This document shows positions 1 to 64,000 of a stretch of DNA of 64,000 bases, piece by piece. The notes beneath the pieces were generated by a model, which did no database searches, had not been told where the DNA came from, and worked only from the letters and a program-made list of their open reading frames with translations. Both the position numbers and the translations under genes were made by a program. The DNA lies in the IMG/VR virus record IMGVR_UViG_3300024255_000004. The stretch is one strand, 5' to 3'. The DNA comes from a virus. Position 1 is the stretch's first letter; each line of letters opens with the position of its first letter.

Positions 1-1
1 A

Positions 2-373
2 GATATATGTTGGGCATTTAAAACTGCAATGTTGCCAGACACTTATGGTGCAGCTGAGTCAGACGGAGCTGCAGAATCTTATTTCAATTATCCTAACATT
101 TTTGATATTACTTATGAAGGACTCATTAAAAAGAGATTTGAGGATTTTTTACCTTGTGTATTGACAAGTGTAAGTGTTAATCATTCAACAAAAATGTTTG
201 AAGATGGATATCCTGTTGCAACTGAAGTGTCTTTATCATTTACAGAAATCAAACTCCTTACACAGGAAAACTATCAGACTATATCTAAGGCAAGTCCTGA
301 AAAATTTAGTAAAGAACAAAGAGACTTAGGTGGGGGTTCTGCTTCACTACTAGACCAACGAACAGGTGGATAA
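2..373 (+). CDS. Baseplate tail-tube cap gp48-like, 5'-truncated by the window edge
   Basis: Frame open from nt 2; YPNIFDI...PCVLTSVSVN...G.PV...LSFTEIKLLT is typical of gp48 C-terminal halves; lies directly before gp53. Confidence 0.7.
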   Translation, partial: DICWAFKTAMLPDTYGAAESDGAAESYFNYPNIFDITYEGLIKKRFEDFLPCVLTSVSVNHSTKMFEDGYPVATEVSLSFTEIKLLTQENYQTISKASPEKFSKEQRDLGGGSASLLDQRTGG

Positions 374-375
374 TA

Positions 376-1098
376 ATGGCTACTAAATTTTTCAAAAACT
401 TTCCCGACATACAATACACTTTAGATAGTGGACGGGTTATCAATATTAAAGACTTCTTTAGAAAGTCTAAAATAGACCAATCAGCAGTTAACAGTATAAT
501 AGAGTATGAATACTTTGAACTACAGGAGGGAGATAGACCTGATGTAGTTGCAACTAATCTTTATGGTGATTCAGATTTACATTGGACGTTCTTTCTAGTT
601 AATGATTGGAATAACTACTATGAGTGGTGGAAAGACAATAGAACCTTTGACCAATACATTAAGAAAAACTATGGTGGTAAGTATCTAACTGCACATCAGA
701 AATCAGATATCGTAAGTGCAACAGGTAAATTTCTTTTGGGAGAATCCGTATCTTGTTTAAGAGATAGTGTTATTCATAAAGGAACAATAACAAGTGTAGA
801 ACCCCAATGGTCAAGAATAGGAATAGAGAGTGGTGACTTCAGACAAGACGATATTGTCACGGGTAATATTAGTGGACACACTATGACCATTAAAAATTCT
901 ATTAATCAAACAGACGGAACTGCATACTATTATGATGTAAATGGAAACAAGTCAAATACCTTTGTCAATGGTATGTATGAAAAAACAATTTATGATAGTG
1001 AATGGGAAAAGAACGAAAAGAATAGAAGTATCAAAATTATTAAACCACAATATATCAGAAGGGTAGTATCAGAGTTCGGTAAAGTAATGTCATCATGA
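376..1098 (+). CDS. gp53: Baseplate wedge protein gp53
   Basis: FFKNFPDI.Y N-terminus; LysM-like GDRPDVVA..LYGDSDLHW motif; WEKNEKNRSIKIIKPQY C-terminus. Confidence 0.85.
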   Translation: MATKFFKNFPDIQYTLDSGRVINIKDFFRKSKIDQSAVNSIIEYEYFELQEGDRPDVVATNLYGDSDLHWTFFLVNDWNNYYEWWKDNRTFDQYIKKNYGGKYLTAHQKSDIVSATGKFLLGESVSCLRDSVIHKGTITSVEPQWSRIGIESGDFRQDDIVTGNISGHTMTIKNSINQTDGTAYYYDVNGNKSNTFVNGMYEKTIYDSEWEKNEKNRSIKIIKPQYIRRVVSEFGKVMSS

Positions 1099-2531
1099 GC
1101 AACTTAAAAGCAGGTGAGTTTTCAGTTGAGGCACTAGCGATTGTAAACCAAGAGGGTGATTCAATTGACGTGACTCAATTAACATTGAGAGTAGAACTCT
1201 TCGAGTCTATCTACAATAAATTCTGCACGGGTAATATATCTCTTTTAGACGGACTTAATCTTTTAACAAACTTCCGATTCACTGGTCAAGAATTCATTCG
1301 TATCTCAATCAAACAGAAAGAAGGTCTTAATCAAGAACCCGAAAAGAAGTTCACCATTGATAAGACTTTTAGAATATACAAAGCAAGTAATGTCAAAAGA
1401 GGAAGAGAGGGAACTCAAGTATACCAATTAAATTTTTGTGACCCAAGAATGTTCTATGTAAGAAGGAAAAGAATGAGTAAGGTTATGAGAGGTTCTTATG
1501 ACAGAATGTTGCAGAATGCATTGATAGAAGAAGCTAACCTTAAACCTTCAGAGTTCGATTGGTTTGAGGAAACAGAACCTAAGAATCTACAATTCATATG
1601 TCCTAATTGGACAGTTGGAAGTTTTATTGACTACATTGTTGCAGAATCTAATATAGGTGAAAATGCAGAATGGAAAAATGGTATGTTCTTCTTCCAAACA
1701 TTAAATGGTGGTTTTAGATTTAGTTCTATTGACACTATGTTTAGTAGAGAATTTCCAATAGAGTTTTCATACAAACCAAGAACTGGTGATTTAGAAACTG
1801 AAAGTATTGATTTAAATGCAGCTGGTGGTTTAAACTCTATGATTATATCATATTACAAACCACAACAGTTTGATACACTTAGAGGAACAGTTGGAGGTGC
1901 ATATGCATCTCTACAAAAAACATACGACCCAGTTAAGAAACAAGAATTAGATTTTGTGTATGACTTAGACGAAACAATGAAACGTGGTAAACACCTATCA
2001 GGATTTCCTTTAATTCGAACTGGTGATTATGAGAAATCACTTACAACAGAGAACATGATTGAGAGAACTAAGTCTCCTTCTGTGACAGAGGTTGATATTG
2101 ATTTACCACCAAATAAAGAATTTGAGAGTCTTGTCATTTATGATAACACTACAACACACCAATTCGATAATGAGACAACTGTTAGTTCACCTGAATCATT
2201 CTCAGGTTTAAAATATGTTGATAATGCAAAATTAGAAAGACGTGCATTACTTGAGATATTACAACAACATAAAATTATTGTCACCATACCAATGAGGACA
2301 GACTTAACTGTAGGGAACGTAATTAAACTTTTAATCCCTCAACCCGAATCAGGTGTTGGTAAAAATGATGAGGTGAATGACAACAGATATCTAATTACTG
2401 ATTTATCTCTTATGCTAGATATAGCAGGTAAAGAGGGTGAAATGAATTTAGAATGTGTTAAAGAAAGTTTTGCAAAAGAGATAACAGAAGCAAAACCATT
2501 ACAAGAAGTTGAACCTGCGAGAGAAATATAA
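1095..2531 (+). CDS. Putative baseplate hub protein (gp27/Mu gp44-like)
   Basis: Between gp53 and gp5; FESIY..F.TG.I...DG and FFFQT..GFRFSSID motifs; LTVG.VI...RYLIT C-terminus. Confidence 0.5.
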   Translation: MSNLKAGEFSVEALAIVNQEGDSIDVTQLTLRVELFESIYNKFCTGNISLLDGLNLLTNFRFTGQEFIRISIKQKEGLNQEPEKKFTIDKTFRIYKASNVKRGREGTQVYQLNFCDPRMFYVRRKRMSKVMRGSYDRMLQNALIEEANLKPSEFDWFEETEPKNLQFICPNWTVGSFIDYIVAESNIGENAEWKNGMFFFQTLNGGFRFSSIDTMFSREFPIEFSYKPRTGDLETESIDLNAAGGLNSMIISYYKPQQFDTLRGTVGGAYASLQKTYDPVKKQELDFVYDLDETMKRGKHLSGFPLIRTGDYEKSLTTENMIERTKSPSVTEVDIDLPPNKEFESLVIYDNTTTHQFDNETTVSSPESFSGLKYVDNAKLERRALLEILQQHKIIVTIPMRTDLTVGNVIKLLIPQPESGVGKNDEVNDNRYLITDLSLMLDIAGKEGEMNLECVKESFAKEITEAKPLQEVEPAREI

Positions 2532-3784
2532 TGAAACATTTTTTTGGAATAGTAGAAGACCGACATGACCCTTTGAAGATTGGACGTGTTCGTGTTCGTA
2601 TACATGGGATTCATACCGACAACAAATTAAAGATTGCAACACCCGACTTACCATGGGCTCAAGTTATATTACCAACAACCTCTGCTGGTCTTTCAGGAAT
2701 TGGAAGTCAACATGGTCTAGTAGAAGGTTCAACAGTCTTTGGATATTTTAGAGACGGGGATATATGTCAAGACCCAGTTGTCTTAGGTGTATCTACAGGA
2801 GTTCCACAAACTGGATATAGAGTTGATGCATTAGGTAATCAACAAACTAGAAGTGTAGATAAAGGATTCAACGACCCACGTAGACTAACAGTTGCAGATT
2901 ATGAGGGAACACCTGATGCACCAAACCCCGAACAAGATTCAAGACGACCACATGGTCTAACAAGTGCAATTGATACACAACCTAAGTCACCAGTTTTCTT
3001 AACAATTAATTATGACGGAACAGGTTCTACGATTGAAGAAGATGAAATCACTGAGGATTTACTACCTTACTATCCATTATACACTGGAGAGTCAGATGTG
3101 TCAAGTCTTGCACGTGGTGATTCTGTATTAGATAAGAAGATTGAGATAGAAGGACACACTTTCCCCGACTCAGTTGCAGAACCAGTATATCCATATAACA
3201 AAGTGTATCAATCAGAGTCAGGTCATGTTATTGAAGTGGACGATACACTTGGTAAAGAAAGACTTTCAACTTATCATAGGTCAGGAACGTTTCAGGAAGT
3301 TCACCCTGATGGAAGTGTAGTGCAACGAATCGTAAATGATAATTATCAGATAGTTGCAAAGGACGACAAGATTTATATAGCTGGTAATGCAGACTTAACA
3401 GTAGAGAAAGGAAACGTGACAATCAATGTTAACACTGGTAATGTAGATATGAAAGTGTTAAAGGGTAATGTCACTTCAGAGATTACAGAAGGAAATCTAA
3501 AAGCAGATATCCTCAAAGGAACAACAGACGTATTATCAGAAGGTAAGATTACAATCACTGGTAATAACACAACAGAAATTATATCAGACACAACAGTCAC
3601 GGGAACACTTACAGTATCGGGTGCAACTACTTTACAATCAACATTAGATGTCACTGGTAAACAGACAAATTCAAGTAGTATTACTGCAAGTGGAGAAGTC
3701 AAAGGTAAGGGTGTTAAACTTTCAACTCATAAACATACAATTGCTTCAGGTTCTTCTGCTGGAAAGACAAAGAAACCTGATTAG
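2531..3784 (+). CDS. gp5: Baseplate central spike gp5-like (OB-fold + beta-helix, no lysozyme domain, HxH tip)
   Basis: GIVEDRHDPLKIGRVRVRIHGIH...DLPWA; YPYNKV..SESGHVIEVDDT.GKERL; V/I-x-G-N beta-helix repeats; ends STHKH. Confidence 0.85.
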   Translation: MKHFFGIVEDRHDPLKIGRVRVRIHGIHTDNKLKIATPDLPWAQVILPTTSAGLSGIGSQHGLVEGSTVFGYFRDGDICQDPVVLGVSTGVPQTGYRVDALGNQQTRSVDKGFNDPRRLTVADYEGTPDAPNPEQDSRRPHGLTSAIDTQPKSPVFLTINYDGTGSTIEEDEITEDLLPYYPLYTGESDVSSLARGDSVLDKKIEIEGHTFPDSVAEPVYPYNKVYQSESGHVIEVDDTLGKERLSTYHRSGTFQEVHPDGSVVQRIVNDNYQIVAKDDKIYIAGNADLTVEKGNVTINVNTGNVDMKVLKGNVTSEITEGNLKADILKGTTDVLSEGKITITGNNTTEIISDTTVTGTLTVSGATTLQSTLDVTGKQTNSSSITASGEVKGKGVKLSTHKHTIASGSSAGKTKKPD

Positions 3785-3788
3785 TTTG

Positions 3789-3796
3789 TATAAATA
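3789..3796 (+). promoter_or_regulatory. T4-type late promoter (gp25)
   Basis: TATAAATA in the intergenic gap. Confidence 0.75.
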
Positions 3797-3801
3797 GATA
3801 T

Positions 3802-4218
3802 ATGGTAGATTTAGTAAATAACGGAAAAACAGTTGCAACGAAGGATATCTATTCCGATTTAGATATCTTCTTTCGTAAACACCCTATTACAGGTGACGTT
3901 GTAAGAAAAACCGATACAGATGCAATCAAAAGGTCAGTTAGGAATATTGTATTAACTAATAAATTTGAAAGACCTTTCAAACCAAACTTTGGTGGTTCAA
4001 TCAGAAACTTATTATTTGAGTTGAATACTGATAGACAACTGAATAGAATGAAAATAACACTTGCAAAAGAGATAGAGACTTTAGAACCTCGTGTCAGTAA
4101 TGTCCAAGTTGCATTATCAAATCAAGATAATAATAAATTAGACATGACTATCTTTTACAACATAATTAATGGTTCTCCTAATCAAGAGATAGAAATAAAC
4201 GTTTCAAGGACACGATAA
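3802..4218 (+). CDS. gp25: Baseplate wedge subunit gp25
   Basis: YSDLD..F..HP.TGD...DAIKRSVRNIVLT..ERPF.P.FG...LLFE...EPRV. Confidence 0.9.
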   Translation: MVDLVNNGKTVATKDIYSDLDIFFRKHPITGDVVRKTDTDAIKRSVRNIVLTNKFERPFKPNFGGSIRNLLFELNTDRQLNRMKITLAKEIETLEPRVSNVQVALSNQDNNKLDMTIFYNIINGSPNQEIEINVSRTR

Positions 4219-6089
4219 TGGCAGTAAACAGTTCACAATTAAACATTACAGATTTAGATTTTGAGAATATTGCAGATAATCTTAAGAATTATCTCAAAGG
4301 ACAAGAACAATTTAAAGATTACAACTTTGAAGGTTCAAGTATGTCAGTTCTTATTGACCTACTTGCATATTCATCACACATTGGTGCAATCAACACCAAC
4401 ATTGCAGCCTCGGAACTCTTTTTAGATTCTGCTCAAATCAGAAAGAACGTTGTATCACGTGCAAAGGATTTAGGATTCGTTCCTTCTTCTGAGTCATGTT
4501 CAACTGCAATAGTAAACCTTGAAATGAAACAAGTGAGAAATGCAGACGGAACTTCCCCGACAACTACTGAGATGCAATTACTCAGAGGAACAACCTTTGT
4601 GACAGTGTATGACGGAAGTTCATATAACTTTGTAGTCACAACAACAAAAAGACCAACACAAAACGGAACGTCATATAATTACAATGACGTAAGTATTGTT
4701 CAAGGAACTTATGCAACTGATTCATTTATTTTTGATAATCAACTTGCAAACCCTAAATTCGTTTTATCAAATGAAAGAGTAGACAAAGGTAAGATGATTG
4801 TTTCAGTCACCAGTGGTGGTGCAACAGAAACATACACACTTTCTACAGGTATTTCAAACATTACTACAACCTCTACTGTATATTATGCACAAGAGAATGA
4901 AGAAGGTTATATTGAAATATACTTTGGTGACGGAACATTAGGTAAGTCATTATTGGACGGAGACGTTATAGATGTGACTTATATTATAGTTGACCAAGAC
5001 CATGCAAATGGTGCTAGTCAATTTGCACTTAACGGAGTTGTAAACGGATTCACAAACCATGCAGTGACTAACGTTTCACCAGCAAGTGGTGGTGCAGAAA
5101 AAGAAAGTATAGAATCAATTAAGTTCAAAGCAACAAAATTCTATACATCACAAAACAGATTAGTCACATTAAACGACTATAAAGCAAAGGTGCAAGAGTA
5201 TTATCCAAATGCAGACGCCGTTGCAGTATGGGGTGGAGAAGATAATGACCCACCCGAATATGGTAAAGTGTTCGTTGCACTTAAACCACAAAATTCAGAT
5301 TATCTATCAGATACAGAAAAGTCATTGGTCACAAAAAAGTTAAACGATTTAAATATGTTAACTGTTAGACCTAAGATAATTGATGCAGAGATTGTTAAGA
5401 TTCTAATTACATGTGTATTCAAATACAATGAAAATTCAACAGACCTATCAATAGGTGAGTTAGAAGCAATCGTAAACACTGCAATTCAAAAGTTTGATAC
5501 AGATAATCTACAAAACTTTGATTCTATTTTTAGACATTCTAATCTACTTAAATCAGTAGACGAGTCTAACACTGCAGTTTTATCTAATACATGTAATATT
5601 AGATTAAGAAAAAGTAATATAATTAAAGTGGGAGAAACAAAAGGATACAATGTTCTTTTTGGTAATCAACTTTATAATCCACATACTGGTCACAACATGG
5701 ACTCGGGTGGAATTACAACAACAACAGGTTTTTATGTCCAAGGTGACTCAGTCAATATCAATTATTTTGATGATGACGGAAAAGGTAATTTAAGAAGATA
5801 TTACCTATCAGGGTCAACTAGACTTTATCAGGATAGTGCAGCTGGAATAGTTGACTATTCTACAGGAAAGATTACAATCAATGCCATTAATATTACCTTA
5901 ACAGTTAATACTAATTCATCGATTGACTTCACAGTTATCCCTTCGGGAAATGATGTCGTTGCAACTAGAGGTAATCTAGTAGACATTTCTTCTGAAGATA
6001 TTAAGGTGACAGGTGAAGTAGACACCATTAGTAGTGGTGAAAGCAGTGCTGGTGTAGGGTATACTTCTACCTCAACCAGTTCATATTAA
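4218..6089 (+). CDS. gp6: Baseplate wedge subunit gp6
   Basis: LDFENI..NLKNYL..Q..FKDYNFEGS..SVLIDLLAY; QNRLVT.NDY; WGGEDNDPPEYGKVF. Confidence 0.92.
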   Translation: MAVNSSQLNITDLDFENIADNLKNYLKGQEQFKDYNFEGSSMSVLIDLLAYSSHIGAINTNIAASELFLDSAQIRKNVVSRAKDLGFVPSSESCSTAIVNLEMKQVRNADGTSPTTTEMQLLRGTTFVTVYDGSSYNFVVTTTKRPTQNGTSYNYNDVSIVQGTYATDSFIFDNQLANPKFVLSNERVDKGKMIVSVTSGGATETYTLSTGISNITTTSTVYYAQENEEGYIEIYFGDGTLGKSLLDGDVIDVTYIIVDQDHANGASQFALNGVVNGFTNHAVTNVSPASGGAEKESIESIKFKATKFYTSQNRLVTLNDYKAKVQEYYPNADAVAVWGGEDNDPPEYGKVFVALKPQNSDYLSDTEKSLVTKKLNDLNMLTVRPKIIDAEIVKILITCVFKYNENSTDLSIGELEAIVNTAIQKFDTDNLQNFDSIFRHSNLLKSVDESNTAVLSNTCNIRLRKSNIIKVGETKGYNVLFGNQLYNPHTGHNMDSGGITTTTGFYVQGDSVNINYFDDDGKGNLRRYYLSGSTRLYQDSAAGIVDYSTGKITINAINITLTVNTNSSIDFTVIPSGNDVVATRGNLVDISSEDIKVTGEVDTISSGESSAGVGYTSTSTSSY

Positions 6090-6163
6090 TAACACATGAA
6101 ACAAGTGGTCGGGAGTCCCCCGAGTAGTTTCCCATTTAATTGGATTATAGGAGGAAAATTAAA

Positions 6164-6628
6164 ATGGCAGATAAGAAGATAAGTGCATTAACACAAGTAT
6201 CAGATACAGATATAGGTGCTGATGATTTACTACACATAGTAGATAACCCAGGCGGAACACCCGTCAACAAAAAAATGACCATAGGTCAGTTATTCGAAAA
6301 TATCCCAACTCATTTAGCAGTTGACGATATAACAACTTTAACTGCAACTGCGTCTAACCTTGCATCATCTTTTGCAAGTGAAATCACACTGACTGGTTCT
6401 TCAGCAGTTGAGTTTACTTTAGATGACGGAACAGACGTTGGTCAAATTAAAGTGATATACAAGACAGATAGTTCTTCTGCAAATGCAGAAGTCACTGTTT
6501 CATCTTGGGGTTATTCAACTGATACAACAGACCAAATCATTCTTAATGGACAAGGTGATGCAGTCATTTGTATTTGGAATGGTTCAAATTGGTTCCCAAT
6601 TTCAAACCTAGGTGCAACTCTAAGCTAA
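6164..6628 (+). CDS. Putative virion structural protein
   Basis: AGGAGG RBS before ATG 6164 (not the TTG at 6140); MADKKISALT...DDLL.IVD motif common in phage fibre proteins. Confidence 0.6.
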   Translation: MADKKISALTQVSDTDIGADDLLHIVDNPGGTPVNKKMTIGQLFENIPTHLAVDDITTLTATASNLASSFASEITLTGSSAVEFTLDDGTDVGQIKVIYKTDSSSANAEVTVSSWGYSTDTTDQIILNGQGDAVICIWNGSNWFPISNLGATLS

Positions 6629-6632
6629 GACT

Positions 6633-9600
6633 ATGTCAAACTCTGATTTTAAAATAGAAAAACTAAGTGATAGACTAGTAGGTCTTTTGCCTGATTACAT
6701 TCAGCAAGAAGCTCCAGTTTTTGAACTATTCTTAAAATCATACTTCGAGTATCTAGAAAGTGAGATTATAACACTTTCTTCAGAGAGTGAATTAGACGGA
6801 ATCTTGATGGAGGACAGTTTGGGGTCTATTTTAGCAGAACCCCAAACTGTTCAACCATCTCCTGATGCAGAGTCATCAAAATTAATTTATGAATCAAGTG
6901 GTGCAAACCCAACTGCAACTGCAGACCCTTGGAAGGTCGGTGAGTATGTTGTGGGTTCACAATCAAAATCAGTTGCAAAAATAACTTCCTTGAATGGATT
7001 ACAGGTATATGTCAATACCATACACGGAAGAGGTTTCTCAACAGGGGAAACAATTACAGGTAGAGAATCAAAACAGACTGGTGTAGTTGGTGGTTATAAA
7101 GAAAATACTATCATTGCAAACAACAAGATTTTAGACTACTCAGATATAGACAGAACGTCTGAAGATTTTTTACAACACTTCCAAACAGATTTCTTACCTT
7201 CGTTAGACCTTAAACAAACACAAAACAAAAGGTTAACAATAAAAGGTATATCAGATTTATACAAAGAAAAGGGAACTGCAGAATCATTAAAATTCTTAAT
7301 GAGGATTCTCTACAACGAAGATGCAGAAATTAGATATCCCGATAACGAAACAATTTACACATCAGAATCAGATTACTCTCAAAAAAGAAGAGTGAATATT
7401 GAAATGAGTGACTTGAGAGTTGCACCAAGTTCAACAGACAAGATAACTCAATATACTGCTACAAATAGAATACAAGCAGAGTCAATTGTAGAAAATGTAT
7501 TCCCAATCAATGCAGAAACAGGGGAATACTCTTTAGAGATTACTGATAACCATCAAGGAACTTTCTTAAGAGACCAACAGGTCACATTAGTAGACAGAGA
7601 TGGTGTCACAACAACAACAGGGGTATTAAAAGGTATCGTTTCAGATATTGGTAATGATTCCTCTTCTACTTATATTCAACATGACGATGACGGAGACATA
7701 TTATTTGAGTCAGGTCTACCAGCAGAATTTTCTAGTGCATCACTAATCGCAACTGGTGGAGTGTATGACGGAAGTCAATCAAATATAGAACCTAGTCATG
7801 GTGGTGGTATATTATTAGAACAATCAAATGTGGGTTCTCTATATTCTTTAAATGATTCAATAGAATTTTCAGGTGGAAAACTCAATCCTAATGCAACCAT
7901 TTCTAAAACAGTTATCAATGGTCTTTTAGAAGGACAAGTTGATGAGATATTTATTGAAGATGGTGGAACAGGATATAAAGGTGGAGACCTAGTAGTATTT
8001 GAATCCAATAACAGAGGAAGTGGTGCAGAAGCTATGATTGGTTCCGTTGGGGACGAAATCATATTAGAAGGTGCAACTGTTTGGGGTCAATATGAAATTA
8101 CTGCAACAGCTGGACAAACACTATTCACAGGAAAGGATAATAATGGTAATTCAATTATTTTCAATGACGAATCTGTTGAAGTTTACATAGACGGAATTAT
8201 CAAAACACATGTCACTGATTACGAACACAAGAACGATAGAGTTATATTTGTAGTTCCATTAAGTGGTGGTGAGTTGGTTGAAATCTACACGAAGAAAATG
8301 AGATTACTTAGTGAAGACGAACAACCAATCCAATTAGAAACTACTAACTCTATGGTAAGAAGTGTCTTTGTTAAGTCAGGTGGTATTGGTTATACAGAAG
8401 TTCCTAAAGTATTTGCTGGTGGTTATCTTTACTTCAAAGAAACGACAGGTTTCATAGAAGGTGAAGTTGTCACTGGAACAAATTCAAGTGCAACGGGAAC
8501 TGTTTTAAAAGTTGAAGAAGAAAACAAAAGACTGGTTATAAAAAGATTACCAAGTGATACGGGTGCATTCCAAAGTGGTGAAGAAATCACTGGTGGAACT
8601 TCTTTAACAGTAAAACTGAACACACAATCAACAGTGTCTAGTGGTGAAGGTGCAAAAATATTTGCATATTCTGATACCATTGGAGGTGTTGGTTCACTTA
8701 ATATTACAGAACAAGGACATAAGTTTACAGAAGATGCTGTTTTAAATTCAACTTCAGACTTCCCTATGTTGATTACTACACCTAGTGCAAATCTAAACAA
8801 AGATGTAGCATTGGTGGGAAGAATATCAGGAACAACTGCAAAGGTTGTATCGTATGATGCAGACCGACACATTTTAACATATACAGATTTAGACGGATTA
8901 TTCTTATCTAATGAAACAGTAGACTTCAATTCAGTTGATACATTTAAGATTTTAAAATCAAATCCTTATCAAGCTAGAGGTTTGGTTTCAGGTGAAGGTG
9001 TAATACAAGAACAATTACTTGGAGATAAATCTACACTTGATGCAAGTGCATCTAATATACAAGATAGTTTATACTACCAAACACATTCATATGTTATTAA
9101 GGTTGGAGAAAGTATAAACAAATATAGGTCAGTTGTCAAGGATTTATTACACCCTGCTGGACACGTATTCTTTGGTGAAGTTGCAATCAAACAAACAGTT
9201 GATACAACTGTAGAAGAACAAATTAAATTTAGACCTACAATTGTAATGAATGGAGACCCCGTCTTAACCAATCCAACTGCCTTTGCAAATTCAATGAGAC
9301 AGATACTTCTTTGGACTACTGATGCAGAAATGAATGACCCATTGGTCGTTTTACAAACCGAATCAATACCTTCACCCGATACAGACCCAAGAACTGGTGG
9401 TGCAATAACAGCACCGAACACTGAATATGGTGATTCGGAAATGAGAAGTAGACATTTAAATATTTTCAGAATCAAATCGGTTGCACTTGCAAGTTCATAT
9501 CAAACAAGAAGAACAGAACAACGAAACGATATACAAACAAAAAATGTGTCAGTTGTCAATAATGGTTCTCAAAACGTATACCAAATAGACGGGGTGAACA

Positions 9601-10448
9601 ATGCACCTTTAACTTTAAAGAATGGTCACATATATCACTTCACACACTCTACTGGACACCCATTCAAGTTTTCAACAACTGCAGACGGAACACATAACAG
9701 TGGTTCAGAGTATACAACAGGTGTCAGAGTTATTGGTAATAACATAGTTGAGATAAGAATTACTACAACTACACCAACAAATTTATATTACTATTGTCAG
9801 TTCCATAGTGGAATGGGTGGAAGTATTACTAAAGACAGTTCAGATGCAATGCAAACAGTTCTTGCATTAGATTCTGCAGACCACGATTACGTAGTAAGAA
9901 GTAATGAAAGAAGACCTTCTGATAAAGGTAAAGTAATATCAGTTGGAAGTTCACAAGAAGAACTATTGATATTAGAAGATGGTGGTAGGATTGAGAACGA
10001 AGAAATCGTTTACACTTTTGCACTTGAACCAACAGATGCAGAGATGCAATCAGGTGATATCGTAGGTGATTCATTCTTACTAGAAGATAATAGTAAGGTG
10101 ATTATGGAAGACGAGACTTTTGATGACACTTATATAGAGAGATTCTTTACAGAAAGAGCTCATACCTTAGTATCATCTGCACCATTAGGTAGTTCTTTAA
10201 GAAGTCTAAATACCATAACAGGACAACAAGTTTATAACATATCTTACTATCTAAAAGAAGAAACAGATGGTGATGATTTTACATTAGAAGATGGAACAGG
10301 TAATATAATGAGTGAAGAATCTAAACCCGAGGGTATTAGTATTTCAGACCTTGACACCTATTTCCCTAAACACACAGTTAACTATTATTCAGACGTTCCA
10401 AATTTAAGGACTAATATTGCATTTAGTTCTTACATTAAGTCTGCATAG
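6633..10448 (+). CDS. gp7: Baseplate wedge initiator gp7-like
   Basis: LPDYI......F..FLKSYFEYLE; LYKEKGT.ES.KFL.RILY; IQDS.YYQ..SYVIK...Y...VK.LLHPAG..FFGE; between gp6 and gp8. Confidence 0.75.
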   Translation: MSNSDFKIEKLSDRLVGLLPDYIQQEAPVFELFLKSYFEYLESEIITLSSESELDGILMEDSLGSILAEPQTVQPSPDAESSKLIYESSGANPTATADPWKVGEYVVGSQSKSVAKITSLNGLQVYVNTIHGRGFSTGETITGRESKQTGVVGGYKENTIIANNKILDYSDIDRTSEDFLQHFQTDFLPSLDLKQTQNKRLTIKGISDLYKEKGTAESLKFLMRILYNEDAEIRYPDNETIYTSESDYSQKRRVNIEMSDLRVAPSSTDKITQYTATNRIQAESIVENVFPINAETGEYSLEITDNHQGTFLRDQQVTLVDRDGVTTTTGVLKGIVSDIGNDSSSTYIQHDDDGDILFESGLPAEFSSASLIATGGVYDGSQSNIEPSHGGGILLEQSNVGSLYSLNDSIEFSGGKLNPNATISKTVINGLLEGQVDEIFIEDGGTGYKGGDLVVFESNNRGSGAEAMIGSVGDEIILEGATVWGQYEITATAGQTLFTGKDNNGNSIIFNDESVEVYIDGIIKTHVTDYEHKNDRVIFVVPLSGGELVEIYTKKMRLLSEDEQPIQLETTNSMVRSVFVKSGGIGYTEVPKVFAGGYLYFKETTGFIEGEVVTGTNSSATGTVLKVEEENKRLVIKRLPSDTGAFQSGEEITGGTSLTVKLNTQSTVSSGEGAKIFAYSDTIGGVGSLNITEQGHKFTEDAVLNSTSDFPMLITTPSANLNKDVALVGRISGTTAKVVSYDADRHILTYTDLDGLFLSNETVDFNSVDTFKILKSNPYQARGLVSGEGVIQEQLLGDKSTLDASASNIQDSLYYQTHSYVIKVGESINKYRSVVKDLLHPAGHVFFGEVAIKQTVDTTVEEQIKFRPTIVMNGDPVLTNPTAFANSMRQILLWTTDAEMNDPLVVLQTESIPSPDTDPRTGGAITAPNTEYGDSEMRSRHLNIFRIKSVALASSYQTRRTEQRNDIQTKNVSVVNNGSQNVYQIDGVNNAPLTLKNGHIYHFTHSTGHPFKFSTTADGTHNSGSEYTTGVRVIGNNIVEIRITTTTPTNLYYYCQFHSGMGGSITKDSSDAMQTVLALDSADHDYVVRSNERRPSDKGKVISVGSSQEELLILEDGGRIENEEIVYTFALEPTDAEMQSGDIVGDSFLLEDNSKVIMEDETFDDTYIERFFTERAHTLVSSAPLGSSLRSLNTITGQQVYNISYYLKEETDGDDFTLEDGTGNIMSEESKPEGISISDLDTYFPKHTVNYYSDVPNLRTNIAFSSYIKSA

Positions 10449-10451
10449 TGT

Positions 10452-10459
10452 TATAAATA
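10452..10459 (+). promoter_or_regulatory. T4-type late promoter (gp8)
   Basis: TATAAATA upstream of a GGAG RBS. Confidence 0.75.
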
Positions 10460-10489
10460 GTATTAATATAGTCTGAGGAGATTAAAAAA

Positions 10490-11950
10490 ATGGCAGCAAT
10501 AATAACGGAAAAGTTTCGAATCCATAATGCGAAACAATTTAAGGAAGACTTTGGTGAGAGTGCCTCATCAAGTTATATATTCATAGGACGTTCATTCGAT
10601 TGGACTGATGAGAACAACCCACCAGCACCTGCGAATGCAGTTGGTGAGGAAATAGATTCATATGCAGACATGATTGCAATGAAAAAGGTTTCTACATCAG
10701 ACGTATCACATGGTCTAACAAGACATGATTGGACTTCAGGAACTTCATATGATGAGTATTCACACGATTATAGTGCAACGAATACTTCACCAGCTTCTGC
10801 AAGTAATAACTTATATGATTCAAGATTCTTTGTAATTACAGATGAATACCATGTGTATAAGTGTATTAGAACTGGAAGAGATTCATCAGGTGCAGTCGTT
10901 GTATCAGATGTAAAACCAACAGGAACAAGTGCAACTACTTTGATAACAACTGCCGATTCGAACGCTGCCTCAGGTCGTGGTTATGTATGGAAGTATATGT
11001 ATACTATTTCTGCCTCAGAAACAATTAAATTCGTGACTAACGACTTTATACCAGTTAAAACAATTGGTGCAGTTGCCTCAGTAGACGGAACAGGTTCGGG
11101 TGGTGCAATTGGTTCAACTGCAACAGATGACGGAACAGGACAATGGGACGTAGAAAACTCTGCAGTAAACGGAGGTATTCACCACGTATCAATCACAGCA
11201 GGTGGTTCAGGTTATACAGACGGAACATATGCTAGTGTTCCATTAGCAGGAGATGGTTCAGGTGCAACATGTAGTGTTATCGTATCATCAGGTGCAGTGG
11301 TTCACGTAGATATCACAGCAGTTGGTTCAGGTTATAAACGTGCTTCAATTAATGTTGATGGTATTTCAGGAATCGGTGGTGGTTCAGGTGGAATCTTAAA
11401 ACCAATTATTTCACCATTCTATGGACATGGTGCAGACCCAGTTCAAGAACTTGGTGGAAACTTTGTTTGTGTTAATGCAAGATTAGAGTTTGCAGAAGGT
11501 GCTGGAGATTTCCCAATTGACAACGACTTCAGAAGGATTGGATTAATACAAGACCCATTCACTGTAGGAACAACAACAGTTGCAACTGCAACTTCACTAG
11601 CTGCATATTCACAAATGACACTTTCAAGTGTGACGGGTCTTTCAGTAGACAACCTAATACTATCTGCAACTGCAGATGGAACTGGTGTTGCAGTTTCTAG
11701 AGTTGTATCAATCAGTGGTTTAGTTGTTTCACATGTCCCAGTTGCAAATAGTGCTGGTGGTTATGTAGACTTCACTAGTTCTGATTCAGTTTATGTTGGT
11801 GGTTCTTCAGTAGGAAATGTAAATTCAGTAAACGGAACATTCCCCGAAGTAGAAAGATATTCAGGTCAAATCATGTATGTTGAAAACAGGGGTGCAGTGA
11901 CAAGAGCTGCAGACCAAATCGAAGATATCAAACTGATAATCGAAATGTAA
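10490..11950 (+). CDS. gp8: Baseplate wedge subunit gp8
   Basis: MAAIITEKFRIHNA..F; VYKCI; GYVWKYMYTI; ends YVENR...RA.DQ.EDIKLIIE. Confidence 0.9.
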   Translation: MAAIITEKFRIHNAKQFKEDFGESASSSYIFIGRSFDWTDENNPPAPANAVGEEIDSYADMIAMKKVSTSDVSHGLTRHDWTSGTSYDEYSHDYSATNTSPASASNNLYDSRFFVITDEYHVYKCIRTGRDSSGAVVVSDVKPTGTSATTLITTADSNAASGRGYVWKYMYTISASETIKFVTNDFIPVKTIGAVASVDGTGSGGAIGSTATDDGTGQWDVENSAVNGGIHHVSITAGGSGYTDGTYASVPLAGDGSGATCSVIVSSGAVVHVDITAVGSGYKRASINVDGISGIGGGSGGILKPIISPFYGHGADPVQELGGNFVCVNARLEFAEGAGDFPIDNDFRRIGLIQDPFTVGTTTVATATSLAAYSQMTLSSVTGLSVDNLILSATADGTGVAVSRVVSISGLVVSHVPVANSAGGYVDFTSSDSVYVGGSSVGNVNSVNGTFPEVERYSGQIMYVENRGAVTRAADQIEDIKLIIEM

Positions 11951-11988
11951 TTTAATGGGGACACAAAGTCCCCTACAAGAGAGTTAAA

Positions 11989-14900
11989 ATGGCAGAGAAA
12001 ACTGATTTAAATATATCACCCTATTATGACGACTACAGTGAGAGTAAAAACTTTCAAAAAGTTTTATTCCGTGCAAGTAGACCACTACAAGCAAGAGAAT
12101 TAACTCAATCACAATCAATCCTTCAAAATCAAATCCAAAGATTTGGTAATCATATATTTGAAGAAGGGTCAATCGTCACTGGTGCTCAAACTGATATTGA
12201 TATGGAACTTTACTATGTTAAAGTAAAGTCTTCCAATCCAAATATCAATGGTGATACTTCAGTTGAAACATATAGAAAATCTTTCCACGGAAAAATAATA
12301 CAAGGTAAAACAACAGGTGTTGTTGGTAAAGTAGTCACATCAACTGCAGAAACAACAGACGACAAACTTACATTGTTTGTCAGATATCAATCACAAGGAA
12401 CCAACTCAAGTAATTCATTTACTTTCTCAGCAGGAGAAGAACTACAAGAAGTCACTGTAGACGAAAATGGTGCAATTTCAGCCAATGCATCAAACAATAA
12501 TGAATTTACAGTAGATGCATTAACAGTTAGTTCAAATCCAACTGGAAGAGGTTCAATTGCAAATATCTCTGAAGGTGTTCTCTTTATTAGAGGATTCTTT
12601 GTAAAGGTTCCAGCACAAGAACTTATTTTAGAAAAATATTCAGGTGCTCCTTCATACAGAGTTGGTATAACAGTCACAGAGAATTTAATATCTTCTTCTG
12701 AAGACTCAAGTTTATTAGATAACTCACAAGGAACAACAAACGAAAATGCAGCTGGTGCTGATAGACTTAAATTCAATTTAGTCTTAAGTAAGTATACTCT
12801 TACTACAACTACTGATACAGATTTCGTAGAGTTAGTTAGAGTTAATAAAGGTTTAATCGAACTCAAAGTAGATAAACCAATATACAATGAAATAGAACAC
12901 ACAATGGCACGAAGAACTTTCGATGCAAATGGTGATTTCGTTGTAAGACAATTCGTTCCAACTTTAAAAGAACACTTAGACGACTCAACTAATGGTGGTG
13001 TATACACTTCTACAAATGGTGGAGTTGAGAGTAATTTTGTTATGCAAGTATCGCCAGGTAAAGCATATGTCAAAGGATATGAAATTGATAAAATAGGAAC
13101 AACGTCAATTCCACTGAAAAAAGCAAGAACAGCAATATCATTAGATAATGCAAACACTCCAATAAGATTGGGGAACAAATTAAGAGTCACAAATATTCAT
13201 TCATTACCCGAGTTTGGTAATGAGGGTGGTATAGATACATTAGACCCATATCAATTAACAGAATTGTGGGATACTGCACCAGCAGTCGCAGGAGTAAAAG
13301 GAACTGGAAATCTTATAGGATATTCTAGAATTAGAAACATTGACGAACACACAACGGGTGTTTACAATTTATATCTATTTGATATTAAAATGTTTACTAA
13401 GGTCACATTTTCTGCACTATCCAGTGGACAAGTTGCAGTTAGTGATAAGTTAACAGACACTACAACAGGTGCAACAGGTATTATTGCAGAGATTGATTTA
13501 CCAAGTAAGTCAGTATTATTACATGACGTAGTAGGAACATTCCAAGTTTCCAGTGGTATTGTAAGTGAAGGTATCACTGCAACAACAATAGTCAATGGAA
13601 TTACTGCAGTTAGAACATACAATATTGATAGAGTTAGAGGTGTTTCTCAAGATTCAAATAACTCAAACAGAGAAGTGTTTACTGCACATACAGTTTTAGA
13701 TTCCGCATTTAATTTAACTGGAACTGTTATATATGATACTACAACTGGTATGACTGGTTTTGGAACTAAGTTTACTACAGAACTTAAAGAAGGAGACGTT
13801 GTTCATAACCCTGCTTCAGGTCAAGATTTAGTTATTAGTTCAGTTGCTAGTGACATATCTGCAACACTTGTTGGAGCCTCAACAGCTGCATATCAAGGTG
13901 GAGTTTCTAGATTACGTGCAACACTTTATGACCAAAACCAAACTGCAAACATATTTGCATGGCCAAGGAACTGGGTTAAGACACATACTGGTGAATCAAT
14001 TCAAATACGAAGACAATTCACAGCTCAGTTAAGTGGTGGTTCATTCTCAGTAGATTCAGGTTCAAACGGAACCTTTGCACCAGTGAACAAAGATAACTTT
14101 ACAATTGCAGTGATTGAAGCTGCTGGTGGTGGAAGTTTATCAGCAGGAGATTTAATTGACCCCGATTCAATCTCAAATTCAGTGACTTCTTCAGGTTCAG
14201 GTCAACAAATAACATTCAGTGGTATTAATGCAAATAACGATACTGCAGTTGTAAGAGTATCTTATACAATTACAATAACAGACCCCGTTAACAGAGATAA
14301 GACATTAAGAGCTGGAAGAATGTTGAAGGTCACAGGTTCAAAAACATCTTCATATATGTATGGAACTGCATACGACCATAAAGAAATTACATTGGGTGTT
14401 CCTGATGCATACAAAATTCGTGGAATTTATGAAGGAGTTAGTGGTGATGCATTACCACCTTCATTTATTACAACAACTACAACTGGAACCTTCGTTGTTA
14501 ATGAAGAAGTTGTAGGACAAACTTCAGATGCACGTGCAAACATTGTCACCTTTAGTGGAGACACCAATGTATCATATTTTTATTACACAAATAACAATGT
14601 ATTTACAGATAATGAAAATATTATTGGTCAGACTTCAGGTGCAGTAGGAACAATTGCATCAGTCACAGCAGGTTCACCGAACATAACAAACAGATACTTC
14701 TTTGACAATGGTCAGAGAGATGGTTTTTACGATTTATCAAAATTAGTTTTAAAGCCAGGTGAACCAGCACCAAACAATAAAATCCTAATAATATTTGATT
14801 ACTTCCAATCTTCAGGTGGTGGAGACTACTTTGATGTGGAATCATATTCCTCAATACCTTACAAAGATATACCAGTCTATTCACCAAATAAAATAGACTT

Positions 14901-17900
14901 AGGTGGATTAGAACCTGATGGAACTTTTGAATTATCAGATTCAGTTGATTTCAGACCACAAGTTGGTCAGATAATAGGGTCTTCTACCTTTGCAACAAAT
15001 GTGAGTCAAGACCCAACTGATGCAAGTAGTGTTGTAGACTTATCAGATGTATCAGGTGTAGGTGCAAAATACGCACCTTTTGCCTATGCAACTGGACGTT
15101 CTTTTGAAAGTAGTAGAACAGGTATTGCAACCACTTTTGCAAGTGCAACAGACACACCAGTATCAGGTTCAAGTGTTGTGGGTGATATATCATTCTATGT
15201 TGGTAGAATAGATAAAGTATTCTTACATAAATCAGGAATGTTCCAAGTATCAACTGGAAATCCTTCAATATCACCAACTAAACCTAAAGCTGTTGACGAT
15301 GCAATCGAAATGTTTGAATTGTCAATACCACCTTATACTAATAAGTTAAACCAAATCAGAGTAAGGTCACAAGACCATAGACGATATACTATGAAAGATA
15401 TCGGAAAGATTAACAACAGGGTCACTAACTTAGAAAGAATCACTTCACTATCATTACTTGAGAAAGATACTCAGTCAAAACAGATTTTAGATGCAGACGG
15501 ATTCGACAGATATAAGTCAGGTTTCTTAGTAGATAACTTTAGAGGTCATAAGATTGGTGACGTAAATCACCCCGACTATAAGTGTTCTATCGATACTAAA
15601 ATGGGTATGTTAAGACCTCAGTCTTATCAACAGTTCTTTGATATATCTTTAAATGTTGCTGCTTCAGCAAACTATCAAAAAACTGGAGACTTAATAACAC
15701 TTCCATATAGTGAAATTGCATACGTAGACCAAAGTAAAGCATCTCGTTCAATCAATGTTAACCCATACCATGTGTTTGCATTCGTAGGTAATGTCAAGTT
15801 GACACCCGAAACAGATATATGGCAAGATACAGAACAACTACCCGAAGTTAGAATCAACAGAGAGGGTAATTTTGATGCAGTATTATCAGATAACACAAAT
15901 GCACTTGGAACAGTGTGGAACTCATGGCAGACCACATGGGCAGGAGAACCTAGTGTAGTGTCTTCAGAAGTTCAAGCAACTTCAAATGGTTCATGGTCAG
16001 GAGACCCAGCACAAGGTGGTGAATGGGTTGCTGGTTTAGAAATTACTAGAGAAATTACAGAGACACCTGAAATTCAAACAAGAACAGGTGTGACAACAAG
16101 TGTCGTAGAAGACTTTGTAGAAACAAGAAACGATAGAATCGTGTCAGTATCAATTGTTCCTTTCATGCGTGCAAGGACTATTGAGATAGATGCAACCAAC
16201 TTAAAGCCTGGTTCAAATCATTACTTCTTCTTTGATAATCTAGACGTAAACAAATTTGTTAGACCTCATAGTGGAACTTATTCACAAGACGGAGGAACAA
16301 CAGTTTCTTCAGGTTGTAAAACAGACGGAAACGGAAGATTACGTGCATTCTTTGAATTACCAAACAATTCAATTCACAAATTCCCAACAGGACAAAGAGA
16401 ATTAAGAATAACATCTTCTGCATACAACTTAAGTAATCCTGCCTCAAATGGTAGTGCAGTTTATCAAGCACAAGGATTATTACAGTCTTCACAAACTGAA
16501 GTCGTCTCTACAAGAAATGGTAGAGTGATTATGGAAAGATTACAAGGTTCAAGGTCAATGTCTAGAAGGGGTGAGAATTTAAACTCTGCACCTTTTGATA
16601 ATACTGCACCAGCACTACCTGATGCACCAGCAGATATAGTGAGAGTTAATGACCCACCAGCCGACCAAGTGCCTGCACCAGCACCCGACCCAACTCCAGC
16701 GGTTCCCGACCCATTACCACCTATTCCAGTTGTGTCACCAATAGTGTTTGACCCACCAGTAGTGTCGTGGCCAGACCCACCAAGAGAACTTCCAATCATT
16801 ATTGATGATGCAAGAGACAGGTTTGTAGGTGATAGAGTTGGAAGAGGTTCAAGATTAGACAGAGGTTGGGGAGACCCACTTGCACAATCATTCTTATGTG
16901 AAGCAGACGGAGGTATGTTCTTATCTTCAGTAGATACATTCTTTGAAACTAAAGATGCTTCTATGCCTGTTTCAGTAGAAGTTAGAACTATGGTTAATGG
17001 ATATCCTGGCCAAACAGTATTACCATTCTCTACAGTCACACACAACCCTTCTGCAGTTAATACTTCTTCAGACGGGTCAGTTGCAACAACATTTACTTTT
17101 GATTCACCAGTATACGTAGAAGAAAACGTAGAGTATGCATTAGTTGTATATTCAAATTCAAATGAATACAATATGTTCATTTCAAGAATGGGTGAGAAAG
17201 ACCTTGCATCAGGACAAACAATCGCAGGTCAACCATACGCTGGTTCACTATTCTTATCACAAAATGCTTCTACATGGACTGCAGAACAAACTGATGATAT
17301 GAAAATCAAAATCAAAACTTGTAAATTTGATACTTCAAAAATATCAAACTTAAAATTTGAAAATGATGCATTACCTTCATCAAAATTACAAACAAATCCA
17401 ATAGAAACATATAGTGGACAAAATTATGTTAAAGTATATAACTACTTACATGGAATGTATGATTCAGTAAGTAATAAAGATAATGTTGTAATGTCAGGTT
17501 TAACTGGTGATAAGACTGGAAGTGTTTTAACTTTAGGTAGTAATACAGTCAATCAGACTCCAACAGACGGAACATATCTCAACAAATCGATTAGTTCAGG
17601 TTCACTTTCAGGGGTTGATGCAACACTTGACATAGTAGTTTCAAGTGGTGCAGTGTCTAGTGTGTTGATTAGCAATCCAGGCGGTGGATATCTTTCAACA
17701 GAGACCCTTGTTATATCAAGTTTTGATGGACAAGGAACAAATATATCAGTAGAAGTTGGAACAGTTGGAGAGACAATTGGTGGTATTCCAGTTGGGTCAT
17801 TGAATGCAACATTCACACAAATTGCAAATAGAGGGATTGATTCATATACAGTAATACCCGATATATCTGCATACGATTTAAAATCAGGATATACTGCATT

Positions 17901-18702
17901 AGTAGATACAGTTGGTGGTGGAAGTGTTGCAGTGTCAACAAGAAACTATTACTTTGATGCAATTCACACAATGATTCCTTCTACTGCAGTTAAAAACACT
18001 CAGATTCTTGCAAGTGTTTTAACAACTCCAATGAGTTCACCCGAAGGATATGTAAACGGAACTTCATATATAAGAAACACAACAAGTAATTTTATAACAT
18101 TGAATGATAATGCATTCTTTGGTTCACCAAGTGTGGTTGCAAGTTCGATAAATGAGACAAGTGAAATGTCTTCTTCAAAATCATTTCAGTGTCAACTACA
18201 ACTTGCATCATTTAACCAAAATATTTCACCAGTAATTGATGTGGGAACAGTTGGTTGTATTGGTATTGCAAACAGATTAAATGACATTGACAGTAGTTCA
18301 GATGTCCCTACAGGAACCACATACATTGATTCTAACGAACCCGAAGGGGATTCTAATGCAATGGTATATGTGACACGTAAAGTGAACCTTAAAACACCTG
18401 CTACAAGTATTAAAGTAATTGCAGATTTCTTTAGACCACCTACTACAGATTTAAAAGTCATGTATAAGATAATTAAAAATGACGAAGACATACCATTAGA
18501 CGATATTGGATTTGAATATTTCAATACTAGTGGTGTTCCCGATACTTCTGTTGAGAACGATGGTAGAAACTTTAAAGAATACGAATTTACTGCAAACGAC
18601 TTACCCGAATTCAGTGCCTTTGCAGTGAAAATTGTGGGTCAAGGAACAAACACTTCCGTAGTCCCATTAGTGACTGCACTTAGGTGTATGGCACTTGCAT
18701 AA
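11989..18702 (+). CDS. Very large virion structural protein (VrlC/DUF4815-like)
   Basis: LNISPYYDDY...FQKVLFR..RPLQARELTQ.QSILQNQ; RRYTMKDIG..; DPLAQSF; follows gp8 as in marine T4-like phages. Confidence 0.8.
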   Translation: MAEKTDLNISPYYDDYSESKNFQKVLFRASRPLQARELTQSQSILQNQIQRFGNHIFEEGSIVTGAQTDIDMELYYVKVKSSNPNINGDTSVETYRKSFHGKIIQGKTTGVVGKVVTSTAETTDDKLTLFVRYQSQGTNSSNSFTFSAGEELQEVTVDENGAISANASNNNEFTVDALTVSSNPTGRGSIANISEGVLFIRGFFVKVPAQELILEKYSGAPSYRVGITVTENLISSSEDSSLLDNSQGTTNENAAGADRLKFNLVLSKYTLTTTTDTDFVELVRVNKGLIELKVDKPIYNEIEHTMARRTFDANGDFVVRQFVPTLKEHLDDSTNGGVYTSTNGGVESNFVMQVSPGKAYVKGYEIDKIGTTSIPLKKARTAISLDNANTPIRLGNKLRVTNIHSLPEFGNEGGIDTLDPYQLTELWDTAPAVAGVKGTGNLIGYSRIRNIDEHTTGVYNLYLFDIKMFTKVTFSALSSGQVAVSDKLTDTTTGATGIIAEIDLPSKSVLLHDVVGTFQVSSGIVSEGITATTIVNGITAVRTYNIDRVRGVSQDSNNSNREVFTAHTVLDSAFNLTGTVIYDTTTGMTGFGTKFTTELKEGDVVHNPASGQDLVISSVASDISATLVGASTAAYQGGVSRLRATLYDQNQTANIFAWPRNWVKTHTGESIQIRRQFTAQLSGGSFSVDSGSNGTFAPVNKDNFTIAVIEAAGGGSLSAGDLIDPDSISNSVTSSGSGQQITFSGINANNDTAVVRVSYTITITDPVNRDKTLRAGRMLKVTGSKTSSYMYGTAYDHKEITLGVPDAYKIRGIYEGVSGDALPPSFITTTTTGTFVVNEEVVGQTSDARANIVTFSGDTNVSYFYYTNNNVFTDNENIIGQTSGAVGTIASVTAGSPNITNRYFFDNGQRDGFYDLSKLVLKPGEPAPNNKILIIFDYFQSSGGGDYFDVESYSSIPYKDIPVYSPNKIDLGGLEPDGTFELSDSVDFRPQVGQIIGSSTFATNVSQDPTDASSVVDLSDVSGVGAKYAPFAYATGRSFESSRTGIATTFASATDTPVSGSSVVGDISFYVGRIDKVFLHKSGMFQVSTGNPSISPTKPKAVDDAIEMFELSIPPYTNKLNQIRVRSQDHRRYTMKDIGKINNRVTNLERITSLSLLEKDTQSKQILDADGFDRYKSGFLVDNFRGHKIGDVNHPDYKCSIDTKMGMLRPQSYQQFFDISLNVAASANYQKTGDLITLPYSEIAYVDQSKASRSINVNPYHVFAFVGNVKLTPETDIWQDTEQLPEVRINREGNFDAVLSDNTNALGTVWNSWQTTWAGEPSVVSSEVQATSNGSWSGDPAQGGEWVAGLEITREITETPEIQTRTGVTTSVVEDFVETRNDRIVSVSIVPFMRARTIEIDATNLKPGSNHYFFFDNLDVNKFVRPHSGTYSQDGGTTVSSGCKTDGNGRLRAFFELPNNSIHKFPTGQRELRITSSAYNLSNPASNGSAVYQAQGLLQSSQTEVVSTRNGRVIMERLQGSRSMSRRGENLNSAPFDNTAPALPDAPADIVRVNDPPADQVPAPAPDPTPAVPDPLPPIPVVSPIVFDPPVVSWPDPPRELPIIIDDARDRFVGDRVGRGSRLDRGWGDPLAQSFLCEADGGMFLSSVDTFFETKDASMPVSVEVRTMVNGYPGQTVLPFSTVTHNPSAVNTSSDGSVATTFTFDSPVYVEENVEYALVVYSNSNEYNMFISRMGEKDLASGQTIAGQPYAGSLFLSQNASTWTAEQTDDMKIKIKTCKFDTSKISNLKFENDALPSSKLQTNPIETYSGQNYVKVYNYLHGMYDSVSNKDNVVMSGLTGDKTGSVLTLGSNTVNQTPTDGTYLNKSISSGSLSGVDATLDIVVSSGAVSSVLISNPGGGYLSTETLVISSFDGQGTNISVEVGTVGETIGGIPVGSLNATFTQIANRGIDSYTVIPDISAYDLKSGYTALVDTVGGGSVAVSTRNYYFDAIHTMIPSTAVKNTQILASVLTTPMSSPEGYVNGTSYIRNTTSNFITLNDNAFFGSPSVVASSINETSEMSSSKSFQCQLQLASFNQNISPVIDVGTVGCIGIANRLNDIDSSSDVPTGTTYIDSNEPEGDSNAMVYVTRKVNLKTPATSIKVIADFFRPPTTDLKVMYKIIKNDEDIPLDDIGFEYFNTSGVPDTSVENDGRNFKEYEFTANDLPEFSAFAVKIVGQGTNTSVVPLVTALRCMALA

Positions 18703-18911
18703 TGAAAGATGTTGAATATATAAAAGTTGAAGGTCACTCACATTTAGTAAGAGACGATAGTTCACACGGAATTGTTAATACAGATATAGAAAACTTTAAA
18801 TTAACAATGAAACGTAGAGAACTTATGAAAACAACTCGTGAAGAGATAAATACATTAAAAGGTGATATGGACGAAATTAAATCCTTATTAACCAAACTTA
18901 TAGAGAGATAG
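18702..18911 (+). CDS. Small hypothetical protein with C-terminal coiled coil
   Basis: ATG overlaps the previous stop (TAATG); KVEGHSHLVRD..S.GIVN motif. Confidence 0.6.
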   Translation: MKDVEYIKVEGHSHLVRDDSSHGIVNTDIENFKLTMKRRELMKTTREEINTLKGDMDEIKSLLTKLIER

Positions 18912-18912
18912 A

Positions 18913-20112
18913 ATGGCAAAAACAGTAGACCAATTTAGCACTATTGAAAACTTTAGGACGAAGTATAATGAACTTGCAGTTGATGTTGGTGAGTTATCGG
19001 GTTTAAGAACCGAATCAACTACAAATGTGGTTGATGCACTTAACAGCCTTGAAGATAAGTCATTCTTTTTTCAAGAATTCCAATACGTTGCAACAGCAAA
19101 TCAAACAGTATTTACGGGTAATGATTCAGACAATAACTCACTTGTTTTTAGAAGTGGAAGAATTCAAGTATTCAAAAATACAAACCTTTTAATATTAGGA
19201 ACAGACTATTCAATCGGTGGTGTAGACGGAAACAAACATACAGAGATTACACTTAACACAGGTGCAAGTGTTGGTGATGTTGTATCAATTTTTGCATACA
19301 CTGGTTCATATATTGGTAGTTCTATTGGTGCTGGTGGTGGAGAAGCTGGTCAGTTCACTGAAACAGCAATAAACACAATTTACAATAAAAATGCAAATGG
19401 TGTTATCCTAAATGGTTCTTCAACTGGAAGAACTACTTCTTTATCAACAAGTGCAAAAATAGAATTTGATTCTAATGGAACTGGTGTATATTCACAAGAA
19501 GATATTACACTTGCAAATGGTAAGAATTTTGTTGGGAATCTAACTGGAGATGTCACTGGAAATGTGACTGGAAATGTTTCGGGAACTTCAGGTAGTTCAG
19601 GAACAGTTTCAAGTATATCTACACATTCTGCAAGTGGTTTATCAGACATTAATTATACCACAACCCCAACAAATGGTCAAATTTTAGTATGGGATAATGC
19701 AAATGGATATTGGGAACCAGCAACTAACCAAGATATGTCATCATTAAGTGGTGATTCAGACGATATTACTGAAGGAACAACAAATCTGTTTTCAACTACA
19801 GAAAGAATTCAAGATGCAGCTGCATCAATGATTACAAGTGCAACACATAGTAATATATCAGTTGCATATGATGATGGATTAGGAACACTTACCTTTACTG
19901 CTGGTGCAACATATTCAGATTCAGATGCAAGAGGTGCCCTTCAAGGTGGTGCTGGACTTAATTACAACTCAACAACTGGTGAGTTCGGTGCAAATACCTC
20001 TAATGGAATTGAGATAAATAGTGATAGTATAGAATTAGATTACGAAATAGTTAATTCAGCACCTTCAACTGCAAGTGGAACCTCAGTGGGACACTTGTGG
20101 TTTGTTATATAA
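18913..20112 (+). CDS. Fibre/appendage protein, probable anchor of the 20122 hairpin protein
   Basis: N-terminal FRTKYNEL coiled coil, GNVTG repeats, DDITEGTTNL and YNSTTG repeats; ends SAPS..GTSVGHLWFVI. Confidence 0.65.
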   Translation: MAKTVDQFSTIENFRTKYNELAVDVGELSGLRTESTTNVVDALNSLEDKSFFFQEFQYVATANQTVFTGNDSDNNSLVFRSGRIQVFKNTNLLILGTDYSIGGVDGNKHTEITLNTGASVGDVVSIFAYTGSYIGSSIGAGGGEAGQFTETAINTIYNKNANGVILNGSSTGRTTSLSTSAKIEFDSNGTGVYSQEDITLANGKNFVGNLTGDVTGNVTGNVSGTSGSSGTVSSISTHSASGLSDINYTTTPTNGQILVWDNANGYWEPATNQDMSSLSGDSDDITEGTTNLFSTTERIQDAAASMITSATHSNISVAYDDGLGTLTFTAGATYSDSDARGALQGGAGLNYNSTTGEFGANTSNGIEINSDSIELDYEIVNSAPSTASGTSVGHLWFVI

Positions 20113-20121
20113 TGAGATGAA

Positions 20122-21747
20122 ATGTCAGACGAAATATACATTAATATAGGAACAACCTTACAACAACCATATCAAGGTCAAGTGCCTGCCAATGCTCAAA
20201 GTAATGAAGTAAAGCAAGCAGTTAGACAGATATCAGTAAATGCTCAGACAACATATAGAAGTCCGAGTCAGACTCCTACTACATACAGAAATCCAGTTAA
20301 TGGTCAGTTATTGGTGCAAGATGCACGACAACCTAGTCCGTTCACTTATCAGAACCAACAACAGAATCCATTTCAAAGTCCGTTTACATATCAACAGCCT
20401 GCGATATATAATCATCAAAATCAAAGAAGTAGTCCGTTTATCGACAATGCGAGACAACCTGTAGATGCATTTCAACAACCAACAGCTGCATATCGAAGTC
20501 CTATAGCTGCCTCTAGACAACCAGTAGCTGCAGTTCAACAACCAGTAGCTGCTGTTCAAACACCTATTGGTGCAAGTAGACAACCAGTTCCAGTAGCTGA
20601 AAGTAGACAACCAGTTCCAGTAGCTGCAACACAGAATCCGTTTACATTCCGAAGTTCTTATCGAAGTCCATTTACATATCAAGATGTCACCCCTTATGCA
20701 ATTTCGGCTCAATCTGCTAATATTCAAGCTGCTCGACAACCAGCAATTTATTATTTTCAGGTATATCAAGCATTTAATGACCCTGATGAATTCCCTAGAC
20801 CTCCTACAGGAATGCCTGGTGAGGTAGCGGGAAACATGCAAATGGGTGGGTTTCAAGTCACAAGAACTCCAGTTATAAATCAAGTTCAAGGTGCATATGC
20901 GTCTACGCAAACCCCTGTTGCAGCTTATCCAGCAAACAGACAGACCACCAATTATTATTTTAATCCATATAATGGTGAAGACTACCCGTATCAATTACCT
21001 GCGACATATCAAGCTGGTGCATATCGGTCTCCATCGATTGTATTTATCGCACAAAATCCAGTCTCTGCTCAACAGACGTTGCAACAACCAGTTCCAGCAA
21101 GACAACCAGTAGCTGCATTTACATATCAGAGTCCTGTAGCTGCGTTTACATATCAGAGTCCTATAGCTGCATATAGACAACCAACAGCTGCATATCGAAG
21201 TCCTATAGCTGCATATCAGAGTCCTATAGCTGCATCTCAACAACCAGTGGCTGCATTTACAACACCTATAGGTGCATTCCAGTCACCATTTACGTTTCAG
21301 AATCAACAACAGGTAAACGACCCTGTTAGTGCAAATCGACAAACAACGATTCAAGCAAGGGGAGACGGACAAGCGTCAAGTCCTTATATTGCAAATGCAC
21401 AACAACAACTTACAATTCAGTATAGGTCTCCATTTACATATCAAAATCCTGTAAATAAACAAGTTGCAACACAAAATATTGTTCAACAACCTTCAATATA
21501 TCAAGCACCTTATCAGGTTTCCTATCAACATAGGTCTCCTTTCATTTATCAGACACCATACTCAACAACTAGAAGTATCGGCCCTATTGCAAAAGTGAAA
21601 GCAGTATATGTGAATAAAGATGGTGCTCAAGCAACACCCGAAAAACTAGAGGAAATATATGTTAATAACCAAAATACTGCAGAGAAAATACACCAAACAG
21701 TTCCAACTGCAAGATTCTCTAAACACCCTTCAAACACTCAACAATAA
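20122..21747 (+). CDS. Gln/Pro/Tyr-rich mirror-symmetric repeat protein (single-chain hairpin filament)
   Basis: Pro-delimited repeats on both sides of a central region are mirror-ordered (Pro i+j=502); C-terminal KVKAVYVN...IYVN domain. Confidence 0.7.
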   Translation: MSDEIYINIGTTLQQPYQGQVPANAQSNEVKQAVRQISVNAQTTYRSPSQTPTTYRNPVNGQLLVQDARQPSPFTYQNQQQNPFQSPFTYQQPAIYNHQNQRSSPFIDNARQPVDAFQQPTAAYRSPIAASRQPVAAVQQPVAAVQTPIGASRQPVPVAESRQPVPVAATQNPFTFRSSYRSPFTYQDVTPYAISAQSANIQAARQPAIYYFQVYQAFNDPDEFPRPPTGMPGEVAGNMQMGGFQVTRTPVINQVQGAYASTQTPVAAYPANRQTTNYYFNPYNGEDYPYQLPATYQAGAYRSPSIVFIAQNPVSAQQTLQQPVPARQPVAAFTYQSPVAAFTYQSPIAAYRQPTAAYRSPIAAYQSPIAASQQPVAAFTTPIGAFQSPFTFQNQQQVNDPVSANRQTTIQARGDGQASSPYIANAQQQLTIQYRSPFTYQNPVNKQVATQNIVQQPSIYQAPYQVSYQHRSPFIYQTPYSTTRSIGPIAKVKAVYVNKDGAQATPEKLEEIYVNNQNTAEKIHQTVPTARFSKHPSNTQQ

Positions 21748-21752
21748 TTTTG

Positions 21753-21760
21753 TATAAATA
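21753..21760 (+). promoter_or_regulatory. T4-type late promoter
   Basis: TATAAATA. Confidence 0.75.
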
Positions 21761-21765
21761 GTTAT

Positions 21766-22098
21766 ATGGCTATTATTGCAAATATATTTATCGACCAAGG
21801 AACAGATTTTAGTATCACTGTAGATGTCACGGACACTAGTGGTGGTGCATTGAATATGAGTGGTTATTCTGCAGCTGCACAAATAAGAAAAACTTATGGT
21901 TCTTCAACTGTAAGTTCAAGTTTTACAACGTCTATTGCAGAAGCATCAGGTCAAGTCACGTTATCACTTACTGATACTCAAACAACTGCTTTGGAATCGG
22001 GTAGATATGTTTATGATTTAAATGTGACAAGTGGTGGTGGACAGACTACTCGTGTGGTAGAAGGTCAAGCTATTGTCACACCAGGCGTCACGAGGTAA
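21766..22098 (+). CDS. Virion structural protein (Ig-like adaptor)
   Basis: ANIFIDQG.DF...AQIRK.Y.S...L.LT..QT..LE.GRYVYD...RVVEG...VTPGVTR family of T4-like phages. Confidence 0.7.
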   Translation: MAIIANIFIDQGTDFSITVDVTDTSGGALNMSGYSAAAQIRKTYGSSTVSSSFTTSIAEASGQVTLSLTDTQTTALESGRYVYDLNVTSGGGQTTRVVEGQAIVTPGVTR

Positions 22099-22102
22099 TT
22101 AG

Positions 22103-22345
22103 ATGACAATTAAAGGAACATTAAGTAGAGTTGCAACTATTGGTGGTAAAGTCCAAGGACAAGGTAATATCCGTGCAAAACAAGTTGCAATCGGTAATTC
22201 ATCTTCAAATGTAAATCTATCTGCAAAATCAATCAACGAATTATCAGATGTAGATGCAAGTGAAACAGATGACGGACTTTTATCTTATGATGCATCAACA
22301 GATAAATGGACTACTACAACAATTTTAGATGGTGGAACGTTCTAA
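22103..22345 (+). CDS. Small fibre connector protein
   Basis: LSDVD...GLLSYD...KW; ends DGGTF. Confidence 0.55.
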   Translation: MTIKGTLSRVATIGGKVQGQGNIRAKQVAIGNSSSNVNLSAKSINELSDVDASETDDGLLSYDASTDKWTTTTILDGGTF

Positions 22346-22362
22346 GTTAGACGTTTCAATGT

Positions 22363-22370
22363 TATAAATA
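22363..22370 (+). promoter_or_regulatory. T4-type late promoter with a ~165-nt leader
   Basis: TATAAATA. Confidence 0.7.
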
Positions 22371-22410
22371 AAATACACGAACACACAAAGATAGACACAC
22401 TTCAATCAAG

Positions 22411-22491
22411 GATACCAACCAGTGAGGTATCGACCCTCATAGTGAGAGGATAGTTTTATATATAATGTATCTCTCGGGATAGTGAACGAGA
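22411..22491 (+). promoter_or_regulatory. Candidate cis-regulatory RNA: three hairpins with AGTGA loops
   Basis: GATACC/GGTATC, CCTC/GAGG and TCTCG/CGAGA stems, each closing a loop containing AGTGA. Confidence 0.45.
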
Positions 22492-22537
22492 ATTAATATT
22501 AACAATTTTAATTTTTTTAAAAAACTAGGAAATAAAA

Positions 22538-24118
22538 ATGGCAACAGTTATTCAAATCAAAAGAAGCACTGGCTTATCAGCTCCAACAGTCTCAGACTTA
22601 TCGGAAGGTGAATTAGCGTATGTGCAAGATAGGGCTAACTCAGGAAATAGTGCAAAACTTTTTATTGAATCCGTAGACTCAGACAACTCAACTCCATTAA
22701 TACAAGCCATCGGTGGTAAGTATTACACGGACATGTTGGCTGGTTCAAGTGCAACCCCTGCTAACTTAAAAGTTGGTAATGGTTCTACTTCAGGTGGTTC
22801 AATTAAGTTAATGGAAGATTCAGACAACGGAACAAACTCTGTTGCTCTTAAATCTCCCGATACACTAGCCTCTGATTTATCCTTTACATTACCTTCAGCA
22901 GATGGTAGTGCAAACCAAGTTATGGCAACAGATGGTTCAGGAAACCTTTCTTTTGTCTCAACAACATCTTCACTAGAAGGTGCGTCTGATACAGATATCT
23001 CATCTCCAACAACTGGACAAATACTTGTTCATGACGGAAGTGATTCATTTGACAACGTATCAATGAGTGGTGATATAACAATGAATTCAGCAGGTGTCAC
23101 TGTAATAGGTGCTGGAACTGTAGAATTCACAATGTTAGATGGTGCGGTAGTCCAAACTTCAGGGGAAGCATTCTCTGATGATGACGTATCATTAATGACA
23201 TCTGCAGCTATCTTGGACAAAATCCAAGCAACTGCAACTTTAGAAGACTTAGACTTCGCAGGTGGTTCAGGAACAGGGTCAGTAGACCTAGATTCACAAT
23301 CATTAACGATTGCTGGAACAGCTAACGAAATCGAAACTTCTGCTTCAGGACAAACTTTAACAGTAGGTTTACCTAGTGACGTGACAGTTGGAAACGACTT
23401 AACAGTCACAAATAACTTAATTGTTTCAGGTCAATTACAATCAGACGATATCACTGCATCAACAATGACTGCAAGTGGAAACGTTGTTGTGACTGGAAAC
23501 TTGACAGTTAACGGAACTACTACAACTGTAAATTCAACTACTACTTCAGTAGCTGACCCAGTATTTGAAATCGGTGACGATTCAGCTGATGATAACTTAG
23601 ATAGAGGTATTAAATTTAAGTATAATTCAGGTGGAGCTAAAATTGGTTTCTTCGGTATGGACGATACAGATGGTAAATTCACATTCTTTGCAGACGCAAC
23701 TGATTCTTCATCAACTTTCTCAGGAACAGCTGGTGACGTTAAATTCGGTGGTATTGCAGCTAGTGGATTAGCATTAAGTGGTTCAATCACTTCAGTAGAC
23801 GGAGCTGCTCCAACAGCAGGTCAAGTATTAATTGGTAATGGTTCTAATGGAGACATGGAACTTGCAACAATTACTGCTGGTGAAGGACTTGATATAACAA
23901 ATGCAGACGGAAGTATTACACTTTCTGCAGAAGACGCAACAGATGCCAACAAAGGTATTGCTTCTTTTGGTGCAAGTTATTTCACAGTGACTTCAGGTGA
24001 TGTAGCAATCAATGATGCAACAACATCATCTAAAGGTATAGCTTCATTCGACTCAAGTAATTTCACACTCACTTCAGGTGATGTTGCAATTACAGCTATT
24101 GACGGCGGGACATTTTAA
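22538..24118 (+). CDS. Tail fibre-like protein
   Basis: MATVIQIKRS...EGELAY N-terminal motif; GNLTVNGTTTTVNST; KGIASF repeats; ends DGGTF. Confidence 0.7.
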   Translation: MATVIQIKRSTGLSAPTVSDLSEGELAYVQDRANSGNSAKLFIESVDSDNSTPLIQAIGGKYYTDMLAGSSATPANLKVGNGSTSGGSIKLMEDSDNGTNSVALKSPDTLASDLSFTLPSADGSANQVMATDGSGNLSFVSTTSSLEGASDTDISSPTTGQILVHDGSDSFDNVSMSGDITMNSAGVTVIGAGTVEFTMLDGAVVQTSGEAFSDDDVSLMTSAAILDKIQATATLEDLDFAGGSGTGSVDLDSQSLTIAGTANEIETSASGQTLTVGLPSDVTVGNDLTVTNNLIVSGQLQSDDITASTMTASGNVVVTGNLTVNGTTTTVNSTTTSVADPVFEIGDDSADDNLDRGIKFKYNSGGAKIGFFGMDDTDGKFTFFADATDSSSTFSGTAGDVKFGGIAASGLALSGSITSVDGAAPTAGQVLIGNGSNGDMELATITAGEGLDITNADGSITLSAEDATDANKGIASFGASYFTVTSGDVAINDATTSSKGIASFDSSNFTLTSGDVAITAIDGGTF

Positions 24119-24156
24119 TTAATAATTCGTTTAATCAATAACTTTAGGAGAGTCAA

Positions 24157-25278
24157 ATGGCAACTGTAATTACATTTAAAAAGAGTTCTACTCAGAACGC
24201 AGTCCCGACTACTAGTGATATAGTAGTAGGAGAACTCGCGTTAAACACCTACCATGGTAGGGTTTACACAGAGAAGAATGATGGTTCAGCTGCTATTGTT
24301 GAGGTCGGGTCAGTCCCAGCCTCTTTGACAATTAATGATGCTATTACTTTCCCAACTAGTGATGGGACATCAGGACAAGTATTACAAACAGACGGAAGTG
24401 GTTCACTTTCTTTTGCAGACTCAGCGTCAGCATCAGATAGTTTATTTACTTTTACTGTTTCTTCAAACACCACAGCTTTCTCAGGAAACGATGATGACGG
24501 ACAAACATTGTCCTACTCAATTGGTGATGAACAGGTATACTTGAATGGTGTTTTATTAGTAGATGGTGGTGCCGACTATACAACGACAAGCACATCAGTT
24601 ATTACTCTATCTGCAAATGCAGTAAGTGGTGATACACTGGTAGTTAGAACACCTAGTTCTGCAGCTTCTTCTGCTTCCACAGGAAGTAGTAGTTTCTCAG
24701 CAACTACAGCTAACCAGTCATTGATAGTGGTGCCAACAAGCACGAAAGCAATTAAAGTAAATTTAGTTGCAACTCATGCTTCAGCAGGTAATCACTTTGC
24801 AGAAGTAGTCCTTGTTAACGATGGTTCTGATTCATTCATATCTCAATTTGCAGACACATTTACGAATGCAAGTTTGTTTAGTTTGTCCACTGATATCAGT
24901 GGTTCAGACATGAGATTATTAATCACACCAGTTAATACAGACACATCAGTAAGTAGTTCATATATCTCACTTCCTGCTCAAGGAAATTCTACAACATTCT
25001 CTGCTACTACAGCAGACCAAGTGTTGTCTAGTGTTTCAACAGGAGTTAAAGGTATTAAATATGAACTCGTAGCAACACATGCTAGTGCTGGTTCACATTA
25101 TGCAGAGGTGACTTTAACAAACGATGGTTCGGACGCATACTTTGTCCAATTCGGTGATGTATTCACCAATGCATCGTTGTTTACATTAAGTGCAGATGTT
25201 TCAGGAAGTTCACAGAGACTTCTAATAACACCTGTTAATACTAACACAACTGTTTCTGTAAAGAAAACAACATTGTAA
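24157..25278 (+). CDS. Fibre hub/adaptor protein with a duplicated C-terminal domain
   Basis: MATVITFKKS...GELALN; VYLNGVLL..DY; two copies of LVATHASAG.H.AEV...NDGSD...QF.D.FTNASLF...RLLITPVNT. Confidence 0.6.
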   Translation: MATVITFKKSSTQNAVPTTSDIVVGELALNTYHGRVYTEKNDGSAAIVEVGSVPASLTINDAITFPTSDGTSGQVLQTDGSGSLSFADSASASDSLFTFTVSSNTTAFSGNDDDGQTLSYSIGDEQVYLNGVLLVDGGADYTTTSTSVITLSANAVSGDTLVVRTPSSAASSASTGSSSFSATTANQSLIVVPTSTKAIKVNLVATHASAGNHFAEVVLVNDGSDSFISQFADTFTNASLFSLSTDISGSDMRLLITPVNTDTSVSSSYISLPAQGNSTTFSATTADQVLSSVSTGVKGIKYELVATHASAGSHYAEVTLTNDGSDAYFVQFGDVFTNASLFTLSADVSGSSQRLLITPVNTNTTVSVKKTTL

Positions 25279-25289
25279 GGAGATAAGAA

Positions 25290-25700
25290 ATGGCTAAAAC
25301 AAATGCTTTTAAAATTGCTGAGTTAATCCGTGCTATCACTTTTGATGTTGCGAATGATGAAATAGTCACAACTAAAGCCATACAGTCTAAGAATAAACAG
25401 ACTGGTGGAACAACATATACAGCAACAACAGAAGTTGCACTCGATACATTTGCCCATGCATCGTATAGAGCTGCAAGGTATGTTATTGCAATGGACGAAG
25501 GAACAAACTTCCATTCAACCGAAATTATGTTAGTTCACGATGGTTCTACAGTGACAATGACTTCATATGGAACATTGAAAGATACTAATCTTGCAACTTT
25601 TGATGCAGATATTAGTGGAAATGACGTTAGATTACTTATTACACCTGCGAGTGCTAATAGCACAATCGTCAAATTTGATAGAACAGTGGTAGACGCTTAA
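25290..25700 (+). CDS. Fibre adaptor protein (one copy of the 24157 C-terminal domain)
   Basis: YRAARYVI...FHSTEIMLVHDG...YG...FDADISG.DVRLLITP. Confidence 0.6.
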   Translation: MAKTNAFKIAELIRAITFDVANDEIVTTKAIQSKNKQTGGTTYTATTEVALDTFAHASYRAARYVIAMDEGTNFHSTEIMLVHDGSTVTMTSYGTLKDTNLATFDADISGNDVRLLITPASANSTIVKFDRTVVDA

Positions 25701-25726
25701 CATCAACTTTATAAAAATTCTTTTTT

Positions 25727-25752
25727 AGGGGAACTTCGGTTCCCCTTTTTTT
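25727..25752 (+). terminator. Rho-independent terminator with cUUCGg tetraloop
   Basis: AGGGGAAC-TTCG-GTTCCCCT followed by a T-run. Confidence 0.9.
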
Positions 25753-25801
25753 GACTTGAAAAAAACCATAAATAGATTTAGACAAATATAAATGGTAGTT
25801 T

Positions 25802-27724
25802 ATGGCAACTAATTCAAAATTCAGTGCAGATTTAGGTATAAAGACAGATGCAGACCTACAAGTAGACGGAAACGTCACTGTATCAGGCAACCTAACAGTC
25901 AATGGAACCCAAACAACAGTAAACTCTTCCACGACTTCGGTGGAAGACTCAATGTTAGAGCTTGCAAATGCAAACGTATCTTCTGATACACTTGATATCG
26001 GTATTTACGGAAACTATGATGACGGATTAGGTGACGGAGTATCAGAATACACTGGATTCTTTAGAGATGCAACAGATTCAACTTGGAAATTATTTGACGG
26101 ATTAGAAGTAGAACCATCGACTACAGTCAATACTAGTGGAACAGGTTATACACTTGCAGACTTACAGGTGGGTGACTTAACTGCAACCACTTTGACTGCA
26201 ACCAATGCTCTTACAGGGTCTTCTATCACCTATCCTACTTCAGACGGAACAAACGGACAATTTTTAAAAACAAACGGAAGTGGTGCTTTATCATTCGGAG
26301 ATATCCCAACACAATATACTGATTCAGACGCTAGAAGTGCAATAAGTGTTAGTGGTGATTTATCTTATAATTCTTCAACTGGTGTAATATCATATTCAGA
26401 TTCCGATACAACATATACTGATTCAGACGCTAGAAGTGCAATAAGTGTTAGTGGAAATCTTGCATATAACAGTTCAACGGGTGTTATATCTTACTCAGAA
26501 CCTACAATGTATGCAGACTCAGACGCTAGAAGTGCAATAAGTGCTGGAACTGGAATATCATATGATAGTTCAACTGGAGTAATAACAAATACAGTTTCAG
26601 ATACAGACACAACATATAGTGCTGGAACTGGGTTAAGTTTATCGGGAACAACTTTTAGTAGCACAATAACTCAATATGCAGACTCAGACGCTAGAAGTGC
26701 AATAAGTGCTGGAACAGGTATCTCATATAACTCCTCAACTGGTGTTATTACAAATACAGTTTCAAATACTGATACAACATATAGTGCTGGAACTGGATTG
26801 AGTCTATCGGGAACAACATTTAATAACACAATAACACAATATGCAGACTCAGACGCTAGAAGTGCAATAAGTGCTGGAACTGGAATTTCATACGATAGTT
26901 CAACTGGTGTTATTACAAATTCTTCAACTGCAGACGGAATTATCACAAGTGGTGTGACTACAATCATTCAATCACAAGATGATACGAATGTTATTCACAT
27001 AAACAACTCTGCAAATGTTGGTATTGGAACAAGTATTGCAAATCACAAAGTAAATATTCATACAGATACCGATGATGATTATGCATTAAGAATTGAAGGA
27101 AGCACAAATAACTCTGCAGTTTGGACTGGTATAGGTCTTGCTGGAGAGGAATCTAATACTAAAGCTGCAATCATTTTTAAAGACATAGCACAAAGTTATG
27201 CAAGAGGAGATTTAATATTTGCTCTTAACAGTTCCGCAGACCAAACAAATGCATCTCCGTCTGATGCAAAAATGACAATCACTAACGAAGGATATATCAC
27301 TGCACCGAATCAAGTTGCATTTAGTGTTGCAAAAAACAATGGATATCAAACTGATGATAATGTTTTTGTTTGTGATTCAACAACTGGTAGTAGAAACCAT
27401 AACGATGGAAGTCATTACAATACTTCAAATGGAAGATTCACTGCACCAGTTGCTGGTAGATATTGGTTCTCCTTTAGTGTGCAAACACATGACTCAGGTG
27501 GTGTTGTTCAAGCATGGGTAGCACTTAGAAAGAATGGTTCAATAGTGCAATACAATTTACAACATAAAACTGGTGGGTATCATACTAGATTTGACATGTC
27601 GATATCATTAAAATTAGCTGCAAATGATTACATTGATGCATATGTTGGAGAATCAGGAACAAGTTCAGGTTGGCAAGGTTCTGCATCTGAATACAATAAC
27701 TTCAGTGGATTTTTAATAGGATAA
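25802..27724 (+). CDS. Tail fibre protein with internal repeats and a C-terminal C1q-like domain
   Basis: GNLTVNGT.TTVNS; five YxDSDARSAIS repeats; GRFTAPVAGRYWFSF...LAANDYI...FSGFLIG. Confidence 0.75.
   Translation: MATNSKFSADLGIKTDADLQVDGNVTVSGNLTVNGTQTTVNSSTTSVEDSMLELANANVSSDTLDIGIYGNYDDGLGDGVSEYTGFFRDATDSTWKLFDGLEVEPSTTVNTSGTGYTLADLQVGDLTATTLTATNALTGSSITYPTSDGTNGQFLKTNGSGALSFGDIPTQYTDSDARSAISVSGDLSYNSSTGVISYSDSDTTYTDSDARSAISVSGNLAYNSSTGVISYSEPTMYADSDARSAISAGTGISYDSSTGVITNTVSDTDTTYSAGTGLSLSGTTFSSTITQYADSDARSAISAGTGISYNSSTGVITNTVSNTDTTYSAGTGLSLSGTTFNNTITQYADSDARSAISAGTGISYDSSTGVITNSSTADGIITSGVTTIIQSQDDTNVIHINNSANVGIGTSIANHKVNIHTDTDDDYALRIEGSTNNSAVWTGIGLAGEESNTKAAIIFKDIAQSYARGDLIFALNSSADQTNASPSDAKMTITNEGYITAPNQVAFSVAKNNGYQTDDNVFVCDSTTGSRNHNDGSHYNTSNGRFTAPVAGRYWFSFSVQTHDSGGVVQAWVALRKNGSIVQYNLQHKTGGYHTRFDMSISLKLAANDYIDAYVGESGTSSGWQGSASEYNNFSGFLIG
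26315..26917 (+). repeat. In-frame tandem repeats (5 copies of Y(T/A)DSDARSAIS..G..YxSSTGVI)
   Basis: Near-identical TCAGACGCTAGAAGTGCAATAAGTG core in five copies starting near 26315, 26414, 26510, 26675, 26840. Confidence 0.85.
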
Positions 27725-27732
27725 ATAGAATT

Positions 27733-27984
27733 ATGGATTATACAATTACATTAACTGCAACAGAAAAGAAAGTTATGGATACAATCACTACAGATATAGA
27801 TGATTGGATTACTAACGCTGCACAAAATAGAGCAAGAATTGCTAAAGAAGAGATTCTCTCTGCATTGATTTTACACTGCAATGTAAATGGTGTCACTCTT
27901 GCGACAGGTGAAGAAGCACAAATTGACCAAGCATATACATTAGGTGTATGTGAAGCAGCTGCTGATGCACCAATGCCTGAATAA
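27733..27984 (+). CDS. Small protein following the C1q fibre (possible chaperone/tip partner)
   Basis: Good ORF; WITNA..NRARIA motif; position. Confidence 0.55.
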   Translation: MDYTITLTATEKKVMDTITTDIDDWITNAAQNRARIAKEEILSALILHCNVNGVTLATGEEAQIDQAYTLGVCEAAADAPMPE

Positions 27985-28040
27985 AGTTTCATTTAATTTC
28001 ATTTATTAACCATATACCTCTCTTTTAGGGAGACATAGTT

Positions 28041-28048
28041 TATAAATA
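28041..28048 (+). promoter_or_regulatory. T4-type late promoter
   Basis: TATAAATA. Confidence 0.7.
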
Positions 28049-28083
28049 TTCAGGTAAATATCAAATGAAGGGGATTCAACTCA

Positions 28084-28344
28084 ATGGCAACACAAAATAC
28101 ATTCGTAATTGAGTATGGTTTAACAGTAGGAACTACTGAAATCATATCTAGTGCTGGTAAATTAGCAGCTAGTGCATTATCATTACTAGACACTGATAAT
28201 CTTGCAGAAGGTTCGGTGAATCAATACTTTTCAAACTCTCTTGCAAGGGGTGCTATAAGTCTTGCAAGTGGGGAAACAAATTTAAACTACAACTCATCAA
28301 ATGGTGAGTTATCATTACCACAATTAGATGGAGGAACATTCTAA
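28084..28344 (+). CDS. Small fibre connector protein
   Basis: F.IEYGLTVG N-terminus; TDNLAEGS.NQY; ends DGGTF. Confidence 0.55.
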   Translation: MATQNTFVIEYGLTVGTTEIISSAGKLAASALSLLDTDNLAEGSVNQYFSNSLARGAISLASGETNLNYNSSNGELSLPQLDGGTF

Positions 28345-30017
28345 TGACAGCAAAGAATTTTAATATTAAAAATGGTTTATCCGTTGGTGGTGTAGAGGTA
28401 ATCGACTCCAGTGGTAATATTGCCGCAGGTGGAGTAGGTGCAGCGGTTCAAGAAGCAATCGCAGATAAAATCGGTGGAATAATTCAGGGGTCAGGTTCAA
28501 CGACTGTGACTTATGATGACACTGCTGATACAATTACAATCTCATCAACAGGAAAAACAACAGAAGAAATACAAGACATTGTTGGTGGAATGATGTCAGG
28601 TAATACCGAATCAGGTATTACAGTTGCATACGAAGACGGAGACGGAACTATAGACTTTACAGTAAGTCTTTCTTCATTCGATACAGATGCATTATCAGAA
28701 GGTTCAACAAATCAGTATTATACTGATGCAAGAGCAGACGCAAGAATCGCAGCTGCAGATACAGATTCATTATCAGAAGGAAGTTCAAACCTTTATTACA
28801 CAGATGCAAGAGCAGATGCGAGAATAACAAATGCATTAATTGACGAAGATAATATGTCATCTGATAGTGCTACTAAACTCCCATCACAACAATCAGTAAA
28901 AGCATATGTCGATGGACAAACAACAGACGAAACTGCTGAAGGTTCAAATAACCTCTATTTCACAGATGCAAGAGTGATGACTTCACTAGCAACTGTAGAT
29001 GCAAATATTGTTCCAACTACAGACATTACTTACGACTTAGGTTCTGCAAGTAAACAATGGAGAGATATCTATGTTGGGCCAGGTTCATTATATGTTAATG
29101 GACAACAAGTGGTTTCAGATAATTCAGGAACAATTACTATTTCTGCAGACGATGACCAAAACGTATCACTTCAAACAGGTGGTTCAGGTGATATCGAATT
29201 AGATGCAACTGGAACAGGTAATATACAAATTAAAGCACCTATGCAGATACAAGCATCAAATGCTATATCTTCATCAGATGGAAATGCAATTCAATTCTCA
29301 AACTCGATTGATGTAGATGCAATTGAATCAAGAAGCACAGACACTAACTTAGTGTTAACAGGAAATGGAACAGGTAATGTCACATTAAATGACGATGTTG
29401 CAATCACTGGAAACTTAACAGTTTCAGGAACAACTACTACAGTTAATTCAGAAACTATATCACTTGCAGATAATATTATTGCATTAAACAGTAATTTCAC
29501 TTCAGGTTCACCAACAGAAGACACTGGTATCAGTGTGACTCGTGGTGGTTCTGCTGCTAAGACACTTCTTTGGGACGAAACAAACGACAAATGGTCTGTT
29601 GGTTCAGAAACTTTTGTTGCAGCGACTTTTGAAGGAAACTTAACTGGTAATGTCACTGGAACAACTTCAGGAAATGCTGGTTCAGCAACAGTCTTAGAAA
29701 CTGCAAGAACAATTAGTTTGGGTGGAGACCTTTCAGGTTCTGCTTCATTCAATGGTTCTGCAGATATCTCAATCACAGCAACAATCGCAGATGATTCACA
29801 TAATCATATCATTGCAAATGTTGATGGATTACAGACTGCATTGGACACAAAATATGAAAGTGGTTCAAATGTATCATTAGGAACTATTGCCTCAGGTGCG
29901 ATAACAATCACCAATGCAACGAATGCTGGTGGAACTGCAAGAAACGTTTATCAATCAACTTCAGCTCCTTCAAGTGGAGATGGTGCAGTTGGTGATTTAT
30001 GGGTTCTATACTCCTAA
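28344..30017 (+). CDS. Tail fibre-like protein, probable anchor of the 30074/30786 pair
   Basis: FNIKNGLSVG; TD.LSEGS.N.YYTDARA repeats; YDLGS..KQWRDIY; ends SAPSSGDGAVGDLWVLYS. Confidence 0.7.
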   Translation: MTAKNFNIKNGLSVGGVEVIDSSGNIAAGGVGAAVQEAIADKIGGIIQGSGSTTVTYDDTADTITISSTGKTTEEIQDIVGGMMSGNTESGITVAYEDGDGTIDFTVSLSSFDTDALSEGSTNQYYTDARADARIAAADTDSLSEGSSNLYYTDARADARITNALIDEDNMSSDSATKLPSQQSVKAYVDGQTTDETAEGSNNLYFTDARVMTSLATVDANIVPTTDITYDLGSASKQWRDIYVGPGSLYVNGQQVVSDNSGTITISADDDQNVSLQTGGSGDIELDATGTGNIQIKAPMQIQASNAISSSDGNAIQFSNSIDVDAIESRSTDTNLVLTGNGTGNVTLNDDVAITGNLTVSGTTTTVNSETISLADNIIALNSNFTSGSPTEDTGISVTRGGSAAKTLLWDETNDKWSVGSETFVAATFEGNLTGNVTGTTSGNAGSATVLETARTISLGGDLSGSASFNGSADISITATIADDSHNHIIANVDGLQTALDTKYESGSNVSLGTIASGAITITNATNAGGTARNVYQSTSAPSSGDGAVGDLWVLYS

Positions 30018-30073
30018 TACAGGGGTTTAGAATTGCATAAATATAATATTAATATTCAGTGGAGATAGAATAA

Positions 30074-30775
30074 ATGGCAACAGGTTATAGACAATATCCC
30101 TATATATCAAATGCTCAGCAACCTTTTACGTTTCAGAGTCCATTTACGTATAGTGCAAGGTATCCAGCAAGTGCTCAACAACCATTTACGTATCAGAATC
30201 CATTTACGTATAATGCAAGATATCCAGCAAATGCTCAGCAACCTTTTACGTATCAGAGTCCGTTCACATATCGTGTGCCTTATATTGCTAATGCAAGACA
30301 ACCATACACATATAGAAACCCATTCACATATAGGGTTCCATATATTGCTAATGCTAGACAACCTATAATTTATTCACATAGGTCTCCATTTACGTATAGA
30401 AATCCTGTTTCTGCACAAGAACCTAATATTAGGAATGCACAAACACCATTCACATATAGAAACCCAGTTAATGGTCAAGAACCTAACATTAGGAATGCAC
30501 AAACACCATTCACATATAGAAATCCAGTTAATGGTCAAGAACCTAATATTAGGAATGCACAGACTCCATTTACGTATACTAATCAACAGCCTTCTACATA
30601 TCAGAATAGACAGCCTTCTACTTATCAACATAGAAGTCCGTCAATTTATATTAACCAACAGCCGTCAACGTATACTAATCAACAACCTTCTACATATGCA
30701 AGACAGGGACAAACACCCGAAGCTAGATGGGACGGAGTTGTATCACAGCAATGGCCTGCAACCCCAATTAGTTAA
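30074..30775 (+). CDS. Gln/Pro/Tyr-rich repeat protein A (mirror partner of 30786)
   Basis: GGAG RBS and CATAAATA at 30036; 29 Pro-delimited segments in aa 10-215. Confidence 0.75.
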   Translation: MATGYRQYPYISNAQQPFTFQSPFTYSARYPASAQQPFTYQNPFTYNARYPANAQQPFTYQSPFTYRVPYIANARQPYTYRNPFTYRVPYIANARQPIIYSHRSPFTYRNPVSAQEPNIRNAQTPFTYRNPVNGQEPNIRNAQTPFTYRNPVNGQEPNIRNAQTPFTYTNQQPSTYQNRQPSTYQHRSPSIYINQQPSTYTNQQPSTYARQGQTPEARWDGVVSQQWPATPIS

Positions 30776-30785
30776 GGAATAAGAT

Positions 30786-31655
30786 ATGGCAACAGGAAAT
30801 CAAAAAGTAAAAACACCTTCAGGTTGGAATTCAACTCAAGGTGCATGGGTCAAAACTGGTTCTTCTTCATGGAGTGCAGTTGACCAAATTTATGTTAAGA
30901 CACCTTCGGGGTGGAATAATGCGTCAGGACAAGAATTAACTCAAATTCCTTATCCTTATATTGCAAATGCACAAACACCTTATATTGCAAATGCACAAAC
31001 ACCTTATACTGCGAATGCACAGAATCCTTCTATTAGGAATGCACAGACACCTTATATTGCGAATGCACAGACAACTTATCAAGCGAATGCTAGACAACCT
31101 TCTACTTATCAACATAGAAGTCCGTTCACTTATCAGAACCCTAGTAATGCTAGACAACCTTCTACATACCAATATAGAAGTCCGTTCACTTATCAGAACC
31201 CTAGTAATGCAAGACAACCTTCTACATACCAATATAGGTCTCCATTTACATACAGAAGTCCTGTAAATGCTCAACAACCTAACCAAAGGAATAAACAGTC
31301 TCCATTTACATATGATGCTAGGTATCCTGCGAATGGTCAGAGTCCTAGTAATGGACAGACTCCATTTACATATAATGCAAGGTATCCTGCGAATATAAGA
31401 CAACCAGTTCCAGCAAGAAACCCATTTACATATAGGGTTCCATATATTGCTAGTGCTAGACAACCAGTCCCAGCAAGGAATCCGTTTTCATATCGTGTGC
31501 CTTATATTGCTAATGCTAGACAACCAGTTCCAGCAAGGAATCCGTTCACATATAACCATAGACAGCCTGGAGTTTACTTCTTCCAAACTGGTGGTGGTGG
31601 AGGTGGTGGCTTCCCAACACCCGATGGGCCAGGAGATGCGCCAGGAATCTACTAA
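30786..31655 (+). CDS. Gln/Pro/Tyr-rich repeat protein B (mirror partner of 30074)
   Basis: N-terminal VKT..GW motif x3; 29 segments in aa 56-261; Gly/Pro-rich tail. Confidence 0.75.
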   Translation: MATGNQKVKTPSGWNSTQGAWVKTGSSSWSAVDQIYVKTPSGWNNASGQELTQIPYPYIANAQTPYIANAQTPYTANAQNPSIRNAQTPYIANAQTTYQANARQPSTYQHRSPFTYQNPSNARQPSTYQYRSPFTYQNPSNARQPSTYQYRSPFTYRSPVNAQQPNQRNKQSPFTYDARYPANGQSPSNGQTPFTYNARYPANIRQPVPARNPFTYRVPYIASARQPVPARNPFSYRVPYIANARQPVPARNPFTYNHRQPGVYFFQTGGGGGGGFPTPDGPGDAPGIY

Positions 31656-31675
31656 TACTGGAAACGTATTACAAC

Positions 31676-31705
31676 AAAAAAGGGGGTCTGCAGACCCCTT
31701 TTTTT
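31676..31705 (+). terminator. Rho-independent terminator (possibly bidirectional)
   Basis: A-run, GGGGTCTGCAGACCCC inverted repeat, T-run. Confidence 0.8.
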
Positions 31706-31723
31706 ATGTCCTAAATATATACT

Positions 31724-33286
31724 ATGAAATACTTGAAATACTATTCAGACGTTATCAACGAAATTAAACCCGAAGATTGGAACTTAAAGGAAATGGATTT
31801 CCGAGACCTTATTGCAAAGGAAGATTACAATATTGGTGTTTTCCAAGATATCTATAATATAGATAAAGAATCAGACGCATACAAATCATTCAAATATATT
31901 TTTGAAAACATTATTCCACCCACAAAAATTATAAAATGGGGTGATATACTAGAACTTCGAAAGAATAAAACCTTTTTAGGTTTCCAAGGTGCTGGACTAG
32001 AATCCGTTCACTATCACAAGTTTTTACCTGACGTATATACAGCAATAGAAAGAGAGGGTAGACAAGTAGGTCAAATGGATTGTAAGACTGCAGATGGTGA
32101 ATATGCAGATATAAGAGATTATGTAGAACTTACAGAAGAACAGAAATCAGATATGTGGTCTGAAATCCAAATAAACTCTATGTATTATCATAGTGCAAAA
32201 GCACATTGGTTAATTCAGAGTATTCAAGAAGAAGGTTTAAGACACCCAATACAAGGGACTACATATAAAGTTGATAATAGATTTGGTTTTAGAATACACC
32301 CAGGCACTATTAGGTCTAAAGTTTTTGAGGAATTGGAAGACCCCAACTTTGAAATATTTGCAACAGATATACATGATATCTTTGATATAACACCTTTAAC
32401 TTGTGACGAAGCGTTAGAGTTTTGGAGAAAAAAACTAGAAGATAAAAAAGAACATGTAAGTCACCCTAGTCTATCAATAACTTTCTGTAATGGAAATTTA
32501 GAATACAACCATAACTTAATGGAGTTAGGTTTTAGAGAAGAGGTTTATGCACATAGTAAAAAGGCTACACTTCAATCAAAAGGTAAACCCCTTAATATTT
32601 ACATAGGATATGATTCTAATCACGGAGACCTACATGAGGTCAACAAAAATTCAATACTACATTCATTGTCTAAAAGTATGGGTCAATACCAAAAAGAACT
32701 TCATTGGGAACCCGAAATCAAATTCCTTGACATTTCTAAACTTCCCGACTATAATAGGGAGTATGCAAATCAGTCTACTGAATTTACTTACAGTAGATTC
32801 CTAATACCACATTTAGAAAACTATGAAGGATATAGTATCTTTATTGATAATGATTTCATATGGAGAAACAATATTCTACCTTTATTCTATTATCTGAATT
32901 TAGATGATGCAGTTGCATGTATTCAGTATAAACAAATAGAACATGATACAACTAAGTTTAATGGTGAGGTCAATATAGATTATCCTAAAAAACTATGGTC
33001 GAGTCTTATGATTTTTAATAATAGTCATGAAGACTGTAAAAAGTTAACACCCGAAGCTGTCAATACATGGACAGGAAAACAACTACACCAATTCGAATGG
33101 ACTGATAAGATTAGTCCGATACCCGAAAAGTATGTATTTACCGAAGGGTATGATAACCCTGATGAAAAATGGGATTACCATGGTATTCACTATACAAGGG
33201 GAGGCCCATGGGTAAAAGACATGGATTATTCCAACATAAATAATCTAGATGATTGGATAAAAGCAAAAAACATCTTGCAAAAATAA
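31724..33286 (+). CDS. Fusion of a ParB/Srx-like domain and a GT-A (GT8/CDI-like) glycosyltransferase
   Basis: LIQSIQEEGLRHPI...IHPG.IR in the N-half; IYIGYD, STEFTYSRFLIP, DND (DxD), YPKKLWSSLM, HYTRGGPW in the C-half. Confidence 0.7.
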   Translation: MKYLKYYSDVINEIKPEDWNLKEMDFRDLIAKEDYNIGVFQDIYNIDKESDAYKSFKYIFENIIPPTKIIKWGDILELRKNKTFLGFQGAGLESVHYHKFLPDVYTAIEREGRQVGQMDCKTADGEYADIRDYVELTEEQKSDMWSEIQINSMYYHSAKAHWLIQSIQEEGLRHPIQGTTYKVDNRFGFRIHPGTIRSKVFEELEDPNFEIFATDIHDIFDITPLTCDEALEFWRKKLEDKKEHVSHPSLSITFCNGNLEYNHNLMELGFREEVYAHSKKATLQSKGKPLNIYIGYDSNHGDLHEVNKNSILHSLSKSMGQYQKELHWEPEIKFLDISKLPDYNREYANQSTEFTYSRFLIPHLENYEGYSIFIDNDFIWRNNILPLFYYLNLDDAVACIQYKQIEHDTTKFNGEVNIDYPKKLWSSLMIFNNSHEDCKKLTPEAVNTWTGKQLHQFEWTDKISPIPEKYVFTEGYDNPDEKWDYHGIHYTRGGPWVKDMDYSNINNLDDWIKAKNILQK

Positions 33287-33303
33287 CAATTCTATTATAT
33301 AAT
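33274..33303 (+). promoter_or_regulatory. sigma70-like/middle-type promoter
   Basis: TTGCAA-17-TATAAT; shares CTTNC(A/T)AAA(A)TA(A/C)C with the uvsY and gp55 upstream regions. Confidence 0.5.
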
Positions 33304-33321
33304 GGAGAGAGGAACAAACAA

Positions 33322-33885
33322 ATGAATGCATTAATTTACACAGAAAGCGGAAAACTAATAATTAGAAAACCAAATGGTTTGGAATGGGAATATGAAAATG
33401 TAGACCAACCCGAACTAGGATTTGATTATGAGGTTCTTGTCTATGATGATATTGAAATTAAAATATTAAAATGGAATGACGAAATTAGAGATTTCGAAGG
33501 TCAAGAAAAATCCATACTAACTGATGAAGACAAACGTAGTATTGAATTATACATAGAAAATTCAGAACCACCTTTAGGATATAACTTAAATACACAATAT
33601 GTTAACAGACTAGAACAAACAATTGGTCAATATACTCAAGCGACTTCAGAGTTGTATGGTATGATTGATTTATATTATGCAACATACGCTGGAAGAGAAG
33701 GTTCAAATCACCCTAGACGTGCAGATGCAAGAAGAGTTTTAGAATATTGTGATACTGCATACTCATGTTTTAGTCAGATTGCTCAAGAGATAATGTCCAC
33801 AAGAGAAGATACTCTAAAACAATACGAAGAATACTTATCTGTAATTCCCGAACCACTAGTTCAGCCTGACTCTAGAACAGGTTAA
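33322..33885 (+). CDS. Hypothetical protein, possibly a tail-fibre assembly chaperone
   Basis: GAGG RBS before ATG 33322; C-terminal YA...SNHP...DARR.LEYCD..Y pattern recalls fibre chaperones. Confidence 0.4.
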   Translation: MNALIYTESGKLIIRKPNGLEWEYENVDQPELGFDYEVLVYDDIEIKILKWNDEIRDFEGQEKSILTDEDKRSIELYIENSEPPLGYNLNTQYVNRLEQTIGQYTQATSELYGMIDLYYATYAGREGSNHPRRADARRVLEYCDTAYSCFSQIAQEIMSTREDTLKQYEEYLSVIPEPLVQPDSRTG

Positions 33886-33888
33886 TGT

Positions 33889-34626
33889 ATGGAACTCATT
33901 TATCATGATGAGTCCTTTAAGTTAAAAGATATAGGATTCCCCCTTAAAGACATTCACATAATTGATAATTGGTTGCCAGTCCAACTACATCATTGGGTCG
34001 ATAAATCAATTGCTAATTCTAACATTTGGGCAAAAAGGAATGAAGTAAGAGGGACAAGTCCTACAGGTTTATCACATCATCAATTTTGGGGTGGAACACT
34101 ACTCTCTGCACTTGAAAGAAGTCCAAAATATACATATCCTAATTTCGCAGGTGATATTGCAGATTACCACAATTCTGCACCCAAACTAGTAGCAAGATTT
34201 TTAGATAAAAAACTACAAACTGATTTTGGTTTTGCATGGGAAAGATTTCAATATATGGGTTTAAACTCTCAGACACAAGGATTACATGGAACAACACACT
34301 CAGATTGTTCAGATGAAGATGAATGGAATCTATCATTTCTATATTACACTAATACGTTTTGGTCAAAACATTGGGGAGGCCCTTTGAGAATATATGACGA
34401 AATGCAACAGGGTTTACATGGAAGGAACGACCATATTAAGAATCACCAAATTGCAGAAATAGAATTTGTTCCAAATAGACTTGTTGTATTTGACGGAAGA
34501 ATACCACATGGTGCAGATGCACCCACACCCGAAGCACGATATATAGATAGGAAGTCAATAGTAATCAGAGGTGATGAAATTAGACTTGTAGAAGATAAGG
34601 AATGGTTTAAACAATGCCCACAATAG
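33889..34626 (+). CDS. 2OG-Fe(II) oxygenase (prolyl-hydroxylase-like)
   Basis: HSD...LYY...W...WGG.L...PNRLVVFDGRIPH...R. Confidence 0.8.
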   Translation: MELIYHDESFKLKDIGFPLKDIHIIDNWLPVQLHHWVDKSIANSNIWAKRNEVRGTSPTGLSHHQFWGGTLLSALERSPKYTYPNFAGDIADYHNSAPKLVARFLDKKLQTDFGFAWERFQYMGLNSQTQGLHGTTHSDCSDEDEWNLSFLYYTNTFWSKHWGGPLRIYDEMQQGLHGRNDHIKNHQIAEIEFVPNRLVVFDGRIPHGADAPTPEARYIDRKSIVIRGDEIRLVEDKEWFKQCPQ

Positions 34627-35516
34627 AATTCAACACATTTAATGAACAGACTTTAAGAGACACTAAACCTGTATTAGCAAAATCTGTCACACCTGATTGG
34701 TGGAAAAATATGAAGTTCAATGAATATACTCGTGGAATCATGGGAACTACTATACGTGCATGTCCAGCCATGGACGATTGGTTAAAAAGTGGTTGGTATT
34801 TGTGTGCAAATCGAGATATGATTGTAAAAAATGGTCACATAGATGATAATGATGACAGTCAATATGTTAGTTCATCAGAATTTGGAGATGGTTGGGAAAC
34901 TTCTTCTCCTCATCACCCCTCATGGCAGATGGGATATGCATTTCAATATCTTCCTGATGATGAAGCACCCGTAAGGAGTGCATTTAAGTTTAGAAATGCA
35001 TGGAACATAACTACACCGCCTGGATATTCCACTATGTATCTAGACCCATTTTTATTTCAAAATAAATACTTTGCAACATGGCAGGGAATTATTGACACGG
35101 ATAAATTTAATGCAAACTATGACAATGCACAAATTATATTTTATCCACGTGTCAGTCATTCGTTTGTTATAAAGAAAGGAACTCCTTTAGTTCAAGTAAT
35201 ACCATTTAAAAGAGAGGAGTGGAATGCAACTTACCTAGTAAACGGAAGTGGAGACTGGACAAAGAATAGAAGTTATCTAACTGCAAATGAAGGTCGTCAA
35301 AAAACTATGGACGAGTTTTCAAGAGACCCATCAACTTCTAATGAAGCAAGAAGTGAAGAATTTGCATTAGGTGGATATAGAGGTGGGAAACTACATACAG
35401 GTAAGGGTAAAAACTTTAAAGAAGAGAGTCCACCACCCGAGTGTCCTTATCATGTCAGTGAAGACTCACCCGAAATACAACTAGAATTACCTATAGGAGA
35501 TAAAGATGGCGATTAG
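34614..35516 (+). CDS. Hypothetical protein of the family usually linked to phage 2OG oxygenases (DUF6065-like)
   Basis: PDWWK..., TIRACPAM.D, FKF.N.W.I.TPPGYS, GIIDTD, IKKGTPLVQVIPFKRE.W. Confidence 0.6.
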   Translation: MPTIEFNTFNEQTLRDTKPVLAKSVTPDWWKNMKFNEYTRGIMGTTIRACPAMDDWLKSGWYLCANRDMIVKNGHIDDNDDSQYVSSSEFGDGWETSSPHHPSWQMGYAFQYLPDDEAPVRSAFKFRNAWNITTPPGYSTMYLDPFLFQNKYFATWQGIIDTDKFNANYDNAQIIFYPRVSHSFVIKKGTPLVQVIPFKREEWNATYLVNGSGDWTKNRSYLTANEGRQKTMDEFSRDPSTSNEARSEEFALGGYRGGKLHTGKGKNFKEESPPPECPYHVSEDSPEIQLELPIGDKDGD

Positions 35517-36213
35517 ATTACTATTTCCATATGCATGTATTGAAAGAAACCTTTTAGACGAAGGTGTATTAACACAAGATTATATGGATATGTTAGCAAA
35601 TACTATGGATAGTATGAGAAAGAAAGACCCGAAGGGTAGACAAGTCTCTAATCAGTATACTGGTTGGCAGTCTAATGATGGTGTAGAAAGAAATCCAACC
35701 TTCTCTAAAGCAATAAGAACAATTAAGAATACTTTTGATACTGAATTATTGAGTTATACAGGACATAGTCCAACAGAACTTCAATTATCAATAGGTAATG
35801 CATGGGCAAACATTAATGATAATACAGCATGGAATGCACCACACTTACATAATGGTTGTTGGTATAGTGGTGTGTTTTATATAAAAGCAGATGGTGATGA
35901 AGGTAATTTTATGGCTATTGATACAGACTGTAAAGTAGTTTCAGACTTTCCATATTCTCCTAGAGATGCACAGAACTGGAAACTTGCACCAAGAACTGGT
36001 CATTTATTTCTATTTCCAAGTGCATTAATGCATATGGTTGAACCCAATCTTACTCAAAAAGATAGATATAGTATATCATTCAATATGAATATGAATTTCC
36101 TTTCAAACAACTCAAGACATTCTCAGTTGCAAGGGTTCCACCCTGATGAACTTACTTTTCATACTGATGAAAATGGAAAACTAATACAAAACCAAACCAC
36201 TACAGACGAGTAG
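35506..36213 (+). CDS. Putative 2OG-Fe(II) oxygenase (TIGR02466-like)
   Basis: GWQS; WANIN....N.PH.H...SGVFY; LFLFPS.L.H.VEPN....RYSISFN. Confidence 0.8.
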   Translation: MAIRLLFPYACIERNLLDEGVLTQDYMDMLANTMDSMRKKDPKGRQVSNQYTGWQSNDGVERNPTFSKAIRTIKNTFDTELLSYTGHSPTELQLSIGNAWANINDNTAWNAPHLHNGCWYSGVFYIKADGDEGNFMAIDTDCKVVSDFPYSPRDAQNWKLAPRTGHLFLFPSALMHMVEPNLTQKDRYSISFNMNMNFLSNNSRHSQLQGFHPDELTFHTDENGKLIQNQTTTDE

Positions 36214-36231
36214 AATATTATAAATAATGAT

Positions 36232-36492
36232 ATGGAAATAGTCATATCACCTTATATCTTATGGAATGTCATAATGACAGTTGTTATTCTACCCATAGGT
36301 TTCTTAGTTCGAAATGTTCTATCAGAACAAAAACGAATTGATATTCTAATCAATAAAACAAGAGAAGAGATTGCTAGAGATTATGCTACTAGAGAACAAA
36401 TTGAAGCCGACTTTCAAAGAATTATGGATTCAATTAGTAATATAGATACAAAGATAGATAGACTTCAAAGTAAAACCTATTTCCAAGATTAA
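36232..36492 (+). CDS. Small protein with an N-terminal TM helix and coiled coil
   Basis: Late promoter TATAAATA at 36219-36226; hydrophobic aa 3-27; LINKTREEIARDY. Confidence 0.6.
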   Translation: MEIVISPYILWNVIMTVVILPIGFLVRNVLSEQKRIDILINKTREEIARDYATREQIEADFQRIMDSISNIDTKIDRLQSKTYFQD

Positions 36493-36527
36493 ATTCGTTA
36501 TAAATAGTAGTATAACAGGAAACTACT

Positions 36528-37343
36528 ATGGCAGAACCAAATTCAAAAGCAACCTTTAAAGAGTATATCAAGAGAAAACTTGGAGCTCCAGTTTTAGAAA
36601 TCAATGTGGACGATGACCAATTTGATGACAGAATGGACGAGGCACTTCAATATTTCCGTGAATATCATTACGATGGTTCTATAAAAACATACCTTAAACA
36701 CCAAATTACACAACAAGAGATTGATTCATTTAAAACGAATGAAACTCACAATGCAGCGACAACTGGAACACATGCAATTTCAGGTCAGACGTTTGGTGAA
36801 GGTCAAAACTACATTACACTACCCGAACATGTGTTAAGTGTATTGCAGATATTCCCTTTCAATTCGGGTCAGACTTCAAGTATGTTTGATATTCAATACC
36901 AATTAAGACTCAATGACTTGTATGATTTAACTTCAACCAGTGTTTTATATTATTCACAAGTTCAATCACACTTATCACTCTTAAATGATATCTTAGTGGG
37001 TCAGATACCTATAAGATATAATATGCACTCTAACAGACTCTACATGGACTACAGTGCAAGTAAATTAAGTGCTGGGGAGTATATCATTATTGAATGTTAT
37101 AGAAAATTAGACCCTACAGACATGACTGATATCTATAATGATATGTGGTTGAAAAAATATGCAACTGCATTAGTTAAGTATCAATGGGGTGAAAACCTAT
37201 CCAAGTTCCAAGGTATTGCACTTCCAGGCGGGGTGACACTCGATGGTTCTGCAATGAAACAAGAAGCACAAGAAGAGATTACAAGATTAGAAGAAGAGTC
37301 TAGACTGAACTTTGAAATGCCAGTCATGGACTTAATGGGGTAA
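36528..37343 (+). CDS. gp13: Neck protein gp13
   Basis: LGAPVLEINVDDDQ..DR.DEALQYF..YHYDG; WLKKYATALVK.QWG.NL.KF.G..LPGGV; late promoter at 36499-36506. Confidence 0.92.
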   Translation: MAEPNSKATFKEYIKRKLGAPVLEINVDDDQFDDRMDEALQYFREYHYDGSIKTYLKHQITQQEIDSFKTNETHNAATTGTHAISGQTFGEGQNYITLPEHVLSVLQIFPFNSGQTSSMFDIQYQLRLNDLYDLTSTSVLYYSQVQSHLSLLNDILVGQIPIRYNMHSNRLYMDYSASKLSAGEYIIIECYRKLDPTDMTDIYNDMWLKKYATALVKYQWGENLSKFQGIALPGGVTLDGSAMKQEAQEEITRLEEESRLNFEMPVMDLMG

Positions 37344-37346
37344 TAA

Positions 37347-38189
37347 ATGCCTACAAACGTATTTTTTAACCATGCAGTATCGACTGAACAACACCTCTAT
37401 GAGGATTTAGTTGTTGAGTCATTACGAATATATGGTCACGAAACATATTATCTACCAAGAGAAATTGTAGAGGAAGACACTATACTTGGTGAAGACGTGC
37501 AGTCAACATTCGGTGATGCATATTCTGTAGAAATGTATTTAGAAAATTCAGAAGGTTTTGAAGGAGAAGGAGACCTCATGTCTAAGTTTGGTGTCCAAGT
37601 AAGAGACCAAGCAACATTTATCATATCACTCAGAAGTTGGGAAAGATTTATATCATTAGACTCAAACCTTGCAACTTCAATGAGACCTAACGAAGGAGAT
37701 TTACTTTATTTCCCTCTCAGTGGTTCAATGTTTGAAATCAAATTCGTAGAACATGAGAATCCATTCTATCAAGTCGGAAAACTATTTGTATTTAAATTAC
37801 AATGTGAGTTGTTCGAATACAGTGGAGAAGATTTCGATACTGGTTCATATGCAGACTTAATAGAATTAGACCAAGCATATTCAATAGGATTAACAATGAA
37901 TGGGGAGAATGCCTATTCTATTGGTGAGAACATAACTAAGAACGGAGTTGTTGTTGGTGAGGTTCAGACTTCACTGGGTAATGCAACAACAATTATTCAT
38001 AACACTGCAACACTTACAGTTGGAGATACACTTGTTGGTGTAGATTCGGGTGTATCAGATACAATTGCAGCTATCAATGACGTATTGACTATGAGTAATG
38101 ATGGTTCTGCACAAAATAAAGACTTTGAAGACAAAGCAGATAACTACTTAGACTTCTCAGAAACAAACCCATTTGGTGAGGTCACATAA
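37347..38189 (+). CDS. gp14: Neck protein gp14
   Basis: EQ.L.EDLV.ES..IYG...YYLPR; RPNEGDL.YFP; FEIKFVEHE.PFYQ.GK; DFSE.NPFG. Confidence 0.92.
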   Translation: MPTNVFFNHAVSTEQHLYEDLVVESLRIYGHETYYLPREIVEEDTILGEDVQSTFGDAYSVEMYLENSEGFEGEGDLMSKFGVQVRDQATFIISLRSWERFISLDSNLATSMRPNEGDLLYFPLSGSMFEIKFVEHENPFYQVGKLFVFKLQCELFEYSGEDFDTGSYADLIELDQAYSIGLTMNGENAYSIGENITKNGVVVGEVQTSLGNATTIIHNTATLTVGDTLVGVDSGVSDTIAAINDVLTMSNDGSAQNKDFEDKADNYLDFSETNPFGEVT

Positions 38190-39226
38190 TGTTTGGGACA
38201 CATTTTTATAATGAGACAATTAAAAGAGCAGTATCAATCTTCGGAACACTGTTTAATAATATCACATTAAAGAAAACAAAAGAAGACGGAACTGTGTTAA
38301 GTATAATAAAGGTTCCAATTTCATACGGCCCAAAACAAAAATTCCTTGCAAGACTACAGGAAGAACCAAATCTTTCAGATAATAATAGAAGTGCAATTTC
38401 TTTACCAAGACTTGCATTCGAACTGAATGGTTTTGAGTATGACCCTACAAGACAACAAAATAAATTGATAAGACATTCTAAATCTGATTTAGATACAGAC
38501 GGAGTGAATCGTTCATATCAATACAACCCAGCACCATACAACTTAACTTTTACACTAAGTGTTCTTGCAAAGAACATGAATGATGCATTACAAATCGTAG
38601 AACAAATTTTACCATATTTTCAACCCGAATATACAGTCACAATGAAAATGATTGACTCTATGACAGATACTAGAGATGTTCCAATTACACTTAATAGTGT
38701 TGCAATGGAAGATACTTATGAGGGTTCCTTTGAAGAAAGAAGAGTTATTGAGTATACCTTAGAGTTTACTATGAAACTATACTTCTTCGGCCCAGTCTAC
38801 ACTGGAAGTGTTATTAAAAGTGTTATTGAAAGAGAATATATCAATACTGGAAATGCAAACTTTACAACTTCAGAAATTGCAGAATCAGGTTTAATCAAAG
38901 AGGTTAAACACTATGAACCTGCCTTTGCAGAAATACCGAATGCAGTGTCTAACTCCACAACAATCACCTTTCCGAGTGCAATAAATACAAAGATAAGTGC
39001 AAATGACGAAATATTTGGAACAGGGAATGCAACCAATCCAACAGTTGTTTCAATTGCAGCTGATAAACTATCAATGGTAGTTTCAGGTGCAGTGACTATA
39101 GAAACAAACACTACACTTAAATTTGTAGGTTCTGTTGACCCAACAGATACATTCGTAGTTGCAGAAACAGTGACATTTTATGATGATGGTGCTAAAGAAA
39201 GTTTTAGTGAAACCAATGACAGTTAA
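38189..39226 (+). CDS. gp15: Tail sheath stabiliser/terminator gp15
   Basis: HFYNETIKR....FGTLFNNI; VPISYGPKQKFLARL; LQIVEQILPYFQP. Confidence 0.92.
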   Translation: MFGTHFYNETIKRAVSIFGTLFNNITLKKTKEDGTVLSIIKVPISYGPKQKFLARLQEEPNLSDNNRSAISLPRLAFELNGFEYDPTRQQNKLIRHSKSDLDTDGVNRSYQYNPAPYNLTFTLSVLAKNMNDALQIVEQILPYFQPEYTVTMKMIDSMTDTRDVPITLNSVAMEDTYEGSFEERRVIEYTLEFTMKLYFFGPVYTGSVIKSVIEREYINTGNANFTTSEIAESGLIKEVKHYEPAFAEIPNAVSNSTTITFPSAINTKISANDEIFGTGNATNPTVVSIAADKLSMVVSGAVTIETNTTLKFVGSVDPTDTFVVAETVTFYDDGAKESFSETNDS

Positions 39227-39228
39227 TT

Positions 39229-39636
39229 ATGACAAAAGAACCAATAGACGATAAGTTAAACTCTCTCTTAGATATCAACACCGATATCAAAAAAGAAACA
39301 CAAGTAGTTAAATTACCGACAAGAGCAGAGAACATGGACACGGACTATAAGTATGCTCGTGAGAACCTCTACAACCTCGTAGAACGTGGTCAAGATGCAA
39401 TAGACGGAATACTTGAGTTGTCTAAAGAAACGGAACACCCACGTGCATATGAGGTCGCAGGACAGTTGATAAAGACTGTAGCGGATACTGCAGAGAAACT
39501 ACTAGACGTTCAGAAAAAAATTAAGGATTTAGAAAAAGAGGACGAACAAAGAATAGGTAAAGTTGAAAATCACCTATATGTTGGTTCTACTTCAGAACTG
39601 CAGAAGTTTTTGAAGAAAGAAAAGAAAGATGGTTAA
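39229..39636 (+). CDS. gp16: Terminase small subunit gp16
   Basis: DYKYARENLY.L...G..AI...; HPRAYEVAGQLIK; VGSTSELQK. Confidence 0.9.
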   Translation: MTKEPIDDKLNSLLDINTDIKKETQVVKLPTRAENMDTDYKYARENLYNLVERGQDAIDGILELSKETEHPRAYEVAGQLIKTVADTAEKLLDVQKKIKDLEKEDEQRIGKVENHLYVGSTSELQKFLKKEKKDG

Positions 39637-41230
39637 ACCCACAAACGAAGGTTATCTTGGTAATAATCTAATCAAAAGAGCTGGAATCGAAACCCAGTAT
39701 ACCAAAAAACAAATGGAAGAATACTTGAAGTGTTCTGAAAATCCTGCTCATTTTATAGAAAATTACACACAAATCATATCACTAGACGAAGGTATGGTTC
39801 CCTTTACACTTCGTGGATATCAAGAAAACCTAATCAACCATTATAATGACAATCGTTTCAATGTGGTTCTTGCAAGTAGACAGAGTGGTAAATCAATTAC
39901 TTCTTGTGCATATTTGTTGTGGTTTCTATTATTTAAACCCGAAGTCACTGTAGCAGTTCTTGCTAACAAAGGTGCAATTGCAAGAGAAATGATTGCACGT
40001 ATTGTCACCATGTTAGAGTCTGTTCCATTCTTTTTACAGCCAGGAGTCAAGATTCTAAACAAAGGGTCAATAGAATTTGCAAATGATAGTAAAGTCGTTG
40101 CAGCTGCAACTTCTTCAAGTTCAATTCGTGGACTTTCAATCAACCTACTATACTTAGACGAGTTTGCATTCGTAGACGATGCAGAGACATTCTATACTGC
40201 AACATATCCCGTTGTGACCTCGGGTAAAGACTCTAAGGTTATTATTACTTCCACTGCAAATGGTGTAGGTAATATGTTTCATAAGATATATGAATCTGCA
40301 GTTCATAGTCAATCAGAATATAAATCCTTTCTTATCAACTGGTATGACGTGCCAGGCAGAGACGAAGAGTGGAAGAAAGAAACTATTGCAAACACCTCAG
40401 AAGCACAATTCGAACAAGAGTATGGGAACTCATTCTTAGGAACTGGTAATACACTTATTAACTCTAATACACTATTAGGTATGAGAGCGTTAGAACCCGA
40501 CTGGAATAGAGACAACTTATTCCTTTATGAGAAACCATTAGAGGGTCATAGATACGTTTGCACAGTAGACGTATCCAAAGGTAGGGGGTTAGATTACTCT
40601 TCGTTTACAATTATAGACGTGACTACAAGTCCCTTTAAACAAGTATGCACATATAGAGATAACATGATAAGTCCCCTTCTCTTCCCCGATATTATAAATA
40701 AATATGTTAAACATTATAATGAACCAGTCGTTATTATAGAAAATAATGCAGAGGGTGGAATGGTTGCAACACAACTACATTACGAGATAGAATATCCGAA
40801 TGTATTTGTTCAAGGTCAACTAAAAGCCGAAGACATAGGTGTGACCATGTCTAGAAAGATTAAGAGAATCGGTTGTTCTACACTTAAAGAATTATTAGAA
40901 GAAAATAGACTTATTCTGAATGACAGACATACTATTACAGAACTTATGACTTTTGTTCATAAGGGTAATAGTTGGGAAGCAGATAGAGGATATAATGACG
41001 ATATGGTCATGAATTTGGTATTATTCAGTTGGTTTGTGACCACTGCATACTTTGAACATTTAACCGATACACAAGTTAAAGATTTATTGTATTCAGAACA
41101 ACAGAGGTTAATCGAAGACGATTTATTACCAGCTGGTATATTTGACGGGGAGTCTCAGTCAGATACCTTCGTAGATAGTGAAGGAGACCGATGGTTTCAC
41201 AAAAGTATGGATATACCAATTAAATTATAG
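39629..41230 (+). CDS. gp17: Terminase large subunit gp17
   Basis: Walker A SRQSGKS; Walker B LLYLDEFAFV; TSTANG; nuclease VDVSKG.G.DYS; DDMVM. Confidence 0.95.
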   Translation: MVKPTNEGYLGNNLIKRAGIETQYTKKQMEEYLKCSENPAHFIENYTQIISLDEGMVPFTLRGYQENLINHYNDNRFNVVLASRQSGKSITSCAYLLWFLLFKPEVTVAVLANKGAIAREMIARIVTMLESVPFFLQPGVKILNKGSIEFANDSKVVAAATSSSSIRGLSINLLYLDEFAFVDDAETFYTATYPVVTSGKDSKVIITSTANGVGNMFHKIYESAVHSQSEYKSFLINWYDVPGRDEEWKKETIANTSEAQFEQEYGNSFLGTGNTLINSNTLLGMRALEPDWNRDNLFLYEKPLEGHRYVCTVDVSKGRGLDYSSFTIIDVTTSPFKQVCTYRDNMISPLLFPDIINKYVKHYNEPVVIIENNAEGGMVATQLHYEIEYPNVFVQGQLKAEDIGVTMSRKIKRIGCSTLKELLEENRLILNDRHTITELMTFVHKGNSWEADRGYNDDMVMNLVLFSWFVTTAYFEHLTDTQVKDLLYSEQQRLIEDDLLPAGIFDGESQSDTFVDSEGDRWFHKSMDIPIKL

Positions 41231-41296
41231 TTGTTGGGTTTTTAAAAGTTATAAATAAAACAGTAAACAACTTTTTACATTAACAGGAGTAAAAGT

Positions 41297-43285
41297 ATGG
41301 CATTTCAAGTATCACCAGGCGTTCAGGTCTCCGAGATAGACCTGACTAATGTTGTCCCAGCCGTTTCATCGACTACAGGTGCATTTGCTGGACATTTCCA
41401 ATGGGGCCCTGTTGGTGAAGTAATAACAGTTTCAGATTCTAAGGGTTTAGTTGATAATTTTTATCAACCAGCTAATTCCGACGCTGGAGCAGAGGACTTC
41501 TATTCAGCGGAATCATTTCTAAAATATGGTTCATCACTTAGAGTGGTTAGAATCAACACATCTCAATTAAACAATGCAAACTCATCAAGTGGAACTGCAT
41601 TACTTAAAAACAATGACGAATATGTCAATACTTATCAAGATGGTTCTCAAAACGGAACTGTAGGTAATTATGTTGCAAAATACGCAGGTTCTTTAGGTAA
41701 TTCATTAAAGGTTTCAGTATGTGGGTCTGCAAATGCATATTTCAACGATGCAGTGACAACAGTCACAGGAACAGAGTCAGTGGGTCAAACAACTATAACA
41801 GTTGGTGATTCATCAGGTATGTTCGTAAGAGACATCGTGAGATTTGCTGGACATAACAACGAATACAGAGTATTGACGATTCCTGATGGAACTTCAATTA
41901 CTATCGAAGCACTTGGTCAACCAAGTGGAACAGGTCTATTAACTGCCGTCACAGGTGGTGCTAACGTAGATAGATACTGGGAATTTTATAATTCATTTGA
42001 TAAAGCACCTGCTAAGTCAGGAACAGCAACAGCTGCTGGTGGTTCAGATGATGAAATTCATGTTGTTGTATCAGACCAAGACGGATTATTCAGTGGAGTT
42101 AAAGACACAATTTTAGAATCATATGGATTCGTATCACTTGCGTCAGACTCTAAAGATGGTCAAGGTCAATCAAATTACTACAAAAACGTTATTGCAAGAG
42201 AATCAGACTACATTTACTGGTCAGGTCATTCAACAGACCTACTTACAACTGCAAACGAAACAAGAACTCATTTACAATCTGCAACGACTCCATTCGGTAG
42301 ACCTTCTGCAGTTATCACTTCATCACTTGCTGGTGGAGTTGACGGAAGAGTTCCTACTGCTGGTGAGAAATATGGTGCATACCAAACTCACTTCGGTGAT
42401 GCAGAAACAATAGACGTATCATTCTTAATTGCTGGTTCAACAAGAACTGATAACGGAAGTGGTGTCGAACAAGATATTCTTGCAGACCATAACACAATCG
42501 TTAATCAACTTATTGCAACTGCAGAAGGAAGAAAAGATTGTATGGTTATAGTTTCACCTAGACGTGCAAGTGTCGTAGGTGTATCAAGTGAATCTACACA
42601 ATCAACTAACGTGATTGCAGACTACGCATTAGTCACATCAAGTTCATATGTTGTATTAGACAGTGGTTGGGTATACCAATACGATAGATACAACGACAAA
42701 TACTGCTACGTGCCCTCTAATGGACACACAGCAGGTATAATGGCAAGGTCAGACTTATTAAGAGACCCATGGTTCTCACCTGCTGGTTTCTCAAGAGGTC
42801 AATACTTAGGTATAACTAAACTTGCGTTTAACCCTTCACAATCATCAAGAGATGACTTATATCGTGCAAGGATTAATCCAGTTGTGACATTTGCTGGACA
42901 AGGAACAGTATTATTTGGAGACAAAACAGGTCTTACAAGTCCTTCAGCATTCGATAGAATCAATGTCAGAAGGTTATTCATAGTCTTAGAAAAAGCAATC
43001 GCAGTTGCAGCGAAATCACAACTCTTTGAATTCAACGATGCATTCACAAGAGCTCAATTCCGTGCTGCTGTAGAACCTTTCCTAAGAGATGTTAAAAATA
43101 GAAGAGGTCTAGTAGATTTCTCAGTATTATGTGATGAAACTAACAACACTGATACAGTTATAGATAGAAATGAATTTGTTTGTTCTATCTTCGTGAAACC
43201 TGCTAGAAGTATTAATTTTATTACTTTAAACTTTGTTGCTGCTAGAAGTGGTGTTCAGTTTGAAGAAATATACAGTGCAGTTTAA
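41297..43285 (+). CDS. gp18: Tail sheath gp18
   Basis: SPGV.V.EIDLT; WFSPAG..RG; FDRINVRRLFI; KPARSINFITLNFVA; late promoter at 41250-41257. Confidence 0.95.
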   Translation: MAFQVSPGVQVSEIDLTNVVPAVSSTTGAFAGHFQWGPVGEVITVSDSKGLVDNFYQPANSDAGAEDFYSAESFLKYGSSLRVVRINTSQLNNANSSSGTALLKNNDEYVNTYQDGSQNGTVGNYVAKYAGSLGNSLKVSVCGSANAYFNDAVTTVTGTESVGQTTITVGDSSGMFVRDIVRFAGHNNEYRVLTIPDGTSITIEALGQPSGTGLLTAVTGGANVDRYWEFYNSFDKAPAKSGTATAAGGSDDEIHVVVSDQDGLFSGVKDTILESYGFVSLASDSKDGQGQSNYYKNVIARESDYIYWSGHSTDLLTTANETRTHLQSATTPFGRPSAVITSSLAGGVDGRVPTAGEKYGAYQTHFGDAETIDVSFLIAGSTRTDNGSGVEQDILADHNTIVNQLIATAEGRKDCMVIVSPRRASVVGVSSESTQSTNVIADYALVTSSSYVVLDSGWVYQYDRYNDKYCYVPSNGHTAGIMARSDLLRDPWFSPAGFSRGQYLGITKLAFNPSQSSRDDLYRARINPVVTFAGQGTVLFGDKTGLTSPSAFDRINVRRLFIVLEKAIAVAAKSQLFEFNDAFTRAQFRAAVEPFLRDVKNRRGLVDFSVLCDETNNTDTVIDRNEFVCSIFVKPARSINFITLNFVAARSGVQFEEIYSAV

Positions 43286-43295
43286 GGAGAAATAA

Positions 43296-43793
43296 ATGGC
43301 AACTATAGACCAATTTAAAGCACAACTTATCGGTGGAGGCCCACGTGCTAACCGATTTAAAGTTTTTATACCAAGAGCTGGTAATAAGATTGAGTTCTTA
43401 TGTAAAGCTGCTAATATCCCTGCGGGAACGTTGGGAGAAGTGGTAGTTCCTTTCAGAGGACACAACCTTAAACTTGCTGGAGAAAGAACTTTCGAAGATT
43501 GGCAGATTACAGTTATCAACGATGTTGAGTTCTCAGTAAGAAGTGGTCTAGAAGCATGGCAGGAAGAAATTCAAGCTATGGATAGTGGAGTAGGTTCAAC
43601 ATCTACAGATTATCTTATATCTAGAGCATTCGTAGAACAATTAAACAAAGATGACTCAGTCCTTGCGAGATACGAGTTTTTCAACATGTTCCCAAAAAAT
43701 ATTGGTGCAATCGAACTATCTTACGATACTGTTGATGCATTAGAGGAATTTACTGTTGACTTTACTTTCTCTCACTGGGAAAGAGTTCAGTAG
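43296..43793 (+). CDS. gp19: Tail tube gp19
   Basis: GGG.RANRF.V; LCKAA.IP; V.FRG..LKLAGERTFEDW.ITV.ND; EEF.V.F. Confidence 0.93.
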   Translation: MATIDQFKAQLIGGGPRANRFKVFIPRAGNKIEFLCKAANIPAGTLGEVVVPFRGHNLKLAGERTFEDWQITVINDVEFSVRSGLEAWQEEIQAMDSGVGSTSTDYLISRAFVEQLNKDDSVLARYEFFNMFPKNIGAIELSYDTVDALEEFTVDFTFSHWERVQ

Positions 43794-43841
43794 TCTTTAA
43801 AGTGAAGAATTACCACACATTTTGGTGGTATAAATATTAGT

Positions 43842-45380
43842 ATGGAAATTTTAGGGTTTGAAATAAATCGTAAGAAAAACGATTTAAGAACGATAGAAGA
43901 CAAGAATCAAACGTCTTTTGTCCCACCAGTTGACGATGACGGGACTCCCGTCATTGAACAACAGAGTGGTTTTGTATCGGGAGCAGCCTATGGGTCGTTT
44001 GTCGATATGGAAGGCGGTGTCAAGAATGAGGCAGAACTTATTCGAAGATACCGAGAAACGTCTTTGGTGCCAGAGTGTGACTCTGCAATCGAAGACATAG
44101 TTAATGAGTGTATCACATCTGACACATCAGATAAGATAGTATCACTCGACCTCAGAGACGTTAAACTCTCTGATAGTATCAAGAAAAAGATACAAGAAGA
44201 GTTTAATCACATCTTATCTCTAATGAAGTTCAATCAGAACTCTCATGAATTGTTCAGAAAATGGTATGTCGATGGAAGAATTTACTTCCATAAAGTCGTT
44301 GACTCAAAAAGACCTAAATTAGGTCTAGTTGACTTAAGAAATGTTGACCCGATTAAAATTAAGAAGGTTAGAAACATTGAGAAGAAAAAGGGTGCCGACA
44401 AAATTGATAGAATTTCTAAAATAGAAGAGTTCTATCTCTTTAACGACAAAGGATTTGATAAATCCACTGCAACAGAAGGACATGTTGTAAGAATTGCACC
44501 TGAAGCTGTATGTTATACAACTTCGGGATTACTTGACTACACTAAAAACGTAGTCATTGGGTATCTGCATAAAGCATTGAAGACTGCAAATCAGTTATCA
44601 ATGTTGGAAGATGCACTTGTTATTTACAGAATATCACGTGCTCCCGAAAGAAGAATTTTCTACATTGACGTAGGAAACCTTCCAAAAGCAAAAGCAGAAC
44701 AGTATCTTGCAGACGTTATGAACCGATATAAGAACAAATTGGTTTACAATGCAGATACAGGGGAAATCAAAGACGATAGAAAACATATGAGTATGTTGGA
44801 AGATTTTTGGTTGCCTCGTAGAGAAGGTGGTAGAGGAACAGAAATTACTACACTGCCTGGTGGACAGAATTTAGATGATATTGCAGATATAGAATACTTT
44901 AAGAAGAAACTATATCAATCACTAAACGTCCCTGCCTCTAGAATGGAATCAGACAACGGATTCAATATGGGTCGTGCGTCTGAAATTTCTAGAGACGAAC
45001 TTAAATTTAATAAGTTCACAAACAGACTTCAGAAGAAGTTTGCAAGAGTTTTTACAGATATTCTTAAGACACAATTAGTTCTTAAGGAAATCACAACTGG
45101 AGATGAATTTGATAATATCAAAGACTTTCTTCAGTATGACTTTGCAACCGACAACCATTTTACAGAGTTGAAGGATGCAGAGATAATAAGAGAGAGATTA
45201 GATACTCTCTCAAATATTTCCGACTATGTTGGAGAGTATTTTTCTAAGGAATATGTTAGAAAATACATTCTAAGACAGACGGAAGAAGACATTAAATTAA
45301 TAGACTCACAAATCTCAAAAGAAGGAGATAGTGGTGAGGACAATGAAGGAAGTGATAGTAATGACTTCGGAGGATTTTAA
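43842..45380 (+). CDS. gp20: Portal protein gp20
   Basis: EDALVIYRISRAPERRIFYIDVGNLPK.KAEQYL; MLEDFWLPRREGGRGTEITTLPGGQNL; late promoter at 43829-43836. Confidence 0.96.
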   Translation: MEILGFEINRKKNDLRTIEDKNQTSFVPPVDDDGTPVIEQQSGFVSGAAYGSFVDMEGGVKNEAELIRRYRETSLVPECDSAIEDIVNECITSDTSDKIVSLDLRDVKLSDSIKKKIQEEFNHILSLMKFNQNSHELFRKWYVDGRIYFHKVVDSKRPKLGLVDLRNVDPIKIKKVRNIEKKKGADKIDRISKIEEFYLFNDKGFDKSTATEGHVVRIAPEAVCYTTSGLLDYTKNVVIGYLHKALKTANQLSMLEDALVIYRISRAPERRIFYIDVGNLPKAKAEQYLADVMNRYKNKLVYNADTGEIKDDRKHMSMLEDFWLPRREGGRGTEITTLPGGQNLDDIADIEYFKKKLYQSLNVPASRMESDNGFNMGRASEISRDELKFNKFTNRLQKKFARVFTDILKTQLVLKEITTGDEFDNIKDFLQYDFATDNHFTELKDAEIIRERLDTLSNISDYVGEYFSKEYVRKYILRQTEEDIKLIDSQISKEGDSGEDNEGSDSNDFGGF

Positions 45381-45382
45381 AA

Positions 45383-45565
45383 ATGAGTAGTGAAATTGCA
45401 AAAGAAATAGTAGACTCAATTGAGAGTGGTAAGTTAGATACTGCGAAAGACCAAATATTTACTGGTATTAAACAGAAATCTGCAGAATCTATCGATATGA
45501 AAAGAGTTGAAATGCAAGTAGATTGGATGGATAAAGTTAACGAACCAGCTGGTGAAGTAGAATAA
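45383..45565 (+). CDS. Small prohead core protein (gp67-like position)
   Basis: Synteny between gp20 and gp21; charged and helical. Confidence 0.5.
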   Translation: MSSEIAKEIVDSIESGKLDTAKDQIFTGIKQKSAESIDMKRVEMQVDWMDKVNEPAGEVE

Positions 45566-45568
45566 CTG

Positions 45569-45874
45569 ATGAAATCCTTTGCAGAAATCACTGTTGAGTT
45601 AAACGAAGCAAAGTTTAAATTGCCTCGTGGACATAAAGAACTCAAGAGAGATGTTGTAAAAATAGGTGGTAAGGATATAGTAATCACTTACACTGAATAT
45701 CGAGGTAAAGTTCATGTCTACATAGACGGACAAAGTTTCGGTGGTGCAACATACAAAGATTTAAAATCTGCTGAGAAAGAAATGAAATCCATGAAGGAAG
45801 TTATTAAAACAATGTCGGAAGAAGAAAATATAGACATAGAGGAAATTTTCAATGAAATTAATATCAGAGTTTAA
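45569..45874 (+). CDS. Probable prohead core/internal protein
   Basis: Synteny; MKSFAEI...LNE N-terminus resembles the T4 capsid-targeting sequence. Confidence 0.45.
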   Translation: MKSFAEITVELNEAKFKLPRGHKELKRDVVKIGGKDIVITYTEYRGKVHVYIDGQSFGGATYKDLKSAEKEMKSMKEVIKTMSEEENIDIEEIFNEINIRV

Positions 45875-46505
45875 TAATTACAGTGTTTCTCCAATCATAA
45901 TTGAGGAGAACGACAAAGGACAAAAAGAATACTTCATTGAAGGTGTCTTTATGCAAGCCGAAATCAAAAACAGAAACGGCCGTGTATACCCTAAAGAGGT
46001 TATGCAGAAAGAAGTAAAAAGATACGTCAAAGAATTCGTAGAACAAGATAGAGCATTCGGTGAGTTAGGACACCCTGAAGGCCCTACAATTAATTTAGAC
46101 AAAGTTTCACATATGATTACCAAACTAGAAGAAGATGGTAATAACTATGTGGGACGTGCAAAGATTTTAAGCACCCCCAATGGTCAAATCGTAAGAAATT
46201 TGATTGATGATGGTGCTAAATTGGGAGTATCATCTCGTGGACTTGGTTCACTAGAACAAAAAGGTGGTGCTCAATATGTAAAAGATGACTTTCAACTTGC
46301 TACAGCAGGTGACATTGTTGCAGACCCGTCTGCACCTGAAGCTTTCGTTAACGGAATCATGGAAGGTGTGGAGTGGATTTATCAACATGGTAGACTTACT
46401 GCTCAAGAAATTGATGAGATGCATACCGAAATTAAGACGGGAAAATCACATAAATTGGAAGAAATCACTATAAAATCATGGAAAAGGTTCGTTGAGAGTC
46501 TTTAA
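45852..46505 (+). CDS. gp21: Prohead protease gp21
   Basis: IEGVFMQAE.KNRNGRVYP; GELGHP; LGVSSRG.GS; DIVADPSAP.AFV.GIME. Confidence 0.95.
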   Translation: MKLISEFNNYSVSPIIIEENDKGQKEYFIEGVFMQAEIKNRNGRVYPKEVMQKEVKRYVKEFVEQDRAFGELGHPEGPTINLDKVSHMITKLEEDGNNYVGRAKILSTPNGQIVRNLIDDGAKLGVSSRGLGSLEQKGGAQYVKDDFQLATAGDIVADPSAPEAFVNGIMEGVEWIYQHGRLTAQEIDEMHTEIKTGKSHKLEEITIKSWKRFVESL

Positions 46506-46543
46506 CATATAAATAAAAAAGTAAACTCAAACAGGAGAAAAAC

Positions 46544-47896
46544 ATGGCAGAGTTAGAAACAAACCTAGATACAGTTAAAGAAACTGTAGATGCATTAGAG
46601 GAAGGTCAACAGCCTAACGCTAAAGCAGAAGATGGTGACAAGAAGCCAGTAAAACAAGGGTCGTCCGACGCTGAGAAAATCGAAAGCGGAAAGGGTGATG
46701 TCGTCAAACCTGAAGAAAATCCTGTTGACAAAGCTGTTGCATCAGTAAAATCAGCTGAAACAGCACCTTCTAACGAAGGTGATGCTCAGAAGAAAGGTGC
46801 ATCAAAACCTGAAAAGGGTGATAAACTCAAAGAAGGTGAAGAAGATTCTAAGAAAGATGTTGCTACAACATCTAAAATGGAGAACATTAAAGCTATCGTC
46901 AACAATATGAAGGAAATGACTAAAGAAGAACTTCAAAAAACTTTTGGTAGTATATCAGAAGACGAAGTTGACGAAACCTTGACAAAAGCAGAAGTCGCTA
47001 GAAAAATCGTTGAAACACTAAAATCTATGAATGAAGCAGAAGTTGCTAAATTTGCAGAGAAGTATGAAGACGAAGAAGAAGATGGGAAAGAAGAAGAAGT
47101 CAAAGAAGAATCTGTTGACGAAGAAACTTCTGCAGAACTCGAATCTTCATTAGTAGAGATAGAAGTAGAAGACGACCTATCTGCAATCTCAGAAGCACTT
47201 GACCTTTCAGAAGAAAATCAAGAAAAAGCTAAAACAATCTTCAAAGCTGCAGTGACTTCAAAAGTTGCTGAAATCAAAGAAGAACTTGAGTCTCAATACT
47301 CAGAAGAATTAAAAACCTCAGTAGAGAAAGTTAAAGGTGACCTTGCGGAAGCTGTTGACAAGTATCTTACTTATTGTGCAGATGAATGGACGAAAGAAAA
47401 TGAACTTGCTATAGAAAGAGGTTTGAGGTCTGAGATGACTGAAAACTTTATCGAAGGATTGAAAACATTGTTCGTAGAACATTATGTTGACGTTCCTGAA
47501 GATAAGTATGACGTTATCGATGAACTCGCAAATCGTCTCGATGAGATGGAAGAGAAACTTGACAACGAAGTGTCTAAAAACATGGAAATTGTTGAAGAGA
47601 ACGACCAACTTAAGAGAAGTGACGTGATAAGAGAAGCCTGTAAAGACTTGTCTGAATCACAAAAAGAGAAAATGGTATCATTATCAAATGGTGTAGACTT
47701 TAAAGATATCGAAGACTTTAGTGATAAAGTTCAAGAAATCAAAGAAGCTTACTTCCCAGTTGAAGGTGAATCCATCTCTGAAGACACTATAGTTGAAGAA
47801 GGAACTGGAGAAATCTCAGAAGAGAAAGAACCTGTTCTAGAACCTTCAATTGCTAGATATTCAGAGGCATTATCAAAACTTAAACCATTAGGTTAA
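46544..47896 (+). CDS. gp22: Prohead scaffold gp22
   Basis: Acidic coiled coil; KAKTIF.AAV; W..ENELAIE.GL..E..E.F..GLK.LF.EHY..VP; late promoter at 46508-46515. Confidence 0.9.
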   Translation: MAELETNLDTVKETVDALEEGQQPNAKAEDGDKKPVKQGSSDAEKIESGKGDVVKPEENPVDKAVASVKSAETAPSNEGDAQKKGASKPEKGDKLKEGEEDSKKDVATTSKMENIKAIVNNMKEMTKEELQKTFGSISEDEVDETLTKAEVARKIVETLKSMNEAEVAKFAEKYEDEEEDGKEEEVKEESVDEETSAELESSLVEIEVEDDLSAISEALDLSEENQEKAKTIFKAAVTSKVAEIKEELESQYSEELKTSVEKVKGDLAEAVDKYLTYCADEWTKENELAIERGLRSEMTENFIEGLKTLFVEHYVDVPEDKYDVIDELANRLDEMEEKLDNEVSKNMEIVEENDQLKRSDVIREACKDLSESQKEKMVSLSNGVDFKDIEDFSDKVQEIKEAYFPVEGESISEDTIVEEGTGEISEEKEPVLEPSIARYSEALSKLKPLG

Positions 47897-47916
47897 TTTA
47901 AAGGAGATTAAAAACA

Positions 47917-49212
47917 ATGTTTTTATCAGAAAACTTACAAGATAAGTGGTCGCCGATTCTAGAACACTCCGATTTACCAAAAATCGAAGATAACTACAAA
48001 CGTGCAGTCACAGCTGTTATCCTTGAAAACCAAGAAAAAGCTCTAAACGAAGACAGAGCTACTCTTGCAGAAGCAGCACCTTTAAATTCCACAGGCACAG
48101 GAATTTCTAACTGGGATCCAATATTGATTTCATTAGTAAGACGTGCTATGCCAAATCTCGTTGCATACGACATTTGCGGTGTTCAACCAATGACCGGCCC
48201 AACTGGACTTATCTTTGCTATGAAAGCAAGATATAACGATGACGTTGACGCTGATAGACTGAATACATCAGAAGCTTTACATAACGAAGCTAGAACTGAT
48301 TACTCAGCATCTGCTCAAACAACATCAACTTCAGTAGGAAGCGACCACTCAGGAGACCCATTCAATGGTTCTTATGCGTCACAGACTTCTACAGGTATGT
48401 CTACAGCTTCAGCAGAATCACTAGGTGATGGTGCTGGAAACCATTTTGCTGAAATGGCATTCTCAATCGAGAAAGCTACAGTGACAGCAAAGTCAAGAGC
48501 ACTAAAAGCGGAATATTCATTAGAACTTGCACAAGACCTTAAAGCAATCCACGGCCTTGATGCAGAATCAGAACTTGCAAATATATTATCATCAGAAATA
48601 TTAGCAGAAATCAACAGAGAAGTTGTAAGAAGTGTTAACAACCAAGCTAAAACAGGTGCGTCAGCAACTGCAGTTGGTGGAACATTTAACTTAGACGTTG
48701 ATGCTAACGGAAGATGGTCTGTAGAAAAGTTCAAAGGACTATTGTTCCAAATCGAAAGAGAATCAAATGTTATTGCTAAAGAAACAAGAAGGGGTAAAGG
48801 AAACTTTATTCTATGTTCTTCAGACGTAGCTTCAGCATTGTCAATGGCTGGTGTATTAGATTACGCACCTGCTCTTTCAACCAACTTAAACGTTGATGAT
48901 ACTGGTAATACTTTTGCTGGTGTATTAAACGGAAGAGTTAAAGTATACGTTGACCCATATGCTGGTTCAGACTACTTAACAGTTGGTTATAGAGGTTCAA
49001 ACCCTTATGACGCTGGTTTATTCTATTGCCCTTACGTTCCATTACAAATGGTTCGTGCAGTTGGTGAGAATACGTTCCAACCAAAAATCGGTTTCAAAAC
49101 TAGATATGGTATGGTTTCAAATCCATTCGTTGGTGCTACACCAGCAGACGGACTTGCTTCAGCAGGAACAAACCAATACTACAGAAAATTTGCAGTGTCA
49201 AACATTCTGTAA
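47917..49212 (+). CDS. gp23: Major capsid protein gp23
   Basis: LVRRAMPNL.AYDICGVQPMTGPTGLIFA; KSRALKAEYS.ELAQDLKAIHGLDAE.EL; FQPKIGFKTRYG. Confidence 0.97.
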   Translation: MFLSENLQDKWSPILEHSDLPKIEDNYKRAVTAVILENQEKALNEDRATLAEAAPLNSTGTGISNWDPILISLVRRAMPNLVAYDICGVQPMTGPTGLIFAMKARYNDDVDADRLNTSEALHNEARTDYSASAQTTSTSVGSDHSGDPFNGSYASQTSTGMSTASAESLGDGAGNHFAEMAFSIEKATVTAKSRALKAEYSLELAQDLKAIHGLDAESELANILSSEILAEINREVVRSVNNQAKTGASATAVGGTFNLDVDANGRWSVEKFKGLLFQIERESNVIAKETRRGKGNFILCSSDVASALSMAGVLDYAPALSTNLNVDDTGNTFAGVLNGRVKVYVDPYAGSDYLTVGYRGSNPYDAGLFYCPYVPLQMVRAVGENTFQPKIGFKTRYGMVSNPFVGATPADGLASAGTNQYYRKFAVSNIL

Positions 49213-49243
49213 GACGAAAGTCTCATTCCTTAATCGGAATACT

Positions 49244-49273
49244 AAAAAGGTCTCTCACGAGACCTTTTTTTTT
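49244..49273 (+). terminator. Rho-independent terminator after gp23
   Basis: AAAAAGGTCTC-TCAC-GAGACCTTTTTTTTT. Confidence 0.88.
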
Positions 49274-49358
49274 GCTTTCAAAAAGTGAGTGTTATTGTCA
49301 ACCTAAATATAAGGTATCAATGATGATACAGACATAAACACACACACAGGAGGAAATT

Positions 49359-49574
49359 ATGTCAAATGGAAAATCAGGTTATGAAATACGAGCCGACTTA
49401 CTAAGTATGGCTCAGTCTATACTAATAGAAAACTTACAAAGGAAAAACGATGGGGTTTACACCCACAACGATAATCACCCTGATGATAAGAAACCATTAC
49501 TTACTACATCAATCAATGCACAGGATATTATTGCCGTTGCATCTGAATTGAATGAGTTTGTTAATGAAAAATAA
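49359..49574 (+). CDS. Small hypothetical protein
   Basis: AGGAGG RBS; GYEIRADLL.MA...I...A..LNEFV. Confidence 0.65.
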   Translation: MSNGKSGYEIRADLLSMAQSILIENLQRKNDGVYTHNDNHPDDKKPLLTTSINAQDIIAVASELNEFVNEK

Positions 49575-49627
49575 CTATAAATAGTATTGTGGGGTGATAT
49601 TATTCACCCCCTTTAGAAGGAAAAACT

Positions 49628-49849
49628 ATGACAGATTATGAAAGAACAGTGAAAGTTTTAGAAGGCCCTTGGTCAACTAAAGCATTCCCTAATGGGGAAG
49701 AAACAACAGATGGTATAATAAACAGAAAAATTACCACACTGTATGAAAAAGACGGATACCTTTGTGAAGAGGTAGTCAATAGAGAGTATAGAGGTAATGA
49801 TTACTTTGACACTTCAACAAATAAGAGAGTTTTAAAACTAAATGACTGA
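49628..49849 (+). CDS. Small hypothetical protein
   Basis: Late promoter at 49576-49583; AAGGA RBS. Confidence 0.55.
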   Translation: MTDYERTVKVLEGPWSTKAFPNGEETTDGIINRKITTLYEKDGYLCEEVVNREYRGNDYFDTSTNKRVLKLND

Positions 49850-50378
49850 AATTAACAAATCAATACTCAATAAGAATAACTTTAGATTACTAATTGATAA
49901 AGTTCCTACAGTGGAATACTATGTTCAATCAGTAAATATCCCAGGCTTATCATTCACTGAAACAGTCAGTGCAGCTGGTGTTGGATTAGATGCATTTTTC
50001 CCAGGCGATAAAGTGTCATTCGAATCACTAAGTGTATCATTCTTAGTTGACGAAGATTTGTCTAACTTCAAAGAAATGTATGACTGGATGAACGCAATCG
50101 TTCCAGTGTCAGACCCAAGTGCATATGCAAACTTTACTGGGACTGAGAAGACTGCAACAGGTCAATATAGTGATGTCACTAATGACCTTGCACAATATTC
50201 AGACATTACAATAGTAGTTAATACTAACAAAAACATACCAAATAAATTCTTCAGATTCCATGATGCATTCCCTATATCATTGAGTGGTATAGACCTACAA
50301 AGTGGTGCAGAAACAGAAGCGGTGGTTGCAACTGTAGAGTTTAGATTTACATATTACGATATAGAATCCACTTCCTAA
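49842..50378 (+). CDS. gp3: Tail completion/tube terminator gp3
   Basis: F.L.I...P.VEY..Q.VNIPG; PGDK..F..L.V.FLVDEDL.N..E...WM; FP.SLS. Confidence 0.85.
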   Translation: MTEINKSILNKNNFRLLIDKVPTVEYYVQSVNIPGLSFTETVSAAGVGLDAFFPGDKVSFESLSVSFLVDEDLSNFKEMYDWMNAIVPVSDPSAYANFTGTEKTATGQYSDVTNDLAQYSDITIVVNTNKNIPNKFFRFHDAFPISLSGIDLQSGAETEAVVATVEFRFTYYDIESTS

Positions 50379-50408
50379 AATACCATAAATATGGTATAAT
50401 AGTATATT

Positions 50409-50852
50409 ATGACATTAGATGAAATTAAGAGCCAGTGGGAAAAGGATTGTGAAATAGACGATATCGAACTTGATAAGTCTTCTTTAGAAATCCCTAAACT
50501 CCATGCAAAATATCAAGACTTACTAACAAGTAAGATTCTTGTTATGAAACAATACCAATTCAAATACGATACACTATTAAAAAATAAATGGTTATGGTAT
50601 AACGGAAAAATGTCAGAAGACCAAATAAAAGAACTTGGTTGGAATGATGACCCTTTAGACGGATTAAAGATTATGAAAAATGACTTACAATTATTCTATA
50701 ATTCAGATACAGATATACAAGAACTCAATGCAAAAATTGAGTATTTAAAAGTCACAATAGATTATCTCAAAGAGTGTATGACTAACATTACTTGGAGACA
50801 CCAAACGATTAAGAATACAATCGATTGGAGAAAATTCATGGCAGGTTCTTAA
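50409..50852 (+). CDS. uvsY: Recombination mediator UvsY
   Basis: W.KD..ID...L...SL.IPKLHAKY; W.WY.GK; IKN.I.W.KF.AG. Confidence 0.88.
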   Translation: MTLDEIKSQWEKDCEIDDIELDKSSLEIPKLHAKYQDLLTSKILVMKQYQFKYDTLLKNKWLWYNGKMSEDQIKELGWNDDPLDGLKIMKNDLQLFYNSDTDIQELNAKIEYLKVTIDYLKECMTNITWRHQTIKNTIDWRKFMAGS

Positions 50853-51538
50853 TGCATTACGACAAACATGTTTGGATTGCAGAAGCATTCTTTAATGAGA
50901 CAGAAGTAAAGGAAATACTTGCAATTGCCAGTAAACTAGAATGGCATGGTGGTAGAGTTGGTGGTAATAGTTTTGACCCTGATGGAGAAGACCTAGAGGG
51001 TGGTGCAGAGGTTAGTGAAATTAGAATGTCTCAAGTCAAGTGGATGCAAGACCACCACTTACCACAAAAATTTCATGAAAAACTTGCAACTGCAATACAA
51101 CATGCAAGTGTAGAGAATCATTGGTTATGGGAATTTAGTCACTTTGAAAATTTTCAATTTACAAATTATACAAACAGACCACATTTAGGTGGTGGTGATT
51201 TCTATACTTGGCATACAGACAGTGGCCCAACAGGAATGATTCATGACGAAAAAACTGGAATGATACGTAAGTTGAGTATAACTATTCAGTTATCCGACCC
51301 TGATGATTATGAGGGTGGAAGGTTCGAGTGGTTAGAACCTGGCGGTTCTTTTGATAATTTAAGGTCTATAGATACTACAATTGATTTAAACAACATTTTA
51401 CAATCTGCACCATTCAGTGCAAAAACTAAAGGTAGTATTATCGTATTTCCTTCAGACGTTCATCACCAAGTCACACCAGTCACAAGGGGGACACGGGAAT
51501 CACTAGTAGGGTGGTTATTGGGTTATCCTTTTAAATAA
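50852..51538 (+). CDS. 2OG-Fe(II) oxygenase (PKHD-type)
   Basis: FYTWHTD; RKLSITIQLSDPDDYEGG; G..IVFPS...H.VTPVT.G.R.SLV.W..G; ATG 50852 overlaps the uvsY stop. Confidence 0.85.
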   Translation: MHYDKHVWIAEAFFNETEVKEILAIASKLEWHGGRVGGNSFDPDGEDLEGGAEVSEIRMSQVKWMQDHHLPQKFHEKLATAIQHASVENHWLWEFSHFENFQFTNYTNRPHLGGGDFYTWHTDSGPTGMIHDEKTGMIRKLSITIQLSDPDDYEGGRFEWLEPGGSFDNLRSIDTTIDLNNILQSAPFSAKTKGSIIVFPSDVHHQVTPVTRGTRESLVGWLLGYPFK

Positions 51539-51539
51539 A

Positions 51540-52961
51540 ATGGTTAAAGTTTCGAAGATAGATGATGTCTTTATGAAAGTCGATTGTGACGATGGTCTTG
51601 CAAGAGACTTATACGACTTTTTCTCATATACAGTTCCAAATGCAAAGTTCATGCCTTCATACCGAAATAAATTTTGGGACGGGAAGGTAAGATTATTTTC
51701 TTTAAAAACTAAAAAGATATACATAGGATTACTTCCATATGTAGATGAATTTTGTAGAGAACGTGGATTTGAGTTTGGTGGTATTGAAGATGTTATAGGG
51801 AAAAAAACTACAGAGAAGTGTAGTCAAGAATGGTTAGCTGATTTAAAACTTCCTTTTGAACCTAGAGATTATCAAATAGAAGCCTTCAATGAAACTATAA
51901 AATATGGAAGACAATTACTATTGTCTCCAACTGCAAGTGGTAAGTCATTAATCATATACTTACTTGCACGATACTATGATAAGAAAACTATTGTTATAGT
52001 TCCAACCACTTCTCTTGTGGAACAGTTAACCAAAGACTTTGTAGATTATGGTTATACAGAACCAGTCTGTAAAATATACCACGGACAAGAAGTTTTTGAT
52101 TCACCTATTACAGTCACCACATGGCAATCATTCGCAAAAGCTCCAAAGGAGGTGCTAGAGTCTTTTGATGTTGTCATTGGTGACGAAGCACATTTATTCA
52201 AAGCACAAACACTTAAAGGTATCTTGGAGAAGATGAAGACCACTGCAATTCGTATTGGAACTACAGGAACTTTGGACGGGTCAGAGGTTCATAGACTTCA
52301 ATTAGAAGGTTTATTCGGCCCAGTCAAAAAGGTCATAACTTCAAAAGAACTCATGGATTCGGGAACAATTGCAAATTTGAAAATTGATTGTGTCATACTT
52401 CGTCATACTAAACAGAAGAAAATGTCATACCAAGATGAAATGGATTACTTGGTAAGTTGTGATAGTAGGAACCAATTTATAACCAATCTTGTTGGTTCTC
52501 TGAGAGGTAATACACTCGTGTTATTTCAATACATAGAAAAACATGGACAACCATTATGGGAAATGTTCAATCCTATGGTTAGTAGAATGAATGGAACTTT
52601 ACATTATGTTCATGGTGGAACCGACACAGAAGACAGGGAAACAGTCAGAGAGATAGTCGACAATCCAAGGAAGAAAAAAAATAATGTCATACTAGCATCA
52701 TACGGAACTTTTTCTACAGGAATTAATATTAAAAAAATCAACAACGTTGTGTTTGCAAGTCCCTCTAAATCTAGAATAAGAAACTTGCAGTCAATTGGTA
52801 GAGGTCTAAGAAAGACCACTGGGAAGACTGAGATGAGATTATTTGATATTGCAGATGATTTGCAATGTGATAACTATACTCTCAACCACCTTAAAGAACG
52901 TATAAATATATACAACGAGGAGAACTTTTCCTACAACATACAACAATTTGATTTAAAATGA
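51540..52961 (+). CDS. uvsW: Helicase UvsW
   Basis: PRDYQ; SPTASGKS; DEAH; GTTGTL; QSIGRGLR. Confidence 0.93.
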   Translation: MVKVSKIDDVFMKVDCDDGLARDLYDFFSYTVPNAKFMPSYRNKFWDGKVRLFSLKTKKIYIGLLPYVDEFCRERGFEFGGIEDVIGKKTTEKCSQEWLADLKLPFEPRDYQIEAFNETIKYGRQLLLSPTASGKSLIIYLLARYYDKKTIVIVPTTSLVEQLTKDFVDYGYTEPVCKIYHGQEVFDSPITVTTWQSFAKAPKEVLESFDVVIGDEAHLFKAQTLKGILEKMKTTAIRIGTTGTLDGSEVHRLQLEGLFGPVKKVITSKELMDSGTIANLKIDCVILRHTKQKKMSYQDEMDYLVSCDSRNQFITNLVGSLRGNTLVLFQYIEKHGQPLWEMFNPMVSRMNGTLHYVHGGTDTEDRETVREIVDNPRKKKNNVILASYGTFSTGINIKKINNVVFASPSKSRIRNLQSIGRGLRKTTGKTEMRLFDIADDLQCDNYTLNHLKERINIYNEENFSYNIQQFDLK

Positions 52962-53449
52962 CAAGACCTTCAGACTTAATTAAAGAACAGAAATACGAAG
53001 TTATAAAACTTAAAACTGGTGCTGAGTTTGTGGGAATGGTAAGAGACTCTGCGGAAGGTATAGAAATCACACTACCTATGATATGTCATTTATCAGTTCA
53101 ACAACCAGTCAATTCAACACTTGCAACCTTCTATCCTTATGCACCCATGAGTGAAGACCCTATTGTCAAAATTCCTTTTGACCAAGTCTTGCATAGAAGT
53201 AGTATGAATCAACAGTTTATTCCCTTTTATGATGAAGCCTCTGCAAACTGGTTAAAAATGGTAGAATCTAAATCTATCCCATTAACAAATGATGTAAAGA
53301 AAATTAGTAAAGATTATATGAAAAAGGCAGTTGACTCTATTTTAGAGAATGTATCTGAAGAAGATTTATTTGATGAATACTTTGAAGAACTTGCAGAGAG
53401 TGATTTTGAATCCTCAATAAAACCAATCAACCCCAAGAAAATTCATTAG
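52958..53449 (+). CDS. Hypothetical protein (Sm-like N-terminus)
   Basis: IKLKTG.E.VG motif; usual position after uvsW. Confidence 0.55.
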   Translation: MTRPSDLIKEQKYEVIKLKTGAEFVGMVRDSAEGIEITLPMICHLSVQQPVNSTLATFYPYAPMSEDPIVKIPFDQVLHRSSMNQQFIPFYDEASANWLKMVESKSIPLTNDVKKISKDYMKKAVDSILENVSEEDLFDEYFEELAESDFESSIKPINPKKIH

Positions 53450-53534
53450 ACTTTTAGTTTGTCTAAATAAGTGCGTATAATTTAGATTTATATCGCATTA
53501 TACAAAATACTTATAACTTAATTTTAGGAAAACC

Positions 53535-53714
53535 ATGACCACAGCAACCTTTTTTGCGAAGAGCATGGTGCGAAAAGCTAGAGAAGTCAATCATATCATT
53601 CGTCCTCAGAAACGAAAAGTGATTGAAACTATCGAATTTCTAGTGCTGATGACTCTTCCATTTTTACTACCATTCATCATAATGTTTTATGCATCATCGA
53701 TGAGAATGTTTTAA
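53535..53714 (+). CDS. 59-aa membrane protein (absent from the ORF track)
   Basis: AGGA RBS; MTTATFFAKSMVRKARE...FLVLMTLPFLLPFIIMFYASSMRMF. Confidence 0.55.
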   Translation: MTTATFFAKSMVRKAREVNHIIRPQKRKVIETIEFLVLMTLPFLLPFIIMFYASSMRMF

Positions 53715-53800
53715 TGAAACACAAACTTAGAGACACTTTGGAGATAAGCACACTTATGGCTGTCTTCTTAGTGTCTGTAATATCAATAACAGGAATATAA
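53714..53800 (+). CDS. 28-aa membrane peptide (absent from the ORF track)
   Basis: TAATG coupling to the previous ORF; MKHKLRDTLEISTLMAVFLVSVISITGI. Confidence 0.45.
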   Translation: MKHKLRDTLEISTLMAVFLVSVISITGI

Positions 53801-53802
53801 TA

Positions 53803-54009
53803 ATGTTCATTCCTTGGTTCACAAAACCCGAAACAGAAAAGAAAGTATTACAAATCGTAAATCTCTCTCCTGATGAATCTTGGATTGAGAAAATTGTTGA
53901 CGTTCACCCAATGAAACAAGTTGCAATCATGTCAGTCGTGCAAGTCCTTGTTTTCGGTTTTATGTTGTTGTCCTTTTGGTTAATTAACGTAGGATTGGAT
54001 AGATTGTGA
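53803..54009 (+). CDS. 68-aa membrane protein
   Basis: C-terminal TM helix; AGGA RBS. Confidence 0.55.
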   Translation: MFIPWFTKPETEKKVLQIVNLSPDESWIEKIVDVHPMKQVAIMSVVQVLVFGFMLLSFWLINVGLDRL

Positions 54010-54131
54010 AACACTATATAGTATATACAGTTTTAGGTTGGTGCATGTTTGAACTTGCCGTTGGTGATATCGATAGAATGAGTCGTGCAATTAATAGTCC
54101 TAATAAGAGTAGAGTAGTTTCCTACACTTAA
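54006..54131 (+). CDS. 41-aa protein with a hydrophobic N-terminus (absent from the ORF track)
   Basis: GTGA overlap with the previous stop; MKHYIVYTVLGWCMFELAVGD... Confidence 0.4.
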   Translation: MKHYIVYTVLGWCMFELAVGDIDRMSRAINSPNKSRVVSYT

Positions 54132-54275
54132 TCCCTTATTAGTATATTCCAACGCAGCAACATATTTATTTTATCATACTTTTCCCATTTGTCTAGTGGG
54201 TTTTGGTAAATAAATTAAAAAAATAAATACTTAAAACCCTCTTACAAAATAACGTATTTGGTGTATAATAGTGGT

Positions 54276-54833
54276 ATGACAACGAAAAAAGACCCCAAAA
54301 AAGCAGTCCATTACGTATCTAACAAAGACTTTACGGCTGCAGTCTCCGAGTTTAACATTGCATGTAAACTTGCAGAAGAGAAAGGTAAGTCTAAACCTCA
54401 AATGACAGAATACATTGGTGAATGTATCTATAAGATTGCGACTCGATTATCGACTCGTCCTAATTTTATCAACTACACATACAGAGATGAAATGATATGT
54501 GATGCAATTGAAAATTGTATTCAGTATATCGGAAATTTCAACCCCGAGAAATCAACTAACGCATTTGCATACATAACACAAATTTGTTATTATGCCTTCC
54601 TCAGAAGAATCCAAAAGGAGAAAAAACAAGTCTTCATTAAACAACAAGCAACAGACGCTGCTGGAATGATAACAAGTGCATTCGATACAATTGATGGAAT
54701 ACATGACCCAACCTTGACCAACACCAACGTGGAGTGGATGCAAGAAAATATGAATAGGGTCGAATACGAACCACGTAAGTCAAGAACAAAAAAAGTAAAA
54801 AAATCAACTAACTTAGAAAAATTCACTGAATGA
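54276..54833 (+). CDS. gp55: Late sigma factor gp55
   Basis: HYVSNK.F; YIGECI.KIA..LS.RPNF.NYTYRDEMI.DAIENC.QY..NF.PEKS.N.FAY.TQI.YYAFLRRI.KEKKQ. Confidence 0.93.
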   Translation: MTTKKDPKKAVHYVSNKDFTAAVSEFNIACKLAEEKGKSKPQMTEYIGECIYKIATRLSTRPNFINYTYRDEMICDAIENCIQYIGNFNPEKSTNAFAYITQICYYAFLRRIQKEKKQVFIKQQATDAAGMITSAFDTIDGIHDPTLTNTNVEWMQENMNRVEYEPRKSRTKKVKKSTNLEKFTE

Positions 54834-55897
54834 AAATTGCTCTACTAAATGATACCCATTGTGGTGTCCGTGGTGACATGGAAGCTATGTCAGACTATCA
54901 AGGAAGATTTTATAATGAAGTCTTCTTCCCATACTTAGATGAAAATGATATAAATCATATCATTCACTTAGGTGATTACTTTGATAGAAGAAAGTATATA
55001 AACTTCTCCTCTATGAAAGCAAATATAAAACACTTCATTGACCCCATGAATGAGAGAGGTATTACTATGGATTTAATCCTAGGTAATCATGATACTTATT
55101 ATAAGAATACAAATGAGGTGAATGCACCCGAACTTCTTTTATACAATCAACCAAACGTAAATGTTATTGTAGAACATGAAGTTAAAGAGTATGACGGATT
55201 TAACATTGCATTGTCTCCATGGATTAATCCCGAGAATTATGCAGATGCAGTCGACTTCTTAATGAGTGCAAATGCAAGTTGGTGTATGGGTCACTTTGAA
55301 TTTGAAGGTGCATTAATGATGCCAGGCATGACGTGTCAACACGGATTAGACCATTCTTATGTAAAAAGATTTGAAACAGTTTTGAGTGGTCATTTCCACC
55401 AAAAATCTGAATTTGCAAATATCAGATATCTTGGGTCTCAAATGCAATTTACTTGGTCAGACTATGGAGATAACAAATACTTTCATATCTTTGATACTGA
55501 TACACAAGAACTTACCCCAATTTTAAATCCAATTACTATGTTCGAAAAGTCATTCTATGATGACGAAAAAGAAACATTCGAAACAATTTCAAATCAAGAC
55601 TATTCAAAATACACTGGAAAGTTTGTAAAAGTTATAGTAGTGAACAAAGACAATCCATATTGGTTTGATACATTCTTAGATAAACTACATGCAAGTAATC
55701 CATTACACGTTGCAGTGGTTGATGATAACAAACACATGGATTTCTATGGTGACGATGATATAGAAGATATCGAAGACACCTTAACTATATTAAACAACTA
55801 TATTGACGGGTTAGAAATACAAGGAAAGAAAAAACCACTTTCAGAACTCATGTCGTCACTATACAATGAGGCTTTAGACGAACATAACTATCTATGA
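54830..55897 (+). CDS. gp47: Recombination nuclease gp47 (Mre11/SbcD-like)
   Basis: DTH.G; HLGDYFDRRK; GNHD; SGHFH. Confidence 0.93.
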   Translation: MKIALLNDTHCGVRGDMEAMSDYQGRFYNEVFFPYLDENDINHIIHLGDYFDRRKYINFSSMKANIKHFIDPMNERGITMDLILGNHDTYYKNTNEVNAPELLLYNQPNVNVIVEHEVKEYDGFNIALSPWINPENYADAVDFLMSANASWCMGHFEFEGALMMPGMTCQHGLDHSYVKRFETVLSGHFHQKSEFANIRYLGSQMQFTWSDYGDNKYFHIFDTDTQELTPILNPITMFEKSFYDDEKETFETISNQDYSKYTGKFVKVIVVNKDNPYWFDTFLDKLHASNPLHVAVVDDNKHMDFYGDDDIEDIEDTLTILNNYIDGLEIQGKKKPLSELMSSLYNEALDEHNYL

Positions 55898-57609
55898 TAA
55901 ATTTTAAGAAAGTAAGATATAAGAACTTACTATCCAGTGGAAATAAATTTACTGAAATACAATTAGACCAACACCAAACAACACTTATCTTAGGTGATAA
56001 TGGTGCTGGTAAATCTACATTACTTGATGCACTTTGTTTTGGTATGTATGGAAAGGGGTTCAGAAACCTCAAGAAAGACCTTCTAATCAACTCTATCAAT
56101 GGTGGAAACCTTTGGGTTGAGGTAGAGTTTTCTATTGGTAAAAAGGAATATAAGGTCATTAGGGGTGCAAAACCAAACAAATTCGAACTCTATGTTAATG
56201 ATGTGTTCGTCAATCAAGATGCAACAGTCAGAGACTATCAAGAACACTTAGAAAAGAACATACTCAAAATGAGTTATCGTTCCTTTACTCAAGTTGCAAT
56301 CCTCGGGTCAGCAAACTTTACTCCTTTCATGCAATTAAAGGCAACTGAAAGACGTAAACTCGTGGAAGACCTTTTGGATATATCAATCTTTTCTACAATG
56401 GGTGATATCCTTAAGAAAAAGATTTCTAACCATACTGTTGAGGTTAGAGAGAATAATCATGAAATCGACTTACTTGAAGAAAGAATTAACGGACTGAATG
56501 AACAACTTAATGCACTTCGTGAAAATCGTGAATCGAAAATCCTAAAATATGAATCTACTGTTGATGAAACTCAAGAGAATATTAATAACCTTTTAGGAGA
56601 CATAGATGAAAAGACGAAAAATGTGGTGGAGAAAACAACCAGTATCAGTGATAAAGATTCGAAAGAAACTAGACTCAAACAAGTTGTCGACATGGAAGCT
56701 GGACTTGAAAATGCTAGAAAGAAAGCACTTAAAGACATTGAGTTCTATGAAAACAATGACGATTGTCCAACATGCAAACAGGGATTAGACCATGAACATA
56801 AGAAGAAACACATTGAAGAGAAACAGACTAAAATCTCAGAAATCAAGGAGGCGATTGCAACACTTGATGAACAAGTCGAAGACCTTAATACCCGAATCCA
56901 AGAAATCAACGGAATCCAAGACCAAATAACTAAAGTTCAAAAGGAAGTTGGTATTCTACAAACAGAAGTTGTATCCAATCAGAAGTTTATCCAAAAGATT
57001 CAAAAAGAAATAGAAGAACTTAAAAAAGAAGGACAGGGTAATGGAGACGTTCAGAGTAGAATAGACGACAGTGAAGACAAACTAAACATTCTACATGCAA
57101 AGAAAGAGTCATTAGTTGACCAACAACACTACTATGAAATTGCACAAGTGTTATTACGTGACCAAGGTGTAAGACAGAAGATTATCAAACAGTATGTTCC
57201 AATCATGAATAAACTAATTAACAAGTATCTTGCACAATTGGAATTCTATGTTGGGTTTGAACTTAATGAAAAGTTTGAAGAAACAATCAAGTCAAGATTC
57301 AGAGACGTATTCAAATACGATAACTTCTCTCAAGGTGAGAAGATGAGAATCGACCTTGCACTACTATTCACATGGAGAAGTGTTGCAAGAATGAAGAATA
57401 GTGTTAACACTAACCTATTGATATTAGACGAAGTATTTGACTCTTCATTAGACACACAAGGAACAGACGATTTCTTAAAACTATTAAACAGCTTGACAGA
57501 AAAGACGAATGCATTTATCATATCTCATAAAGGAGAAGCACTATATGATAAATTTAATGACGTTATTAGGTTTGAGAAACACAAAAACTTCTCGAGAATT
57601 GCAGAATAA
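55894..57609 (+). CDS. gp46: Recombination ATPase gp46 (Rad50/SbcC-like)
   Basis: G.NGAGKST; CPTC zinc hook; FSQGEK; LILDEVFDSSLD; ISH. Confidence 0.94.
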   Translation: MINFKKVRYKNLLSSGNKFTEIQLDQHQTTLILGDNGAGKSTLLDALCFGMYGKGFRNLKKDLLINSINGGNLWVEVEFSIGKKEYKVIRGAKPNKFELYVNDVFVNQDATVRDYQEHLEKNILKMSYRSFTQVAILGSANFTPFMQLKATERRKLVEDLLDISIFSTMGDILKKKISNHTVEVRENNHEIDLLEERINGLNEQLNALRENRESKILKYESTVDETQENINNLLGDIDEKTKNVVEKTTSISDKDSKETRLKQVVDMEAGLENARKKALKDIEFYENNDDCPTCKQGLDHEHKKKHIEEKQTKISEIKEAIATLDEQVEDLNTRIQEINGIQDQITKVQKEVGILQTEVVSNQKFIQKIQKEIEELKKEGQGNGDVQSRIDDSEDKLNILHAKKESLVDQQHYYEIAQVLLRDQGVRQKIIKQYVPIMNKLINKYLAQLEFYVGFELNEKFEETIKSRFRDVFKYDNFSQGEKMRIDLALLFTWRSVARMKNSVNTNLLILDEVFDSSLDTQGTDDFLKLLNSLTEKTNAFIISHKGEALYDKFNDVIRFEKHKNFSRIAE

Positions 57610-57622
57610 TATAAATAGTAGT

Positions 57623-59122
57623 ATGAAATCATTCTCAGAGTTTACTAATCCAACATACGAAGGAGTCAAATTAGACTTACCTAAAGTTATATCTGAAGGT
57701 TCTAAAATGTCTAAGGGAGACCTATTCAAAAGACAAAATAGGGGTGGATTCTTACAAAAAGCAGAAGACGGAATATTACTTGATAAGGACGGAAACGAAC
57801 TTAAGATAAAAGACAAAGACCTTTGGTATGAATTATCCAGTGAACTACAATCTGCTGGAGACGAAAAAGACTTAACACTATGGACACCTAAGAACTTAAA
57901 AATGGTGTTTGGAACTACATTAGGGAATATTCTTAAAGGTGGTAATGGTTTTTCAACTGTAAATCAAGCAAATCCAACTGGTGAAGATTGGGAAGCTGGT
58001 ATTGCAGTAGGACTTCAAAAATTAGGAAAAGGTATAGACTATAACTCACCCGAGTGGTTGAGATTCGATAAGTATTGGACTGATTGGGAAGAGTCTGCAA
58101 TGAAAACTGCAATAGATTTCAAAAACAAGTTAGGTATATCAGAACTTAAACAAACTGGTTCTATGAAAGTAGGTGGACTTTCTAACGAATGGAAAGGAAC
58201 AAACACTACACCTAAAACCGACCTTATGGATAAGAGTGGTAATATTAGAGTATCACTTAAAAAATCGGGTGGTTCTCAGTTAATGTCTGCTGGTAAAGCA
58301 GAAGCAATATCTACAGTAGAGGCTGCAATGAGAGCATATGGAAACTCTTCCAGTGGTCAAAAAGAAGCACAAAAATTAGTCAAAGAACTAGAAGAGAAAA
58401 TGATTAAGTTATCTCATAAAGGTGCGGTAGGTGACTTAGAACAACTTAAAGGTAAAGACAAATTATCAAGAGAAGAAGAAGATAAACTTGCAGAATTAGA
58501 TATTGGACATAACTATGCACAAGAACTCAATCAAAGATTAGAAAAAACCTTTAATGGTAATGACGAATTGAAAAAACTATTTTGTTATGAAGCTGCAACT
58601 GGTCATGCAAAGTTCGGTAAAGACACTTGGCCAACTGCAACAATGATTGCAACCTTCTATGAAGGTGGAGGTCTTTCACATGTTCAAAACTTAAGAGACC
58701 CAATCAAACATGGTGGAGCACTTGCCTCGGGAAATGACTTTTATGTGTCATTCAAATCGAGTGGTAAAAGTTCACCATATCTTTCTTTAAGAAGTAAGAA
58801 AGCAAAACAAAAATTAAACATGGACACCCTCTCAGATATCATACACAACGAATGTGGAAATTCAAATCTTTTCTTAACAGAAGAGGTAGAAAATCTAACT
58901 GAATCACAACTGATAAATAAACTTATGAAAATGTCAAAAGAGTTTTCTTCTAAGGTTGCAAATGCAGCCAAGAAAATTCTTAATGAGATTACTAAGAGAA
59001 TACAGAATGCATTTAATTGGATTAAGAAACAAGGTGCAAAAATATGGAATGCAATCTTGTATTTCTTTGGATTTCAAATTTCAGATGTAAGAGTCAAAGG
59101 AGGAGGGGTTTACCCGTTATAA
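57623..59122 (+). CDS. Late hypothetical protein, possible capsid-internal protein with a PD-(D/E)xK-like motif
   Basis: TATAAATA at 57610-57617 just before ATG 57623; MKSFSEF start; TPKTDL...VSLKK. Confidence 0.5.
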   Translation: MKSFSEFTNPTYEGVKLDLPKVISEGSKMSKGDLFKRQNRGGFLQKAEDGILLDKDGNELKIKDKDLWYELSSELQSAGDEKDLTLWTPKNLKMVFGTTLGNILKGGNGFSTVNQANPTGEDWEAGIAVGLQKLGKGIDYNSPEWLRFDKYWTDWEESAMKTAIDFKNKLGISELKQTGSMKVGGLSNEWKGTNTTPKTDLMDKSGNIRVSLKKSGGSQLMSAGKAEAISTVEAAMRAYGNSSSGQKEAQKLVKELEEKMIKLSHKGAVGDLEQLKGKDKLSREEEDKLAELDIGHNYAQELNQRLEKTFNGNDELKKLFCYEAATGHAKFGKDTWPTATMIATFYEGGGLSHVQNLRDPIKHGGALASGNDFYVSFKSSGKSSPYLSLRSKKAKQKLNMDTLSDIIHNECGNSNLFLTEEVENLTESQLINKLMKMSKEFSSKVANAAKKILNEITKRIQNAFNWIKKQGAKIWNAILYFFGFQISDVRVKGGGVYPL

Positions 59123-59123
59123 T

Positions 59124-59750
59124 ATGTTAGAATTGATAGAAGAGGCCTCAAAGGTCTTACGAACACCACCACCCGAATTTGATTTCGAGAACCCACCCGA
59201 AGACCCCAAAGAGATAGAAATCAACATGGCAGCTGCTATGGAACAATTTGGTGGTATAGGATTATCTGCAAATCAAGTTGGATTGAACTACAGAATTTTT
59301 GTAATGAAAACTGCAGATAGTGGAACTAAAGCATTTTTTAATCCCGAGATTACTAAAGCATCTCAAGAAACTGATTTAATGAAAGAGGGTTGTCTATCCT
59401 TCCCCGACATTTATCTAATGATAAAAAGGTCAAAAGAGATAGAACTTAAATATCAAGATGCAGAGGGTGAAGAACACATAATACACTTAACTGGTTTAGG
59501 TGCAAGGTGTGTTCAACATGAATGTGACCATTTAAATGGAATACTATTCCTACAACGTGCATCTAGACTTAAACTGGAACGTGCATTAAAATCACGACCA
59601 AAAGAGAGAAAAAAGAGAATTGATTATGAAACAAGAATTGCATACGCAAGAGCAATACAAGAACGAGAAAGTCTTACTACTTCCGAATCTGATAACGGAG
59701 AAGGAATCGAAAGAACTGATTCTGTATCTGAAGAAACACTCGCATCTTAA
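59124..59750 (+). CDS. def: Peptide deformylase
   Basis: All three PDF motifs: GIGLSANQVG, EGCLS, QHECDHLNG. Confidence 0.93.
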   Translation: MLELIEEASKVLRTPPPEFDFENPPEDPKEIEINMAAAMEQFGGIGLSANQVGLNYRIFVMKTADSGTKAFFNPEITKASQETDLMKEGCLSFPDIYLMIKRSKEIELKYQDAEGEEHIIHLTGLGARCVQHECDHLNGILFLQRASRLKLERALKSRPKERKKRIDYETRIAYARAIQERESLTTSESDNGEGIERTDSVSEETLAS

Positions 59751-60285
59751 AACAATAGGAGACGGGTCAGATTACACTGCAATAAACATATTGCATATTC
59801 ACACTCAATGGGTTCGAGATATCTTTAATAGACTATCTTTTGACGTTATTGGTGAGATATACAAAAATACAGGTGAAAGAGTATATCCCGAAATGTCTGC
59901 ACTTAATGAGTGGGATATAGGTGGTGTTCAAGAACCACATACAGATGAATTATCTGATGTCGATTTAAGAAACGATAACGTTAAAAAGGACGGACTAAGT
60001 AGAGAATGGACTGTTATTCTTTATATAAATGGTCATGAATCCTTCCAAGGTGGTGAGACTTATTTTCCCGATGAGGGGCCAAGTGGTGAGATTATAACCC
60101 CCGTATTAGGAACAGGGGTAGTATTTAGAGGAGTAGACCTAAAACATGGTGTATATCCCGTTAGAAGAGGTGCTAGATACACTATATCTCAATGGTTCAC
60201 TGCAGATAGAGACAGGATTATAACTGATTCTAGAACTAGAGACTTATCCCTTGACCATGTCACATTGAGACGCTCAGAGACTTGA
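59626..60285 (+). CDS. 2OG-Fe(II) oxygenase (prolyl-4-hydroxylase-like)
   Basis: PHTD; T.ILYIN....F.GGET.F; V.F.G..L.HGV.PV..G.RYTI..W. Confidence 0.8.
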   Translation: MKQELHTQEQYKNEKVLLLPNLITEKESKELILYLKKHSHLKTIGDGSDYTAINILHIHTQWVRDIFNRLSFDVIGEIYKNTGERVYPEMSALNEWDIGGVQEPHTDELSDVDLRNDNVKKDGLSREWTVILYINGHESFQGGETYFPDEGPSGEIITPVLGTGVVFRGVDLKHGVYPVRRGARYTISQWFTADRDRIITDSRTRDLSLDHVTLRRSET

Positions 60286-60309
60286 CAATGACACCCCAAA
60301 AATGATAGT

Positions 60310-60332
60310 AAAACCCCGTTTGGGGTTTTTTT
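60310..60332 (+). terminator. Rho-independent terminator at the boundary with the early region
   Basis: AAAACCCC-GTTT-GGGGTTTTTTT. Confidence 0.75.
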
Positions 60333-60347
60333 AGGCAAAAAATAAAT

Positions 60348-60377
60348 TTGACAATGGGTGTCACTTTTTGGTATACT
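60348..60377 (+). promoter_or_regulatory. Early sigma70-type promoter
   Basis: TTGACA-18-TATACT with an A-rich UP element. Confidence 0.8.
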
Positions 60378-60407
60378 ATGTATATAATGAAAAAACAAGG
60401 AGAAAAT

Positions 60408-60695
60408 GTGAATAATATAAACTATCTTACTGAATATGATTCAGTCAAATACGAACAAAGTGGTAAAACCTATGAAGGTGTTATTACTAAAGTTGTTAAT
60501 AACGACTTCCCCTTTATCGAAGGTAAATTTTACGAAATAGACAGTATTGGTCAAAGAGTTGATGATATGAGATTCAATGCAATTATCTATGCACAATCAT
60601 TCAAAGGTTTAAATATGGAATGGTGGTATGAAGGACAAGGTGGAGACAACTCTGCAATAGGTTGTAGTGGTTCATGGGAGACACTTGTAGCTTAA
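60408..60695 (+). CDS. Early hypothetical protein
   Basis: AAGGAG RBS before GTG 60408. Confidence 0.55.
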   Translation: MNNINYLTEYDSVKYEQSGKTYEGVITKVVNNDFPFIEGKFYEIDSIGQRVDDMRFNAIIYAQSFKGLNMEWWYEGQGGDNSAIGCSGSWETLVA

Positions 60696-60871
60696 TGAAA
60701 TATCTTAAAGAGATTACAGATTGGGAAATATCCAATCACACTTACATAGTCAATGATGCTGGACACTTAGTTGGATACATCAAGACTGGAACCAAAGAAG
60801 AGATTATCTTCAAATCCCCAATGAAACAATTTTCAAAATCAAGGAGAAAATTTATTACTCTCAAGCGTTGA
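60695..60871 (+). CDS. Early hypothetical protein
   Basis: TAATG coupling; MKYLKEITDW...NHTY...F.KSRRKF. Confidence 0.55.
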   Translation: MKYLKEITDWEISNHTYIVNDAGHLVGYIKTGTKEEIIFKSPMKQFSKSRRKFITLKR

Positions 60872-60897
60872 CAATGACCTTCACTTTTTAGTATACT
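60868..60897 (+). promoter_or_regulatory. Early sigma70-type promoter
   Basis: TTGACA-18-TATACT. Confidence 0.8.
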
Positions 60898-60903
60898 ATA
60901 AAC

Positions 60904-63294
60904 ATGACAAAAATAACTAGACAAAAAGACCAATTAGCAAAATTAATGGCTGCAGAGAATATCACTGTTGTCCATAAGAAAATACCAACTGCATATTTTG
61001 ATGTAAAGAATAGGATACTTGCTTGTCCTATCTTTAAGGAAGATATCAGTAGTGAACTTTATGACCTATTCATGGGACATGAAGTTGGACATGCATTGAA
61101 TACACCTTACGAGGGTCTTCACTCTGCATTAGAAATGAATAGAACACTTAAAGGATATCTTAATGTTGTAGAAGACGTTAGGATTGAGAAAGCAATCAAA
61201 AACAAATTCCAAGGATTGAGAAAATCTTTCTTTACTGCATACAATGAATTAATGACAATGGACTTCTTCCAACTTAAGGAAAGAAATCTTTCAGAACTTT
61301 CATTGATTGACAAAATCAATTTACAAACTAAGGTCGGTTCAAGACTTGGTCTTCAGTTCAATAAAGTAGAACAAGAATTCTTAGACATGTCAGAAGCATG
61401 TAAGACTTGGGAAGACGTTGTTGAATGTGCTACTGCAATCTATGAGTGGTCTAAAGAGAATGAGACAAGGACTGAAGATGATGAGATGTTAGTTCCTCAA
61501 ATGTTTGACCTTGATGAAGATGGAGAAGAGGGTGACGAAGAAGAATCAGAAATGGAAGAGATGGAAAACGAATCTCAAGAATCTGCTGATGGTGGTGATT
61601 CAGACGAAGATGATGCAGAAGAGGATTCACTTCCCGAGTTAAACGATAACATTGACAGTGGTGACACTTCAGAGGAAGAAGCAGAACAAGAAGGTGACAC
61701 TGATGATGCAGAACAACAAGTCAAGTCTACTGGTGGTAAAGAAGGTGGTAAAGACCAAGGTTATCATGACGAAAAAGATGGTGCAAGGGAATCAATCACT
61801 GAACACTTTGCACATAACAATGAAGAACAATTTCTTTCAGACGAAAACATTATCAAAACTCAAATCAATCTAAAAGAAGTTTTTGCAAAAAATGATATGC
61901 ATAAAGTAGTTCTTCCTTTCAAACAAGTTCTATCTGATTGGAGAGAATACGTGGGTGTATGTCCCGAGTATAAGACTCAAGAAAATTGGACTAAAAATTA
62001 TGAGAGAGGTCTTTTCACTGGAAAGAAAATAGAAAACAAAAACAAAAAGATTGTTGCTCACATGGCAAAGGAATTTGAAATGAAACAGTCTGCACAACTT
62101 TCCAAGAAAGCATTCAGTGGTAAAACTGGTAAGTTAGATATGAATAGACTTGCAAAATACCAAATCGTTGATGACATTTTCAAAAGAGCTACATATCTTC
62201 CCGAAGGTAAAAACCACGGGTTGACTGTTTTACTTGATTGGAGTGGTTCAATCTGTGACGAAGTGACAGACCTATTAGAACAATCAATGATACTTGCAAT
62301 GTTCTGTAGAAAAGTTAACATTCCTTATAGAGTATACCTTTTCTCTGATGCATATTCTGATTCAAATAAAGATGAGTATGGTTTCGGAAACAATGAAGGT
62401 AAACTCATTGAGATTATGTCTAACGAAATGAACAATAGACAACACAAAGAAATGTTGGGATACTTGGGTTGCATTTATGCAAACTACTTCAGTCAGAAAA
62501 TCTCTTGGAGAAACTATGAAAAATCTATTGCATTATATAACGAGTTCTTCGGTGAGTTCGAATCAATCACTGCAGATAGAAGCTACTGGGATTTGGAGTG
62601 CAACTTCAGACCTCAAGACTATAGACTAGGTGGAACTCCACTTGACCAAACACTTGTTGCACTTAGACAACTACTTCCCGAGTTCAATGCACAATACGGA
62701 ATTGAGAAGTCAATCCTAACAGTTATCACTGATGGTTATTCTCATGGTGCCGACTTCCTTCAAAAAGGAACTGAGGAAAAGGAAGATTACAGAAATCAAG
62801 AAAAGACAATGGAAGATTCAGATGGATATTATTTCAGAAGTAAAAAATCTAGAGATATGATTGACCCATTCTTAAACAAAGTGTTTCCACTGGAAAGTAA
62901 GTCTGATTATTATGGAAGAAATAATTTCAAAACAACTCAAAACCTATTAGACTGGTTATCAGAAACTACTGGTGTTATTGTCACTGGATACTTTGTTCTC
63001 GGAAGAAAACAAGACCTTTATGGTGTTCTAGAACACACTAACGAGTATAGAAAAACTGACGTTGATACTGCATGGAAAGAGATTAGAAAAGAAGGAAAAA
63101 TTTTCACTGCTCATGGATACAACAAATTATTTTTCACTGCAGCTAACAACTTAGGAACTGCTGGAAATGACGAACTTGGAGAGGAATTTATTGATGCGAA
63201 GAAGGTTAGAGTAATGGCTGCCTTCAAAAGAAATCAGAAATCAAAAACCACTTCAAGATTTTTAACTAACGAATTTATAAAGGAGATTGCATAA
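60904..63294 (+). CDS. CobT-like protein: N-terminal HExxH metallopeptidase-like domain, acidic linker, vWA domain
   Basis: LAKLMA.ENI.V.H....TA.FDVKNR.L; GHEVGHAL; NVVEDVRIE; MIDAS DWSGS; GGTPL; ITDG. Confidence 0.8.
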   Translation: MTKITRQKDQLAKLMAAENITVVHKKIPTAYFDVKNRILACPIFKEDISSELYDLFMGHEVGHALNTPYEGLHSALEMNRTLKGYLNVVEDVRIEKAIKNKFQGLRKSFFTAYNELMTMDFFQLKERNLSELSLIDKINLQTKVGSRLGLQFNKVEQEFLDMSEACKTWEDVVECATAIYEWSKENETRTEDDEMLVPQMFDLDEDGEEGDEEESEMEEMENESQESADGGDSDEDDAEEDSLPELNDNIDSGDTSEEEAEQEGDTDDAEQQVKSTGGKEGGKDQGYHDEKDGARESITEHFAHNNEEQFLSDENIIKTQINLKEVFAKNDMHKVVLPFKQVLSDWREYVGVCPEYKTQENWTKNYERGLFTGKKIENKNKKIVAHMAKEFEMKQSAQLSKKAFSGKTGKLDMNRLAKYQIVDDIFKRATYLPEGKNHGLTVLLDWSGSICDEVTDLLEQSMILAMFCRKVNIPYRVYLFSDAYSDSNKDEYGFGNNEGKLIEIMSNEMNNRQHKEMLGYLGCIYANYFSQKISWRNYEKSIALYNEFFGEFESITADRSYWDLECNFRPQDYRLGGTPLDQTLVALRQLLPEFNAQYGIEKSILTVITDGYSHGADFLQKGTEEKEDYRNQEKTMEDSDGYYFRSKKSRDMIDPFLNKVFPLESKSDYYGRNNFKTTQNLLDWLSETTGVIVTGYFVLGRKQDLYGVLEHTNEYRKTDVDTAWKEIRKEGKIFTAHGYNKLFFTAANNLGTAGNDELGEEFIDAKKVRVMAAFKRNQKSKTTSRFLTNEFIKEIA

Positions 63295-63506
63295 TGCAAA
63301 TAGAAAGTAAAGATATGATGAATGAAACATTCACATTAGACAGAAATCAATATAAAGATTTCACATATAGGATTGACCTATTAAAAGAAACCAAAGGTGT
63401 TGAAGCACCTTATCTTGTAGAACACGACTTTGTGCTAGACACATTTGAAGTGACACTACTTCACAAGTCATATGACTTAAACTTTGTTATGGGAGAATTA
63501 ACATGA
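63294..63506 (+). CDS. Hypothetical protein
   Basis: AAGGAG RBS; TAATG coupling. Confidence 0.5.
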   Translation: MQIESKDMMNETFTLDRNQYKDFTYRIDLLKETKGVEAPYLVEHDFVLDTFEVTLLHKSYDLNFVMGELT

Positions 63507-63748
63507 GAGATACATTAAGAGTAGACGAAGCATATTACATTTCACATGATTCAGATTACAGTAAATTTGCAGATGCAGTCATGGACGTGGGGCCTTCACC
63601 TTGCGTCAGATATGATTGTCCTATGTTCAATGAATGTAAAACTGAAGAGAAGGAATGTTTTGCGTTTAGAATTTGGGTCAACAATGGTGGTGAACTGAAT
63701 GAGAAACAACAACTGAAAATGGGGACTAGATTTGAGTCAATTAAATAG
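63503..63748 (+). CDS. Small Cys-rich hypothetical protein (possible metal binder)
   Basis: C-x4-C-x5-C-x6-C; GGAG RBS. Confidence 0.55.
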   Translation: MRDTLRVDEAYYISHDSDYSKFADAVMDVGPSPCVRYDCPMFNECKTEEKECFAFRIWVNNGGELNEKQQLKMGTRFESIK

Positions 63749-63756
63749 AAAAAGAC

Positions 63757-63786
63757 TTGACAATGACCCTCACTTTTTAGTATACT
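63757..63786 (+). promoter_or_regulatory. Early sigma70-type promoter
   Basis: TTGACA-18-TATACT. Confidence 0.8.
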
Positions 63787-63835
63787 ATACAAGATGAGAA
63801 AAATAACTAATAACAACTTAAAAGGAGACTATAAT

Positions 63836-64000
63836 ATGGATAAAAGAAGTTATGACAGAAGTGAATCGATTGACGTGATGGGAAAGCCGTTTCACTACAC
63901 ACCCGATAGGAAGGAATTTTTAGATACGTTGATATCTAAATATCCGAATCAATCGGTTTTTACTAAAGAAGAAATTGACAATGTTGGGACGTTCCCATAT
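63836..64000 (+). CDS. 3'-truncated ORF (possibly the AAA+ CobS-like partner of the vWA protein)
   Basis: AAGGAG RBS; open to the window end (MDKRSYDRSESIDVMGKPFHYTPDRKEFL...); identity inferred only from synteny. Confidence 0.4.
   Translation, partial: MDKRSYDRSESIDVMGKPFHYTPDRKEFLDTLISKYPNQSVFTKEEIDNVGTFPY

What the first reader, a model, noticed from the sequence alone, without database searches (positions are those of the whole stretch)
20122..21747. Single-chain version of the same code: a 541-aa protein hairpin
SEEN: nine successive repeat-delimiting prolines of the N-arm (113,120,127,134,141,148,155,164,173) mirror those of the C-arm (389,382,375,368,361,354,347,338,329), all with i+j=502. 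Aromatic-opposite-small pairs hold in that register (Y76/A426, Y90/A412, A110/F392, F176/A326, Y186/A316). They continue after a one-residue slip at i+j=501 (P22/P479, A25/Y476, A41/Y460, P58/P443, G61/Y440). Partner words match those of the A/B pair (VNGQ with FTYQNP, VPARxP with FTF, VSAQ with FTY). A 7-residue unit (xxA-Y/F/S/V-xxP) absent from A/B is self-complementary under the same rule. INFERENCE: a ~170-residue-long stem with both termini at the base, and an independent confirmation of the pairing rule.
Basis: partly seen in the sequence, partly recalled or inferred. Interest (0 to 1): 0.88.

Follow-up and report, generated by a model that had tools for sequence, protein, structure and literature searches.

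The report
Fold-back phage fibre with complementary arms
A 541-residue protein in the host-recognition region of an uncultured marine T4-like phage has two repeat arms that match each other back to front, and relatives change both arms together or split them into two genes, so it most likely zips into a long thin stalk with both ends at the base and a variable knob at the tip.

Summary
ORF 20122-21747 (541 aa, Q/A/P/T/Y-rich) has no Pfam, PHROG or PDB match. Its N arm mirrors its C arm.

- **Registers.** The same anchor-relative register recurs in about 24 relatives.
- **Pairing code.** A pair-preference matrix learnt only from two-chain relatives picks 502 for residues 65-175. It gives a mirror alignment of 51 bits, against 22±2 for shuffles and 15 for the direct control.
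- **Indels.** Among 67 close variants, both large N-arm changes coincide with equal C-arm changes. A 9-mer swap keeps the pairs.
- **Counter-evidence.** Four variants have a deletion in one arm only. Each sits on a single 2-3 kb contig.
- **Split forms.** Most relatives carry two adjacent genes in this slot. These pair antiparallel without gaps for up to about 320 residues.
- **Structure.** AlphaFold2 is low-confidence but draws an antiparallel β-ribbon.

Best reading: a fold-back stalk about 60 nm long in the phage's host-recognition cluster. It works like the T4 gp37 needle or the streptococcal AgI/II stalk but is a member of neither. Unresolved: cis versus trans pairing, oligomer state, exact register, presence in the virion. 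This scan found the same family earlier on other DNA (e1-5784399).

The parts
20122..21747 (+). Whole gene: 541-aa fold-back fibre protein (P0001), stop codon included
   Evidence: ORF, translation. No Pfam or PHROG family and no PDB sequence match. 100% identical copies occur in public metagenomes.
20122..20166 (+). N-terminal base strand, residues 1-15 (MSDEIYINIGTTLQQ). It is conserved across single-chain and split forms. In register 501 it lies opposite 'KVKAVYVN' (residues 491-498).
   Evidence: Invariant columns M1 I5 Y6 I7 N8 G10 Q14 Q15. The same motif starts ORF1 of the split loci.
20167..20679 (+). N arm (outgoing strand), residues 16-186. Pro-punctuated units include six 7-mers (114-155) and two 9-mers (156-173).
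   Evidence: Segmentation. Mirror alignment path runs from 16 to 186. Register 502 is best for 65-175.
20680..21066 (+). Tip (turn) domain, residues 187-315. It is non-repetitive and is the only part with moderate AF2 confidence (about 262-308). It varies between subfamilies.
   Evidence: pLDDT 58-76 in residue blocks 261-300, with β strands; homologous only to the nearest single-chain groups, not to split ORF1 C-domains.
21067..21579 (+). C arm (returning strand), residues 316-486. Two 9-mers (330-347) and six 7-mers (348-389) lie in mirrored order to the N arm.
   Evidence: ORF2 of the split relatives corresponds to this arm plus the base domain.
21580..21744 (+). C-terminal base domain, residues 487-541 (GPIAKVKAVYVN...EEIYVNN...EKIHQTVP). 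It is the most conserved part of the family and is the presumed docking module.
   Evidence: Invariant columns A490 K491 V492 K493 N498 K508 H524 P528 K534. Many database hits cover only this part. AF2 predicts short strands here.

Best explanation
P0001 is a fibrous protein of the phage's host-recognition cluster that folds back on itself.

- The N arm (about residues 1-186) and the C arm (about residues 500-316) run antiparallel and pair unit against unit.
- The N-terminal strand and the conserved 55-aa C-terminal domain therefore sit together at the base.
- The variable domain of about 125 aa (residues 187-315) sits at the far tip.

The stem is most likely an extended, period-2 (β-type) two-stranded ribbon per chain, about 60 nm long if fully extended. 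Prolines of both strands sit at matched positions. Specific residue pairs are preferred across the strands: G-Y, A-Y, F-Q, I-R, Q-T. Any odd-length unit (7 or 9 residues) has to be matched by an odd unit opposite it to keep the two strands in phase.

Stem length is tuned in evolution by adding or removing matched units in both arms. The same architecture also exists as two separate chains: ORF1 carries the N arm and the tip, and ORF2 carries the C arm and the base.

Shown: mirror complementarity, its conservation, the co-variation of the arms, and the split forms. Inferred: physical pairing, β conformation, base-docking and tip-binding roles, and presence in the virion. The oligomer state is unknown. 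A trimer forming a six-stranded tube, as in the T4 gp37 needle, is a guess.
For: 1. **Mirror alignment.** With a pair matrix trained only on two-chain proteins it scores 51.1. The direct control scores 14.6 and unit shuffles score 22.3±2.2. Other single-chain relatives score 68-160 against nulls of 31-51.
2. **Conserved register.** The anchor-relative register (offset +1, which equals 501 here) is the top register in about 24 relatives, two-chain forms included.
3. **Close variants.**
   - The order of units stays mirrored: 7x5,9,9 in both arms (P0015); 7x6,9 in both (P0017); 7x5,9,7,7 in both (P0018); 7x4,9,7,7 in both (P0019).
   - P0011, P0012 and P0014 swap an SRQPVP-type and an FTYQSP-type 9-mer between the strands.
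   - On a tree built from the flanks, both large N-arm changes fall on branches that carry an equal C-arm change (-7/-7 twice). 63 of 67 sequences keep N minus C within ±1 of the mode.
4. **Arm lengths.** They correlate across the family (r=0.84). Neither correlates with the length of the middle part.
5. **Split loci.** ORF1/ORF2 mirror scores are 98-210, against nulls of 35-83 and direct controls of 14-23. The paths are gap-free over 317-323 residues (L039, L045) and end at residue 4 of ORF2, opposite the end of ORF1's arm.
6. **Even spacing.** Inter-Pro spacings are all even in most subfamilies (72/72, 50/50, 45/45, 38/38, 37/37). Odd units occur only in the P0001 group and sit at mirrored positions.
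7. **AF2.** The P0035 model has strands 13-62, 65-80, 374-389 and 392-441, all with i+j=454. The P0001 model is mirror-symmetric about 499.
8. **Context.** The gene lies between VrlC and gp13/gp14 among fibre genes. This region is the host recognition cluster of pelagimyophages (PMC7029224).
Against: - There is no direct structural evidence. AF2 confidence is low (mean pLDDT 35.8 and 42.7). Its registers (499 and 454) differ by 2 from the sequence-derived ones (501 and 456).
- The 7-mer arrays are modelled as coil.
- Four variants change only the C arm: P0196 and P0198 by -21, P0205 and P0016 by -9. If they are real and functional, strict matching is not required.
- The P0024 and P0026 subfamilies give only weak mirror scores.
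- No virion proteomics or cultured relative exists. The base domain is absent from 50,697 GenBank phage records.
- A two-stranded ribbon 60-100 nm long is without precedent and would probably need oligomerisation, which was not tested.
Confidence: 0.7

Rival explanations
1. The arms pair, but between chains. The N arm of one copy zips with the C arm of another copy (antiparallel or domain-swapped oligomer), so the protein is not a single-chain hairpin.
For: Every comparative signal (i+j constant, matched indels) is equally produced by pairing in trans. Phage fibres are usually oligomers. In a trimeric tube each strand would also touch a neighbour's strand.
Against: The two-gene relatives show that one N arm with its tip, plus one C arm with its base, is a complete unit with both termini at one end. 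Fusing them through the tip domain gives the cis hairpin without any extra assumption. A simple antiparallel dimer would place the tip domains mid-rod and create two bases.
Confidence: 0.12
2. The two arms do not touch each other. Each runs, in opposite directions, along a third periodic partner, for example the upstream GHLWFVI-ending fibre protein. Matched units then reflect matching to that partner.
For: The length of the upstream fibre gene tracks arm length across loci: about 400 aa for arms of about 200, about 600 for 263-286, and 824-847 for 341 (r=0.83). Gene order is strictly conserved.
Against: - Close variants change arm length by 7-9 residues while the upstream gene stays at 399 aa.
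- The strong, specific cross-arm residue preferences (G-Y +2.7, I-R +2.2, F-Q +2.0 bits) and the strand swap are what direct contact predicts.
- The length correlation rests on only 3-4 independent clades.
Confidence: 0.08
3. It is a low-complexity, largely disordered Q/P-rich linker or bristle. The mirror pattern would be a by-product of repeat periodicity and shared history, with no structural meaning.
For: AF2 gives pLDDT below 50 for 472 of 541 residues. Pro-Pro counts at 502 alone do not exceed unit shuffles. Composition is prion-like, with 83 Q, 61 P and 38 Y.
Against: - Mirror beats direct in 40 of 41 homologs.
- Code-based mirror scores lie about 13 sd above shuffles.
- Indels are matched and a swap keeps the pairs.
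- Split pairs show gap-free complementarity over 320 residues.
- The strict even-spacing rule cannot arise from drift in disordered sequence.
- There is no DNA palindrome to generate the pattern.
Confidence: 0.04

Closest known systems
Two-gene forms of the same family in related viral contigs (e.g. L042 6001-7281 + 7290-8198; L045; L039), and the A/B pair of this window (30074-30775, 30786-31655)
   Same: - Same N-terminal motif (MSDEIYINIG..QQPYQGQ) and same C-terminal base domain in the split family.
- Same genomic slot, between the GHLWFVI fibre gene and a conserved 110-aa gene.
- Same Pro-punctuated units and the same cross-strand preferences.
- Same anchor-relative register.
- A and B show 29 Pro-Pro pairs on one antidiagonal.
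   Different: - P0001 is one chain, with the arms joined through a small tip domain of about 125 aa. The split forms carry larger, unrelated tip domains (150-200 aa) at the C-terminus of ORF1.
- P0001's group alone uses odd 7- and 9-residue units.
- A and B lack the family's terminal domains and carry a different docking-like domain at B's N-terminus.
Bacteriophage T4 long tail fibre protein gp37, distal 'needle' (domains D10/D11)
   Same: - A phage receptor-binding fibre in which the chain runs out to the tip and comes back. D10 is built from residues 811-881 plus 1010-1026, and D11 from 882-1009, with the receptor-binding tip in the middle of the sequence (PMC6957217).
- Both lie in the fibre module of a T4-like phage.
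   Different: - No sequence similarity.
- The gp37 needle is about 15 nm long, trimeric, and held by seven His-coordinated iron ions.
- P0001 has 4 His and no HxH repeats. Its stem would be about four times longer, and its oligomer state is unknown.
Streptococcal antigen I/II family adhesins (SpaP/P1, BspA)
   Same: - One chain folds back so that an N-side repeat region (A) and a C-side repeat region (P) intertwine into a stalk over 50 nm long.
- The stalk presents a variable domain at the apex.
- The N- and C-terminal regions lock together at the base, and tyrosines interlock across the two arms (PMC7732690).
   Different: - AgI/II pairs an α-helix with a polyproline II helix.
- Here both arms carry Pro every 6-10 residues and have period-2 patterns, which fits β and not α.
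- No homology, no LPXTG anchor, and phage rather than bacterial cell wall.

Membership tests
Fold-back/two-chain 'MSDEIYINIG ... KVKAVYVN-EKIHQxVP' fibre family (unnamed; uncultured marine myophages) | Conserved N-terminal motif and C-terminal base domain | tested here: met
   Full-length homologs have E values from 1e-293 to 1e-24. A profile search finds 165 clusters, and most match only the N-terminal or only the C-terminal part.
Fold-back/two-chain 'MSDEIYINIG ... KVKAVYVN-EKIHQxVP' fibre family (unnamed; uncultured marine myophages) | Mirror-complementary Pro-punctuated arms in the conserved register (Pro16 + Arg of TTRxIGP + 1) | tested here: met
   Offset +1 equals 501 in P0001. Code-based mirror alignment scores 51.1 against a null of 22.3±2.2.
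Fold-back/two-chain 'MSDEIYINIG ... KVKAVYVN-EKIHQxVP' fibre family (unnamed; uncultured marine myophages) | Genomic slot between the GHLWFV[IV]-ending fibre gene and the conserved 110-aa gene | tested here: met
   In the window: 18913-20112 upstream and 21766-22098 downstream. The same order holds in L042 and other loci.
T4 gp37-type needle domain | Sequence or profile similarity to gp37 or gp12 distal domains | tested here: not met
   No Pfam, PHROG or PDB sequence hit. Foldseek with the AF2 model found nothing at E<=0.001.
T4 gp37-type needle domain | Repeated His-x-His iron-binding motifs along the stem | tested here: not met
   There are only 4 His in 541 residues, and none lies in an HxH repeat.
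T4 gp37-type needle domain | Chain reverses at the receptor-binding tip, and the termini of the module lie together | tested here: inconclusive
   Inferred from mirror complementarity, split forms and low-confidence AF2 strand pairing. It has not been observed.
T4 gp37-type needle domain | Homotrimer | not testable with these tools
Antigen I/II adhesin stalk | Ala-rich α-helical A repeats paired with Pro-rich PPII P repeats; LPXTG anchor | tested here: not met
   No Pfam match. Both arms carry Pro every 6-10 residues, which excludes a long α-helix. No LPXTG is present in the translation.
Cementoin / trappin transglutaminase-substrate repeats (PF10511) | Match above the gathering score | tested here: not met
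   P0001 has no hit. Only neighbour A (P0002) scores 30.8 bits against a cut-off of 27, on its PVNGQEP repeats. This is treated as compositional.

The most novel reading that the evidence does not exclude
This is a previously undescribed fibre architecture. An uninterrupted antiparallel two-stranded β-zipper of 60-100 nm would have its register set by a readable residue-pair code: Pro opposite Pro, with G/A-Y, F-Q, I-R and Q-T pairs. Evolution would lengthen, shorten, swap between strands, and split or fuse it into one or two genes at will. That would amount to a natural, programmable protein 'duplex' used by abundant SAR11-type myophages to hold a receptor-binding knob at a set distance.
Probability: 0.35. 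Interest if true: 0.88.

Novelty: new variant of a known kind. Interest (0 to 1): 0.76.

Why it matters
- **A candidate new fibre design.** If the stem is a long Pro-punctuated β-zipper with matched units, it adds a new solution to how phages build thin, length-tunable receptor-binding fibres.
- **A rare evolutionary signal.** It would be a case where protein strand pairing can be read from sequence the way RNA helices are, through compensatory indels and strand swaps.
- **Ecology.** The family sits in the host-recognition cluster of uncultured marine T4-like phages related to pelagimyophages. No receptor-binding protein has been characterised in these phages. The gene is found nearly unchanged in seawater metagenomes from many studies between 2016 and 2024.
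- **Protein design.** The pair preferences could seed the design of heterodimeric β-ribbon connectors.
- **Easy to test.** The protein is small enough to express, and the prediction is simple: a rod of about 60 nm with a knob.

Tried and rejected
- **AF2 on P0001** with a 40-sequence alignment: mean pLDDT 35.8. **AF2 on relative P0035**: 42.7. Only the strand topology was used, not the registers.
- **Foldseek against PDB** with the P0035 model: nothing at E<=0.001. The weak rows are cystine-knot cytokines with long β-fingers and are not meaningful.
- **Complex prediction** (N arm against C arm) was not available.
- **ESM Atlas**: the sequence is present, with no model and no usable neighbour.
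- **megablast and tblastn against 50,697 phage records**: no match for the locus, the whole protein or the base domain. HTVC008M has no homolog.
- **Register 495.** I first preferred i+j=495 because it has the most Pro-Pro pairs (14). I rejected it as a one-unit echo. Strong relatives show the same echo 6 below their true register, and anchors and the trained matrix favour 501 and 502. The gapped alignment still picks 495 for residues 16-61 in P0001 and 501-type in P0015, so the outer register stays ambiguous.
- **Aromatic/small counts** cannot fix the register. In even-period relatives they are higher at shift -2 than at the Pro-Pro register.
- **DNA-level palindrome** as the source of the mirror: none found.
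- **Read laying.** All runs were contigs. RNA-library contigs from two studies hold a 93-95% relative, but transcription is not shown.
- **Tip-domain homology to split ORF1 C-domains**: none detected.

Full report
**What is there**

ORF 20122-21747 (+) encodes 541 residues. The protein has 83 Gln, 67 Ala, 61 Pro, 38 Tyr and only 4 His. It has no Pfam or PHROG family, no PDB relative by sequence and no match in 50,697 GenBank phage records.

All genes in the window lie on the + strand, and the window is a T4-like structural module.
- Upstream are gp5-, gp6-, gp7- and gp8-like baseplate genes and a 2237-aa VrlC-like gene.
- Downstream are gp13-, gp14-, gp15-, gp17-, gp18- and gp20-like genes.
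- The gp8-like protein is only 36-39% identical to those of Pelagibacter phage HTVC008M and the cyanomyoviruses. HTVC008M shares the gene order.

The stretch between VrlC and gp13/gp14 is what Zaragoza-Solas et al. call the 'host recognition cluster' of pelagimyophages and cyanomyophages (PMC7029224). The gene sits there, 10 bases after a fibre-like gene that ends in GHLWFVI. A conserved 110-aa gene follows it.

**Checking the observation**

Cutting the protein at prolines gives 7,7,7,7,7,7,9,9 after Pro113 in the N arm and 9,9,7,7,7,7,7,7 before Pro389 in the C arm.

The Pro-Pro count alone is not convincing.
- Register 502 has 10 pairs, and unit shuffles reach 12.
- Register 495, one unit away, has 14.
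- Two arrays of equal period always give such echoes.

I therefore used tests that do not rest on periodicity.
- The best mirror diagonal equals or beats the best direct diagonal in 40 of 41 full-length homologs.
- The gene contains no inverted DNA repeats, so the mirror is a property of the protein.
- I trained a cross-strand pair matrix only on two-chain proteins (A/B and six split pairs; 1467 pairs). The enriched pairs are G-Y +2.7, P-P +2.5, I-R +2.2, F-Q +2.0 and A-Y +1.6 bits.
  - Scoring P0001 with it picks 502 for residues 65-112 (+9.2; next best -33) and for 113-175 (+9.1; next best -31).
  - A gapped mirror alignment scores 51.1 and runs from 16/479 to 186/316. The direct control scores 14.6 and unit shuffles score 22.3±2.2.
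- Relative to two conserved anchors (Pro16, and the Arg of TTRxIGP), the top register is offset +1 in about 24 relatives with strong signal. The 495 register is the same 6-residue echo that those relatives show as a runner-up.

The gapped alignment still prefers 495 for residues 16-61 in P0001, and 501-type in P0015.

The aromatic-opposite-small rule is a real enrichment. It cannot fix the register, because neighbouring even shifts do as well or better.

**Co-variation of the arms**

The database holds many full-length homologs of 445-543 aa. In the closest group the termini are almost invariant, and the repeat arrays vary. Whatever the change, the order of units stays mirrored:

| Variant | Unit order in both arms |
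|---|---|
| P0015 | 7x5,9,9 |
| P0017 | 7x6,9 |
| P0018 | 7x5,9,7,7 |
| P0019 | 7x4,9,7,7 |

P0011, P0012 and P0014 exchange an SRQPVP-type and an FTYQSP-type 9-mer between the strands. The exchange leaves complementary words opposite each other.

Of 67 distinct sequences in this group, 63 keep the arm-length difference within ±1 of the mode. On a tree built from the non-repeat flanks (120 branches):
- both large N-arm changes fall on branches with an equal C-arm change (-7/-7 twice), ancestral to clades of 2 and 12 sequences;
- four C-arm-only deletions (-21 twice, -9 twice) are terminal singletons. Each is known from one contig of 2.2-3.1 kb.

Public contigs of this gene break inside both repeat arrays, so assembly collapse is a plausible cause of those four. 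That is an inference, and they remain the main counter-evidence.

Across the whole family the arm lengths correlate (r=0.84), and neither correlates with the length of the middle part.

**Split forms**

In about half of 70 IMG/VR loci the same slot holds two genes.
- ORF1 has the family's N-terminal motif, an N arm and a globular C-terminal domain.
- ORF2 starts with an arm and ends with the family's base domain.

Profile searching of 1.84 billion representatives finds 165 clusters. Only seven are full-length single chains, and most match the N-terminal or C-terminal part alone.

ORF1 and ORF2 are mirror partners.
- They show 17-24 Pro-Pro pairs on one antidiagonal, against at most 14 in shuffles and 13-15 for the direct control.
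- Code-based scores are 98-210, against nulls of 35-83.
- In L039 and L045 the path is a single gap-free antidiagonal over 317-323 residues. It ends at ORF2 residue 4, opposite the end of ORF1's arm.

Three subfamilies, with arms of about 200, 270 and 340 residues, all obey this. A unit made of base, stem and tip therefore exists as two chains. P0001 is the same unit joined through the tip.

**What kind of stem**

In most subfamilies every inter-Pro spacing in the arms is even: 72/72, 50/50, 45/45, 38/38, 37/37, and 31/31 in B. Pair statistics vanish at odd shifts. That is a strict two-residue periodicity over hundreds of residues, as in an extended β strand. One face carries F/Y opposite A/G. 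The other face carries P, T, Q and R.

Only P0001's group has odd units (7 and 9). They lie at mirrored positions, which a period-2 duplex needs in order to stay in phase.

AF2 is unsure but draws this topology.
- In P0035, strands 13-62, 65-80, 374-389 and 392-441 all satisfy i+j=454 (pLDDT about 45-64).
- In P0001, the scattered strands and bridges of residues 18-64 mirror those of 435-481 about 499.
- Both registers are two residues off the sequence-derived ones, so the exact register is open.
- The tip (about residues 262-308) is the only moderately confident part. It is homologous only among the nearest groups.

**Most likely mechanism**

This is a fold-back stalk. At about 3.3 Å per residue the roughly 185-residue arms would give about 60 nm. 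That rise is general knowledge of β strands, not a measurement here.

- The N-terminal strand (EIYINI) falls opposite KVKAVYV of the C-terminal domain in register 501, which closes the base.
- The variable central domain is presented at the far end. This fits a host-recognition role in this gene cluster.
- Length is adjusted by matched unit changes.

Physical contact, β structure, the docking partner, the oligomer state and presence in the virion are all inferred.

**Rivals**

- Pairing in trans gives the same signals. It is less economical given the split forms.
- Both arms could track a third partner. This is suggested by the upstream fibre gene, whose length follows arm length (r=0.83, but only 3-4 clades). 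It is disfavoured by arm changes that occur without change upstream and by the specific cross-arm pair preferences.
- Disorder with a coincidental mirror is contradicted by nearly every test above.

**Comparison with what is known**

- It works like the T4 gp37 needle, where the chain reverses at the receptor-binding tip (PMC6957217).
- It works like the AgI/II adhesin stalk, where two repeat regions of one chain intertwine for over 50 nm, a variable domain sits at the apex and the termini lock at the base (PMC7732690).
- It is a member of neither. It has no homology to either, no HxH iron sites, no α-helical arm and no LPXTG.

Its true relatives are unnamed proteins of uncultured marine phages. 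An earlier follow-up in this scan reached a similar reading for a 491-aa relative in another genome. My tests were run independently of it.

**Limits**

- There are too few sequences for residue-level coupling analysis.
- All read evidence is contig-based.

Noticed in passing
window 30074-30775 and 30786-31655: Proteins A (233 aa) and B (289 aa) are mirror partners. 29 of A's 32 prolines face a proline of B on one antidiagonal (i+j=270), against 19 for the best direct offset. The inter-Pro spacings of one are the reverse of the other.
   Followed up: partly
L042 6001-7281 + 7290-8198; also L030, L032-L036, L038-L041, L045-L050, L052-L059: About half of the related viral contigs carry the family as two adjacent genes: N arm plus tip domain, then C arm plus base domain. 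Only 7 of 165 50%-identity clusters are single-chain.
   Followed up: yes
window 18913-20112 and the upstream genes of L007-L076: The upstream fibre-like gene always ends in GHLWFV[IV]. Its length follows the arm length of the fold-back or split pair: about 400 aa for arms of about 200, about 600 for 263-286, and 824-847 for 341 (r=0.83 over 54 loci, about 3-4 independent clades). The two may be parts of one fibre.
   Followed up: partly
arms of L045, L032, L030, P0035, P0045, and A/B (window 30074-31655): Inter-proline spacings are all even numbers over hundreds of residues (for example 72 of 72 in L045). Only the P0001 group has odd 7- and 9-residue units.
   Followed up: yes
window 30074-30775: Protein A scores above Pfam's gathering threshold for Cementoin (PF10511, 30.8 bits against 27) on its PVNGQEP-type repeats. 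These are the transglutaminase-substrate repeats of trappins. The match is probably compositional, but a Gln-based cross-linking role was not examined.
   Followed up: no
window 21766-22098: A conserved 110-aa gene directly downstream matches phrog_1084 and phrog_3304 ('L-shaped tail fiber protein assembly', E=6e-25). It keeps this position in single-chain and split loci and is a candidate assembly factor for the stalk.
   Followed up: no
window 11989-18702 to 36528-38189: The window spans the whole region between a VrlC-like 2237-aa gene and gp13/gp14-like neck genes. This is the 'host recognition cluster' described for pelagimyophages. The nearest cultured relatives (HTVC008M, cyanomyoviruses) are only 36-39% identical in gp8.
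   Followed up: partly
window 20475-20510 and 21183-21206: In public short-read assemblies from independent studies, the contigs that hold this gene at 99% or more break inside both repeat arrays. Contigs in two RNA-seq libraries hold a 93-95% relative with a diverged tip (20694-20778).
   Followed up: partly

What the first reader, a model, noticed from the sequence alone, without database searches (positions are those of the whole stretch)
30074..31655. Two adjacent genes encode mirror-complementary proteins: a base-pairing-like code for an antiparallel protein zipper
SEEN: cut at prolines, protein A (30074, aa 10-215) gives 29 segments of lengths 8,6,8,6,6,8,6,6,6,8,6,6,8,8,6,6,8,6,6,8,6,6,8,8,8,8,8,8,10. 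Protein B (30786, aa 56-261) gives 10,8,8,8,8,8,8,6,6,8,6,6,8,6,6,8,8,6,6,8,6,6,6,8,6,6,8,6,8, which is exactly the reverse; both arrays total 206 aa. Parsing caveats: one B boundary is Thr97, and four extra B prolines (YP once, VP three times) are treated as internal. Equivalently, 29 of the 30 A prolines at position i have a B proline at 270-i. Content is complementary too: each of the 29 pairs has one aromatic segment (x-T/I/S-Y/F) and one small-residue segment, and the Tyr/Phe lies opposite Ala/Gly in 27 of 29 pairs (exceptions Lys and Ile). Specific partners recur whichever chain carries them: STYQ(H/Y)RSP with xIRNAQTP, FTYxARYP with YIA(N/S)ARQP, FTYRVP with A(N/S)xxxP, FTYQNP with VNGQEP. 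INFERENCE: A and B form an antiparallel in-register two-stranded beta-ribbon (even segment lengths; aromatic-over-small cross-strand packing), about 65-70 nm if fully extended. The aperiodic 6/8 barcode would fix one register. I know of no described phage fibre built this way.
Basis: partly seen in the sequence, partly recalled or inferred. Interest (0 to 1): 0.97.

Follow-up and report, generated by a model that had tools for sequence, protein, structure and literature searches.

The report
Mirror-paired two-protein phage fibre
Two neighbouring genes of an uncultured marine T4-like phage encode repeat proteins that match unit for unit when one is read backwards, and relatives change both genes together, so the two chains most likely zip head-to-tail into a long thin tail-fibre extension held in register by a pairing code that I could not find described.

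Summary
Observation confirmed exactly: 29 of 30 array prolines of A face a proline of B at i+j=270 (next best 17; 0 of 200,000 shuffles). There is no inverted DNA repeat, so the mirror exists only in protein. It is a family rule. Of 127 distinct gene pairs (A 152-562 aa), 117 mirror at a fixed offset from the chain ends, and indels in A are matched in size and mirror order in B. Proline spacing is even in 9716 of 9721 cases, and aromatics lie on one face, which indicates beta strands. Coupling analysis puts the direct pairing at i+j=268, with Pro/Pro at 270 a diagonal; 270 is not excluded. The pair always follows a tail-fibre gene, and B ends in swappable tip modules. A paralogue (20122) occurs split or fused as a fold-back chain. 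Best reading: an antiparallel A-B beta-ribbon extending a tail fibre, 1:1 or bundled 3:3. The scan found this family before on other DNA.

The parts
30074..30775 (+). Gene A, 233 aa: repeat array (aa 10-215) plus conserved C-terminal anchor motif (RWD...WP, aa 216-233); the returning strand, C-terminus at the base
   Evidence: synonymous changes outnumber non-synonymous in close relatives
30786..31655 (+). Gene B, 289 aa: conserved N-terminal beta-rich base domain (aa 1-55), mirror repeat array (aa 56-261), Gly-rich variable tip (aa 262-289)
   Evidence: (beta-meander predicted at low confidence in a relative)
30036..30043 (+). T4-type late promoter-like motif CATAAATA upstream of A
   Evidence: read; [ACT]TAAATA lies within 60 nt upstream of the first gene in 92 of 126 pairs; T4 consensus TATAAATA from own knowledge; not tested for function
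31682..31705 (+). Terminator-like GC hairpin with T run after B; with the promoter motif it suggests that A and B form one late transcription unit
   Evidence: sequence; hairpin found by scan (reported on the minus strand)
28344..30017 (+). Tail-fibre-like protein, 557 aa, ending in a conserved GDLW motif; likely carrier on whose C-terminal tip the A/B pair docks (inferred)
   Evidence: PHROG tail fibre / structural hits; same C-terminal motif directly upstream in all 30 representative loci with upstream DNA
20122..21747 (+). Paralogue C, 541 aa, same repeat vocabulary; fused fold-back form of a system that is two genes (C and D) in many relatives; partial self-mirror at i+j=495-502
   Evidence: 0 of 200 shuffles; profile match to B, probability 99.6
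18913..20112 (+). Fibre-like protein, 399 aa, ending in a GHLW motif directly upstream of C; likely carrier of the C/D system (inferred)

Best explanation
A and B are late structural proteins that pair antiparallel along their whole repeat arrays as a twisted two-stranded beta-ribbon, about 206 residues or up to 65-70 nm here and roughly 50-180 nm across the family. B runs from base to tip and A runs back. B's N-terminal domain and A's C-terminal motif meet at the base and probably dock on the C-terminus of the tail fibre encoded just upstream; B's C-terminus carries a swappable tip. Prolines sit on one face at non-hydrogen-bonded sites, which forces even unit lengths and blocks the ribbon's edges. 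Aromatic residues face Ala/Gly/Val on the other face. A unit can pair only with a same-length unit of the opposite type, so a gain or loss of units in one gene must be matched in the other. Shown here: the mirror, its conservation, compensating indels, parity, face composition, residue coupling, gene context. Inferred: binding, beta structure, register 268, docking site, role as a host-reaching fibre extension. Open: whether ribbons stand alone or three bundle round an aromatic core on a trimeric carrier (I lean slightly to bundling).
For: Mirror peak in all 57 first pairs with 0 of 2000 shuffles each. 117 of 127 pairs have the peak at len(A)+33 to +40, 109 at +36/37. Cognate pairs match a median 91% of A prolines against a mean 50% for non-kin pairs. 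Indels match in size and mirror order, e.g. 8, 10, 18 aa in both genes of L096 versus L112. A-B complementarity exceeds A-A in 127 of 127 and B-B in 126 of 127; parallel alignment scores near zero. Even inter-Pro distance 9716 of 9721; Tyr+Phe 31% on one face, 0.8% on the Pro face. Direct-coupling analysis peaks at offset -2 on both faces, with diagonals at 0 on the aromatic face and -4 on the Pro face; the aromatic-face and diagonal signals fall away when partners are shuffled within the same Pro pattern. The Pro-face diagonal has the direction known for non-hydrogen-bonded sites of right-handed hairpins (Tyr2-Lys9 versus lateral Glu4-Lys9, PMC10096425). Co-substitutions between close kin are 3.2-3.4-fold enriched at offsets -2 and 0. 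Fused fold-back paralogues self-mirror (L032, L324, L328). Context. Weak: AlphaFold2 on an artificial stop read-through of L110 paired B262-281 with A2-22, sum about 284 = offset -2, at pLDDT up to 59.
Against: No confident structure: mean pLDDT 28.6 and 32.6. 10 of 127 pairs have their peak off the usual offset, mostly through one uncompensated indel; in 6 of 13 such or similar cases the other chain is identical to one in a compensated pair, as assembly errors in repeats or recent single steps would give, but I could not check reads. Offsets -2 and 0 tie in the co-substitution test. Coupling rests on a small repeat vocabulary and related genomes. Several fused C proteins show little self-mirror (L007, L088, L314). 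No cultured phage carries the genes, so virion location is inferred from context only.
Confidence: 0.8

Rival explanations
1. Higher-order form: three A and three B strands alternate in a closed six-stranded antiparallel needle, like the T4 gp37 needle but from two genes and without metal. Each A strand has two B neighbours, at registers 268 and 270, and each core layer holds three aromatic and three small residues. This is a variant of the best explanation at the level of stoichiometry.
For: Strictly one-sided aromatic face; coupling and co-substitution at both -2 and 0; carrier gene matches tail-fibre families that are usually trimers (trimer is own knowledge).
Against: 28% Pro on the outer face would remove many hydrogen bonds along one edge of every strand (inference); the face-specific diagonal pattern is already explained by one ribbon; no HxH metal motif.
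Confidence: 0.35
2. The chains pair antiparallel but not as beta strands: polyproline-II or mixed helices wrap round each other, as in streptococcal antigen I/II.
For: 14% Pro, rich in Gln, Tyr, Arg; Pro-aromatic packing is the stabilising principle in antigen I/II (PMC3707005).
Against: Period is strictly 2 (even spacing, two-faced composition), not 3 or 3.6; coupling links aromatics to Ala/Gly on the non-Pro face, not to Pro.
Confidence: 0.06
3. Each chain folds on itself or forms homodimers (local hairpins of adjacent opposite-type units); the mirror between genes is a relic of a split fold-back ancestor and is no longer used.
For: Adjacent units are often code partners; self-complementarity reaches about half the A-B score; some B and C proteins self-align with gaps.
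Against: Recent indels and substitutions are still matched between the genes of 95%-identical relatives, which a relic would not show.
Confidence: 0.04
4. The mirror is produced by DNA processes (inversion, gene conversion) or by assembly artefacts, without protein contact.
For: A and B share DNA repeat units; two probable chimeric assemblies were seen (L258, L304).
Against: No inverted repeats; unit order is reversed while each unit reads forward and faces a different unit type (1 self-pair in 1049); rule holds in over 100 independent assemblies and both gene orders.
Confidence: 0.01

Closest known systems
Needle domain of the T4 long-tail-fibre tip, gp37 (six-stranded antiparallel beta needle, about 15 nm; PMC9659904, PMC3004832)
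   Same: Thin antiparallel beta shaft at the distal end of a T4-like tail fibre, going out to a tip and back, with both ends at the base.
   Different: gp37 is one chain in three copies, with iron bound by HxH motifs (own knowledge). Here two genes, no HxH, no sequence match, a Pro-punctuated unit code, 4 to 12 times the length, and length set by matched repeat counts.
Streptococcal antigen I/II stalk (A-repeat alpha helix wound with P-repeat polyproline II helix; PMC3707005)
   Same: Two unlike repeat regions pair antiparallel into a long stalk that holds a variable domain at its tip; the fused paralogue C has the same out-and-back layout.
   Different: One chain, alpha/PPII rather than beta; each arm is of one type throughout. 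Here both unit types and three lengths are mixed in both chains, giving a readable complementary sequence.
SMC/Rad50 antiparallel coiled-coil arms and tandem beta-zippers such as fibronectin-binding proteins or titin-telethonin (own knowledge, not tested)
   Same: Long antiparallel pairing with a fixed register.
   Different: Coiled coils are helical and intramolecular; beta-zippers add a short strand to folded domains. None is a two-strand polymer with unit-by-unit complementarity and compensating indels in two genes.
Cementoin repeat (PF10511)
   Same: Weak compositional hit (A 30.8 bits against a cut-off of 27; B below cut-off); Gln/Pro-rich short repeats.
   Different: Vertebrate transglutaminase substrate that needs Lys; the arrays have 0.2% Lys. 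Treated as chance.

Membership tests
T4 gp37-type needle | Sequence homology to gp37 or lambda Stf needle | tested here: not met
   No PHROG, Pfam, NCBIfam or PDB match for A or B arrays; no annotated phage hit; Atlas gp37_trimer row scores 0.80, chance level
T4 gp37-type needle | HxH metal-binding motifs along the shaft | tested here: not met
   0 HxH in 117 paired arrays
T4 gp37-type needle | Single chain that runs out and back | tested here: not met
   A and B are separate genes in 127 pairs; the one B-A fusion (L304) looks chimeric. Met only by the fused paralogue C
T4 gp37-type needle | Six-stranded antiparallel beta structure, three-fold | tested here: inconclusive
   Antiparallel beta pattern supported; strand number not resolved; folds low-confidence; complex tool unavailable
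Antigen I/II stalk | Ala-rich alpha-helical arm paired with PxxP polyproline II arm | tested here: not met
   Both chains have the same mixed composition and strict period 2
Antigen I/II stalk | Antiparallel pairing of unlike repeats with a variable domain at the tip | tested here: met
   By sequence inference only; works-like, not membership
Phage tail-fibre / receptor-binding appendage (functional class) | Located in the tail-fibre gene cluster under late control, with variable tip modules | tested here: met
Phage tail-fibre / receptor-binding appendage (functional class) | Present in the virion and binds the host | not testable with these tools
   No cultured representative
Cementoin (PF10511) | Gln and Lys donor/acceptor repeats in a WAP-domain protein | tested here: not met
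   No Lys in A array, one in B; no WAP domain

The most novel reading that the evidence does not exclude
A natural protein duplex: two separately encoded chains built from a small alphabet of 6-, 8- and 10-residue units that pair by a complementarity code into an antiparallel beta filament of programmable length and sequence, evolving by compensating indels as a nucleic-acid helix does.
Probability: 0.7. Interest if true: 0.93.

Novelty: categorically new. Interest (0 to 1): 0.87.

Why it matters
If true it is a fibre architecture outside the known phage repertoire of homotrimeric coils, beta-helices and needles, in an abundant uncultured marine T4-like lineage, with two such systems per genome. 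It would be a natural case of sequence-readable complementarity between long polypeptides, with over 100 natural variants that spell out the pairing rules. That makes three questions directly testable: how proline can be used to build rather than break beta structure, how two slippage-prone genes stay matched, and whether arbitrary complementary protein strands can be written from a unit code.

Tried and rejected
The window's own assembly is not held. AlphaFold2 on fused paralogue C failed (pLDDT 28.6). AlphaFold2 on an artificial B-stop-A read-through of locus L110 (stops read as Gly; not a natural protein) gave pLDDT 32.6 with one 20-residue hairpin; Foldseek of that model against PDB and viral libraries gave nothing at E<=0.001 and is not meaningful. 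A base-end construct could not be aligned properly. Natural read-through of B into A rejected: no frame bias (15 of 40 in frame). Fusions L304 (B-A) and L258 (B-D) set aside as probable chimeras; any such join keeps the offset automatically. First coupling runs showed mixed face labels; redone with face-specific alphabets, same pattern. Profile search of 1.84 billion representatives found 104 hits at E<=1e-10, nearly all of this family by their ends; the long proteins inspected were unrelated low-complexity repeats. B N-terminal domain versus D C-terminal domain: only a weak 22-column match (probability 13), homology not shown. Host not determined: hits in five MAGs of four unrelated taxa are probably mis-binned viral contigs. 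Literature searches for a two-chain antiparallel phage fibre found nothing relevant; the library lacks most subscription papers, and the primary gp37 and antigen I/II papers were not held.

Full report
Setting. The window is the tail and head region of a T4-like myophage of about 35% GC: baseplate genes, a cluster of fibre genes, then neck, terminase, sheath and capsid genes. The capsid protein is 66% identical to those of Methylophilales phage Melnitz and Pelagibacter phage HTVC008M. No annotated phage carries a relative of A or B. Neither has a PHROG or NCBIfam family; Pfam gives only a compositional Cementoin hit.

The observation. 29 prolines match at i+j=270; the next antiparallel offsets give 17, the best parallel 19. 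Segment shuffles never reach 26 in 200,000 trials, and an order-3 Markov model of segment lengths reaches 29 once in 100,000. There is no inverted repeat in the DNA: units read forward in both genes and only their order is reversed.

A family rule. Scans of viral and metagenome contigs gave 127 distinct A/B pairs, A 152-562 aa, 102 in the order B-A and 25 A-B. In the first 57 the antiparallel Pro peak beat all 2000 shuffles each. The peak lies at len(A)+36 or +37 in 109 pairs and within +33 to +40 in 117, so the chains are anchored by B's conserved N-terminal 55 residues and A's conserved C-terminal motif. Cognate pairs match a median 91% of A prolines; non-kin combinations a mean 50%. In 17 comparisons of relatives, indels in A were matched in B by size and in mirror order, for example 8, 10 and 18 residues between L096 and L112 at 95% identity, and 16, 16 and -8 between L191 and L172. 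These comparisons were drawn from in-register pairs, so equal net change is implied; the match event by event is the new information, and in two comparisons one indel was matched by two smaller ones. Ten pairs are off register, mostly by a single uncompensated block. They may be assembly errors in repeats or real intermediates; reads could not be examined.

The code. Jointly bounded segments are 6, 8 or 10 residues in nearly all cases, and an aromatic-type unit faces a small-type unit; 1 of 1049 pairs is a self-pair. Partners are specific within a length class: FTYRNP with VSAQEP-like units, FTYRVP with ANAQQP-like units, HRSP-ending octamers with NIR-starting octamers. A-B complementarity exceeds A-A in all 127 pairs and B-B in 126.

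Why beta, and which register. Distances between prolines are even in 9716 of 9721 cases. The Pro-parity face is Pro, Gln, Arg, Thr, Asn, Ile with 0.8% aromatics; the other face has 31% Tyr+Phe and 22% Ala+Gly. In a two-stranded antiparallel ribbon, a residue without an NH fits only at non-hydrogen-bonded sites, which alternate with period 2 (established knowledge); this explains the parity and requires an even i+j. Mutual information peaks at offset -2 from the Pro/Pro register (1.60 bits) ahead of 0 (1.32). Mean-field direct-coupling analysis on paired windows peaks at -2 on both faces (Pro-Arg, Pro-Gln, Thr-Asn; Ala-Phe, Ala-Tyr, Gly-Phe), with secondary peaks at 0 on the aromatic face and -4 on the Pro face. 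The pattern holds in short and long arrays separately; shuffling partners within the same Pro pattern removes the aromatic-face signal and most of the -4 signal. A diagonal two below the lateral sum at non-hydrogen-bonded sites is what right-handed hairpins show (PMC10096425). Among near-identical relatives, A78 and B190, A190 and B78, A171 and B97 change together, all at sum 268. Over 38 close comparisons, co-changes are enriched 3.2-fold at -2 and 3.4-fold at 0, so this test confirms contact but does not separate the two registers. I put 268 at about 70%. Signals at both offsets could also mean two neighbours per strand, as in a six-stranded bundle.

Structure prediction. AlphaFold2 failed on paralogue C. 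On an artificial stop read-through of B into A from L110 it formed one antiparallel hairpin between the tip ends of B and A, with strand ends summing to about offset -2, and a beta-meander in B's N-terminal domain, all at low confidence. This is weak support only.

Where it sits. In all 30 representative loci with upstream DNA, the pair directly follows a fibre gene that ends in the same GDLW/GDMW motif, and it is followed in most by a gene of about 520 aa. A late promoter-like motif precedes the first gene in 92 of 126 pairs and a terminator-like hairpin follows B. Beyond the array, B ends in a short Gly-rich tail (68 pairs, as here), a Hint/intein-like domain (35) or another long domain (24), the last often followed by a small gene. 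This is the pattern of a swappable fibre tip. Docking on the carrier's C-terminus is inference.

A second system. Gene 20122 uses the same vocabulary and follows another fibre gene ending in GHLW. In 34 distinct cases it is split into two genes, C and D, many of which mirror each other; in 26 it is one chain. Fused forms in L032, L324 and L328 mirror themselves clearly, the window's copy partly (i+j=495-502, with 7-residue units), others hardly. A chain that folds back on itself, with both ends at the base, is independent support for the antiparallel layout.

Comparison. It works like the T4 gp37 needle (thin out-and-back beta shaft; PMC9659904, PMC3004832) and like the antigen I/II stalk (unlike repeats paired antiparallel under a variable tip; PMC3707005). 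It fails membership of both: no homology, no HxH, two genes, strict period 2, mixed unit types on both chains. I found no description of such a system in the library searched, which is incomplete.

Earlier notes. The scan reported this family on other genomes. My reading was recorded before I saw those notes. I took the antigen I/II lead from them and checked it in a review. They are not counted as evidence.

Verdict. Antiparallel A-B pairing is strongly supported by co-evolution but not shown physically. Stoichiometry, exact register and function remain open. Interest 0.87.

Noticed in passing
L057, L085, L107, L138, P0001 and 30 further pairs: C-terminus of B: B often ends in a Gly run followed by a Hint/intein-like domain (CF...HN; Pfam Intein_splicing above cut-off in P0001). 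The cleavage point lies next to where A's N-terminus should sit, so self-cleavage might expose the tip or ligate it to something; untested.
   Followed up: partly
window 31724-36213: A 520-aa protein (C-terminal half phrog_28018; looks glycosyltransferase-like by eye, no family hit), conserved directly downstream of nearly every A/B pair, followed by 2OG-Fe(II) oxygenase genes (33889, 35506). Could hydroxylate or glycosylate the Pro/Thr-rich face; no evidence beyond position.
   Followed up: partly
window 20122-21747, aa 110-176 and 326-392: The fused paralogue uses 7-residue (odd) mirror units in its middle, unlike the strictly even A/B arrays; implies a regular bulge or a different geometry.
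   Followed up: partly
window 22103-22345, 22538-24118, 28084-28344: Three fibre-cluster proteins end in the same DGGTF motif.
   Followed up: no
window 25802-27724 and 27733-27984: Fibre with a C-terminal C1q domain followed by an 83-aa gene, the same tip-plus-small-gene layout seen after long-tipped B proteins.
   Followed up: no
L019:86-1189 and L019:8331-9695; L098, L106: In some genomes B and C end in the same C-terminal tip sequence, suggesting tip exchange between the two systems.
   Followed up: no
L258:973-1746, L304:777-2165: B-D and B-A fusions joined inside shared repeats: misassembly or recombination between the paralogous arrays.
   Followed up: partly
L021, L023, L029, L033, L040, L015, L016: A 44-aa block varies in copy number, sometimes in only one gene of a pair: candidate intermediates of compensatory evolution, or assembly errors.
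   Followed up: partly
window 28344-30017, aa 427-480: Weak match (E 1e-4) to the C-terminal trimerising part of the phage L Dec protein (PDB 6E3C).
   Followed up: no
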